A DNA stretch of 64,000 bases from positions 3,534,001-3,598,000 of the forward strand of contig CM068755.1 of assembly GCA_035084275.1 (NCBI GenBank), written 5' to 3'. The translations under genes were made by a program, and so were the position numbers. Shown here piece by piece: positions 1-64,000 of this stretch. Source of the DNA: Hydrolagus colliei. Taxonomy: Eukaryota. Each line of letters begins with the position of its first letter. Positions within the stretch are counted from its first letter, which is position 1. A model generated the notes under the pieces. That model saw only the letters and a program-made list of their open reading frames with translations. It did no database searches and was not told the DNA's origin.

Positions 1-559
1 GTTTTCTTGTTCCACATACCTCCGTGTACTTAGCAATATGTAGAAACCCGGTTGTTAGTGGCTCGGCATATCGCTTTTCTGGGGTAATGATGATGATTTG
101 GTCAGCTCAATTTGTGACAGTTTATGGCTGCTGTGTTTCACTCAGAAAATATACAGTCAATTCACTTCAAGGTATATTCTATGAAGCGCTTTGAGACGTC
201 TCGACAGCGTGATAAGGCACCATTACAAATACAAGGAAATTTATATTAAAAAATGGTTTAGATTTTGCAAACTACGTCTCTCTCTGTGAGTTACAATGTA
301 CAGCACTCTATGTGAGCCAGAGGGTACGGTCGTAAGAGGCAGCCATCAGTTAATTTTACTGCGCAACCTCACCATCAACAGTAAACCTTTCTGGTTCATA
401 CTATATAAACGACATGTGTAGTGAGTGAATCCCCAACCAGTAAAATAATATTTGAGACCCTGATAAATCTCACAGGTTATAGCCTTCCCTACACTGGTTT
501 ATAGCTCACTGTGAGCTAAGTGGTTAGAACCATCGAAGTAGACTGAAGCCAGAACAAAA

Positions 560-830
560 ACGTAAAATACATGTACTGCAGATGCTGGAAATCTGAAAGA
601 AAAACAGAAGTCGCTGGAAACACTCATTAGGTCAGGCAGCGTCTATGGAGAAAGGAAAGGTGAGTCCATTTTTCGGGTCCACAACCTTTCGGCAGAACTG
701 GTTCTAACACGATGAGGAGTTTTGATAACATAAAAACGAGAGTAATCTTTTCCACTGGTGAGTGAGTGAGTCAGTGACTGGACAGCACAACTGCCGAGTG
801 TTCCCAGCGATTTGTGTTTGTGTTTCAGAC
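560..830. mobile_element. Penelope-like (PLE) terminal-repeat relic with inverted arms and decayed hammerhead-like core
   Basis: Shark-type motif gatgctggaaatctgaaagaaaaacagaagtcgctggaaacactc...ggtcaggcagc. Arm 596-640 is inverted at about 790-829. Minus strand reads CAGTTCTGCCGAAAGGTTGTGGACCCGAAA at 662-700. Confidence 0.7.
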
Positions 831-1457
831 TGGGGCCAGTTGGTCTATGTGTGAGTGCTGCCTCTCTGTACTGTGTATGTGGAGAGATGTACAAATTCTA
901 TCTCAATCATGTCTGAAGGCATTCCATGATCAAATAACCTTCCACGTAAAAGGATTTCTCCCAAATTTTCTCTTTGTTTTTTTTTCAGTAATTCCCTTAA
1001 AGCTGTGCCTCCTGACTCGCTCGCCAGTGGAAATTATTTCTCTCTTTCTTTATGCTATCAAAACCGCTCATCGTTGTTAAAATCCTTTATCGAGTACTCC
1101 TCCAACCTTGTCTGTCCTTGAGAGGAAACTGCCGTATTTTTTCCAATCTTCCTGAGTAAAATCTCTCACCCCTGGTATCCTTTTGTATCTTTCTACACTC
1201 TTTCTATCGTAGCACAACCAATTCAAGACCAGCAAACACATTGCAATGCCACTTATCCGAGCAGAGGGCCCACCAGAGTGAGCTGGGAACAGAGTAAGGT
1301 CTCTTTAACAGGAATTTGGTGAGAGTGGGAATTCTGTGCAGAGGAAGAAAGAGGTGCAATATAGGCGCCTTTCACATTGGGAGGACATCCTAAAGTGCTT
1401 CACTGGTTATAATGCAGGAACACACTGTAGGATTAAGACCACTTAAACAAACCAGCA

Positions 1458-1463
1458 TTTATT
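1458..1463 (-). terminator. Candidate distal CD276 poly(A) signal AATAAA (about 3.5 kb 3' UTR)
   Basis: TTTATT on plus; followed on minus by tggtttgtttaagtggtctt and gtgtgtt (U/GU-rich). Motif only. Confidence 0.25.
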
Positions 1464-1682
1464 ATTTGAACCTCTTACACAATCCTAGTGATTGACTGTA
1501 TTCCATATTCTTCCACATTTTTTAATTTAAAAAAAGACATTGTTATTCTTTCCGCAGTGTCGCAAGATGAAAAAAAATCTTGTTAGGGATGATACTTTGT
1601 GGGAATGTTTCGGAGGAAAGTGGTAGGAATTCCGTTCAGCATTGCCTTTGATGCTGTCGAACTTTGACATCTGGATTTCCCC

Positions 1683-2003
1683 ATTATTGCAAGTGAGAGG
1701 ACCCAGGTTCTATTCCTGGGTAATTCAAGTTTCCTTACTCCACGCGCTTCTGTTTACCTAGCAGTAAATAGGAACCCTGGTTGTTAGTTGGTTGGCAGAT
1801 CGCTTTCTGGGAATAACAATCCCTCAAAAAAAAATGTGGTCACTCAATTCACGACTGTTTGTGGGAGACTGCTGTGCGCAATGGACTGCCACATTTCACC
1901 CACCAAATACAATCAAATCGCAGTAGAATATAACCTATGAAGGCCTTGAGATGGCTCACCAACATGATAAGACGTTATTCAAATGTGAGGCTTATTATTA
2001 TTA
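1683..2003 (+). mobile_element. SINE-A long variant (tRNA head, CORE-like segment, L2 tail)
   Basis: gtttccttactccacgcgcttctgtttacctagcagtaaataggaaccctggttgttagttggttggcagatcgctttc followed by the shared 3' half. Another copy at 1-238. Confidence 0.85.
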
Positions 2004-2359
2004 ACATTATTATGTTGCAAGTCGTCGGAGACACTTTGCTTAATGGAATTTATACCCCAAATGGGTGAGGGAAGACAGCTGTGGTTTAATGTTTGCAAAG
2101 TGAATGATTAGGATTGAGAGACAATGTTTGTTTGGAAACAGCTGGCTACATGTCACCTGCAAATGTCTACCATCAACAAGTGCAGTTCACGTCGCTTAAA
2201 AGAAAAGGCAATTCTATGTATATAGAGAGAGAAATATCAGCAGAATAATTAGGCTTGCGATGTTTTACATTCTCAAAGATGTTTTCAGTGGTTTCCTAGC
2301 AGGGAATAGACAGCCATTGAAAGAATCTGTGCGTGTGTGTACTGAATACCTTCCACGTA

Positions 2360-3240
2360 ACTACAGCAACAACAAAATTACACTTGTATAGCACCTGTCA
2401 TGCAGGGAGGATGGCCGAAGGTACTGGACAGACAGTATTTTGGACACAAGCTAGGTGTTGGGAGTGCAGTGGGGAGGGGAAGGTTGATCGAAAGTATGGT
2501 CGAAGAAGAGGGTCTTGAGATGGGTCTTGAAGGAAGCAAAGAATGGGGTGAGGCGGAGGGACTATGGTATAGATTTCGAGAGGCTAGGATAGAATGGTTG
2601 AAGGCCAGCCCACCAATGGGGGGGCGGGCGATTCAGGGGATGTGATGCAGGCTGGAGCCCACTGAGTGGATTGAGTGTGCAGGTTGATAGGGGGTTAGGT
2701 CGTCACAGAGTAGGGGGAAGTGAGGCCATGGAAACTTTGAAGTTGAGGACCAGGATCTTTAATTGTATCCTCTGGATGCTTGGAAGCTAGTGGAGTCAGG
2801 CGAGGATGGGGATTATAGGATTAATGAAGGCTAGTGCGTGAGAGGACACGGGCTGCATAGTTCTGGATAATCTGCAGTCTGTGGAGGGAGGAGTTGGGGA
2901 GGCCGGCAAGCAAGGAATTTGCATGGTCAAGCCAACTGAGTTTTACTCAGCCCCTCCCACCCCCCCACCCCTCAAAAGTAGTGTCATGGCACAGATGTGG
3001 GGTAGAAAGGATATTATTATGAGGCTTGAACAAGATGCCGAGGTTTTGGACTGCCTTAGTGAGATGGAGTGTGCATCCATGGATGGTCAGTTCCTGGGGT
3101 GTGGTGGCGCTGATGGGAGCCAATCAGAAGGACCCGAGCCTTGTTGACTTTCAACTATCAAAGAAAGTTAGCTCTCAAAGACCTATTTGAGTAAATCTTA
3201 TGGGGAAGGTATCTAGCACACACTCACGCTCAATGTTTTT
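2360..3240 (-). mobile_element. Diverged L2 LINE fragment
   Basis: acaacaaaattacacttgtatagc tail plus decayed ORF2 3' region homologous to the 17.4-kb copy. Confidence 0.8.
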
Positions 3241-3307
3241 ACATCATATTAGCTTTCAACAGTCAGGTGTAACGATTCTCAGGAGAATGGATTCGACAGT
3301 TTGGTGT

Positions 3308-3313
3308 TTTATT
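3308..3313 (-). terminator. Candidate CD276 poly(A) signal AATAAA (about 1.7 kb 3' UTR)
   Basis: TTTATT on plus in non-repeat sequence; GT-rich element about 70 nt downstream on minus. Motif only, no transcript evidence. Confidence 0.25.
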
Positions 3314-3519
3314 GTAGTGGTGTTGGGCCTGGCTGCTCCCAGCCTCCAGGTTCCGCTCAGTGGGTTTGTGTTCAATGGCTGCAATTCCGATTTTCCAGAA
3401 GGCAAAATGGTCAAGCCTTTGTGTAATGGCTCTCAGCTCGATTTGGACTCCACTTACTTGTCATTCAATTACTTCTTCGTCTCCTGAAAAGTATGGGAAA
3501 AAAATAACTGATTTAATCT

Positions 3520-3717
3520 CAACGTGCTTGTGTGGGTGCATGTGTGTGTGTGTATGTGGGTGGGGGAAGTGTTGTTGGGTGTGGGTGTTTGTGGGGGCCT
3601 TTTGGTGTGTTATACTGTTGGGATATGTGTGTGTTGTGGGTGTGAGCCAGTAACTTAGGATGGGATGTTCTCCCGATGTGAAAGGCGCTCTATAAATGTA
3701 ATTTTATTGTTGTTTGT

Positions 3718-3748
<31 letters not shown>

Positions 3749-3750
3749 CA
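3520..3750 (+). repeat. GT-rich low complexity and (GT)n, with a short L2 tail at about 3655-3715
   Basis: Read directly. Confidence 0.9.
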
Positions 3751-4998
3751 CAGGGAGTGGGGTAAGGGGGTCATTTCATTCAGAGCTATCAATGCAATAC
3801 ACGATTATAAAGGGAAATAATATTCACTGCTGACAATGGCAAAGGCACTTGGGACAAACTCTCAATGGAATTTCTCCCTAGTGATGGTGAAAGGTTCCAG
3901 AATGCTTCAAGCCTCCCATTGCATTCGAAAATCAAGACTAAAGAACACTTTTTTTTCAAAAATTGCTGTTACAGCTTTTAAACTGGAAAGTGAAAACATG
4001 TTTTTCTTTCCCTTCTTGGTTAAAAAGGGAACCAGACTCTTAAACTTTCTGATGTACGTGTTAGTTGGAAGCCTGGATCGAGTGCCAGAAGGTTGAGGGT
4101 TGAAGCCTTACATTTAAAAAATAAATATAATAATAATCTTTGCATCTAGATGTCTCAGAGCATTTCACAGGATACTGTAAAACAAATTGACTATATTTGT
4201 GGATGAAACACAGCAGCCAATTGCGCACAGAAGTTGGGGAATTGGAACTCATACTATCTAGGCTAGGCTGATGTTTCAAGGTAGTATTGGAGGTGGGAAG
4301 GGGGAATGCTGTAACATTAGAGGTGCTGTACTTCAGCTGAGACATTAAACCAAGTCTGGCTGTTCAGGTGACTTTAATGATCCCATGGTACGGTTCACAA
4401 AGATAAGGAAGTTGTTCATGGTGTTCTGGTCAACTCCCTGCGATCTGTTTGCCACAAACTATCTAAATGCATCTCCAGAATCCTCTGACCATCTCTTCCA
4501 TTGGGAATTCTACCAGCCATGGCATCAATGGGACTAAAGCAATTGCCCGAAACCAGACAAACCGCTGGAACAGGCTCAATGGGGCTGAACGATGTCCTCC
4601 TGTCCCTAAAATAATCCGCCCCCCAAAAAAACAATAATAAAAATTGGTCATTTTCAATCCACAACTGTTTGTGGGACACTGCTGTGTGCAATTGGCTGCC
4701 GCGTTTCGCCCAGAAATATACAGTCAATTCACTTTACAGTAGGTTCTGTGAAGCGCTTTGAGACGTCGATAAGATGTGAAAAGCGCTATATCAAATACAA
4801 GGATTATTATTATGTCCTCCCACTTTTCTTTTAAAGGAACCAAAGAGCAGGTGCTAAATGATTAGCTACTCGCTTCTGCTCTTTCTTCGCGAGGCAGCTT
4901 TGCATACAGATAAGCCCCAACGAATGTGTTTGGTTGGCTGGTATGAAATGGGAGAGAGCCTAGGGGCCCCTTCAAACACCATCATCTATCTTCCTTTT

Positions 4999-5012
4999 CT
5001 AAGCAATTACAT
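4999..5012 (-). CDS. CD276: CD276 probable last coding exon, DVIA-stop
   Basis: Acceptor ctttgatattctttgttgctag with ctgac branch motif. (G)AT GTA ATT GCT TAG gives ...KEDVIA*, ending like human ...EIA*. Very short, so identification rests on splice context and the IA ending. Confidence 0.65.
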
Positions 5013-5257
5013 CTAGCAACAAAGAATATCAAAGATTGTCAGAAACAGTTTTGAAGCACAGAATCGCTAATTACATATGTGCATGTCATTTGCACCGTTA
5101 ACTTTGTTAGTGAAAAATTATACTAACCCTTATGTTTGATATAGAGCGCACGACTTCTCAAATTACCGCACAAGTGATCAGTGATCACTGTAATGTGCAG
5201 CGACTGTGTATTTGAAGGCAAACTCAGGAGCTAAACCACTATGCAATGAGTGACGTA

Positions 5258-5490
5258 ATTTTATCCAGGGGATTGTCGGCCAGGCACTAGGAGAAACTCC
5301 CTTCTCTTTTTGAGAAGTGCCAGGGACTTTAACGTCCACCCTAACAGACAGATGGTACTTTGCCGGAGGACGGCACCTCCAAGAATGCAACACGCCCCCA
5401 ACACTCATTAGAGTGTCAGCTTAGACTATGTAATTCCAAGTCCCGACGTTGGGGCTTGAACCCACGACCTTCTGACTCCGAGACAAGAGC
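5258..5490 (-). mobile_element. Deu-domain SINE (SINE-B)
   Basis: Minus reads gggttcaagcccc head, gaggtgccgtcc...ggtggacgttaaagtccctggcacttctc...gtgcctggccgacaatcc, the Deu core as in the AmnSINE1/SacSINE1 superfamily. Confidence 0.85.
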
Positions 5491-5794
5491 CCTGCCAGGA
5501 CTTAACGGTATCCAGTCTAGACTGAGAGTTCCATGTGTGCCACTAACACGTGAAAACTCCCGTATATTGGAGTAGATTTTGCATACTCTCCCCAGAGGGA
5601 TGCTCCCAGTTTACCTAATTCCAAGAGCCAAGGTGCACTTTGTATTTCACGGGTAAACGCAGCAGCCTAAAGGGATCAATAAAAATATGTGGGGAGGGGG
5701 CTGGGTGAGCTGAGGCAATCCTCTTGGCTCTGAGCATAGTAACTTTGATGATGTGCTGTTGCACAGAGATCCTTGCATATAATATATAATACTG

Positions 5795-6120
5795 TAATAA
5801 TATAATCCTTGCATTTGATATAGCTCTTTTCACATCTTCTAGGCATCTCAAAGCGCTTCACAGAATATACTGTAAATATACTGTAAAGTGAATTGACTGC
5901 ATATTTGTGGGCGAAAACGTGACAGCCAATTGCGCATTACAGCGTCCCACAAACAGTCGTAGATTGAAACTGACCAATTTATTATAGTTTTTTTTTGAGG
6001 GATTATTATTAGACGTGTGGAGTAAGGAAGTTTGTCCGAGGTTTCAGACTGACCTGCCTGGATTCGAAATACAGATCTCACGTTTGTAAGGCGAATGCTC
6101 TAACCATTGAGCTACAGGAC
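5795..6120 (-). mobile_element. SINE-A short variant, full length
   Basis: A box TAGCTCAATGG, B box ATTTCGAATCC, L2-type tail, (ATT)n; 11-bp internal duplication at 5864-5885. Confidence 0.92.
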
Positions 6121-7074
6121 TACAGGATTCCTTCATGCTGTCAGCTCGTGCTGCCAAAGCCGTCACACTTGGGGGGCAAGAGGACCAACACATCCTAATC
6201 TCAGCCAAGTGTGTTCGTTGCAGTGGATTCTTGCCTGTAAACCTCACACCGGCTGTTCCTAGATTAGCAACATCACACACAGCGAGGATCTCTGCACCGC
6301 TCAGTACAACACCTACTGAGATCCTCATACGTAAGTGCGAAATTAGGATTGTCTGTCTGCGTTACGTAACCACTTGCCCAAAGTAAATGAGGCATTTTAT
6401 TCAGACCCTCTCACCCCCTTTACGTAGCTGCAGCCTTGGTTTTGTGTGTGTGCGTATCAAATGAATTGTTACTTGATGGATTAGCTGTTGGGTTGAACTC
6501 TCTCAAGGACAAAGTGAAAGCCTCCAAACTCCCCGAGGCCGACAGTTTCTGTAGATTGTTAGCCAGGCTCCTGCGAGAAAACTGAAAGTTCGCATACACT
6601 ATTTTCCTCACTAGGAGACGTGCTACCTAAATCCACCAACCCTGCTAGTCTGCAAATCAATAAGCGCCTTGGGACATCTTCCCGATTTGAAGGTTGAAGC
6701 CAAGAGGACCCGTTAGACCAAGACAGTAGAACACGGAGACCAAAATAATAATGGCCATTTGCTTTGCGGCTGTTTGTTACTGCGCAAACGTGGTGACCAA
6801 CACTGGCCTACAGATGCACGGTCTCTACACGTCACCATAAAATCCAGTGTCCAGATCAAGTCGTTTACTGAAGCAGAGACGCAGAGGAGTGTTACGTTCT
6901 TTTAACTTTGTGATTACATTCACTTTCCCCAGATTAACATTTCAAACTCTCCTGTGTGACTTTGTGCTCTGCTGTACATACTTTGTAACCATCCATTCTG
7001 TTTTGTGTACTGATGTTACCTGTTTTGGCATCCCAAGGTCTCGACAAATGAGAAATCCATTGTACCTCATCAGC

Positions 7075-7330
7075 CTAACTCAGTGGGAAAGTCACACTCG
7101 CTTCTCTGGATCAGAAGATTGTGGGTTCAAGCCCAACATCAGGACTTTGAGCTTACGGTCTAGGTGGCTTCTCCAATGCAGTCCTGGGGGAGCGCTGCAT
7201 TGTCAGAGGTACCACCCTTCAGATGAGGCATTAAGTCAAGGGCCTGCCTGTCTTTTTGGGTGGATGTTAAAGATCCCAGAGTCTTTCTTAAAGAGAGTCA
7301 TGAATTTCCCCTGGTGTTCTGTTGACGTAT
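7075..7330 (+). mobile_element. Deu-domain SINE (SINE-B)
   Basis: gtgggttcaagccc...gcgctgcattgtcagaggtaccacccttcagatgagg...gggtggatgttaaagatccca. Confidence 0.85.
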
Positions 7331-9943
7331 TAATAAATTCATCAATCATAAAATATTTATCCTTATCGCATTTGTGCCTTTCATGTCAGGTGGGTGTCTC
7401 AAAGCGCTGCCCAGGATATACTGTCAAGTGTAGTAACTGTTCAGCGAACCAATACACAGATCATCTGTCATTCATCTTTTAGTCATCTGTGGGACTTTGA
7501 GATCTCCAAACGTGACCTTTTTCATGAACATAGCCATTGCTACACTTCAAAGTCACTCATTGCATTACACTTTTGAGATGTTTTGACATGATCTCAAATT
7601 AATATTTTTAGAATCACTGCTGAGCTTCACTGGGCGGCTTTTCACTCTTCGCTTCAGTTATTTTTCCCTTTAGGGGATGTAGTTTTTTGGGTTGATCTGT
7701 CTCCTCATTACATAATTATTAAAGCACAGATAGCCCTCTTTTCCCTTCATCTCTGCAAAGAGGGAATGGCGGAACTTTTACTCTCAATAACCTTTCCTGT
7801 TACCAGATGCTCTTCCACTCCTGTTTATAAGCACCTGTTTATTGCTGTTTTGAACATCTCCAGACTCCCAGTGACCCCCCTCCCCACCTTGTACTGCCAC
7901 ACAGGTCTGTCAGACAGAGGCTGTTAACAGAATGGGAAACCTCTGCAGATCCGCTGACTCTCCTTATGTCAGCGGATGCACACCCTGACCAGGGGGTAGC
8001 ATGGGTGAGACTAGTGTGAAAAAGCCTTGCTATTCGCATCACTTTCAGCTATTTGTTACAAGCGAATGAATATTCACCTCCTCGAGGGGTCTTGATTTGA
8101 TGCTCCCTGCTGCCTTACCAGCAGAGCGAGGCATCTACCGGTGAAGATAGTTTAGGTCACAGGCACTCCTTGTAGTATTGTTGCCAATGATGGTACAGTA
8201 CAAGCCAAATCACTGGGGTTTTGTTGCAGAAGCAGCTCGATGCTGTAATAGGAGGATGTAATGGGAGGACGTGTTCTGGAGAGCTGAGAACAAAGTGGAC
8301 AGAAAAGGCTTTTCCTGCACCGTTTTGCAGTGTCAACCCAGACTGTGAGCTCAGGATGCGGTGCGGAACCTATCGACAACCGTATAATTGAGAGCTAGGA
8401 GTGCTACGTGATAAGGAACGTCCTCTCTGCATCCTGAAAGGTGCTCTATAAATGTCATTTGTTGTTGTTGTTGTTGCTACCGACTGCAGATCCACTCCAG
8501 AATATGCCGGTGGTTGCAATTAATGTTCATTGTTCATGATTAATCCAACAGCGGAGTTCTAACCGAGCTCCAGGACAGAAATAAAATTCTGGGATTTTAC
8601 TATCTCTGCTCATTATTATGCCCACCCGAGATTTTAACCTTCATGTGCAGTGTGCACTGACTTTTCCCTGATGGATACCAAACATCCCCCAAGTCTCAGC
8701 CAGCCCTAAATCCATGGGAAACCAGAGGATAGAGATTGTCAATAAGTCTATTCCGTCTTGAGAGACAATGTCTCAGAGGGGACAACAACAACAACGACGA
8801 CAACAAAATTACACTTGTATAGCATCTTTCACGTCAGGATCTCACAGAGGTGTACAACACTTTAAATGGGATCGAAAACATAAACTCTGAACAATAAATG
8901 AATCTGCCCTGAGACAGGAGGAAAAGAGGGCACAGGTTTCGAGTTGTAAAGTGCAATTTCAGTACAAACACCAGGAAGCTTTTCTTTCCTCAGAGGGTAG
9001 TTAAAGTTGTCTATGTCCACTTGAACAGGCATATGGGACCTCGGTTTAATATCTTAACTGAAGGATGGCATGTCTGACAATGTAGCGCTCCCCCAGCAAT
9101 GTATTGCAGAACAGGTCACCAGGAAATGGGGGTTGAGGCCAGGACACTGGTACTCATTTTAAAAAAGCAACTTGATGCTGTGGTGAAAGTGGGGGACGGT
9201 AGGGTGGGTGTTCAGGAAGGATGAGGTAGGGATAGGCCTGAGGATCTTGTTAATCCAAACAAATCTTGTGAAAGAAAACTTTGTTGCTTAAAAGCACTGT
9301 TGGGACAAGTGAGTTGTTCAAACTCAACCACAACAAAAACTTGCATTTGTATGGCGCCCTCCACACAAATATTCAGAACTTACCACTGCCAGCAACTGAA
9401 TCAGTGTTTTCTATATGGAAGCCTCACCCAATAGTATCATGATTGCCTCTTCATAACAATCCTCCAGTCAGACGAGAGAGGCTGAGTATGAGATGTGTGG
9501 CTGATTTATAGCTGATTACTAGGCCTGTCAATGCTTTATCCCACAGAGAGTTTAATGTCAGAAACTCAAACAGAAATTCTTCTCTTTAAACTTCTCCCCT
9601 CAAACCCCCACTTTCCTCTGTTGGGGAGGAACAGGGCTGCTCTTAGCAGAAGCTCCACATAATCCATTCGAGAGCTCAAGCCATCGTGAGTTGGAATAAT
9701 TGACAAGTTTACCTGGTTTGTGCATTGAATCGTTCTGGCAAATGAAGCAATTATTCCTGGCAGTTTGTGGCCTCCCAGCCCTGAGGTGCCCATTATCAGC
9801 CTGACTAAAGTAAGACAGGATAATGAGGCCGAGGGCCCTTTAAGGGCTCTTAGTTCCATCTTAAACAACCCAGTTAGTGATTAGGAATTCCATCATTTCA
9901 TCTGTGAAGCTGCCACTTTGCCGTGCCGTGCCACATTATGTGA

Positions 9944-10285
9944 ATAATAATAATAACTGTTCATCCTTGCATTTGATATAGCATCTTAAGATTGACACAT
10001 CTCAAAGCGCCTCATGAGATATACTGTAAAGTGATTTAGTTCTATGTTCTCTGGGTGAAATGAAGCAGCCAATTGTCCCACAAACTATAATTTGAGAGTG
10101 ACCAAATTATAATTTCTTTTTAAGAAATGATTACCCCTGGAAACCAATTCACCAATAGTCTAGCAGCCCGGTTCCTACTTACTGCTAGGTAAACAGAGGC
10201 AAGTGATGTAAGGAAACCTGCTTATGGTTTCACTGCACCCAGGAAATTAAGCCTGGCTCCTCTTGCTTGCCAGTGCCATAACTAA
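9944..10285 (-). mobile_element. SINE-A long variant
   Basis: Tail plus ggttcctacttactgctaggtaaacagagg segment; decayed head. Confidence 0.8.
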
Positions 10286-10404
10286 TACCCAATATACTAT
10301 AGGACTACAAGTATGTGATCTTGCATTGGACAGCAATTTTGGGGAGAGAGAAGGAATTCCCATCACTGTGAACAATTAAGAAACGTATGAAGAGTCGGGC
10401 ATAC

Positions 10405-10440
10405 CTTCTTTATCTTCAGTAGTTTCCAATGGTTTCATTG
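10405..10440 (-). CDS. CD276: CD276 cytoplasmic micro-exon 2 (36 nt)
   Basis: AMKPLETTEDKE vs human ALQPLKHSDSKE (same length). Acceptor ttttcatcttttccag; donor AAG|gtatgc. Confidence 0.92.
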
Positions 10441-11324
10441 CTGGAAAAGATGAAAATATAATAAAAGTATTATATATAATTATCATAAAAACAATAAAGA
10501 TTCCCACATAGACAAAATGATGAGGGGCTTTAACAAAGTGAATGGCGAGAAGCGGTTTCCACTGGTAGGGGAGTCAGTGATGAGAGAACATAGTTAGAAT
10601 GTAGTCAAAGATATATAACCCTTGTACTTGATACAGCGCCTTATCACATTAGCGAGATTGTAAAGTGAATTGACTATTTTGTGAGCAAAAAGGGAGCGTG
10701 AAAGGAGAGCTTAGGAGAGGTTTTTTTCATACAGAGAATTGTTGTGGGTGTGGAATACCTTGATAAGTAAAATGGTAGAGGCAGAGTCTAAGGCGCTGGG
10801 CAGTCAAGGATTTGGACCCGAGCAGGGGGTTGGGATTAGAAGGGATAGAGGGCAGGGAGGGCAGGAATAGGAGAGTGACTGAGATCTAGCAGGATTTATC
10901 TCCGTTACTATTCAAACACACTGTTATTAGAGAAACCGCAGTGACCAATGTTCCCGACCTGATTTGGACCGTTTTTATTTGACATTTTTGCAAGGTGGTT
11001 TCTGCCGTTTAAATGATGTATGTCAGCCCTGCAAATGTGTCTTTGTCTTTCTCGCCATGTAAAATGCCCTTACAATCCAATTCTGTCACTGAGGCCGTAA
11101 AAATAAAGCATCTTCAACAGAAAGAAAATGTCAGCGCAGACCAGCAGTGTTGTAATCCCACAACAGCAATCTAATTCTAATGGGAAGCCTGGATTGAGCT
11201 GTTCCTGTCTATAGTGTTGGCAGCTCCAGACCTGTCAGAAATAAAACATCTACATGTACTCTTGTATAGGCAATTATGTTTGGTACGTGCGCACATAGTT
11301 CAGCTGCTTAGATTTTATACTAGC

Positions 11325-11800
11325 CAACCCAATCACCCTCGCCCGGCTACAATGGCTACCCATTCCTCCAAGGATAGAATTCAAAATCCTCATCCTAACT
11401 TTTAAGGCCCTCCATGGCCTTACACCTTCCTACCTCTCTGACCTGTTGACCTCCTATCAACCTGTCCGCTCCCTCTGTTCAGCAGGCTACGGCTTGCTCC
11501 ATGTCTCCCGCCCGACTCGCCCGACTATCGGCGGCCAGGCTGTTAGCCTCTCTGCCCCTATGCTTTGGAACTCCATCCCCCAATCCCTTCACTATGCTGT
11601 CTCCCTTACCTGCATCAAGGCATGACTCAAGTCATTGCTTTTCCACTGTGTCTTCAGTCACCGTCCTACCTCTCTTCCCTCCCTTATCCCACCCCTGCCC
11701 ACAGATGCTCAGGTCGTGATCCCAACTGTACAGCTCCTTGGGACATCCTCCGGATGTGAAAGGCACTTTACAAATATAATTTTGTTGTTGCTATTGTTGT
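11325..11800 (+). mobile_element. L2 LINE 3' fragment
   Basis: Decayed LARLQWLPIP-RIEFKIL region; tail ttgggacatcctccggatgtgaaaggc...ttgttg. Confidence 0.85.
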
Positions 11801-12145
11801 AGTATTGATGGGCCTAGTGGTGGTTTGATGTCTTATGTGAAGGACATTATACTGCATTGGATTGTTCAATTGGACTATGATCTCAAAGTCACGGGGTAGG
11901 AGGGGGTCTTGAACCCACATCACTCCTGGAATCTATCAAATTGATATTTTGCCTAAAAATACCCAGCCACTTCCACTTTAATACAGGTCAATCAGTAAAT
12001 TCATAACACTGTTCAGCGAATCCTGCGCAGCGCTTCAAGACGTCCCTCTAAATGTGAAAGGCTCTATGTCAAGTGAATGGATTCCCACGATAAAGTCACC
12101 TAAGCAGAGACAACACATGTTTCCAACCACTTGCTCCATGGTTAG

Positions 12146-12775
12146 AATAATAATAATCCTTGTATTTGATATAGCACCCTATCATGTCTTCGAGGCGTCT
12201 CAAAGCGCTTCACAGAATTTTATTGTAAAGTGAATTAACTGTTTATTTTGTTGGCAATTCACTTGGATTAAAGTGTAAGTGGCCGGGTATATTGTAGGCA
12301 AAATATAAAAATATCAAATCCGGGAGATTTCCTCTTTGATCTTACTCAGGATTAACTTGGTCAGTTCACGTTTATAGCAGTGCTTAGCTCCTGTTAACCC
12401 TGGAAACCAAAGCCCTAAAGGGTAAAGTTGGATTCTTAGACAGTGCTATCAATGACTAACCTAGCTCAGGAACTGGACTAGCAACCACCACAGACATGTT
12501 CTTGCAAAGTATGTCGCCTTGGAGGCAGTCAATTGTGCTCAGCGGTGTCCCACACACAGTCATGGATTGAGTGACCAAATTATTAGCATTTTAAATTATT
12601 TTTTTCTTGAATGGATTATTATCCCTGGATAAACGATCCGCCAATTAATTAACAACCAGGTTCCTACTTCCTGCTAGGTAAACAGAGAAGTGCGGAGTAA
12701 GGAAACTTGTCCAATGGTTCACACTGCCTGAACCTGCTTGAATCGAACCCGGGTTCTCTCGGTTGAAGCATTTAC
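12146..12775 (-). mobile_element. SINE-A long variant interrupted by about 260 bp that includes the LF-SINE-like repeat
   Basis: Tail 12146-12255; body and head resume at about 12520-12775. Confidence 0.75.
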
Positions 12776-14699
12776 TAATTCTGAGCAATGTACGTCAATT
12801 CCTTTAGGTCAAACTTTAAAGTGTTTAGCTCGGTTTCTATCGAGGACTTAATGAAGAGAAAATAAAAAAAAAAGTTCACCCTTGCCCCTGGCAAATTTGC
12901 AAGTGGAAATTTTATTTGCCACTCAATACTTGCTAACTGATTTTTCCAATCAACTGTGAAGCCCTTAGATTCTGCTCAGCATCTTTGATATGAAAGATCC
13001 AACATAGGACAATCTTCATGTAATTGTTACTGGTTTAACAGACATTTCGGTCATATTTCATTTTCAGTCGTGAAACCTTGATTGACAGAAAGATATCTAC
13101 ACTTCTTGTTAAATAATAATAATAATAATCCTTATTATTATTGACCCTACAACGTGTAAATATCTAAAGGCACTTCGCAGTTGTCACAGATGAAGCGCCT
13201 TTCTTGCCGAGAGGACATGCCAAGAAGCTGGACAGTCAAGGATTTGCACTTCACAGTCATTGCACTTCACCACAATGTGCTCTGAGGCGTTTGCTCAATG
13301 TGATCTGACTGTATGAAATGCAAGTATTATTATTATTATTAGTATGCGTATCTCTGTGGATCATCTTTCTGTGAGATACGGAACCTGTGGTCTACAAACC
13401 CTGAGAGTCCGAGCAACATTCTCATCAAATTGAAGTTAAGAGCGAGTCTGCCCTGACAGCAATCAGAATTAAGAGCTCATAATTTTACCAGGAACCAAAA
13501 TGGAAAAAGGTTCCATTCATTCTCCCATCCTGTCATCCACTGTCTTAATGAGGATCAGAAAAAAAGGCAGCTACAAAGTGAATTGATGGGGATGTAATTT
13601 CCACAGCAAGTCTACTCCTGTATAGGGTTGTCATTTATTGGTGAGTCCAAATCATTAATGGATGAAACTGTTGCGAGTTCACCACTTTACTTGTCAACTC
13701 TCCATTTACAAGAAGCTCACATTTCCACCTACAGACTTCCCGATTAGTTTCTTAGACTCTTCATTGCAAAAGTGTCAGAGCCAAGGTAAAAGTTTAATGA
13801 GAAAACCGAGAGGTTATGAGTGCACCACTCAATGGGGAATTACGATAGCTTATACTGCGTCTGTTACTTCACAGCAAGCAACCCATGGATCACCATTTGA
13901 ATATTAATCCTCGCATTTGATCCGGCGCCTTTCACGTCAGGAGGATGTCTCTCAAAACTCTTCGTAATAATTTGCTGTTAATGTGCAATGACTGCACTTG
14001 TGGACTAACACAGCCATGAGATGAATTCATTAAGTTTGAATAACAATAATAATAATAATCCTTGCATGTGATATAGAGCCTTATCTTGTATTCGAGAAGT
14101 CTCACAGCACTTCATAGAATACTATGTACAATAAAATGATTGTACTGTATATATTTTCTACAATCGGGCGAAAGTGAATAAATTGCTCAATTTTATCTTG
14201 GGATTGTTGGCTAGGAATCTGGGGGAAGCTCCCTTTTCTTTTCAAATAACACCACGGTTTAATGTCTCATCCGAAGGACATCTCCTTTGAAGGTCTCAAA
14301 CCCACAACCTTCTGACTCAGAGTCGAGAGCGCTCTCAAGTGAGCAACGCTGCCACGGATCACAAATCCATAAACCATCAAGTAATTGGAAACAAAACATA
14401 GGAGCTTACAGTAATAGTAATGTGCCTGTGCCCCACAAGAATATTGTCAATAACTGCTAATGTGGCAATTTTATTGGTTTGCAGCCACTTCCTAAATTAT
14501 TCCCATTGTATGTCTGTGACATTTTTACTGCAAAATATCAGTACATTGCTTTAAATCCAACACAGCTGGAGTTACAGCACCTTGCTATTTATTCCGACTT
14601 TAATGAAAGTGAGGATTTATGACGAGAAATACTGGCAAACCTTTAATGTTTCTCATTTCGAGTTGAGATTCTCTCCTGTCCTACTGGGCGGTATTCTAG

Positions 14700-15318
14700 G
14701 TATTGCACCTCGGGGCATAGAATACAAAAATAAAGCAATAATGCTAAGTTTGTATAGATCATTGGTTAGGCCACAACTGGAGAGCTGCGTTGAGTTTTGT
14801 GCACTTCACGAAGGGGAGACGTGGGGAGGAAGTTAACCCTAATGTTACAGGTTTCAGGAGCTTTCGTTATGAGGAGAGTTTGGAGAAGCTGGGTCTGTTT
14901 TCAGTGGAGCAGAGAACGACAACAAAATTACATTTACAGGGCGCCTTTCACGTCGGGAGGACGTCCCATGGCACTGAACAGTCACGACGGAACCCCAGCA
15001 AGGGAGAGGGGCAGGGTAGTGGGGAGGGGCGGGAGAGAGATAGGAGGGGAGGGAGAGAGTTGGGAGGGCAGCAGCAGGCATCATCATAGAGGAGGGTCTT
15101 GAGACTGGCCTTGAAGAAGGCGAGGGAGGGAGCGAGGCAAAGGAACTGTGAGGGGGGCAGAGAGGCTGAAAGCCCATCCGCTGATGGTAGGGCGGATCGG
15201 GCGGGGGACATGGAGCAGGCTGGAGTCCGCTGAACAGTTGAGATAGGGAACTTTATAGCAGTGTACGAGGGGTTTTGACATGGTGAATAGGGACAAGCTA
15301 TTTTCACTGGGTGTCATG
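14700..15318 (+). mobile_element. CR1 ORF2 fragment split by L2
   Basis: LYRSLVRPQLESCVEF...YEESLEKLGLFSVEQR; resumes after 15235 and ends about 40 bp from the donor of CD276 micro-exon 1. Confidence 0.85.
14916..15235 (-). mobile_element. L2 3' fragment nested in a CR1
   Basis: Tail ...PWDVLPT; interrupts CR1 ORF2 right after gagcagaga. Confidence 0.85.
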
Positions 15319-15359
15319 TATTTTTTTTCCTTTAGTGGGGAGTACAATAGTCTTTTTAC

Positions 15360-15392
15360 CTGTCCTTGCTTCTGCCTCCTCTTCCTCGGCTT
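15360..15392 (-). CDS. CD276: CD276 cytoplasmic micro-exon 1 (33 nt)
   Basis: EAEEEEAEART, homologous to human GAEDQDGEGEGSKT. Acceptor gtttaattccgcag with aactaac branch motif about 30 nt upstream; donor CAG|gtaaaa; phase 1-1 keeps the frame. Confidence 0.88.
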
Positions 15393-16299
15393 CTGCGGAA
15401 TTAAACAGGCACATTTCTGTTAGTTCATTATTATATTGTAAACCAGCACTTGGGTACATAGGCACACACAAAAAAGAAGAGAGTGACCAATTTATCAATT
15501 TGTCACTGGTAGAGAGAAACTGGGTTTGAGACTCTAGTATATATACCACACATAGATTATACCAAGCTTGCTCATCCCATTTCACACACACACACGTGCA
15601 CACAGCAACAGCAATTGCAATCAGCTACAATCTGTTTGCAGTCTCCTCACTGGAGGTTTGCAGCAATAAAAGGAAGAGGTGCGAAACAGAGACAGAAGGA
15701 GCAAATGAGGAACGAAAACTGAAGCTGATTTAACATCATTGATCAGTTCAAGAGGTGGGAAACTAACTGCAAAAACGAAAAAGTGTGAATTAATGCTTAC
15801 ATCCGTATGTTGCTGGAGAGAGAGTGCATTCAGTGATTAAGTTGCACCTATCTCTGCCACCAGCCTTCACATCCTCCTTATTCCTCAGCTTTAAAAGTTA
15901 ATGTGTGCTGAATTCAGGAATTACAGCAAGGGATGTTAATCAAGCTACCGGTAAACTCCTGATAACTCAACCCCATCTAGTCACTGCCACTTACGTCATC
16001 ATGTTGTCAATATGACGGACATGTTTACTTATAAAAGTCTATGTATCAACACACAAATAAATGCTTTGAGACATCCTCCTGCTGGGAAAGACATTATGAA
16101 GCATTATTATTATACAGTGTTGTTGTAAATTCCTATCTAAGGGTCGATTCTTAGTCAGCCAGACTTACCCACAATCATCACAAAACACATATAATAATCG
16201 TTGCATTTGATATAGTGTGTTATCACGTCATCGAGACGTCTCAAATCGCCTGACAGGATGCACCGTGACGTGCTATGACTGTGAGTATGTTGTGAGTGA

Positions 16300-16436
16300 A
16301 CATTTATAAAGGGATTAAGGGGTATGGGGATAAGGCAGGTAGCTGGAGTTAGAGTAGAATATCAGCCATGATTGAATGGCGGGGCAGGCTCGATGGGCCG
16401 AATGGCCTACTCTTGCTCCTAGTTCTTATGTTCTTA
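16300..16436 (+). mobile_element. CR1 3' end
   Basis: atcagccatgattgaatggcggggcaggctcgatgggccgaatggcctactcttgctcctagttcttatgttctta. Confidence 0.88.
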
Positions 16437-17289
16437 CAAGCAACTGCATCAAGGACATAAACAAAAGCCAGGAATTAATGTGTGCAGGTCACTTATTGAC
16501 TTCAGAAAGTACAAAACACAAAGCATCTCCTGTCTGGTGCCATTCGGAATCTTGTTGACTTGTATTATGACCACAACATTACATGATAATATATATTATA
16601 TAAATATATTAATTAGATTAGTTAGAGTGAAGAAGACTGTTTCTTACAGAATGCCCTCCCTACTGTTTGCTCTCCATTGTAAAACAATAACAAATTGGTC
16701 ATTTCTATCCACGATTTTTTGTGGGGACGCTGATCTGCACAATTGGCTGCCGCGTTTCGCCCACAAAATATCCAGTCACTTTACAGCATATTCTGTGAAG
16801 CGCTTTGAGACATCCAGAAGACGTGAAAAGCGCTATATCCAATAGCAAGGATTATCATTATTATTATTCTAACAGAGCTCTTGCCAGAGGGAATGACTGA
16901 GGACTGGCACAAGACCTGCTGCAAACATGATAGACGAGTGTCTACAATATTGTGCCTCATTGTTTCCCTTCAATGCGCTCCTATTTGAAAGCACAAAGGA
17001 TTAACCACCTGCAAAAATAACAAGGTTCTGCCTGCTTGAAAGGAACATCACCTTGATTTATGAACGGATGGCGGAGGAGAAATACACTGACAGGTATCTC
17101 CAGCACACTCTTTGCCCAGTCAAGGTTGACTAATAGGAAACTATGATTTACTGAATTTTTTTTCATATAACCCAGTAAATTAAATTTTAAAACAAATAAA
17201 GGAGAACATTGAAGTGTTACTAGGTATACAGTGAAGCTGCCAGGTTCATTGAGGGAGAAGTCAGGGCATGAAAGGCAACTTCATAAAAG

Positions 17290-18935
17290 TGTTAATATTA
17301 ATCCCTGTATTTGATACAGTGCCTTTCACTCAGCAGGATGTCTCAATGCACTCAGGATATACAATTAAAGTAAAGTGACTATATTTTGTAGGCAAACGCG
17401 GCAAACAACAACAACAACAATTTACATTTATAGAGCGCCTTTCACGTCGGGAGGACGTCCCAAGGCGCTGAACAGGAGGCGTGTGACCCAAGCTGGGAGG
17501 GGAGTGTTTGGGAAGGGGTGAAACACGAAGGGGAGGTAAAAGAGTTCGGGGTGGAACAAAAGGCACGATCGAAGAGGAAAGTCTTCAAACCGGCCTTGAA
17601 AGAGGAAAGGGAAGAGACGAAACGGAGGGATTGAGGGATGGCATTCCATAAGGTGGGAGCGGAGAAACTGAAGGCCCGGCCTCCGATGGTGGGGCGGTTC
17701 GGGCGGGGGGCTTGGAGCAGGCCAAGTCCTGTTGAATGGAGGGTCCGGGTGGGCGTGTAGGGGGAGAGTAGATCGGTTAAGTAGGATGGGGCAAGGCCGT
17801 GTAAGGCCTTGTAGGTGAGGACGAGGATCTTAAACTCGATCCTCTGGAGGATGGGGAGCCAGTGGAGACGGGCGAGGGTGGGGGTTATGTGGTCGCGGAG
17901 GCGGGTGCGGGATAGTACACGGGCTGCAGAGTTTTGGATGGCCTGCAGCCTATGAATGGAGGAACTCGGGAGGCCGACGATTAGAGAATTTCCGTAGTCC
18001 AGCCGTGAGGTGATGTAAGCATGCACAAGTGTTTCGGCAGCGCGGGGGGTAAGATAATTACGGAGCCTGGCAATGTTGCGCAGATGGAAATAGGCGGTGC
18101 CGGTCAAGGCGCGGATGTGGGGGAGGAAGGAAAGTTTTTGATCGAACATGATGCCGAGGTTCCTGATTGGCTTTGTGAGGTGGAGAGTACAGCCTTGGAT
18201 GTTGAGGCTGGCAGCGCCCGATGTGCGGAGGCGCTGGCTTGAGCCAATCAGGAGGGCCTCGGTCTTATTCACGTTCAATTGCAAAAAGTTGTCCCTCGTC
18301 CACGACTCGATGTCGGACAGACATGCTGTCAGAACATCGATGGTCTGGGGGTTGAGGGATGAGGCAGAAAGGTACAACTGGGTGTCATCCGCATACATGT
18401 GGAAATTTACCCCATGTCTGCGGATGACGTCACCCAGAGGGAGCGTGTAAAGGGTGAAAAGGAGGGGACCGAGGACAGAGCCCTGAGGGACGCCGTGGGA
18501 AACTGTGCGGGGGTTTGAAGAAAAACCGTTGGAAGAAACAAAATGTAAACGGTGGGTCAAATAAGAATGGAACCAGTCAAGGACTGTGCCTTGAAGGTTG
18601 AGGTTGGAGGAAAGACGTTGAAGGAGGATGGTGTGATCGACTGTGTCGAACGCAGCAGACAGGTCAAGGAGGACGAGGAGGCAGAGGGAGCCCTGGTCAC
18701 AGGCGGTTAGGATGTCATTTGTGACCTTAACCTAAGTCAAGTTGCGCATGGTAGCATCCCACGAACAGTCAAGAACAGTCAATTTGATCTGGGTATTGTT
18801 TGGCCACGACACTGGAAGAAAGTCCCTTCCCTTCTCGATTAGTGCCGCCAGATCTTTAACATCCACACTGCTTTTAGCATCTCATCTGAACGACGCCACC
18901 TCCGGCAATGGAGTGCTTCCCCCAGCGCTGCTGCG
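17290..18935 (-). mobile_element. Deu-domain SINE split by the L2a copy
   Basis: Tail 17290-17403; body resumes at about 18735 with ttgcgcatgg...cccacgaacagtc and the Deu core. Confidence 0.8.
17404..18731 (-). mobile_element. L2 LINE, 5'-truncated, RT ORF open for 429 codons (family L2a)
   Basis: ORF 17442-18731 without stops: LDLSAAFDTVDH, GVPQGSVLGPLLF, YADD, SRLDYGNS, LHWLP. 3' stem-loop and (TTG)n tail. Inserted into a Deu-SINE. Confidence 0.95.
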
Positions 18936-19734
18936 TGCAATTGGCTACCAATTTTGCCAACAAAATATAGTCAATTCACTTGACAGTATATTCCACGAAC
19001 CGTTTTGATATGTATTGATGAGGTGATAAGACGCTATATCAAAGGCAAGGATTATTATTATTATTATACGCAGAGTCAGACATCAGTTTATAAAACATAA
19101 AAAGGGAAAGACTACATTGATTGTATTATGCAACATTATCATTCAATTACATATTGCACTCAAAACTTCATGAATATATTCCAGGGATCAGTGCATTGCT
19201 CCAATTCCACTGCAACCTTTCATAGGAAAGGCCTTTGATGTTGGCTTTTTGATCATTTGTCTTTTTAACTTGTCAGAAGCACCAATTTCTGTGCCCCCCC
19301 AAAAAGCAGGAATACCTTACGGGATTTTGATCAAAGGATCTGTTTCGTTCTCAGTATGCATTATAAATAATGTTTTCAGGAAGTGCAACAGCAGAACATT
19401 TTGCAATTTTGTGTGACCTCTTTTCTGCTTCTCAGTCGCACTTTAAAAACTGTTACCACGTTCAGGTTTTGTTTTTTCGTGGCAGGTTCAGTGGGTAAAC
19501 TGTGACCTCTCGTAGGCTGATCTCTGCCAAGAAATTGGCCACTTTCAACTGTGGACTTGCACCAATTAGGAACTGGATTCAGACCACACTCTCTCACTCA
19601 ACCAGCCAGGATAGAAGGTTTACATTGTAGTGTCCAGATGTGACCCAACTCTAACACAATAATAATAATCATTGTTGTATTTGGTCTAGTGTCTTATCAC
19701 TTTATGGAGACATCACAAAGTGCTTCACGGAATA

Positions 19735-20250
19735 AGGAGTTTAAGGCATTGGAAAGGGTGCAGAGGAGATTTACCTGGATGGTACCAGGAATGAGGGACT
19801 TCAGTTATGAGGAAAGGCTAGAGAGGCTAGGTTTATTCTCATTGGAGCAGAGAAGGTTACGAGGAGACTTATTAGAGGTTTTCAAAATCATGAGGGGATT
19901 TGATAGGGTAAACAGGGAAAAACTGTTTCCACTGGTGGGTGTGTCAGGGACTCGAGGTCACAGAGTTAAAATAGTTTCCAAAAGAAGCAGAGGGGAGATG
20001 AGGAGAAATGTTTTCACGCAGCGAGTTGTCCGAATCTGGAATGCATTGCCTGAAAGGGTGGTGGAGGCCAATTCGATAACAACTTTTAAAAGAGAGGCGG
20101 ATGGTTATTTGGGGAGGACTTTGCAGGGGTTATGGGGAGAGAGCTGGGGAGTGGGATTGACTTTGAATAGCTCTTTTCAAAAAGCCGGTACAGACTCGAT
20201 GGCTACAGAATGGCCTCCTTATGTGCTGTAAAATTCTATGATTCTATGAT
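19735..20250 (+). mobile_element. CR1 LINE 3' fragment nested in a SINE
   Basis: LERVQRRFTWMVPGMRDFSYEERLERLGLFSLEQRRLRGDL...RNVFTQRVVRIWNALP; ends in the CR1 octamer tail (ATTCTATG)n. Confidence 0.95.
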
Positions 20251-21629
20251 ATTTTGTAAAGTCGATTGACTGTGTACTTTGTGGATAAACCTGGCAGTCA
20301 ATTCTATGGAGGGATTAATATCAAGTAAAATGTATCAAATGCAACTATTATTATTATTATTATTATTGTTGGGTACATTGCTGGAAGTTTACGGGATTCC
20401 GCATCAGTCCGTTTTACAGATGTAATTGTGTTATTATGCATCGCTTCCTGCAGCTGTGCTTAGGATACAAAAAGCACATTTTCAGTGCAAGCTTATCAAG
20501 CAGTCTCATTGATACATTTATCTTAGCTGAAATTTATCCACATCTAAAACTTGATGGCACAATAGGAAGCAAGCTTGCATTTTATCCTCCCTGCGGATTT
20601 TCGGTTCACACTGATATTCACACTATGGCCAAGGGCACAATCTGCTTGTCTCATTACTGCATTAACTGAAACATGTTGCCTCATGAGAACCTCCCTTTCT
20701 GGGTCTGTCAAAGCCATTCGCTTTTGCATCTGTGTAGCACACTGTAATCCTGGATAAAAATAGCAACAATAAGTGCAATACTAAAATAATCATTGCATGT
20801 GGTATAGTTAGCACCTCAACTGGCTCAATGGACTTCATTGACAGTTGCTATAACGTGTAGTGACTGTGCATTTTGTGTAATTGAACATTGCAGTCAATGT
20901 GCGCACAGTATTGACTCCCCCACGTACCCATGAAGTGAATGATCAATTTTCACCTGGTTTCAGCTTGTGTAGACTGTTTTGCCTTAGCGTAAGATCAGAC
21001 AAAATCGTGAAAGGTGTTTTTCTGCAGTTGTTAAAAAGGACCGGGCTTCCAAACTGAGATCAGTCGAAGGGTGTCATACAATGTTGTGGCAATGTACATT
21101 CAAGATCAAATGCTCTTACAGGCGAAGACTAGATGGGATTTTATTATTAATAATAATAATCCTTGCATTTGATATAGCGCCTAGAGACGTCTCACATTAT
21201 TGAGATGTCTCAAAGTGCTTTACAGGAGACACTGTAGCGTGCAATTGACTGCATTTTGTGGGTGGAGTCCAGTTGTGTACAGCAATGAACCACGGAGAGT
21301 TGTGAAGCAAACAGCCATTTTGAGGCTCTTGTGTGTTTTATTTTTTGTCTGTATTGTGTAATTGTGTGTTCAGAGAAGAAAAGATGAAGGGAAGTGAGAT
21401 TTCATCGTCAGCAGCTCTACCTTCAAAGGAATTGGGAGCCAATCACTGAATGCATTAATTACTAGAACAGTGCCCATTAAGATTTGAGCTGATAGTGTTT
21501 GAGCCCAACTGTGCCAACAGCGAAGAAACAACCTTAATGTGCAACAAGCCTGAATTTTTAGAAGGGAAAGTCTTGGGTGGTAAACTATTGCCTGAGTTTA
21601 TGAACAGATGGACACCTCAGTACACAGTA

Positions 21630-22035
21630 ATGAAATTTCTCTCATTGCAAACCCCATCATCCAGAGGATCCAATTCAAGATCCTGGTCCTCACATTTAAA
21701 GCCCTCCATAACCTCGCCCATCCCTATATCCGTGACCTCCTATTCCCTTAACAACCTGCCCGTCCCCTCCACTCAGCAGACTCTGGCCTGCTCCACTTCC
21801 CCTAACCCACCCACCCCACGAGTGGCAGGCGAACCTTGAGCCACTCTGCCCCCAACCTCTGCAACTCCATCCCGCAGTCCCTCCGCCTCACCCCCTCCCT
21901 GGCCTCCTTCAAGTCTCGCCTCAAGAGTCTGCTCTTCGATGCATCCGCAGCTCGAGTCTGAAGCAGGGACTGTCCAACGCCTAATCCTCCTGACATAAAA
22001 GGCGCTATCAAGTGTTATTTTGTTATTGGTTATTG
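21630..22035 (+). mobile_element. L2 LINE 3' fragment
   Basis: atccagaggatccaattcaagatcctggtcctcac (IQRIQFKILVL) through the L2 tail. Confidence 0.85.
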
Positions 22036-23459
22036 TTGTTGTGTCTGCAACAAAACGCAACTTAAAGCTTCATTTTTACCATTTGCGTTTACACAGCGGC
22101 TTCCACGTCAGGAGGACGTCTCAAAGTGCTCCACACAGATGACTGGGGAGGGGGGAGGGAAAGGGGGGGATACTGAAAAGATGGGACATGAAGCAGGCAG
22201 TGTTCACTGAGCAGAGGGAGTGCATGGGAGGGTGACATTTCATTGGATGTAAGTGAATCTGAGGATGAGGATGACAGTGCCTTTCATATGACATAGTGTC
22301 TCGAAGCAGCTCACAGAGCAGCAACAGAAACAGGGAGGGGAAATGAGTGGGAGGTTCAGAGAGAGAAAACTTCAGAGGTTTATGCAGCAGAAATAGTTAG
22401 ACTATCCCCTTACCACATTCTGTCAGTCTTGCATTTGAACTACATTCGCCTGAATTCACATTATCTGTATTTACATTACCCCAACAATTTGAGATATCCT
22501 CCAGACAATGACAATCGCTATCTAAATGTAAACTGTTGTCACAGTATTAATAATGATAACACTCTTGTTGGTGCTAAAGAACAATTATAATCCTTGCATT
22601 TGATTTAGTACCTTATCACTTCTTTGAGACCTCGCAAAGTGCTTCACAGAATATTCCGTAAAGTGAATTGACTGTATATTTTCTGGGTAGAATTTGGCAG
22701 CCAAGTGTACACGGCATTGAGTCCCACAGTCGTGGATTGAGTGACCAAAATTGAAGGGATTATTACCCCTGGAAAAGCTGCTCGATCAGAACGACATGTC
22801 AAGCCAGAAAGAACGCATGCAATGATTTGATGATCCGTATTCAGTGGCTTTCACCTATTAAGTATTTTGCTGGATTTACAGTAAAATATATTGATTGTGT
22901 AGGTGAACACAGCAACCAATATACACACCAAAATCAGCCATGTAGTGAATTTTATTTGGCGGATTGTTGGTCACCAGAAGAAACTCTCTTCTCCTTTCAC
23001 ACAAAGTCATCCAATCAATCAGGCAGATGAGACATGGGTTTACTGCTGTAATTATCATTAAGTTAACACAATTTAATAAAGAGCTGAGCATCATTAGAAT
23101 GCAGTTACACTGTGTACTTTATGCAGGCAACGGACATTACGGAGGGAAAGCCCTATTTCAGTGAGAGCGAGCAGTATTGATTCCAATTCCTCTCTCTTTT
23201 CTCCATTTCCTGTGGTGTTGATAGAATTCTTTTTTAAATGGTGTAATTGACTCAGCTTTCAATAGTCACATTCTAATAACTTGTTGGGCAAAAACAAAAT
23301 AACCTCCAATCTTTTTCCTTTGTGCTTCTATTAATAATTTCAGGTATGAGCCAGGGTCGAAAGGAGGCACTCTCGCTTCTGAGTCAAAGGATATTGATCT
23401 CACCACCTAGGCTAACAACCTGATACAGTGTGCTGTTGGAGGTGCTGCCCTTTGGATAC

Positions 23460-23750
23460 ACAACAACAACAAAGTTACATTTGTATAGCGTCTTTCACAT
23501 CAGGAGGACGTCCCAAGGCGCTGGACAGGTTACTGCTGCAGACCCGAGCTAAGGACAAGGGGGTGGGTGGGGGAGGAGGAGTCGCCGATGGGACCATCGA
23601 AGAGGAGTGTCTTGAGGCGAGACTTGAAGGAGGCCAGGGAGGGTGCGAGGCGGAGGCACTTCGGGATTGAGTTCCAGAGGTTGGGGGCAGAGTGACTGAA
23701 GGCTCGTCCGCCAATGGTTGGGCGGGTGGGTCGTGGGACATGGAACAATA
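23460..23750 (-). mobile_element. L2 LINE 3' fragment
   Basis: RPTRPTIGGRAFSHSAPNLWNSIP...FKSRLKT plus the L2a tail. Confidence 0.88.
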
Positions 23751-24829
23751 AAACCTAGGTCTCATCTTGCCCATGAAACATACACTTTACAATATATTCT
23801 GCGAAGCGCTTTGAGACGTCTAGAAGACGTGATAAGGTGCTATATCCAATGCAAGGTTTATTATCATTAGGTTTGCCTGTTGGGCGTTCAAGGTGGGCGT
23901 TAAAGATCCCATGGAATATTTGAAAAGAGAAGAATGTTTCTCCCAGAGATCTGGGCAACAATCAAATACTGTACATAAAATTTTTGTTCTCCTGTTCGTC
24001 AGACGCTGCTGTTATGCAAATTGGCTGCCTCATTTGCCCACAAATACAGTCAATGCACTTTGTGAAAAATATATATTTTTGCCGTGATAAGACAGTACAA
24101 TGGTTATTATTATTATTATTCAGTGAATTGAATCCAATGAGATTGAAAGGTGCTATTTGGGGACTCTGGCCAGCAATATTTCATTAGCACAACACAGCCT
24201 GTCCTGTTGTAAATGAGAGGATCTCCCAAAAAGACATCAATTGAAAACACTTTTGCAGTGAAAGAAAACATTTAACAACAATCAGTTTGTTCCGACGTTT
24301 CATTCCGGAATCTACGGTTGCCTAGGGGAGATGGAGCCTTTGTTGAATGGTGTTAATTGGATTTAAACAATCTTAAACACTTTAAGTATAATTCTGTGAC
24401 GGGCTTTTTGAGATGACTCAACAATGTGATAAGGAACTATTTCAAATGCACAGATTGATATTATCACTACAAACTTGCTTCCGAAAATGCTTGCGAGAAT
24501 TCACCATAATACATTTTTGCAATGCGCTTTAAAATTATTAAAATATAATTCTTCCACAGCTGAGCTGCATCCAAGGTGACGTGCTTGTCAATTGAATATT
24601 GGAAGCAAATGCACCCTTCTGTGGTGGTCTCAGGAGTCCCATTCCTGAGCCGGGGGGTCCGCAGTACTTCAGGGCTCTCTTGATGAGACACGAGCCAGCC
24701 TGGCTCATCAACAGGACTTGGAGGAAAGGGAATACTTCCACACAGCACCTGCATTAGCGAACGCCCTAATGTGTTGGGTGATCCTAGCAGTGGACAGCTT
24801 GCCAGACAGCAATATCAATGGCAAATTAG

Positions 24830-24950
24830 ATTTGCAAGGAGATGGGGAAGAGAGCGAGGAGTGGGACTGATTGGGTAGCTCTTTGAAAGAGCCGGGTTGA
24901 AGCACAATGGGTTGAAAGGCCTCCTTCTGTGCTGTACTATTCTATGATTT
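24830..24950 (+). mobile_element. CR1 3' end
   Basis: agctctttgaaagagccgg...ggcctccttctgtgctgtactattctatgatt. Confidence 0.85.
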
Positions 24951-26439
24951 TGTGCAATCATACGGTTTTTAGCTGGTGAAACTCCACAAATGTGCTGCAA
25001 GTTACACTCCAGAATCCTCAAGACTTTGCCAATCTGCTCCTAATATTCTCCGGCATTAGGAAGGCAATATGCGTCTCTCCAAGGAGAGAGCACACGTTTC
25101 TTTCCAGTCACAGACATTTTTAAATGTAACCAGTCTGGTCTGGTTTTTAAGTCCAAAAGAAAAGGAATAGCTACATTAAAAAGTCCTTTGATAAAAAGCT
25201 ACTTGGTTGGAATTCCACCTGGATCTAGATCTGCTCTTTTGATGTAAAATTTCAGAATGTCCGTCTATAATTTGCTAATATTTTAAATACATTTATTACA
25301 TTTCATTTCAAGCCAGTTTCGTGCAAGTTGCTTTTAACAACCACGGAAACCTGAGTTCATTGTTAATAACTAATAATCTTTGCATTAGGTATAGCACCTT
25401 ATCACATCGTTGAGATGTCTCAAAGTGTTTCACAGGATATACTGTAAAATAATAATAATCCTTACATTCGATATAGCATCTTTCACGTCTTACAGATATC
25501 TCAAAGTGCTTCACAGCATATACTCTAAAGTGAATTGACTGTAAATTTTGGGGTGAAATGTGGCAGCACACAGCAGCGTCCCACTGACGGTCGTAGATTG
25601 AATGTGTATTTTGTGGGTGAAACAGTTACGCACGGCAGTCGGTGTCCCACAAACAGTCATGGAGTGAGTGTCCTCTAATTTTATTTGAGGGATTGTTGGC
25701 CAGGGACTGGGAAAGAGAAAGTCCCTTCTCTTTAATGCCGCAGTATCTGTCACGTTCACCTGAACAGGTAGACGGGATCTTGGTTTAAGATAGAATGACT
25801 CGGGTAAATCAACATCTGATGACCACAATAGTCCAACATTGCATCAAATCATTCCATCACCAGCTCGCTTACAACAACAGCAAAAACAGCAAAATTACAT
25901 TTGTGACGTGCTTTTCACGTCTGGAGGCCATCCCAAGGCGCTGAACAGTTGGGGATCAAAACCCAAACATCGTGGTGGGGGGAGGGGGGTGGGGGGGGGA
26001 ACAGGGTTGGGATGAGGGAGGGCAGATAAACTGCTAAATTTACAATTACTAGGCAGTGATTTGCTGGTCAGTCTTACCTCAGCAAACGACCTGTGGATCT
26101 GCAGCTTCTTTGTTTGAACGCTTTTAACACTAATCACTGACACGTCTAATTTCGCACTGTCGGTGATTAGTTTTAACCCTCCCACCTGCGCTTGGAAAAA
26201 AGCTTGTTTTATTTTAACGCCGCGTTGAGTATATCAATGAGCATTTAATCCTCCTCTAAGACTGCCCACAGTGTCAGGACACTCAGTAACTTCACAGGAG
26301 AGAAATACACATTAATCAGATTAATTTATTACCCAGCTGATTTAAAAGCATCGAGTACAGAGCGCTTACTCACAGACCCTGAATAATGGAGCTCAGAATA
26401 GCGGTAAAATTGTGGGGGTTAATGTGTTGACCTTTTGGG

Positions 26440-26462
26440 GTGTGTGTGTGTGTGTGTGTGGT
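26440..26462 (+). repeat. (GT)n microsatellite, (CA)n on the CD276 sense strand
   Basis: Read directly; 125 nt downstream of the TM-exon donor. Confidence 0.95.
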
Positions 26463-26586
26463 GGGGTGGATGCCCTTCAGCTAATAAACATCAGGGCTGG
26501 CAGCGAAGGCGAGGGGGAGAATTTTAATGCCTCTAAGACTGAGACATGACAAATGTCGCAGCATCGCACTCAAAGCTCACACCCAC

Positions 26587-26721
26587 CTGCGTTGTCCTCC
26601 TTACAGCTCTGTTGGATTCGCCGTCTGCACACGTATCCCAGAGCCCCGAGGAGTCCCAGGAGACAGATGGAGAGGCCAATTGTCAACCACAAGGCCACCG
26701 CAGGGAAGTGTACATGCTGCC
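26587..26721 (-). CDS. CD276: CD276 transmembrane exon (135 nt, phase 1-1)
   Basis: GQHVHFPAVALWLTIGLSICLLGLLGALGYVCRRRIQQSCKEDNA vs human GQPMTFPPEALWVTVGLSVCLIALLVALAFVCWRKIKQSCEEENA. Acceptor tttctgtctattcag; donor CAG|gtgggt. Not in the ORF track; found by manual translation. Confidence 0.96.
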
Positions 26722-27024
26722 CTGAATAGACAGAAACACAAACCAGATGAGGAGAGACCAGAGGATCAAGTTACATTCCTGATGATGATGAAGAGAATCA
26801 TAATAATCTGCACGTTTCAGGTAATGCCTTATCAGGTCTTTGAGACGTCTCTAAGCCCTTCACAGAATATACTGTAAAGGGCATATTTCCGGTGTATTTT
26901 CTTATCGTTACGATGATGGCCCTCCTCGCTCAGGCTGTTATTTCTGCATCTGTTTGCTTTCTTGGGAAGAGAGTTCAGTAAAGTCTCAAGAAATTGAGTA
27001 GCACAATCTTTTAAGATATCTGAG

Positions 27025-27350
27025 CTCTTGCAGTTCAGTGGTTAGAGCATTCGCCATACAAGCATGAGACCTGTGTTCGAATCCAGGCAGGTCAGGGCAA
27101 AACCTTGGGCAAGTTTCCTTACTCCACACGCCTAATAATAATTCCATTAAAAAAAAACACAATAACAAAATTGGTCATTTCAATCCATGATTGTTTGTGG
27201 GACAAGGCTGTGCGCAAGTGGCTGCTGTATTTCACCCACAAATTTTCAATTCACTTTTCAGTATACAGTATTCTGCGAAGCACTTTGAGACGTCGATAAG
27301 ATGTGAAAAGTGCTATATCAAATGCAAGGATTATTATTATTATTATTATT
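27025..27350 (+). mobile_element. SINE-A short variant, full length
   Basis: cagttcagtggttagagc...gttcgaatccagg...gcaaggattattattattattattatt. Confidence 0.93.
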
Positions 27351-27574
27351 TTTCCTCTCGTTGCCATTTTTGCCCGTGCTCTCACTCATTCCAAGCTGAG
27401 CTGTGTTGCCCACCTGGAAACGTATAGAAAGTTCCTGGTACCTACCATCCATCTAGTGAGGGCTTGTTGGATATCAAATGACCAAATAATGATTATCCTC
27501 CTTTGAGGGAAGGCAAGCAGAGTCTGACCTGACCTGCTTGACAACAGAATGTCGGAATCGAGCCCACCCTCATG

Positions 27575-27765
27575 TAGTGGTCTCCAGTCCGGTTCCTGAG
27601 CCAAGCGGGTCTGCGGTATTCCAGGGCATTGATGATAACAGCACAGCCCAGCCTGGCTCATCAGCAGGACATCGAGGGACAGATCAGTCACTGGGGGAAA
27701 AGGGTATTCCCACTCAGCTGCTCCCATTAACCCCTGCAAATCAAGCCCTAAAGGGTAGGGAAGTG
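27575..27765 (+). repeat. Unclassified old repeat, LF-SINE-like segment (other copies 24618-24760 + and 12375-12500 mixed orientation)
   Basis: gtggtctccagtccggttcctgagcc...ccagcctggctcatcagcaggac shared with 24618-24760; gccctaaagggta shared with 12411-12424. Confidence 0.6.
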
Positions 27766-28917
27766 CAAGATGCCGATAATAATCTTGCATTTGATGTAGC
27801 AGTTTATTATTTCTCAAAGCGTTTCACACAGGATAAAGCGTAAAGTGCAGTGAGCCTGCCTTTTGTAGGTGAACAGGGCAACCAATTTGCACGCAGCCGT
27901 GTCAGGCAAACAGTCATGATGTGAATGACTAATTTAATCTGGGCGGATTGTTGGGCAGGACACTGGGACAGAGAAACTCCCTTTTCTTTTCAAATAGCGC
28001 CTTAGGATATTTAAACATTCACTTGCACAGGCCGAGATAGGGCCTGGATCTGACGTCTCAGCTGAAGGACAGCCCATCTGATCCCTCAACAATGCAGCCT
28101 GGACTGTGTCTCCAGACCCGATGTGTGGATGATGTTCTTTAAAAGATGTGGTTGAGGAGCAAGATTGCTATGGTTACGGTGGGAGAGGTTTGCTTTGCAG
28201 TTGACGGATAGATTGGCGGCTTACTATCCCACGATGTAGATGCAGTTGGGGAATTAAAAGTCACGTGTGGGTGTATATAGGACTGTGATGCCAGGGTTCT
28301 CCCCAAGCATAGCAGGCTCGGAGCCAAGGCACTCAACCTTTGCATGTGGAATCTCAGTCACACACGCAGTCGTACGTTTGCTGCCTGCCCTGCGCAATAC
28401 AGGCTGTGGGACCTGGTGAACAATTCCTAGATCAGTTGGTATCAAGAAAGCCCTTCAGCCCATTTGATCTTGTTCCTCCAGAATACCAACCCTACGGCCT
28501 GCTCATTGCAGCCTCTAGCTGGAGTTTAAATGACTTACAATAATAATAATTATCATTAATAATAATAATGAAAATGTAACTGTAGTTTGCCAGTGAAAAT
28601 GGGCAGTATGGACCGTTCTACTAATGGCAATGAACAAAGCAGTATAAAACATCTGTACAGAAAATAGTGTGTTCTTACAATGCTTCTATTCAGTGGAACA
28701 GCCAGCATTCCATTTGGCTGCCAGTTAACTTACTGCTACTCAGATAGACCTCATCAGTGTCAAATTAAAGCCAGTGTATATTGTACTGTGGGCATCCATA
28801 GATCAGAAGCTGAGCTGACAGCCCCAAATATATCTCAACAATATTGTAGAGCCAAAGCAAATAGAACTATGAGATGAGATTGAACTGGTTTGTTCATTTG
28901 CATTCAGAGAATCATCC

Positions 28918-29352
28918 CCATACTGTAGCTCAGTGGTTAGAGCATTAGTATACAAGCTAGAAACCTGGGTTCAATCCCAGGCAGGGCAAAACCTTGGGCA
29001 AGTTTCCTTACTCTACAAGCCTAATAATAATCCCTCAATAAAAACAATAATAAATTGGTCATTTCAATCCACGACTGTTTGTGGGGACACTGCTGTGCGC
29101 AATTGGTTGCCGCGTTTCGCCTACAAATATACAACAACTTTGATTTATATAAAGCCCTCCATGCCAGACTGCGTCTCAGAGCGCTTCACAGTAGCAGATC
29201 CCGGGAACAAGCCAGGGGCAAGAGTAGAAAGGTGATCAAAGGCGCGGTTTACAGTCAATACAGTCAATTCACTGCACATTCTGTGAAGCGCTTTGAGATC
29301 GTCTAGAATACGTGAAAAGTACTATATCAAATGCAAGGATGATTATCTTTAT
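28918..29352 (+). mobile_element. SINE-A short variant with nested L2b tail
   Basis: tgtagctcagtggttagagc...gttcaatcccagg head and complete tail. Confidence 0.92.
29134..29249 (-). mobile_element. L2b 3' tail nested in a SINE
   Basis: Reverse complement of the 52410-52520 tail; splits the SINE at aatataca|gtcaa. Confidence 0.8.
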
Positions 29353-30254
29353 TAGAGTGCCCCTCAGGCAGGACAGCAGCCCAGAGGCCTCGAATTAGTT
29401 GGTTATTTCACTTTGTTTTGCTACTTGTTAAAAAAAACCGTAAACAAAACTTAAGAAGATTTTGTCATATCAATCGAGAAAAAACATAAATAGAAATGAA
29501 CTGCAATCAATTGCTCATTAGTTGGTGACTGGAGTAAGCGTCTCTGTGTGCAGGTTGACGAGTGGCAATTTTCTCCCCCAACTCTTTTGCAATGCAAAAC
29601 GTGCCGTTTTTCCCAAATCCTTCAGCCCCAGTTGCCAACGATTTAATTAACTGCACAGTGACAACATCCCAAAATGTGTTGTTTAAAGGATGACATACTA
29701 ATAGAGCTAATTGGTACTTTAATAAAATGGGTTCCTGTTTCCCTAATCACTGCACACAGTAAACAGAGACACCGTGCTGGCTGTTCAATAATATTTTGCG
29801 TCTTTTTTGTATCATCAGCCGTTATTCTGATTTTTAATGAGTCTCTCAATGGTGCGAGTGATACTCTGTCCCTGCCTCAATGACAAGTAGTTGATGTCTG
29901 TCGGCTACAAAATAACTGTTCCCTCAGTACTTCCATAGGACTTGGTATGTGGAGAGGGAAGGGAAGGTTATGGCTGTTTGCTATGTGCAGGTGTTTGGCC
30001 AAAAAACACAGTCGCCACGCTTTGCAGTATAATAATTTTACAGTATATTCCTGTGAATTGCTTTGAGATGTCTCACCACAGTGATAAGACACTGTATCAA
30101 ATGCAAAGATTGTTATTATTATTACAAGAAAACAAGAGTAAGAGCGGAGTGCCCTTCGAGAGGCTAATGCTGAGGAGTTTTGCGAAGATTCAAAGTTGGC
30201 TGAAGGCTTATAATTTGGATTTGATGAGTTTTTAACGGGAGCCTTGCTAAGTTT

Positions 30255-30580
30255 CTGGGGGCCTGCTCCGCGTCCATCGCCCTAACTGCCGCAACTTTGG
30301 TGGCTAGGCTTTCAGCCTCTCTGCTCCCACACCGTGGAACTCTATCTCATCTCACAATACCTTCGCCTCTTTCCTTCTTCAAGGCTGGTCTCAAGACCTT
30401 CCTCTTCGACCGTGCCTTCTGCTCCCCTCCTAACTCTTTCACCTCTCCTACTCTCCTTCCCCTTCCCTCTACCCTGACCCTTCCCCCACTGCTTGGGTCC
30501 TGACCCGATTTTTCAGCGCTTTGGGATGTCCTCCAGGCGTGAAAGGCATTATATAAATGTAATTTTGTTGTTGTTGTTGA
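30255..30580 (+). mobile_element. L2 LINE 3' fragment
   Basis: ttcaaggctggtctcaagaccttcctcttcgaccgtgcc and the L2a tail with (TTG)n. Confidence 0.87.
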
Positions 30581-31465
30581 AATAGGATCATGGGGACATT
30601 AGAAGTCATCGGAGAGTGTTATCATGCGTGCCGTGCACCTCTATCAGGAAGAGTTGTCAGAGAAAATGATGGACTTGCGTGGAGAAGGGAGTCTGTGGTG
30701 ACGTCCCACTTCATGCCCGACATCAGAAAAATGCTCTAGAACTGGTAGTTCTTAGCTCCAATAGTGCAGCCCTCCTCCACTCCTCTGACATTGGAGGACC
30801 AGCCTGCACTATATAGTGGCTTCAACCCACAACCTTCTCATTCAGAGGCGAGATGGGGCTGCAAATGAAGCTAGGCCGACAAACACATTCATAAGGTTCC
30901 TGTATTAGAGAAAGCTAAAAGATCGTGAATACTCTTAATAGTCCAAATGAGATATTACGCAATTCTACTGGCGCGGTTATTTACTGTATAACCACGCCAT
31001 TAAGCTTTGATTTAGAAGCCTTCAGACTCGGGGGTAACCATAGCGACACAAGTTAATTATCTTAGTTAGAGAATCAAGCAGAGTGTGGAGTTTGGGGAGA
31101 AAGGCAATCACTGTAACTGCAGTCAGGTGTGGTATTAACAAATGGGTTTAATATTCCCAGACATGATTAATTTCAACTCCCTGCTGTAATATATGACATT
31201 TTTCATTGCATATCGCTGCATCATTTTGTGTCGCTTATTTTATTACAATAATGATTACTACGAGCATTTTATTCCTCCTCACTATTGTAGACGGAATACT
31301 TGAACAGAGTGACCACTCTCTGGCAGAATTTCACATATTCCGTTCCCTGTGTAAATTAGCCTCGTGTTTGATCCAAACCCGTTCACGTCGGGGGGACATA
31401 TCAAAGGACGTCGCAGGGTTTGCTGTAAGGTGGAACCACTCTTTATTTTGTAAGTGAACACGTGG

Positions 31466-31806
31466 AGTCCGGTAGCTCAGTGGTTAGAGCACTCGACTTG
31501 CAAGTGTTGAGACCTGTGTTTTGAATCCAAGCAGGTCAGGGGGTGAAACCTTGGGTAAGTTTCCTTGCTCCACACGCCTAATAATAATCCGTCCAAAACA
31601 GAAACCTATCAATAAATTGGTCATTTCAATCCACGACTGTTTGTGGGGACACTGCTGTGTGCAATTGGCTGTCGCGTTTTGTCCACAAGTATATATAGTC
31701 AATTCACTTTACAGTATATTCTATGAAGCGCTTTGAGACAGCTAGAAGACGTGAAAAGTGCTCTGTCAAATGCAAGGATTATGATTATTATTATTATGAT
31801 TATTAT
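31466..31806 (+). mobile_element. SINE-A short variant, full length
   Basis: ggtagctcagtggttagagcactcgacttgcaag head and L2-type tail. Confidence 0.93.
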
Positions 31807-33607
31807 GACAGCTAATTTGCTCACAGCTATGTCCCACAAATGGCTAGGAAGCGAGTGACCAATTTACCTAGTGATTGTTGGTCCAGACACTATTGGTCCT
31901 CCAACCCCTTGCCCTCCATTTCTCTCTGATCCCAATTCATAGCTCAGGCACAAACCCCACATTGTCCATTGCTCCTTGGGAATTCCTCTAAGGTGCTGTA
32001 CAAACACAATTTGTTGTTGTTATTTACGGTGATCCAGACACTGAGAGAATCTCGGTTTGGCATCTCATCTGAACGACCAACACACCTTGATACAGTATAT
32101 CCCTTTAATGACAGCAGCAAAAAAAATCCATCACCAAATAATGTTATTCGGTCAATGTGACGTTTTTTTCTCACTTTGAGTCCCAAACTCAGAGAGTCCT
32201 TCGCCTTTACCTCTCGCCAACCAGTTTCCAAAATTTCCATACTAATGCCGAACTCTTATTAGTTTGTTTTGGAGACTTGCAAGTACAGCAATGGGTTTTT
32301 ACTTGTATCACATGCATGACTGACACCAAAAAATAATGTGCATGACTTTCCTCGTCTCTTATCTACACAGAGGTGTACTGCACAGGTGTTAGATTTGTGT
32401 TGCTCGACAACAGATTCCATCAGAATTGGAGAGAACTCCCACAGACCCTGAGGCATAGTTGCCTCCTATTCAGCAACTAGGGAACAGTTAAGGACAAAGA
32501 AACATCTGATTACTATTTGGTGATTAAAGTGTTCAGGCAGGGTGCACTGGTGTGACAATCTTCTTTCAACCTCAGGTCTAATTAACAGGCTTACAGATCT
32601 GCACCCAATAATTCAGGCAGTGCCTTTGATTAGAACAACAGGATCTTGCATTTAAATAGTTAGTTACCATACCAACCTGTCTGCTCCCTCCACTCGGCGG
32701 GCGCTGGTCTGCTTTATATCCCTTTCTCTGTCAGTCCCACCTTTGGCAGTCAGGCCTTCATCCATTCTGCCCCACCCCCTGGAACTCAATCTGTGCAACT
32801 CCTCATGCCTTGTCCCCTCCCTTTCCTCCTTTAAGGCCCTTCTCCAGACCTTCCTCTCTAATCCTCAGCAGCGACAACAACTTGCATTGAGCGTCCGGGG
32901 GCAGACCAGTCACTGGGGCAGAGATTGTTCCTTCTCCATTCCTAACGGATACGATAGCAAAGAAATGGGTCATTTGTGAAACCGTGCTTTCAGCCACTGC
33001 GCAGCAAAACTCTGGAACCCTCTCCCTGAAACCCTCTGCCTTTTCCCTTCCCTCAACACCTTCAAATCCCACTTCAAGACTTTTCTTTCGGATTGTGCTA
33101 ATGGTCACCTCCCCAGTCCCTCTCCCCCTGGCTCAGGGTCAGACTCCACCACTGTCGGGTGTAGGTTGCTACATAGATGCAAGTTGTTGTCATTGTTGTT
33201 GGCGGTGTATTTTCCAGGCGTTGCCTGGGGTGCTAGCAACCTCACCCACAAAATACATACAGTCGCATGACTTTACAGTAAGGAAACTTGCCCTTCACGT
33301 GAGTCAAGCTACGAAGCACTTTGAGATGTCTAGACGAACTAATAAACCTCTTTGTCAAAATCAAAGCTCACTATCATAATCTGAAAACTCCAGATTTCTT
33401 TTAATGAAACGCATTTTAATGGGTGGTTGAACCTGCAAACCTCTCACTTTTACTGCCTCTGCCCACTTTATTCCATCGGGACATTTTGTCATTTCTCTTT
33501 TGGTTGGTGATGCATACCTTATAGAAAAATAGAATTCAGGAGCGATGGCGGTGGAAGGCAGGTTTTTAATTCATTCTGAAATCTTATCTCCTTTCAATGT
33601 CAATTGA

Positions 33608-33935
33608 GCAACAATAAAACGCATTTGATATAGTGCCTTATCACGTCTTCTAGACGTCTCAAGGTGCTTCACAGAATATGCTGTAAAGTGAATTGACTGT
33701 ATGTTTTGTGGGTGAAACGCAGCAGCCAATTGCGCACAGCATATATTTTTAATATTGTTTGGGGGAATATTTTTAAAACAAATTGTTATCCCCGCAAAGT
33801 GATCCGCCTATCGATTACCAACCAGGTTCTTGTATACCGCTAGGAGAACAGAGGCATATGGAGTAAGGAAACACAGCCAACCATTTGCCCAACTGGGGAA
33901 CAAACCCAGGTCCTCTTGCTTGCTAGGCGAGCGGC
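33608..33935 (-). mobile_element. SINE-A long variant
   Basis: Tail, long internal segment, head gaacaaacccaggtcctcttgcttgctaggcgag. Confidence 0.85.
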
Positions 33936-34351
33936 TCTGAAGATACCAGAATTTTGAACCTCTCGCTTGCACTTTGTGTTTAGAACAAAGAGTTCAACCC
34001 TGCTTTACCTCCTGACAATGGAAGCGCTGTCACTGGGTTAATGGCTTCAATATTTGCTCTGGTATTTTAAACCTTGCATTGATATAGCGCCTTTGAAGTC
34101 AGAAGTTTGTCTCGAGGCACTTTACAGGATTCGGTTTTATTTTTTGGAGGTTTTTTTTTGTTAGGCAAACACAGCAGCTAGTTTGCCCGCAGCAGTGTCC
34201 CACAAACTGCCACAAGCAGAGAGAAACTCCCTTTCTTTTTCGAAAAGCATGCGATTCTTTAACGTCAACCTGAACAAGCAGATGGGACCTCGGTTTAAAG
34301 TCTCATCTTCAGGATGGCACCTCTCATAGAGCAGCAATGTCTTTAATGACA

Positions 34352-34685
34352 AATAATAATCCTTGCATTTGATATAGCGTCATATAATGTCTTTGAGATG
34401 TCTCAAAGTGATTCGCAGAATATACTGGAAAGTGAATTGACTGTTTATTTTGTGGGCGAAATGGGCAGCCAATTGCGCACGGCAGTGTCCCACAAACAGT
34501 CGTGTCCAAATATTTTTGAAGGGAATATTAGCTACAAAAAGCAATCCGCCAATCAACCAACAAGCGGGTTCCTTTTTACTGCCATGTAAATAGAAGTGTG
34601 TTGAGTAAGGAAACTTGCCTATGGTTTAACCACTTACAGGAATCAAACCCAGGTCCTCTCACTAGTGAGGCAAGTGTGCTTGAGT
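34352..34685 (-). mobile_element. SINE-A long variant
   Basis: Tail to head ggaatcaaacccaggtcctctcactagtgaggcaag. Confidence 0.85.
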
Positions 34686-35131
34686 GCGTGAGGCACTACA
34701 CTGCGAGACTCCAAAGTCCTTCCATTCCCCAACCCCCGCTCCCGAGGACATTTGAGGATCATCTCTGACTCAGTGTTTATGATGAGAAATCAGATCTGCC
34801 ATGCAGAGTTTGCTGGTTTTAGTGATCGCTGGTGTTCAATAGAGGCCATGCTTTCATGCAAGAGTGTTTGGAAAACAAGTGGGTACTGGAGGTTGAGAAG
34901 TAAGCCAAGCCAAATGAAAGCTTTGCATTGCCTTTATTGTTATGGTGAACCCTTCCTTTGATGGCATTGTTCCACCCACTCCTTTCTGGATGATACTGTG
35001 TGATGCAGTACAGTGTTCACTGCTCCTAGCTATCTTGTCTATTGAATCCCCCGTGATTTGGCTCATTTGAACTCCGTCTCAGCTCCTTGAGTGAATAAAT
35101 AGTGATAGTCCTTGCATTTGGAACATCAATA

Positions 35132-35480
35132 AGAAACAACAACAGATTATATTTGTATAGTGCCTTTCAAGTCTGGAGGACGTCCCAAGGCACTGGACAA
35201 TCAGGGATCTGCACCTAGATCGAAGGCATGGTGAACGAGGAGGATCTTGAGATGGGTATTGATGGAGGCAAGGGAGGGTGTGAGGTGGAGGGACTGTGGA
35301 TGGAGTTCCAGAGGATTGGGGCAGAGAGGCTACAGGTCGCCAGCCAATGATGGGGCGGGCAAGGAAGTGGACATGAAGCAGGCCGGAGCCCGCTGACCAG
35401 AGGGAGCGGACATGTTGGTAGGATATTAGGAGGTCAATGAGGTAGGAAGGAGCAAGACCTTAAAGGGCTTTTAAGCGCCT
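35132..35480 (-). mobile_element. L2 LINE 3' fragment
   Basis: aacaacaacagattatatttgtatagtgcctttcaagtctggaggacgtcccaagg tail and decayed ORF2 end. Confidence 0.85.
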
Positions 35481-35509
35481 AACACTGAAAGCTCTTTATT
35501 GTAATTAAT

Positions 35510-35790
35510 GTTAAACGTAATGATTGTGTATTTTGTAGGCAAACACAGCAGCCAATATCCGACAATCAGCAATAAAATCCCTTCTGTTTTTGAATAGTCC
35601 CAAGGAATCTATAATATCTACCTGAATAGACAGATTTAAATTCATCTTCTCTTCCGAAGGGCTGTGCCTCTGACAATGCAGTGCTCCCCCCAGCACAGCA
35701 CTGAAGTGTCAGCCTCGACTGTAAGTTCAAAGTTCCAAAGTGAGGCGTGAACTCACAATCGACTGACCTGAAGGCCAAAGTGCTACCAAA
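35510..35790 (-). mobile_element. Deu-domain SINE (SINE-B)
   Basis: Deu core and head on minus. Confidence 0.8.
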
Positions 35791-36793
35791 TCAGCTGCCG
35801 TGTCCTCTCCCTTCATACTGCTTCTTCTGACTTATTGGATCCATACAGAATAATTGCTAACCCGAAAAATGTTAGCAGATTACAGCGCCATCAATACACA
35901 TTGATCCAAAACATTTCCAATGTAGTTTCTGCAGTTGTCAAGGACCTTAGCCTAGCTTCCACACCGTGGAAAAACTCAAGCACTTTGGGCTTGGTTAGGC
36001 CTACTATTAATTGTTAATTGTCACCACAATACGCTGAAGCCCCGGTCTCAAACGTGCCCCCGCACCTCCTGCCCCAAAGCGACATTTCTCTATCCCGCAA
36101 AATGAAATGATCAATTTAGACTTTTAACTGCACCTTTAGCCACTTTCCTAAAGTGCCCTGATGTGTCCTAATGTAATTTGTTGAAGTTGAATGCACCTTG
36201 GAATGCCTTCCTGACAGAAGAACGGAAGAACAGAAGAATTCCCTCGCTGAGAAAAGACTGAGGTCGGTGCTCTAACTACTGAGCTACGCGGCTCCACCAA
36301 TCCAATGCAATGATTATTATATTATCATTATTCGCAAGTGTCCTTGTGCGTTTACTGCCTCAATGCCTCTGTTAAGAAGTCCAATCCCTGTGTTCCCGGG
36401 ACACCTGTGAATTACTTGCTTTCCAGTGTTATCATCAAGTCTCTGTAGTGCATTTGAAACCCTGGTTAATTTACTGCCAAAGTAGCTGTGCTGCACTAAT
36501 AGAAGGGCCATAGGGAGGTATGGCTGTATTCCTTCAAGATAATTTGTTGGGAATGCAGCAGGGGGGGTAAATTAATTGGATATTAAAGTGAAAGTGAGGC
36601 AATGGAGATAATTTCAGAGGACACACGTCTTCTCATCTGTTGTAAGCAACCTCGCTTTTCATCAGCTTTCAATTGCATTTGCACAGCAGGCTCTGAAGGT
36701 GATCAATTATTGAAGCGCTATTGTTTCCGATGTTCGGCAGCTGTTAATGAACGGGGGTAGAAATTTCACCCTGGTCTAGATTTACTTGATTAA

Positions 36794-37182
36794 CATGGCT
36801 CAGTCGATAGCGGTCTCGCCTCCGAGGCAGAAATTTGTCAGCTCAAAGCCCTGCATTGGGACTTTGAGCTCATGTGGCTGACACTCCAATGCAGCGCTGG
36901 GGGAGGGCTGCGTTGTCGGAGGTGCCATCTTTGGATGAGATGCTAAACCAAATTCCTGTCTGCCTATGCAGGTGGATGTGAAAGATTTCATGGTGCTACT
37001 TGAGAAGAGAAAAGTGTTTCCTCATGTCTTGGCTAGCGATTCCACAGATCATTCACTTCATGGCTGCTTATGGGACATTGTACTGCCCAAATAACCTGTC
37101 GTGTTTGCCTAGAGGTATAGTCGCGAAACTTTGAAGTGTCCTCCTGACAGGAAAATCAATATAAAAATGCAAGGATTATTAC
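36794..37182 (+). mobile_element. Deu-domain SINE (SINE-B), near complete
   Basis: tggctcagtcgatagc head; gcgttgtcggaggtgccatctttggatgagatgctaaacc Deu core; L2-type tail. Confidence 0.87.
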
Positions 37183-37255
37183 ATGTGGTTCTGAATTCTT
37201 ATATCCAGTGTTAATTTGGAAGCAGGGTTTCTGAAGCTATTCACGTGTTTCTGAA

Positions 37256-37705
37256 TAAATAATAATAATAATCCTTGCACTTGATGTAGTACTTTTCACA
37301 TCTTAATGAGTCTCAAAGCGCTTCACAGAATATACTGTAAAGTGAAACAAAACACAAAATACTACAGATGCTGGGAATCTGAAACAAAAACAAAAGGACG
37401 AAGGGTTGTAGACCCGAAACGTTGACTCTTTTTCCTTTCTCCATGGATGCTGTTTGACCTGCTGTGTTTCCCCAGCAACTTTTGTTTTGGTACTGTAAAG
37501 TGAATTGACTGTATATTTGTGGGCGAAACGTAGCAGCCAATTGCGGACAGCAGTGACCCACAAACAGTTGTGGATTGAAATTACCAATTTTTATTATTAT
37601 CTTTTTTTTGGAGGAATTTTTGTTAGGCGTGTGGAGTAAGGAAACTTGCCCAAGATTTCGCCCTCCGCTTGTAAGGCGAGTGCTCCAACCACCACGCTCC
37701 AGGAG
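37256..37705 (-). mobile_element. SINE-A short variant hosting the Penelope insert
   Basis: Consensus is restored after removing 37347-37504. Confidence 0.9.
37347..37490. mobile_element. Penelope-like insert with internal inversion and 14-bp TSD, nested in a SINE
   Basis: Same family as 560-830. Flanked by TACTGTAAAGTGAA at 37333-37346 and 37491-37504. Contains GACGAAGGGTTGTAGACCCGAAACGTTGACTC. Confidence 0.8.
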
Positions 37706-38626
37706 CTCCAGAATACAGATGGGATAGGAGAGTCGTGCACAATTTGCACAGCAAAATAAACACAGGCATAAATTTATTCCTCCTTTTGAGGCTGTGAACC
37801 AGCTCACAGACAAGACAGCAACAACTACTTGCAGTTATATAATTATATACGGTTGCAGCTTAGTAGTTGGCGTGCTTCCTTCGCAAGCGAGAGGATCCGT
37901 GTTTGATTCCTGGGCAGGGCGAAACCCTCGGCATGTTTCCTTACTCCAACGTGTCTGTTTACTGAGCAGTAAGTAGACGTTTGATAGTCGATTGGCAGAT
38001 CACTTTCCAGGTTAATAATATCTCAACAAACAAAAAATGACTTTATAGTATGTCCCGTGAAGCCACTTGAGATGTCTTAACAATGTGAAAAGGCGCTACA
38101 TCAAATCATCCCCAAATTATTATTATTGTAAGACCTGTTACTGTTATAAACATTGATAGGGTCACGTCTAATTTCTTAATAAAGAAGCTGGAGCTCACAC
38201 AGGAACTCCACTCCAATGTACGTTCATTTGGGTCAATAGTGGAATAGAAAATCCCATATAAAAATAATAATAAATAATAATAATGACTTAAACGATGCTT
38301 TTTCACCCTATTGTACCAGCCGGACATCTTAAAGGAGATCTCTTCGCGAGGATGTAAAAAATGCCATTCAGGAGCACATAAAAATCATTCAGAGCGAATG
38401 AACAAAGCCACTTACAGGCAATTTTGTCCCCTGTGTGTGACTGCTGAGCGATGAGGTTGCTGAGCTCCAAGCCGCCTGCTGTACCTTTCACAACCTCCAC
38501 CAAGCCTCCGTTTGTTCAAATGCTGCACAATTAGCTTCAATCTTTATCTGAACAACTGGACTTTGATCATCTTTAAAATGTGCAGTAGTAGGCTAACAGA
38601 AAGCACTATTCTATTACATATCAGGT

Positions 38627-38691
38627 TTTTATATACACGATATATATCTATATATATAGTATATATATATAGATATATACAGTATATAAAA
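38627..38691. repeat. AT-rich palindrome
   Basis: 18-bp perfect stem 38641-38679 with 3-nt loop, plus 10-bp outer arms. Confidence 0.9.
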
Positions 38692-40021
38692 TTACAGTCA
38701 TTCAGAAGTACAATAAACTGCCTTTGGCATGTAGGCTGTCATTCTGTGCAACGAGTTATGCAGCGAATTAATGTTTTAAGAATAGCTCTGCCCACAGGAC
38801 CAAAAGAGCCCATCGCCAACATCACGTGTCAGAGAGGGGAAAAAATGATGTCTGCCTTCTGAACGGCTTGTGGGAGATGACAATAATAGTAAATAGTAAT
38901 AATAATAATCATCATTTTATATAGCAGGTCACCGAGACATCTCAATGTAAACAAAATATACTGTGAAGTGAATTGAGTGTATATTTTGTGGGCAAAATGA
39001 GGGAGCTAATTGCATACAGCAGTGTCCCACAAACAGTCGTGGATTGAGTGACCAAACTTGTTTTATTTCCATTGCAAATTGAAGGAATTATTAGCCTCGG
39101 AAAAACGATCTGCCAATCGACTGAATCTAAGAAGGAAAAATCTGAAGTAGGTTTTTCTACTCCACTCACCTCTGTTTACCTTGCAGTAATTAGGAACCCA
39201 GTTATTAAGTTGATTGGCAGATCGCTTTCAAGGGGTAATAATCCCTCTAAAAAAATGTTTTGGCATACTTCTAAGTTGCAACTGGCTGCTGCGTTTCGCC
39301 CACAAAATATCTAGTCATTCTACTTTACAGTATACCCCATGAAGCGCTTTGAGACATCGCAACCATGTGATAAGACACTATATCAAATGCAAGGATTATG
39401 ATTACTTTTATCCATAAACGTACTTACTACTAGGTGGACGAGAGGCATGTGGGGTAAGGAAACTTTTCGCCCTGCCCTAGAAATCCAACTCACGTCCTCT
39501 TCCTTGCGAAGCGAGTGCTCTAACCTCTAAACTACATGGTGCTGTGATCCTTTGCATGTGAAGATCATTAGTCACCAGGGGCTAACCTGCAGCCATTCAG
39601 CAAAGCAAGCCAGAAATGTGTTTCAGATTGGATAATTGCAGCTTGTTTGGACATTAATTAATCCACTTTAATGTTCGAACTTCGGAGCGAATTTGTATTT
39701 GATCCAAAGCTGGCATTTCTCAAGGCACTGTAATTGCAGTTGGACCAATCTGAGCCAACTCCTTAATTGTGCCTCAAGGTCTAAGGGAGGTGAAGAGACA
39801 GGGAACGTGTGTGCGTACAGCTATACTTCAACAGCAGCTGAGGAAATGCTAGCCCTTTAGGCATAGCTCGAGTACTCTTCAACGCTTTGGAAGCAAAACA
39901 ACACACATCAAACCCTATTGTTCAGTCAAAGAAAAACATGGAACGTGTCACGTGGAAAGCGAGTTGGATTGTTTTTGTTTTGCTAACATACTTTTCCCAA
40001 TTGTATCCATTATCCATACAG

Positions 40022-40325
40022 GATTCCTGTAGCTCAGTAGATATAGTTTCCTTACTTCACACATCTCTGTTTACCTGCAGTAAGTAGGAATCCTGTTATT
40101 AGTCAATTGGTGCATCACTTTTCTGGGGATAATAATCCCTAAAACAAAAACCGAAAATAACTTGGTCACTCAATCGATGACTATTTGTGGGACACTGCTG
40201 TGCGCAAATGGTTGCTGCGTTTTGCCTACAAAAGTACAGTCAATTCACCTTACGGTATATTCTGTGAAGTGCTTTGAGATGTCTAGAAGATGTGAAAAGC
40301 ACTATTTCAAATGCAAGGATTGTTG
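40022..40325 (+). mobile_element. SINE-A long variant with B-box deletion
   Basis: ttcctgtagctcagtag jumps directly to gtttccttac; long segment and tail intact. Confidence 0.88.
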
Positions 40326-42897
40326 TTATAAATTGTTGAGAATGGTTCTCTTATGCTTTGCAATTACCCAGCACGGTGTTATCTGTGTTGTAATATGTAC
40401 AACATATTTACATTGCTCTCCCTGGTTTTTCAACCCCCACCATGTGCGTGATCTAGCAGGCTTTACCTTTAGCTGAGATGGAGATTTGTCAATAATAATA
40501 ATAATAAGCCTTTGTTAAGACATCTCAAAGCGCTTCACAGAATATATTGTAAGGTGGATTGACTAGGCTTTTTGTGGGCGAAATCTAATTGAGATCGACA
40601 AACTTCATAGCCAGAAGGTAAACAACTCGTGTTATTTACAGGGATTGTGAGCCAGAACCCCCAGAGAAACTCCTTTCCCTTTTTGCACAAATATACAGTC
40701 AATTCACTTGACAGTATAGTCTGTGAAGCGCTTTGAGACATTCAGAAGACGTGAAAAAGCGCTACGTCAAATTCAAGAATTATTATTACAGTATTTTAAA
40801 ATTTGGAAAGGAGCCAGCTTCCACATCAGGAGCGAAGTTAAGAATTTTCCACTACTTTGCACAATGCTCATTTTCAAGTCACAAAAGTCTTACAGACGAA
40901 TACCTGACATAATTTTGCGGCTGTAAATAGTTTCATTCTTGATTCCCTTCCTGGCCGTTTGTGGGACGTGACTGTGCGTAAACCGGCGACTGCATTCAGC
41001 TGCAAAAGTACAGTCACTACACTTCACAGTAAAGCGCTTTGAGACGACCCGCAGACAGGAAAAGGTGCTAAACGTAGAACACATGCCCGCAAATATCGAT
41101 CAATTAACGAAAAAGAAAACGGCAGAAATGCAGGGCATGTCAATCAGATAGTGAAAGAGAATAATGGGTTAACATTTCCCAGGCTAACTTTTAGCGTTCT
41201 GATAAAGTGTAGAAGTCAGCGTATCGTTCTGTTTTTTTTCCAAAAAAACTTATTCACTGATTGATTTCCAATGTTTTATCTGCCCCTCCACATCTACAAA
41301 TCCAATAAAAACCGAAGTCATTTTCGCCTGATTTGATGGAAAGAGTGACAGTCCTTCTGCAGCAATAACAGTGGGGGAGAAACGCACACATTTACAATCA
41401 GTTGTAAGCACTGACAGGAGTAATTCAGACCTATGCCTGGTTGTGCTCAGTGAGTAGCCTGTACAAACAATGACACCTCCTGGTAATCCATGGCATTGAC
41501 AACCACGTTGTTTGCACTCAGTCACATCTCGGGACTTTGAGCTCAAACACAAGTTGACGCTCCATCGCTGTGCTGGGGGCGAGTCGCATTGTCAGAGTTG
41601 CCGTCCTTTGGAAGAGATGTTTCCAGCGCCTTGGGCGTCCTCCCGACGCGAAAGGCGCTATAGAAATCTAATTTTGTCGTTGTTGTTAAGCCTGTTCAGA
41701 TGGATGCTCAAATCTCCCATAATTCAAAAAAAAAAGAGGTCGTTTCTCCCGGCGTCCTCGCCGACAATCCCACAGAACCTTTCGCCCGCAGATTATACCG
41801 TCAGTTCACTTTACGGTATATCCTGGGAAGTGCTTTGGGACATCTCAAAGGTGTGATTCAAAGGTTTGTTATTCTACAATTGGTCACTCACTTCGTGGCT
41901 GCTTGTACTTTGTGCAAAGGGAGTGTCACGTTCTCCCACAAAATATTCTGCAAAGCACTTTTGAGGCATCCTGCAGACATAATTAACAGATAAATCGATA
42001 ATTTAAATAAATGATCTTGCATTTGGTTTAGGGCTTTCCAACCAAATCATAATAATAATATCAGTCCTGACAGATGAAATGTTTGGATTAACATCATTAT
42101 TATAATAATTCGGGTTCCGCACAGAAAGAACATTGCAAGCCAACCTTCCTCACATCTACTTATTTCAGCAGAATGCTGCTCATTACGATTCCCCATAATG
42201 GGAATTAGACAATGCTATCAATCAGATCCCCCCCCCCCCACCCCCACCTCCCACTCTCCCCCCATTAAGTGCTATTCATCACAACTGATTCAAATGGACT
42301 CAGGGACCGGTGTCTGACAGTGTCCTGTACACTCAGTATGACTGTTAAGTAGCTTCATCCAGATTAACCCGAGGGTTAACCTGTATCGTGTATTTCACCT
42401 CCTTGCTTTCAGACAATAACCAGTGACAAAACACTTTCCAGCGGTGACTGATGACTCGTGGCCTGGAACTGTCTCTCTCTGCGTGACGTGCCGGCCAATC
42501 CTGGCTCAGGGAGTGGGATTCCTCGGGGGATATTGACCAAGGTAATGGGGGCAAGGGGGCAAGTATCTCCAAACTGCAAAGAGCTGATGAAATGTCTATT
42601 ATTACAATACTTGGTTTGATGTAGTAATAATAATTATAATGACTAGAGAAGGTCAAGAAATATATCGATCGTCAAATTGAATGCGGTCGTATGTGGCAGT
42701 ATAAACGTTATAGTTCGTAAAATCGCCAATGGGGGTGAGGGGGGAGGAGGGTTTTCAGTAATAACATGTGTCACGTCTCACAACCACTCTGCACTTGACT
42801 GTATCACAATTTGATTCCAAAGGGAACACACATATCTCACTCTATGGTATAAAATAATCGCGGGTTGTTTGTCGTGATGAATAGCTTTTGATTCTAT

Positions 42898-43228
42898 GTA
42901 TAATAATAATCCTTGCAATTGATATAGCGCTTTTCATGTCTTATCGACGTCTCAAAGCGCTTCACAGAATATACTGTAAAGTGAATTGGCTGTATATTTG
43001 TGGGCCAAACTCGGCAGCCAATTGCGCACAGCAGTGTCCCACAAACAGTCGTGGATTGAAAATTACCAATTTTTATTATTGTGTTTATTTTTGAGGGATT
43101 ATTATTGGGCGCGTGGAGTAAGGAAACTTGTCCGAGGTTTTGCCATGATCTGCCTGGATTCAAACTTGTTCAAACAGGTCTCCAGCTTGTTAAGGCGAGT
43201 GCTCTAACCACCGAGCTACAGGAACTCC
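42898..43228 (-). mobile_element. SINE-A short variant, full length
   Basis: Near-consensus copy. Confidence 0.93.
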
Positions 43229-43318
43229 ACAATAGTATTTTTAAAATTGTCTTGTTATCATCCCCCAATTAGCAGCTTCGTTCAGTCCAAGTCATATTGA
43301 TTTCCTGTGCTTTGCTCT

Positions 43319-43652
43319 CTATAATAATAATCCTTGCTGTTTGAGATAGCACTTATCACTAGTGCTAAGTCTAGAGGTTTTCTAGACTTCTCAAAGCGCT
43401 TCAAAAAATATTCTGTAAAGTCAATTGACTGTATATTTGTGGGTGAAACACAGCAGCCAATTATGTACAGCAAGGGTCCCACACACAGTTGTGGATTGAA
43501 GTGACCAATTTATTATTGTTTTTTTTCTTGAGGGATTATCATTAGGCATTTGTAGCAAGGAAACACTTGCCCAAGGTTTCGATCTGACAGGATTCAAACC
43601 CAGGTCTCTTGTTTGTGAGGCAATTGCTCTAACAACCGAGCTACAGGAATCC
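43319..43652 (-). mobile_element. SINE-A short variant, full length
   Basis: Near-consensus copy in tandem with the previous one. Confidence 0.92.
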
Positions 43653-44169
43653 CTGTGGAGCATTCTCAATGTAATGGCCTCTGGTACAGTTTTTTTGTGT
43701 GGCGGAGAGCGAGTTACAGTGAGAAATTACACCAGGCTCCCTCTTCCCCTGGATGATTACAGACTGTGTTACTGTGAAGCACTCCGGGAGACCCTACTCC
43801 ACGTGATGGGCGCTATATAAATTCAATTCCATAAGACGGTTTCATACCATCGAGTCCTACATTGTTAAGAACTTCAACAGCAATGTTGTGTTGATTCAAC
43901 CCTTCAAAACAAAGCTGGATAAACGTCTACTACATGGCACCCTTCACAACCCACAAACAACCATGAAATGAATAACAATTTTATTTGGGGGATTGTCGGC
44001 TAGGAAACAGGGAGAAAATGCTTCCTCTTTTTGAATAGATCCAAGGGGATCTTTAATTTCAGCCTAAACAAGCAAGTTTAAACAACCTTGGTTTAATAAC
44101 CTTATAGGATTTTATATCTATATTATATTATAGGATATATTATATAACATTGAGACCATTAAGAGAGAA

Positions 44170-44425
44170 CTAGATATGTATCTGGGGAAGACGGGTTTGC
44201 AGGGTTATGGGGAGAAAGTTGGTGATTGGGGTTAATGAAAGTGACTTGCTCGGTCAAAGAGCCGGCACAGACTCGATGGCCTCCTTCTGTGCCGTAACAT
44301 TCTATGATTCCATTGATTCTATGATAAGGAGGATTGGGACTGATTGGGTAGCTCTTCCAAAGAGCTGACACAGGCACGATGGACCGAATGGCCTCCTTCT
44401 GTGCTTTAATATTCTATGATTCTGT
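44170..44425 (+). mobile_element. Two tandem CR1 3' ends
   Basis: Two successive ggcctccttctgtgc...attctatgatt tails. Confidence 0.88.
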
Positions 44426-45395
44426 TAACATTTCATCCGAAGGATGGCACCCTCGACAATGCATCTCACCCCTAGCACTGGACTGGATTCTCAGGCAAAT
44501 TTTCACCCACGTTCGCTTGACTCAAAAGGCAGGCGAGATTGCTACCAACTGCGTCAGGCCTGCAGCAGCCAGCCACAAGAACACACACAACAATTTGTCA
44601 CCTAGTTTGGTTCCGTCCTCTTCCCGCGCATTAACAAATGAAGATCATACATCAATCTGATTTTAATAAATGATAATAAGTCTCCCTCGACAGTTTAGGT
44701 AATTACTTGTCCAGCCTGGAACGTCCCCTTAGCACATGGTGCCAGCACGCTCCCATCTTACAGAACTGCTTCCCATCGATTATAAAATAAGATCAGGAGC
44801 AATTGCATTTTAATAAGACTGTGGCCGATCAATAATTTTGCTTCCCTCTGCGCAGCTTAGACCATTTTGACGTCGAGGCTTCGAACACAAGCCCAATAAA
44901 AGCTAACAGTACAGTTCTGTAGAGTTTCTCTGAGCAACTCGAATGTTCCCAATTATATCTGGATATTGTCTGAGCAGTGGGAAAAATGTGTTGGTCCTTA
45001 CGGGGCTTGGATTCACATCATAGGAAAAACCTTGGTTGTTCTCCACATTTATTGATTGCCTCGCCTCCCACCCCACCGCCCCCCCACCCCCCAGATTGCA
45101 TTAAATTCAACGTTATGGGGTTTAGAATTCCAATGGGTAATATTAGGACAGACACCAGGAAGTATTTATTTATCCAGCGGGTTAATAATAGTAATAATAA
45201 TACTTGCATTTGATATAGCACCTTTTCACATTGTTGAGACACTTCTAAACGCTTCACGGGATACACTGTAAAATGGATTGACAGTAGTTTGTGGACGAAG
45301 AGCACAGATATGATAATGAAAGGAACAGATTACCCACAAGAATACACATCCCAGGACATCCACCCTACCCCATCATCTTCCTATCACAGCATTAA

Positions 45396-45713
45396 GTCCT
45401 GCAGCTCAATGGTTAGAGCACTCGCCTTACAAGTGTGAGACCTGTGTTCGAATCCAGGCAGGTCAGGGCGAAACCTTGGACAAGTTTCCTTACTCCACAC
45501 GCCTAATAATAATCCCTCCCCAAAAAATCACGATAATAAAATTGTTCATTTCAATCCATGACTGTTTGTGGGACACTACTGTGCGCAATTGTCTGCCACG
45601 TTTCGCCTACAAATATACAGTCAATTCACTTTACAGTATATTCTGTGAAGCGCTTTGAGACGTCTAGAAGACGTGAAAAGCGCTATATCAAATTCAAGGA
45701 TTATTATTATTAT
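45396..45713 (+). mobile_element. SINE-A short variant, full length (used here as reference copy)
   Basis: gtcctgcagctcaatggttagagcactcgccttacaagtgtgagacctgtgttcgaatccagg head (tRNA-Ala-like), tail stem-loop, (ATT)n. Confidence 0.95.
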
Positions 45714-46959
45714 CAAGCTAATTGTAAAATGCATCCAGTGTTTTGATCTCAACTCCCACCTTCTAGCAAGCTGTTCCCATTGCTAATTACCCTCTGGGTA
45801 AAGAACAACTGACTATTCAGCAATTCTCCTTTGCGCCTCAAAACCTGTGTCTTGTTGTGCCAGTCTTAGTGCAACCTATATACGCCTCTACAAGGCCTCC
45901 TTTGTGATGCCTTCCCTCAAGAATGAAGAGCCCTATTTGTCTACGAGTCTTGGCCTTTCCACCGAGGGCTCTCAATTTTCAAAACCAAAATAGACTCCAA
46001 CTCCTAACATGATTGCCCTTCACTGAATCATGCCAGGCCATCTACTGTTGACATGAAAGCTCCATTGTTCCGATAAAGGGCAGCATAAAAATGAGAGCTG
46101 CAAAAGAGACACAGCGCGAGCCCTTCTCACAGGAGGGTAAACAGCTTTATAAGATGATTGCCGGCAATTCATTTGACCAGTATCCAGTGCAAGCACAGAT
46201 ATTTATTTCTGTCTGCGCCAAAGGCAACAGCAGGAGCTATTCACTCACAAGGCGTCTGTGCGAGTGTGTGGGAGGATTATAGTTTGTCTGAGGCAGTGTT
46301 TCAGTGAGCAATATAAACACCTTGTCTTGGAAGCAATCGCAATAACAACTTTTTCATCTGTAAAGCTCTACAGTTTTGTACATATTAGTAAACTAGTGAA
46401 ATCTCACCCAGGCTTGTACACAAACCACCCCAGGGTCTCGATTTCATTCCGACATCTGTGTTCATACATTTGAGGGTTCACACTCATCGTGGCAAGTTTA
46501 GGGATACAAAAAGGACGTTTTTTTTTGGCGTAAAATTCAACGGACAAATGGACCAGGTTATTAATGTGGCAGAGTAATAACAGAACCTTGAGACTCATTT
46601 AAGAGGCAAATATCTTTGATGAAGAAGATAGGGTGCGTATGCTGGGAAGGTCGGCATAATTTTAATCCCTGTATTTGATATAGGACACTCTCTGTGCACA
46701 ATTTGCTGCTGTGTTTGTCTAGAAACACACAGTTACTGTGTTTGCTGACAATCCACTGTGAAGTTAAACTGAATGCAATTTTTTTATTTTATTAAAAAAA
46801 AGTTTATTTTTAGGAACCAATGGTTTACTTTTAAGAATATCTTTGGTACTGAGCACTTCGAGTGGTAGTAATACCAAATAATCTTACATTTGGTGTAATA
46901 CTTTCACAATGGGAGGAAGGACATCCAAATACTTCAGAAGACATACTCTTTGTAATACT

Positions 46960-47268
46960 GTAATAATAATCCTTGCATTTGATATAGCACATTTCATGTT
47001 TTCTAGACGTCTCAAATTGCTTCAAGGAATATTCTGCTAAGTGGATTGACTGTATATTTATGGGCAAAACATGCAAACAATTGAGCTCAACAGTGTCCCA
47101 CAAACAGTCATGGTTTGAGTGACCAATTTAGTACTGCTTTTATTTGTGGAAATTATGATTAGGCGTGTGGAGTAAGGATACTTGCCCAAGGTTTCACCCT
47201 GCCTCCAATCAAACCCAGGTCTCTTGTTTGCAAGGCGGGTGCTCTAACCACCGAGCTACAGGACTCCA
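46960..47268 (-). mobile_element. SINE-A short variant, full length
   Basis: Near-consensus copy. Confidence 0.92.
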
Positions 47269-47284
47269 CGAGTGTAGTGACTGT

Positions 47285-47585
47285 ATAGCAATGTCCCACA
47301 AACAGCCGTGAAGTAAGTGAACAATTTTATTTGGAGATTTTGTGGTCAAGACACCAGCAGAAAGAAATTCTCTTCTTTACTCAACTAGCGCCATCCACCT
47401 GAACAGGCGGAGACAGGGCCTCGGTTTAAGATCTTACCTGAACAGCGCCTCCTACAGTACAGCACAGTTCCAGGACTTAGACCTTGTGTCTCCGAGACCC
47501 CATGTGGGGCTTAAATCCACAATTTTAGGGCAGATAATTCACCGCTGACACAGAGGCAAACATCCTACCAACTGAGCCAGGTTGA
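47285..47585 (-). mobile_element. Deu-domain SINE (SINE-B)
   Basis: Deu core (cctcggtttaagatct, gccatccacctgaacagg) and head on minus. Confidence 0.82.
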
Positions 47586-49269
47586 CACACTGGTATTCAA
47601 GACTGTGTTTAAAATATGCACAAAATCCTGAAGCGATGAGTCATTCTATACTGCCGCAGATTAGAATCAAGCCTTTCGTCTGTTTGTGAAATTGATGCGG
47701 TGTAAATTAGGTGAAACGACGAGAGGCAGCACCTCAGATAATATCCGTAATCTAATTTGTCTGCAAAGGAAAATAATTGCAGAAACGAAAGCTTGGACAG
47801 GTATTATCTCAGAGGAGTTACATCTTTATATCCAAATATAAACACCACACAACAAAAAAAACAGGAAGATGACGAGATTAAAATAAACCATTCCACAAAT
47901 AAAGACAACAGCAGACATAACGGTTTGCAAAAAAAATGGTTAAATCGCACATTTGCTGTCAGAATTGGGGGGGGGGGGGGGTGGAGGAACAACTTGCAGT
48001 GAGTTGTTGAGTCAGACAGGGTAAATGAGCTGAAATAAGTAGCAGTAGGGATACAGCCATTAACCCATAAGTGGTTTAGCAATCATGTCATTTCAATGTA
48101 ATCAACGTCTAAATAGGATTCTGAGATGCAAATTCATTGTGTTGGCGCTGTGCTCTTTTTGCATGCTTTTCTCATTTTGTTGGTGGGGTAGTTTAGCTCA
48201 GTTGGTAGCACTCATGGCCTCTGAGGCAGAAGGCAGTGCATTCAAGCCCGCCATCAGGACACTAGGCTCGGAGTCCTGAAGCGTGGTGGTGAGAGCACTC
48301 GCCCCGCAACTGAGAGACTCTGGGTTTGATTCCCAGGCTGGGCGAAGTCTTGAGCAAGTTTCCTTACTCCACATGTCACTGTTTAGCTAGCAGTAAGGAG
48401 GAACCTGGTTGTAAGTCAATTGGCAGATCGCTTTCCAAGGGTAATAATCCTCTTCCCCCCCCCCCCCCCCACCGCCAATCCTTGGTTATTCACTTCTTAG
48501 CTATCTGTGGGTCACTGATGTTGTGCAAATTGGTTGCCATTTTAAGTTACATTTCACAGTAAACCTGCTTGCAAGGCGAGTGCTCTAACCGCTGAGCTAC
48601 AGGACTCCACTTTTCGGAGAACGCTGCATGTCACAGGTGTCGTCCTTCAGATAAGATATTAAACTGATGTTTTGTCTGCCTGTTGAGGTGGGCGACGAAG
48701 ATCTCGCCGCACTACTCGAAAAGATACAGGAGTTTCTATCAGCCATCCCAATCTAATGTAATCGATATCATAGATCACTAAAGTCCATACACAAAGGAAT
48801 GACTGACTGATGTCACATCAATTAGAAGGTGCGTTTTAATTCAAATTGGCTGTCAATCCGGAGAGCAAATACATGTGTTGGTGATCAGTAATGGAGCCGC
48901 TGGGAGCTTGGTCCATTGAGAGACTGGCTGAATACAGACCTCGAATCAATAAAGTAAATAGGAAGCTCAGTGTTCTGCTGGATGACTGATGTGTTGATTA
49001 ACATTTGCTGCTTCAGGTCACAATCTACTTTGGAAGTGAAGATTTCTTTCTCCCTGTCCTCCCTTTGACTCTCACACCTTAATTTGCTGTTGTTCAGCAC
49101 CGTAAGAAATGAGGAGAGTTTGGAGAGAGCTTAAGTGATCTCTCAGTAATAAGGAAATAAGAGCCAAGCAGATTGCGACTGACCACAGAGTTCTGAGTGC
49201 AAAGCTCTGGTGTCTTTCATAGCAGCTGTCCACATAGGGTGGTCCACACAAGGACACATGCCTGGCTTG

Positions 49270-49530
49270 GATGAAGTCCTTTCAGCCCATTTGATCTCAT
49301 CTACCTAAACCACCCATCACCACATCAAGCTACTCATTAAATAAGTTCCAGTGTCCTGGCCTTAACCACCCTGGTAGCATGTTCCAATTGTTACTTACCC
49401 TCCAAATAAAGAAAACCTTGCTGGTGTATGACCTGAAATTGTCCTTTACAACTGTAAACCTATGTCCTCTTCTAGTGCCTTACTGCAGCCTGGCTTCACT
49501 CTTCCAATCCCATTTAATATGTTATACAAT
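49270..49530 (-). mobile_element. Old CR1 fragment
   Basis: ggtagcatgttccaattgttacttaccctc...aacctatgtcctctt, the reverse complement of the CR1 ORF2 end. Confidence 0.7.
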
Positions 49531-50469
49531 GTTATAAGATAACCTGCTAGTGGGTCATCTTCCCTCATCCCAATCTCCCCACTGCCTTTCCATCAGTTCA
49601 GGTCCAAATCTCTCACTGTCCAGCACCTTGGGATGTCTTTCCAATGTGCGCTATACAAAAGTAATTTTGTATTGTTATATTCTCTCAAGACCGAAGAGCC
49701 CTAGCTTTATAATCATTGCTCGTAACTCATTCCTCTGTCACTGGGAATCATCCCCACGAGGAAATAGCCAAGTAGTACTGTGAGTAGTACTGTATGCAGT
49801 ATATTGTAGGTGTGATCTGATCAGACCCCTGTACAGGCTGAATATAATACTTGGAGATCTGAACAGCTGATTTCACAGTATAGCCCAGTATCTAGTTTGC
49901 CTTTTTTTTGCTGTTTCAAACTTTTTTGACATAACGAGGGATGGATAGCTATTTGGGAGTTTGCTTGCGGACACGCAAGCAAACTAATCTAATATATGGG
50001 TGGAACAGGCTTGATGGATTGAAGGGCCTTCTCCTCTTCCCCATTTTCCTATACTCCTATCACATCAAATGGCTTGTGAGCTGAGGGTCTTCTGGTCTTC
50101 TGGTGGGACATTCAAGAAAAGAATATGGAGAGCAAGTAACACTAGAAAGTTAATAATGATAATAATCCTTGCATTTGATATAGCGCTTTTCAAGTCTTCT
50201 AGACGTCTCAAAGCCCTTCACAGAATATACTATAAAGTGAATTGACTGATATTTGTGAGCAAAACAAATATAAAGTTAGCACATACTAAGATAAGGTAAT
50301 GCCAAAATGTTAAGTGACTGTTGCCAGAATATCACATTTTGTTTTCAATTCCTGAACCTCTAATTAATGTTCACCATCTTCAGTTTGTGTCTAGTTTAAA
50401 CCTAATGATTTACTCTGGGATCAAGAAGCGGGAGAACCCACGGGTGCTTTGATATAGAGCCATATCATC

Positions 50470-50785
50470 ATAATAATAATAATCCTTGCATTTGATATAG
50501 CACTTTTTACATCTTCAAGACGTCTCAAAGCGCTTCACAGGACATAGTGTAAAGTGAGTTGTCTGTATATTTTGTGGGCGAAACGCGGCAGCCAAATGTG
50601 CACACCAGTGACTCACAAACAATCGTGGATTGAGTGAGCGAATCATTATTTTTCTTTATAATTTTCAATTTTTTTGAAGAGATCATTACCCCAGAAAAAG
50701 TGATCCACCGATCGAATAACAATCGGATTCCTACTTTGCAAGGTAGACAGAGATGTGTGAAATAAGGAAACTCACCTAAGGTTTT
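50470..50785 (-). mobile_element. SINE-A long variant
   Basis: Tail plus ggattcctactttgcaaggtagacagag segment; head truncated. Confidence 0.85.
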
Positions 50786-51689
50786 GTCATCTTCCCCACA
50801 TTCAGGGCATGTTGTGTTCAGGTCAGAAACGGAGGTTAATTCTGACTACACCTGCTCATGGAAGCCTTGGGGTTTACAGTATGGTAGAATCCTGTGAAGG
50901 TCTTTGAGACAATGCTATGATGTGATAAGGCATTAGATCTGATGCAAGGAGTATTATTATTATTCCTTACTCCACACGCCTGATAAGAATCCATCCCCAA
51001 AAAACTATAATAAATTATAGCACTCGCCTTCAATCTACGATTGTTTGTAGGACTCTGCTGTGCTCAATTGGCTGCCACATTTCGCCTACAAATATATAGT
51101 CGATTCACTTTACAGTATATTCTGTGAAGCGCTTTGAGACATCTAGGAGGCGTGAAAAGCGCTATATCAAATGCAAGCGTTATTATTATTACCAATAAGA
51201 TAATACCGTAGCTTGCTGACAGGTGTCTAAAGGAGGTGTCGCATGTGAAACAATGAGAGTTTATAAAACAGTTTATAAAAGGGAGATAAGCCTCGCTGAT
51301 CATTCACCACACTCCCTCCCCTAGCTTGCTCCCAACACACACATATCGCTATTTGCATTCTTCTGCCTTCAAATGTTGGCAGGCCATTTGAGTGCCTGGG
51401 TTTGACGTAAATGTTGTTAAAGATACGGCAAAACACTGAGATAGCTCAAGCCTCGAGAAATGCTGGAAATAGCTTCTGAATCTGAATGGATCAATCCCTA
51501 AATTAAAAAGCCTTCTGACTCGGCACACAGAATTCATGTTACAGTGTCCAAAGGCAGGTGACGGCATTAAACCAGTTTGTCGGTTCCAAGCGTCAGATTA
51601 TAACTGTTGGCTTTTCATCACAACACAATAAAGGAGAGCTGACAGCTTCAGAATATTCCCAGTGGCAAAGCATTCCTAACCGTGCATCA

Positions 51690-52522
51690 GCGCTGATTCT
51701 TGCAGCTGAATGTCGACAAGACGGAGGCCATACTCTTTGGCTCTCGTCAACGTCTCCATTCACACAGCTCTCACCTCCTCCACCTTCCCGGCCTGCCCCT
51801 AAAACTCTCTGAACCTGTGCCCAACCTCGACGTCAGGTTCGACCCCCAGCTGTCCTTCCTCCCCCACATCCAGTCCCTCACCAGCACCGCCTTCTTCCAC
51901 CTCCGACGGATCGCCCGTCTCCGGCAATACCTCACCCCAAAAGCCGCTGAAACCCTGGTCCACACCTTTGTCACCTCTCGGCTGGACTATTCCAATGCCC
52001 TCCTCGCCGGTCTCCCCTCCACTACAATCCACAAAATCCAACTCATCCAAAACTCTGCCGCTCGCATACTCACCCGCACTAAACTTCGCTCTCCCATTAC
52101 CCCAATCCTTGCCAGACTTCACTGGCTCCCTATCCCAGAGAGGATCGACTTCAAGATCCTCACCATTGTTTTAAAATCCTTCTACTCCTCTACACCTACC
52201 TACTTCTCTGACCTCTTCTCTCTTCAAACCAGCTCCCATTGCCTTCACTCCACTGGATCTGGCCTCCTCCACATCCCCCGAATCCTCCGCTCCACCCTCG
52301 GTAGCTGTGCCTTCAGCCACTATGCCCTGAGGCTCTGGAATTCCCTTCCTCACTACGTTCGCCTCGCCCCTCTTTCCAGTTTCAGGTCCCAGCTGAAGAC
52401 TTTCTCTTCAACCGCGCCTTTGGTCACCTCTCTGCCCCTGCCCCGGGATCCGCTATTGTGAAGCGCTCTGAGACACCGTCCAGCGTGCAAGGCGGTATAT
52501 AAATCAAAGTTGTTGTTGTTGT
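51690..52522 (+). mobile_element. L2 LINE 3' fragment, second family (L2b), 253-aa ORF
   Basis: QLNVDKTEAILFG...TSRLDYSNALL...LHWLPIPERIDFKIL; distinct tail gtgaagcgctctgagacaccgtccagcgtgcaaggcgg...(GTT)n. Confidence 0.93.
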
Positions 52523-52544
52523 CACAGTGACCCTCTAGTAAAGG

Positions 52545-52780
52545 AACAACAACAAATAACATTTATTTGTCCAATGCCTTTCACATCAGGAGGATGTCCC
52601 AAGGCGCTGGGCAGTTAGGGATTTGGATCCGAGTTGGGGGTTGGGATCAGTGAGGGTGGAAGGCAGCGAGGGTAAGGCTAGGAGGGTGACCAAAGGCTCG
52701 GTCAAAGAAGAGATTCTTGAGGTGGGCCTTGAATAAGACAAGGGAGGAGATGAGGTAAAAGCACTGTGGAATGGAGTTCT
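52545..52780 (-). mobile_element. L2a 3' fragment, tail-to-tail with the L2b copy
   Basis: gcctttcacatcaggaggatgtcccaaggcgctgg tail. Confidence 0.85.
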
Positions 52781-53519
52781 AAAATACTAATAATATTCCT
52801 TGCATTTGATATAGCGCTTTTCATGTCTTCTAGATGTCTCAAATTGCTTCACAGAATATACTGTAAAGTGAATTGACTGTATATTTATGGCCGAAAGAAG
52901 GTGGGGGTGGAAATAGTTTAGTTATGCGGGCAGGGTGGGGAACGTGGAACACGCCAGAGTCCAATGAGCAGTTGGAGAGGTCTATATGGAGTTAGCAAAT
53001 AACGGAGGTATGAGGAGCAAGGCAATGGAGGACTTTGAAGCCAAGGACCAGCACTCAAGAATCCCTGCATTTCACCTCCCTGCAGTTTTTCTACAATTCT
53101 TCGCAAACCTTTAAACATAATTCCCCAATCGATTCCCCAACCACAATAACTTGCATTTATATTGCACCCTTCACATGGGACAGCATCTCAGAATGCCTAA
53201 CGATGGCGGAGCCTGGCACTTAGGGCTTGATGCCAATACATGTATTATTGTACCCAAAATAATGCTGTTAAAATTTTGCGTTACATCCTATCGGGCTTTT
53301 TGAACCAACATGGCAACTTAGCACAAAAACTAGACATATTTAGTTGCAACACTTGCATACAGGTTTTTTGTATACAATTGTTTCATGGCTGGTCCTAGAC
53401 TAAAGCGTCAGCTTTTCATCACAACCAATAAAGTTCCACGTCCTCACCTTCAAAGTCCTCCACTACCTTCCTATTCCCTGCCTTTGTGACTTCAGAAAGA
53501 CCCCACAAAGCGAAGAGGC

Positions 53520-53800
53520 TGAATTGGTAATTCTCTAGCCTCCAACTCGGAAAGAAAGCTGTATGTTCAAACCCCACATTGGGATTTTGAGCTCACAGTC
53601 TAGGCTGACATTCCAGTCTAGGCCTAGAGGGTGTGTTTCATTGATGGGAGTTGCTGACCTTAGAATGAGATATTTACATGAGTTGCCGTCTGCCTGCTCG
53701 GGCGGACGTTGAAGATATTGTGGAACAGTTTGGAAAGAGAAAGGAATTTCTCTCTTGCGGAGTGCTGGCCAACAAATAAAATAGCTTCTTCCCTTCCAGG
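53520..53800 (+). mobile_element. Deu-domain SINE (SINE-B)
   Basis: tatgttcaaacccc head; ggcggacgttgaagat; gtgctggccaaca. Confidence 0.8.
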
Positions 53801-56406
53801 CTGTTTGTGAGCCATTGCAGTGTGTAAATCTGACTCACATTTGCATAGCTTTTATTTCCTTCAAAGATATAAAAGGCCTGATGCCAAATGATTACTGCTT
53901 TGCCATTTGCCTTAAAAGACTCGCTCAAGATTGATCTGAGACTTGTCCACACTTTTTCGTAGGCAAAGAATACAGTACGCCTTTGACAACTAAATCCATG
54001 GACCCAGGCAGACCAACAGTGTCTGTCAGATGAATGACTTTCTCAGTAAAAGTAATCAACAGAAGATATGAGCAGAAGAGAGTGCAAGGGAAGAAGTATT
54101 TCCTGACGAGCACATTTATGCTGGAGTAAAGCATCACAAGAGTCCTGGCCAACAAACGTCCAGTTAAATTGGTCATTCACTTCATGCCTATTTGTTGAAT
54201 GTTGTTGTGTGCAAATTACTGTACCCAATAAAACATGCAGTCACTACAATTCACAGTCAATCATCTTTTGATGTTTTTACAGCGTGATGAGGCACTATAT
54301 CACATAACAGGATTATTATTGGACTCAAGATTCTGAGTTCATCCGCCTTCAATGAATAATGATTTGACACAAGATTTACATGGGATTGTACAGCACAGAA
54401 ACAGGCCATTCAGCCAACCAGCCCTAGCACCCCAGTGCTAAATTTTCAGCCATGGGAAAATCAGACACGGTTATGTTTAAGGACTTGGAAAGCGGCAGGA
54501 ATTGGGAGTCGTTGGGGAGTCTCAATCCGCAGAGGACGAGGTGAGAAGCGAGGAAGAGAAAAGGTGATCAGCCACAGAAGCCCACGCGGATGATTAAAAT
54601 ATTAAATAAGAGTCTGCGTTCTGCGGAAAACACGACAGAGGAGAATGATGATCATCCCTTTAAGCAGGCTGAACTCTAAATCAAGCAGGGACTGGAAAGA
54701 ACCAAGAAGCAACTCAAAGCAATGATCTCTCATCTCCCAAAACTAATAAAGGAATGAGTAATGGAATAACACGCCCTGGGGCTATAGGAGGAAACACAAT
54801 TACACACGTGGCTTGTGTACGAACGACAGGCATGAAGAAGGGGAAAGATGTTAAAGATAAGGAATGATTCTTCAATCATGAACGGAGAGGTGAGGATGTG
54901 CCAGTTAAGAGGTTGCAAATGGCCTCATTACTCACCTGCTATTCCTTACACATGCAACTGGCCTCTAACAGCTATTAACAGAAGCTCTTATTATTCTGAA
55001 GTATAGTAATCCTTACACTTGATATAGTGCCTTTCGTGTAAGGAGGATGTCTCAAAGCGCTTCACAGGGTTGACTGTGTACTAGTGGATGAACACAGCAG
55101 CTAATTTTTCATAGCAGTGTCCCACAAACAACCATGAAATGAATGACCAACTTTATTTGGGGCACTGTCGGCCAGGACACAGAGAGAGAGACAAACACCA
55201 TCTTTAATGACCCCATGAACAGGCATCTGGGATCTCAGTTTAATGTCTCATCCGAAAGGCCATACTACCAATACAGCAACCACCCCAGCACTGTGAAATC
55301 CTGTGGCTTGGTGGTTAGAGTATTGTATCACATGCAATTGTTGTTACTTCTATTTAATTGGACTCTATACGATCCAATCTTCATTTATATAGCGCCTTTC
55401 ACGTCGGGAGGATGTCTCAAGGCGCTTGTCGTTACTGACTGGGCACTAAATTAAGGGGTGGGATTGAGCTCTGTTAACTGCTTATTTGAGATGTCCTCCC
55501 AATTTGAAAGGCACTTCTAAATTTTAATTGTATTACATTGTACCTCTATGTATTGAGTCCTTCAAGAGAATCAACAGTCTACAGTGCATTATCATAACTT
55601 ACATAACCATTTGTATATAAATCAAGAATATCACAAATTGTTCTGATCCCACAGCTACTTTTTCTTAACTACTTTTCTTCTATAAATGCACCCTTAAATG
55701 ACCGCTTATTTGCTTTCCAGAGTTGGGGCATTACAGCTGTTTGAAACATTAGGCGGTGCTATTGTTTAACAGCAGACAGTTAAAATGAAGTCTTACTCAC
55801 TACCACTATAAATCAGCGTTCGTGTGTGTGTGTGTCTGTATGTGTCTGTGGGAGGTTGCAGTTGATGTAGTGAACAGCTGCACTGATTTGCCACGGGAGG
55901 TGATGTAGTGTTAGATCATTGCAAACAATTTTTTTTAAATGTGACTAATAATGTAAATCTCTCATTTATATTGCTAATAGCTGGTATCATTGATCTTTCA
56001 CCTCAAAGACGTAATAGTAGTAATCCTTGCATTTGATATAGCGCCTTATCACTTCTTCGAGATGTCTCAAAGTACTTCACAAAATGTACTGTAATGTAAA
56101 TTGACAGTGTATGTTGAGGGTGAAACGGTGTAACCAATTGCGCGCAGTAGTGTCCCACAAACAGTCATGATTGAATGGCCAATTTTTTTTTAATACCAGT
56201 GAAAAAAGATAACATCAGATGAACCAAAGGGCTTTCTTCATCCAAACCAAACTTGTGATGTCTGCACTAACCCACTGTTATGAACCAAAATGAATTTTGG
56301 AAATTCATTTTATTCAGGTTATTGTGTTTTTCTTTTTAAAAAAATTTAAGTTCCAAATACCAGTTTACATTCAAAGTCTACAAGCGTCTGAATATATATA
56401 TATACA

Positions 56407-57141
56407 CAGTAGAAGCTCGTTTATCCGTGACTCGATGCACCAGAACTTCCGTATGACCGGCACGCCCCCCAAAAAGTCCCCATTCGATAAACAGGAACTT
56501 ATCCAGAACAATAGCAGTGGAGCATTTGTAAATGCATAAAGAATAACATAATGAGAGAATGTTGTGTTGGTGCTTGTTGTTGGATCTACTCCTTTGCGCT
56601 TTTTACCTTTGCTGGTAGATGCTGCGCTTTAAGCCATGATGCTGCGGTTGAGGTTTATAGTCCAGCAATTCTTTTTGGGATGGAGAGCGCGTACGACTTT
56701 AAAGCCATACTAGCGGCAAGCCAATAACGCTAGCCGATAACCCACATTGTCGCGCAGGTGCAGTATTTCGGTTTGCCGCTAGTAGAGTCTAGGGCTTCGG
56801 CTTACAGTTAGTAAAGTCGCGTGACTTTGAAATTGCACTGCCGTATTTTCATCCTCTTGGCATCCTCCATTTGGGGAAGGGTTGCTGGACTGTAGACCTC
56901 AATCAGTGAGGGTGAGAAGCGCAGGAGAGTGGTTTTGACAGTGGGTGCCAATATAACATGCTGTTATTATCTGTTATTACTTTGTCTGGTGTGTATGGTG
57001 TGTGTTTAAAGAACATTTTTTGTATAGGTTTGTTAACTTTTTATTGGTGGGTTTTCGGCCACAGGCCACCCGAATATCCGGCAGGCGCTTTAACCGGCAT
57101 TGGTCAGGTCCCGCAGGTGCCAGATAATCAGGCTTCTACTG
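56407..57141. mobile_element. Non-autonomous Tc1/mariner (pogo/Tigger-like) DNA transposon, 735 bp
   Basis: TIRs CAGTAGAAGCTCGTTTATCCG and CAGTAGAAGCCTGATTATCTG (reverse complement of the right end). TA at the right flank, (TA)n then CA at the left flank. CpG-rich interior with no intact transposase ORF. Confidence 0.8.
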
Positions 57142-57819
57142 TATATATAGATAAACTCTCATAGGGCACCCACAAATATACAGTCAATTCACTTTACAGT
57201 ATATTCTGTGAAGCATTTTGAGACATCTCAACAATGTGATAAGGTGCTATATCAAATGCAAGGATTATTATAAAGATAATAATAATAATCCTTGCCTAGT
57301 GCCTCACCACATCATTGAGATGCCTCAAAGAGCTACACAAAATATACTGTAAAGTGAAATGACTATATATATGTGGGCACCTTGTAAGAGATAGTACATA
57401 TTTATTGTTGTTGACAATCTAGTGGGTGATTACAGGATTTCCAAGCCACAGAGAAAACTCAATATTAAACAGATTAGCATGAGGGGGATGAAGCATGGTG
57501 TAATCTGGTACGAGTGTGATTCCTATTAAACATTAATATATAGAAATCACAAGCTCTCCGAAATCTCTGCAGTTACAGAGCCATTAAATGTCACCTTGCC
57601 ACAATATACCAATTCATCACGCAAATTGTCTTCTCCCCAAATTAGCGGCACTTCTGTATGTGCGCCTTTTATGAATTTATGTAGGAAGCGTTGTAGAAAT
57701 TGATGAAATGTGTGAATAGCTGGAAGCTTAGCAGACAAGGGCAAATGAATGTGGTAACGGTTTCTACACTAATGCTAGGGTGCTATCGTTTGGCGCAGTT
57801 TATTACGTTCTTAATAATA

Positions 57820-58138
57820 ATACTAATAATAATGATAATCCTTGCATTTGGTATAGCACTTTTCACATCTTCCAGACGTCTCAAAGCGCTTCAGAATACT
57901 GAATACAGTCAAGTGAATTGGCTAAATTTGTGGGCAAAACATGGCAGCCAATTGCGCACAGCAGTGTCCCACAAACAGTCATCAATTGAAATGACCAATT
58001 TATTATTGTTTTTGTTTGAGAGATTATTATTAGGTATGTCGAGTAAGGAAACTTGCGCAGGGTTTCACCCCCTGCCTGGATTTGAACCCTGGTCTCTTGC
58101 TTGTAAGGAGAAGTGCTCCAACCACTGAGCTACAGGAC
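57820..58138 (-). mobile_element. SINE-A short variant, full length
   Basis: Near-consensus; palindrome region rearranged at about 57895-57915. Confidence 0.92.
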
Positions 58139-58719
58139 CCCACCAATCTGCTTACTGGAAGAAAGACACCTGGAAATAAGATTCACGTTTCACAGTGAAA
58201 CCATCCAAACGATTAGGTTTGGTACATTTTTATACTTTGTTGCAGAAATCAATTATCTATTTTCTGGAGTAATTTTCACCCATTGATCATGTTGTCTGAC
58301 CACTGACTCTGATGCACTGTAAGCAAACCCCCTTGCTCCTATATTGAAGAGATTTATTCCACCTGAATTCACCCCACAATGGACTGATTGGCCTCTTTCT
58401 GCCCTACAGTTTGTTTGTGGGACACTGTTGTGCGCAATTGGCTGCCATGTTTCGTCCACAAAATATACAATCAGTTCACTTTACGGTGAATTCTGTGAAG
58501 CACTTTGAAACTTCTAGAAAACGTGAAAAGCGCTAAATCAAATGCAAGGATTATTATTGTTATAATTATTATGGACCACCAACTATTTCCTTTTCTTGAT
58601 TCAGACTGTTCTTCATAATAATAATCCTTATCATGTTGTCAAGACATCTCAATGTGCTTTACTGAGTTACTGTGAGTTGCAGTGGCTATACATTTGTAGA
58701 TGAACATGTAAACATAATT

Positions 58720-58812
58720 TACACACAACAATGGGGATCGGGATTGATTTGAATAGCTCTTTTGAAAGAGCCGGCACATACTTGATGGGCCGAATGGCCT
58801 CCTTTTGTGCTA
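58720..58812 (+). mobile_element. CR1 3' end
   Basis: gaatagctcttttgaaagagccggcacatacttgatgggccgaatggcctcc. Confidence 0.85.
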
Positions 58813-60493
58813 TATATATGTGTGTGTGTATATATATATATATATGTGTAAACAACACAGCCGTATACAATGTAGCCAGTAAGTGCGGGAGTAATGGAAG
58901 GTAGGGGAGCGGAGTTGAGAGTTAGGTGGGAAACTGAATGGGACTCAAGGGAATATATGACGTAGGTAATCATATGATTTATAATGAGGAGACTCATTCG
59001 AGTTTTACTGGACTCGACCCACAAAAATATACAGTTAATGATTATTATCACTCAGAATCCCAGTCGGGTGATACACCTGAGAAACACACGCAGAACGTAT
59101 AAACTTTGTCCACTTGCCTCCACAGAACATCACTGGAGATGAGGCACCAGCTTCCAAGCTTCATCCAAACACAGAAGAACATTTGTGCAACAGATTTTTT
59201 TTCTCTCCATTTCCCACACATCGCTCTTGCACCAGTTAAATCCACCCCCACCCCTACTTCTCCGCCGTCATCGCCTCTCACTCTTTCCTTCCTTCCTTCA
59301 CGATTGACTCGCTTCCATTTTAATGACTCGAAAGCCTGCTTCACTGCGAAAAGAAACGAACGCCGCAGCTTTCATTTGCCAGACCAGCAGAGCACGAACT
59401 GTGTGTGTGTGTGTGTGAGCATGTAAAAAAAACACCTGACAGGAGAGATCAACAGTTTCATGTCCAGAGAGCTGTTTGTACTGTCATAACCTCATTCTCA
59501 GCTAATGCCTCACAAACACGTCTTCTTATAGAACACGGTGAAACAGCCTCCAAACCACGCAGTTAGACTCTGTGCTGACAGTGGCTCTCAGTACAGTGAC
59601 TGCCTTGAGGATCTATTGTTCCAGTGCCTCTTGTCATAAGGGTCCTCGCACCCCAATCTGTCACTTACACATAAATAAACCAAACCAGGCTGGATGAATG
59701 CGCTCGATAATAACAATAGTAATTTGTACATTAGATACAGCGCCTTTCACATCAGAAGGGTATGTGTCTCAAGCCAGCTCACAGGATATATTGTAAAATG
59801 GAATATTTTGTGGGTGAATGCAGCCGCCAATTTGCACACAGTGTCATCCCATGTACAGCCATGGGGTTTTAAGAGGAAAGTAGACATGCATATGAAGGAG
59901 AGGAGCGTGGGGGGTTATGGCGGTGTGGTTGATTGACCTCCTTGCTCGGTGATGAGCCAAATGGCCTCCTTCTGTGCTGTAGATTTCTATGTTCCTACAT
60001 TTGAAAGTGAATGGGAGATATTTGACAATATCACCTTCAAAACATATAATCACCTCAGGTTGACAGTAAATCCTGCAAAGAACTTTGAGACATTCCTTCC
60101 TCATGGGCGCTGGAACGCTTTATAAATTTGTCATCGCTATCTAAACTTGATAAGTGGATCCCTTTTAAAATAAAACTAAAAATTCTCTTTATAAACCCTT
60201 CGCTGTCCAGTGCCTTTGGTTGTCCTCCTGACATGAGGGGCGCTACCTGTATATACATGCAATTTGTTGTTATCGTCACCTATACACATGCAATGTCTCT
60301 CTCTCACACACATACACACACACACGCACACAGAGTCAGCCTTGATCATACAAGTCGTCATTGTTATTCCTCCAACGGGAACAAATCCGTTTGCGTCTCA
60401 TGTTGCATTTCAAAGGAGCGCAGGCACAAAGGCCCAGCCTAGCACACAAGGTGTTAACTCTGCCCGGCTTGACCTGAGTGAGGCTGGACTGAC

Positions 60494-60790
60494 CTGTAAT
60501 GGTTGCTGAAGCCTGTGTCTCCTTGTTCAGGAGCTGGTTCCTCACGATGCAGGTGTACGTGCTGTTGGGCTCCAGAGTGACGCTGATCACACTGCTGATC
60601 TGGAAGAGACCCTCTTCGTTGGCCACTTGGGAGGTGGTGACATTGGCGGTGAGGTTGTTTCCTCTCCCGTCCTGCCACACCACTGCGGCCTGAGGGTAGC
60701 CACCCGCAGCGTGACAGCTAATGCTGACTCGGTCCCCGGGCTTCAGGTTTTTATTGGGCTCCAAATAGAGGTTTGGCTTGGAGTAAGGGG
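60494..60790 (-). CDS. CD276: CD276/B7-H3 IgC exon (297 nt, phase 1-1)
   Basis: APYSKPNLYLEPNKNLKPGDRVSISC...GYPQAAVVWQDGRGNNLTANVTTSQVANEEGLFQISSV...YTCIVRNQLLNKETQASATIT matches human [26 protein letters not shown]...NVTTSQMANEQGLF. Acceptor tgtttccttgcag with gctaac branch motif; donor G|gtcagt. Confidence 0.97.
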
Positions 60791-60835
60791 CTGCAAGGAA
60801 ACAGTGTAACGTTAGCGATTAGCAAAGGAAATTCA

Positions 60836-61510
60836 TACTGATACACACATACACACATACGCACATTCACTTTCCACCTTGCTGATAGTCGAATGTGCAT
60901 ATGTTCTGTACTAATAATGTACAATATCCTTTACTGTTACTTCCTAAATACCACATACATTCGTTGCACCATCCCAACCCACACACATCAACTGAACTCA
61001 CATATTACATACACCTACATTCACACTTACACACATAACTTTACACAAACACACACTTAATACCACGTACATTCACCCCACCATTCACACACATGCATAA
61101 TCTCGTATTGACACACACACCTCACTCCATACCCACTTCACTTACTGCATTTATGGAATTCTCAACCACCAAATTTTTGGAATTCTCTACCCCAAATGAT
61201 GTAGATGCTCAGTCCTTGAACATATTCAAGACTGAGATTGATAGATTTCTTATGGATCAATGGATTAAGGGATTGTGGGGAAAAGGCGGGTAGGTGGAGT
61301 TAGATTAAAAGATCAGCCATGATTTTAGTGAATGGCGGGGCAGACTCGAGGGGCCGAATGGCATACTCCTGCTCCTAATTCTTATGCTCTTATGTTCTAA
61401 ACCCATATACACACATAACCTTACACAAATACCTCACTCTACATATAAGCACCAAATGCCTTCAATGCACCACCCACCTATACACAGACATAATCTCACA
61501 CACATACTCA
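60836..61510 (+). repeat. CA-rich low complexity (UG-rich on the CD276 sense strand), interrupted by CR1
   Basis: Read directly. Confidence 0.85.
61165..61398 (+). mobile_element. CR1 3' fragment
   Basis: ttggaattctctaccccaa...ttcaagactgagattgatagattt...tcttatgctcttatgttct. Confidence 0.88.
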
Positions 61511-61659
61511 CTAAAATCATTTTTGACCTGACAACTGATTCTGCCACTGACACAGATATTGGAAATGTGACGGTTGCATTGGGTGTCCATCATTACAGGC
61601 ACTATATACTGTGCATTATAGTCCGTAATCCAGCCTTGAGGTGATGTACTATATATTGA

Positions 61660-62295
61660 GTGTGAAATACTCGTGCACGCGTACATCACCTCAAGGCTGG
61701 ACTACAGAAACTCTCTCCTCGTCGGCCTCCTCAGTTCCTCCATTCACAGGTTGCAGGTCATCCAAAACTCTGCAGCCCGTGTATTATCCCGCACCCGCCT
61801 CCGCGACCATATAACCCCCACCCTCGCCCGTCTCCACTGGCTCCCCATCCTCCAGAGGATCGAGTTCAAGGTCCTTGTCCTCACCTTCAAGGCCTTACAT
61901 GGACTTGCCCCGCCCTACTTAACAAATTTACTCTCCCCCTACAAGCCCACCCAAACCCTCCGTTCAGCAGGACTTGGCCTGCTCCAAGCCCCCGCCTGAA
62001 CCGCCCCACCATCGGAGGCCGGGCCTTCAGTTTTTCTGCTCCGACCCTATAGAATTCCATCCCCCAATCCCTCCGTCTCGTTTCTTCCCTTTCTTCTTTC
62101 AAGGCCGGTTTGAAGACTTTTCTCTTCGACCGTGCCTTTTGTTCCACCCCGAATTCTTCAACCTCCCCTACGTGTTTCACCCCTCCCCGTACACTCCCCT
62201 CCCAGCTCGGGTCACATGCCTCCTGTGCAGCGCCTTGGGACGTCCTCCCGACGTGAAAGGCGCTTTATAAGTGTAATTTGTTGTTGTTGTTGTTG
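61660..62295 (+). mobile_element. L2 LINE 3' fragment (family L2a)
   Basis: [13 protein letters not shown]...[13 protein letters not shown] differs from the 17.4-kb copy at 12 of 107 aa; same stem-loop and (TTG)n tail. Confidence 0.95.
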
Positions 62296-62837
62296 CATGG
62301 ATGGACTGCCACAGTTTTGGGGGGTAGTTTCGGCACGTAGTGGCTGACGGCACAGTATCACAAACATCCCACTTCTTGGCCAATTAGGACCACCCTAACT
62401 GTTAGGAATTGAAAGGGAAGAATCTCTCTGTGAAGAGCCTGCTCCTGGACGCCATGCGACGCTAAGCTGCGTGAAGGGCACTATACATAGTTGTTGTTCC
62501 TCCGTGTCGTACCAGGTAACTAGACTATCAAGACCACCACAGAGGTACAGCTGGATTGTGAAATTCCATTGCCAGGCATATCCTTCTGGAGATAGATCAA
62601 ACCCAGACACCTCACCCACCACCACCTCCTCCCCCACCCAAGATAATAATAAGAATAATAATCTTTGCATTTGATATAGTACTATATATTTGTAGGCGAA
62701 ATCACAGCAGTGTCCCACAAACAGTCGTGGCTTGAAATGACCAATTTATTCTGTTTTTTTTTAATGGATTTTAAATGGATTATTATTAGGCATGTGGAGT
62801 AAGGAGACTTGCCCAAGGTTGCCCAGTTATAAAGTAC

Positions 62838-63188
62838 CTGCCACTTGCAGCATGATGGGGGCGCTATTGTAATCGTTGATTCGAACGAAGCAGGTGAAGC
62901 TGCCCTCGTCCTGGATTTGAACCTGCCTCAGGAGGAGAGAGGCATTCCCCCTCTGCAGCTCGGTGTGAAAGAGAGATGTCCTGTTGGTGAAGCTGCTGGC
63001 CTGATCCATCTGTTGGTCTCGCTGGCCAGCGTAGCTGTGCACCATCCTCTTGGTCTCCGTCAGCTGCCATATCACACTGAGGTCCGACAGGGAGAAATTT
63101 CCGTCTGTCAGGAACGAGCAGTTGAGAGTGATGTCTTCCCCGAAAATGCCCAGCACTGGGAATTCAGGCACCAGGATATTCAGAGCCC
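62838..63188 (-). CDS. CD276: CD276/B7-H3 IgV exon (351 nt, phase 1-1)
   Basis: Translates (G)ALNILVPEFPVLGIFGEDITLNCSF...IWQLTETKRMVHSY...NRTSLF...GNASLLL...[24 protein letters not shown], matching human B7-H3 LEVQVPEDPVV...IWQLTDTKQLVHSF...[24 protein letters not shown]. Acceptor tttctttcag with upstream gctaac branch motif; donor G|gtactt. Confidence 0.97.
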
Positions 63189-63259
63189 CTGAAAGAAATC
63201 CAGCAACATGCCATGTTAGCTCGGAGGGTGGTGGGGGAGAGGGGTGGGGTAGGTGCCGA

Positions 63260-63712
63260 ATAATAATAATCATAATAATAATAATCCTTGCCTTTTGATA
63301 TAGTGCTTTTCACGTCTTCTAGATGTCTCAAAGCGCTTCACAGAATATACTCTCATGCTGAGTTTTGCCCACAAATATAGTCAATTCACTTTACAGTATA
63401 TTCTGCGAAGCGCTTTGAGACGGCGATAAGATGTGAAAAGCGCTATATCAAATGCAAGGATTCTTATTGTTATTAAAGTGAATTGACTGTACATTTCTGG
63501 GCGAAACGCGAAAGCCAATTGCGCACTGCAGTGTCCCACAAACAGTCGTGGATTCAAATGACCAATTTTATTATTGTGATTGTGTTTTTTGAGGGATTAT
63601 TATTAGGCGTGTGGAATAAGGAAACTTGCCCAAGGTTTCGCCCTGACCTGCCAGGATTCGAACACAGGTCTCACACTTGTAAGGCGAGTGCTCTAACCAC
63701 TGAGCTACAGGC
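63260..63712 (-). mobile_element. SINE-A short variant with nested opposite-strand SINE tail (63352-63473)
   Basis: Split at aatatact|taaagtg; ends about 70 bp upstream of the IgV acceptor. Confidence 0.92.
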
Positions 63713-63724
63713 ATGGCGGCAGTC

Positions 63725-64000
63725 AAGACTGGCACGGTGGTAGTGCTCTCGCCTCTGAGTCATAAGTTTGTGGGTTCAAGCCCCCACGTCAGGACTTGGG
63801 AATCACGTAGTCTGAGATGACACTCCCATTGTAGGGTGGGTGGGTGGTTGCATTGCATCTAAAGGAGGTGCCGTCCTTTAGATGACACAATAAACTGATG
63901 TCCCATCTGTGTCTGTTCAGGTGGATATTAAAGATTCCATGGCACTGATCAAAAAGAGAAGCGAGTTCCTCTCTCCACCAGTGTCCAGGCCAACTTTATA
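63725..64000 (+). mobile_element. Deu-domain SINE (SINE-B), runs off the window
   Basis: gtgggttcaagcccc; ggaggtgccgtcctttagatga; ggtggatattaaagattccatggcact. Confidence 0.87.

Follow-up and report, generated by a model that had tools for sequence, protein, structure and literature searches.

The two-armed insertion described here is a dead, 5'-truncated piece of the pLTR, the end repeat, of an abundant endonuclease-bearing Penelope-like retrotransposon (PLE), and its sister copies suggest how such pieces are made. We consider it probable that the two nicks of a staggered 14-bp cut each served as primer for reverse transcription (RT), at a pair of fixed U-rich start sites separated by about 35 nt, likely on one uncleaved RNA. 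The insertion lies in a stretch of 64,000 nucleotides of the Hydrolagus colliei genome (contig CM068755.1, forward-strand positions 3,534,001 to 3,598,000), termed the window. Element positions carry a plus or minus sign and are counted from C3 of the hammerhead CUGA core, which is set to 0.

The focal insertion is real, recent and of a known kind of structure. It comprises 144 bp between two identical 14-mers inside a tRNA-headed SINE (Table 1), the strand of which was deduced from the tRNA-like head of the copy at 5779-6124. The 14-mer has ten further exact occurrences in the window, each single and each with the same SINE flanks left and right. These 10 of 10 uninterrupted SINE copies are paralogous empty sites. 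Since they carry the 14-mer once and the host aligns as two halves, the duplication arose at insertion and the 14-bp repeat is a true target-site duplication (TSD), as the initial annotation had proposed. The same annotation had described two contiguous pieces of one element. This layout is right, but the arm junction (37396|37397) lies one base further right, and the arms overlap by 10 nt, or by 12 nt if 37489-37490 are included, not by 9 nt. Judging from sister copies, these two bases are best read as +94/+95 with one substitution. Each arm holds sequence that is absent from the other. We infer that the plus-strand nick served as primer for the tail-bearing arm, at the outer (tail) start site, and the minus-strand nick for the tail-less arm, at the inner start site.

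Table 1. Features of the focal insertion and its surroundings (window coordinates).
Feature	Position	Strand	Basis and remarks
Target-site duplication, left copy	37333..37346	.	14 bp, host SINE sequence; 14 bp is the family mode
Tail-bearing arm, element +84..+133	37347..37396	-	reverse complement matches young copy L011 at 49/50 bases
Tail-less arm, element +2..+95	37397..37490	+	37397-37488 (+2..+93) match L011 at 91/92 bases
Hammerhead remnant, minimal type I	37397..37427	+	sequence; intact motif of sister copies forms stems I and II
Target-site duplication, right copy	37491..37504	.	repeat of left 14-mer; empty-site flanks
Host tRNA-headed SINE, split copy	37262..37659	-	halves 37262-37346 and 37491-37659, self-BLAST
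Second, older single-arm copy of the same element	574..701	-	tailed; 78-89% like the focal copy

The second copy in the window has its 5' end near -6 and no clear TSD. The host SINE, about 340 bp long, is abundant, with many fragments in the window (self-BLAST), and most of the tRNA-like heads found with Rfam (6049-6121, 28926-28980, 45396-45465, 63647-63711) belong to it. Its site at 37324-37513 has been hit repeatedly, also at loci L083, L093, L096, L111, L126 and L183; 5 of 90 tail ends fall in this SINE site compared to 60 of 4,160 background positions (p 0.01). The recurrent site is flanked by a 7-bp inverted repeat, and the target preference is modest.

Judged by its sequence, the parent is an endonuclease-bearing, Neptune-like Penelope element with more than 1,500 copies. 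The 25-nt tail motif has 1,501 and the 26-nt inner motif 2,516 exact matches in the 1.0-Gb genome, compared to 0 for either reversed control, and the plus-strand arm has 1,090 candidate matches, 40 of which were scored. One locus, L008, is 99% identical to the focal plus-strand arm and carries a GIY-YIG frame upstream that ends at -272. The frame is on the same strand as the arm, which fixes the RNA strand, and it is the strand that had been predicted. In L008 this pLTR lies downstream of the ORF. Penelope-like origin, claimed from the outset, is borne out by the RT and GIY-YIG motifs and the linker of longer copies. Among 2,864 genome candidates for the GIY-YIG frame, 150 were scored; the DKG, YIDD and YIGET motifs occur in this order in L133 and L151, where both ORFs are interrupted by stops and frameshifts. 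This is the layout of EN+ Penelope-like ORFs, RT followed at the C terminus by a GIY-YIG endonuclease. Pfam recovers RVT_1 in two of four fragments (E 1.4e-5 and 0.0022) and GIY-YIG (E 0.0019), all below the curated cut-offs. Upstream of the GIY-YIG motif, L151 has a CX4CX2C linker. A CX2-5CxxC linker between RT and EN is described for the Neptune clade, and Nematis also has a linker motif (PMC8557442). With Pfam scores under these thresholds and the linker as the basis for assigning the clade, "Neptune-like" is provisional. In 8 of 30 loci holding the N-terminal region, the sequence continues from the pLTR past +135 into the ORF; the tail hence constitutes the first part of the unique region, and it is also a degenerate repeat of the sequence preceding the inner start. 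Together with the downstream pLTR of L008, these loci place a pLTR at both ends of full units. In two units, L156 and L171, the upstream pLTR reaches back to -123 and -284 and exceeds one unit in length, which needs a tandem or circular template. L159, L168 and others contain, at about +150..+175, a pyrimidine tract with a terminal AG immediately upstream of the probable start codon of the ORF, a possible acceptor of a 5' intron.

The anatomy of the arms is regular across the family. We mapped 90 tail-anchored loci, from the first 100 listed of the 1,501 tail-motif matches and all on one contig (C1), as well as 30 loci picked by a motif that occurs in either kind of arm (from 2,516 matches), which represent 24 distinct insertions. 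Tail arms end at +125..+135 in 90/90 anchored copies. An inverted piece was called in 47 of the 90 loci, by an automatic procedure in which 1-4 nt of microhomology blurs the arm ends and some short inverted arms are missed, and 41 of the 47 end at +86..+109. The remaining six end at -195, +16, +24, +36, +57 and +126, and the last of these looks like a distinct insertion nearby. A TSD of at least 10 bp was found in 35/41 two-arm copies versus 18/49 other loci of this sample, and a second TSD search recovered some of the inverted short arms that automatic calling had overlooked. TSD length is 12-17 bp with a mode of 14 bp (18 of 38 two-arm copies). All 12 complete two-arm insertions of the motif-common sample, four of them shared with the tail-anchored sample, consist of one tailed and one tail-less arm. 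The other insertions among the 24 are one with a short inverted fragment only and 11 single arms ending at either site. Since each of the two sites is also the end point of single arms that have a TSD to themselves, the inner end (about +95-100) and the outer end (about +132-135) are real priming sites, both fixed and internal. The start sites are U-rich and the target ends A/T-biased; poly-A was found at none of the tail ends of mapped copies.

Twin priming in the style of L1, proposed in the initial annotation, is supported as regards priming from both target nicks but not as the rule for the family. The inner start is fixed, and the arms overlap by at least 40 nt in 33 of the 41 two-arm copies. 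An overlap of at most 15 nt occurs in only 4/41, so the abutting geometry of the focal copy is a minority class. Junction sequences vary between copies, and many use short palindromic microhomologies around the core. Such junctions, together with the variants that paired arms have in common, would suit self-priming, in which one cDNA, or an antisense template as proposed for rotifer head-to-head palindromes (PMC3846280), folds back at a short palindrome and copies itself. A fold-back arm copies only sequence already present in the first cDNA. The explanation consequently fails for abutting copies, where each arm has sequence that the other lacks, as in the focal insertion with its 10-12 common nucleotides and likewise in L045, L059, L099 and L107, and the single arms that end at either site with a TSD of their own also speak against it. 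The present data favour two primers, and we regard fold-back as a very improbable account of the family, though it could still hold for some fully overlapping copies. In three loci (L034, L042, L112) the arms switch from about +16..+20 back to the core and leave out stem II, and the first 10-15 nt recur as short repeats at junctions; both features are consistent with a hairpin forming in the template RNA. L110, L125 and L105 are multi-piece insertions with further inversions in the ORF or 3' UTR, and in L110 the pieces nearly abut at about -200, resembling variable-site twin priming.

With two primers, the arms could have been copied from one RNA or from two. Of 155 variable positions, 129 are identical between paired arms, compared to a mean of 64% and a maximum of 80% among shuffled pairs (0 of 2,000 shuffles reach the observed value). 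Paired arms have 19 rare variants in common and differ at 122 positions. The agreement and the common rare variants indicate that both arms come from the same source sequence. Taken alone, they do not tell a single RNA molecule apart from a pair of transcripts made at one locus, nor from conversion of one arm by the other at a later time. Tail arms stop nine times at +90..+101 versus seven times over +46..+89 (p 0.005, with the bin set once the data were known); such an excess is expected if the outer polymerase meets the inner primer on the same RNA. The focal tail arm ends at +84, just past this cluster, where 0 of 81 ended in +79..+89. If instead each subunit of a protein dimer carried its own transcript of one source locus, the extensive overlap of most copies would need no strand displacement, transcripts of one locus would likewise share variants, and the idea would sit well with minimal hammerheads, which are thought to act as RNA dimers (PMC4209133). 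The focal abutting geometry would then be chance early termination. By itself, such a model leaves both the strict pairing of tailed with tail-less arms and the excess of tail-arm stops at the inner start unexplained, and we hold it to be unlikely. One uncleaved RNA is the likely template for both arms.

The 5' ends of the arms are as characteristic as their starts. Among tail arms reaching +1, 35/46 stop within -9..+1 (Fisher p 4e-28), and so do 21 of 26 inverted arms. In a third sample of 30 loci anchored at -4..+16, eight of which are shared with the tail-anchored sample, 22 stop soon upstream, 13 of these 22 at -4/-5, while 8 continue upstream. Genome-wide, the -16..+4 motif has 741 matches versus 1,150 for the -4..+16 motif. 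Since these 8/30 arms continue and 741 matches of the upstream motif remain, other templates exist as well. The units that run from pLTR to ORF begin at the pile-up in two of eight cases (-6, -3), further upstream in two (the -123 and -284 units) and downstream in four. The pile-up coincides with a CCAGTYC motif at -6..0 that fits the initiator consensus YYANWYY, with its A at -4. The simplest reading of the pile-up is a putative transcription start at the 5' edge of the hammerhead. An internal promoter has been described for the Drosophila Penelope element (PMC2377424). Reads of other organisms from four RNA runs fall on both strands of L156, with no position where many molecules begin or end. 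An extra G before -4, which could derive from a cap, occurs in 4 of 8 stops, too few to use. A splice acceptor (CAG after a pyrimidine tract, -5..-3) was also considered as the cause of the pile-up; it is the position where the Drosophila intron ends (PMC4209133). It was judged less likely because in several single-arm copies, inspected by eye, the TSD abuts -5..-3 and no additional exon sequence intervenes.

The prevalence of short arms with a common beginning at an initiator-like motif could also point to a separate short hammerhead element, with solo pLTR copies as the source of its transcripts and mobilisation in trans, in line with the short non-autonomous ribozyme-bearing family of the initial annotation. 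Solo copies could be transcribed, and hammerhead-bearing non-autonomous PLE derivatives exist (10.64898/2026.07.22.740005, PMC4209133). However, at three diagnostic positions short arms (CCC 18, CTT 5, CCT 4, TTT 4, other 4; n=35) and ORF-reaching arms (CCC 10, CCT 7, TTT 4, CTT 3, one incomplete; n=25) carry the same four variant types, junctions vary from copy to copy, and the arm maps of the 90 loci contain no short tandem arrays. Because the variants of short copies recur in ORF-bearing ones, a separate non-autonomous family need not be invoked; by sequence the short copies track the autonomous lineage, and we consider an independent short element highly unlikely, although solo copies may be mobilised in trans. 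We rather lean towards short copies being run-offs from the 5' pLTR of the element's own mRNA, the 5' end of which would be the probable start at CCAGTYC.

From G5 onwards, the focal hammerhead remnant consists of G5-A9, an extra A, a 5-bp stem II, GAAA, the palindromic ACGU and the 3' strand of stem I. The junction has removed C3, U4 and the 5' strand of stem I, as had been noticed initially, so the remnant is predicted to be inactive. An Rfam scan of the window returned no hammerhead at the gathering threshold and four hits, all tRNA-like. Intact family copies have the core (CUGANGA / GAAA / NUH), stems I and II and the palindromic stem III of minimal type I hammerheads, and in addition an extra base after A9, G10.1-C11.1, a palindromic 15.2-16.2 and a 4-bp stem I. 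In the commonest motif of the loci, stem II has 5 bp and stem I is AGUC or AGUU with GACU, pairing either way. The predicted fold of L011 shows stems I and II at a stability not above shuffles (z -0.26), and neither the insert strands nor the intact pLTR fold clearly better than shuffles (z -0.26 to -1.47). Cleavage is predicted after GUU at 37423|37424. The annotation had concluded from the 27 nt retained upstream of this site (+2..+28) that the template was uncleaved there. The nucleotides are indeed present, and the conclusion is supported, on other grounds: the 27 nt alone are no proof, because a cut and re-ligated circle keeps them too, but 5' ends are not in excess at the cut site (+29; 7/68 vs 13/135 in neighbouring bins). 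The end distribution thus supports a template uncleaved at the predicted hammerhead site. Cleavage in another register just upstream of CUGA was rejected by inspection, as stem I cannot form there.

Integration may thus proceed as follows. A protein dimer would hold one RNA with one subunit at each start motif, a step to which we give cautious preference. The inner cDNA would usually run to the RNA 5' end, probably the transcription start at CCAGTYC with A at -4, and from this it would follow that short copies are probably run-offs. The outer cDNA would either stall near the inner start, as in the focal copy, or displace the first cDNA, so that about 100 nt are duplicated, as in most copies. 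The two cDNA ends would then be joined head to head, with C3-U4 trimmed in the focal copy. In its most general form, which we offer tentatively and would not yet rely on, Penelope integration would be obligate asymmetric twin priming: on a single uncleaved mRNA, a dimer would occupy a duplicated pair of U-rich motifs, 35 nt from each other in the 5' pLTR, and extend primers at the two nicks of a staggered 14-bp cut until the template ends, at a transcription start exactly on the 5' edge of the hammerhead. If true, this would account for the inversion of the pLTR, for a tail on one side only and for the thousands of hammerhead stubs that stand alone, and abutting copies like the focal one would mark collisions between two polymerases. 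The family also suggests that many of the solo minimal hammerheads in fish genomes are insertion by-products rather than a separate ribozyme element. The focal copy itself is inert, and its family is a usable natural record of the transposition mechanism. The 2024 in vitro study of PAc, the Poseidon element of Anolis carolinensis, leaves the mechanism open after the first step (PMC11167929). Fixed arm ends, strict tail asymmetry and the sharp 5' limit lead to specific predictions, namely on one RNA or two, a start at -4 and cleavage not being needed, which are directly testable in the existing reconstituted system.

Much of this has precedents. The standard PLE structure comprises inverted 5'-truncated copies and a one-sided tail of 30-40 bp (PMC8557442; PMC3846280), and the sampled loci combine such an arm and tail with a TSD. 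Like the EN+ PLE insertions described there (PMC8557442; Pen2a_Av, PMC3846280), they have a head-to-head arm, a tail at one end (about 35 nt here), a TSD and a hammerhead in the pLTR. Unlike those insertions, the focal copy is only 144 bp long with nearly abutting arms, and the TSD mode here is 14 bp compared to 8-10 bp in the rotifer examples of these papers. In vitro, PAc nicks and extends both strands and is predicted to dimerise; its RT starts at two internal sites bounding the tail, and unprocessed RNA is used (PMC11167929). The family described here is similar in its two internal starts that bound the tail, AT-rich targets, extension on both strands and uncleaved RNA. It differs in that the parent has a Neptune-type cysteine linker, and in that the starts are U-rich with A/T-biased target ends, while those of PAc lie in an AC-rich stem-loop without homology (PMC11167929). 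In that paper, as far as consulted, the two starts are not assigned to the two strands of one insertion. L1 twin priming shares the order of TSD, inverted 5' piece, 3' piece and TSD, and a second primer that anneals internally (PMC2912911). The contiguous, nearly non-overlapping arms of L1 are found in the focal copy and not in the family, and in contrast to a 3' poly-A first priming site and a variable second one, the inner start is fixed, the outer start is also internal and without poly-A, and most copies duplicate about 100 nt. The minimal type I hammerheads described from metazoan PLEs (PMC4209133) are matched by intact copies of the family, while the focal copy is without part of the core. 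Non-LTR retrozymes are defined as tandem repeats (10.64898/2026.07.22.740005), whereas copies here are dispersed as single or inverted arms, and the arm maps of 90 loci contain no retrozyme-type repeats with a complete hammerhead per unit. A literature search, with most subscription papers outside the searched set, returned no paper on twin priming in Penelope elements, none that assigns two starts to the strands of one insertion and none that reports a 5' pile-up. Both the layout of the insertion and the use of uncleaved RNA as substrate have been reported before (PMC8557442, PMC3846280, PMC11167929). New in detail are the 12/12 pairing of tailed with tail-less arms, the variants common to paired arms, and the 5' pile-up at -9..+1, at an initiator-like motif and away from the ribozyme cut.
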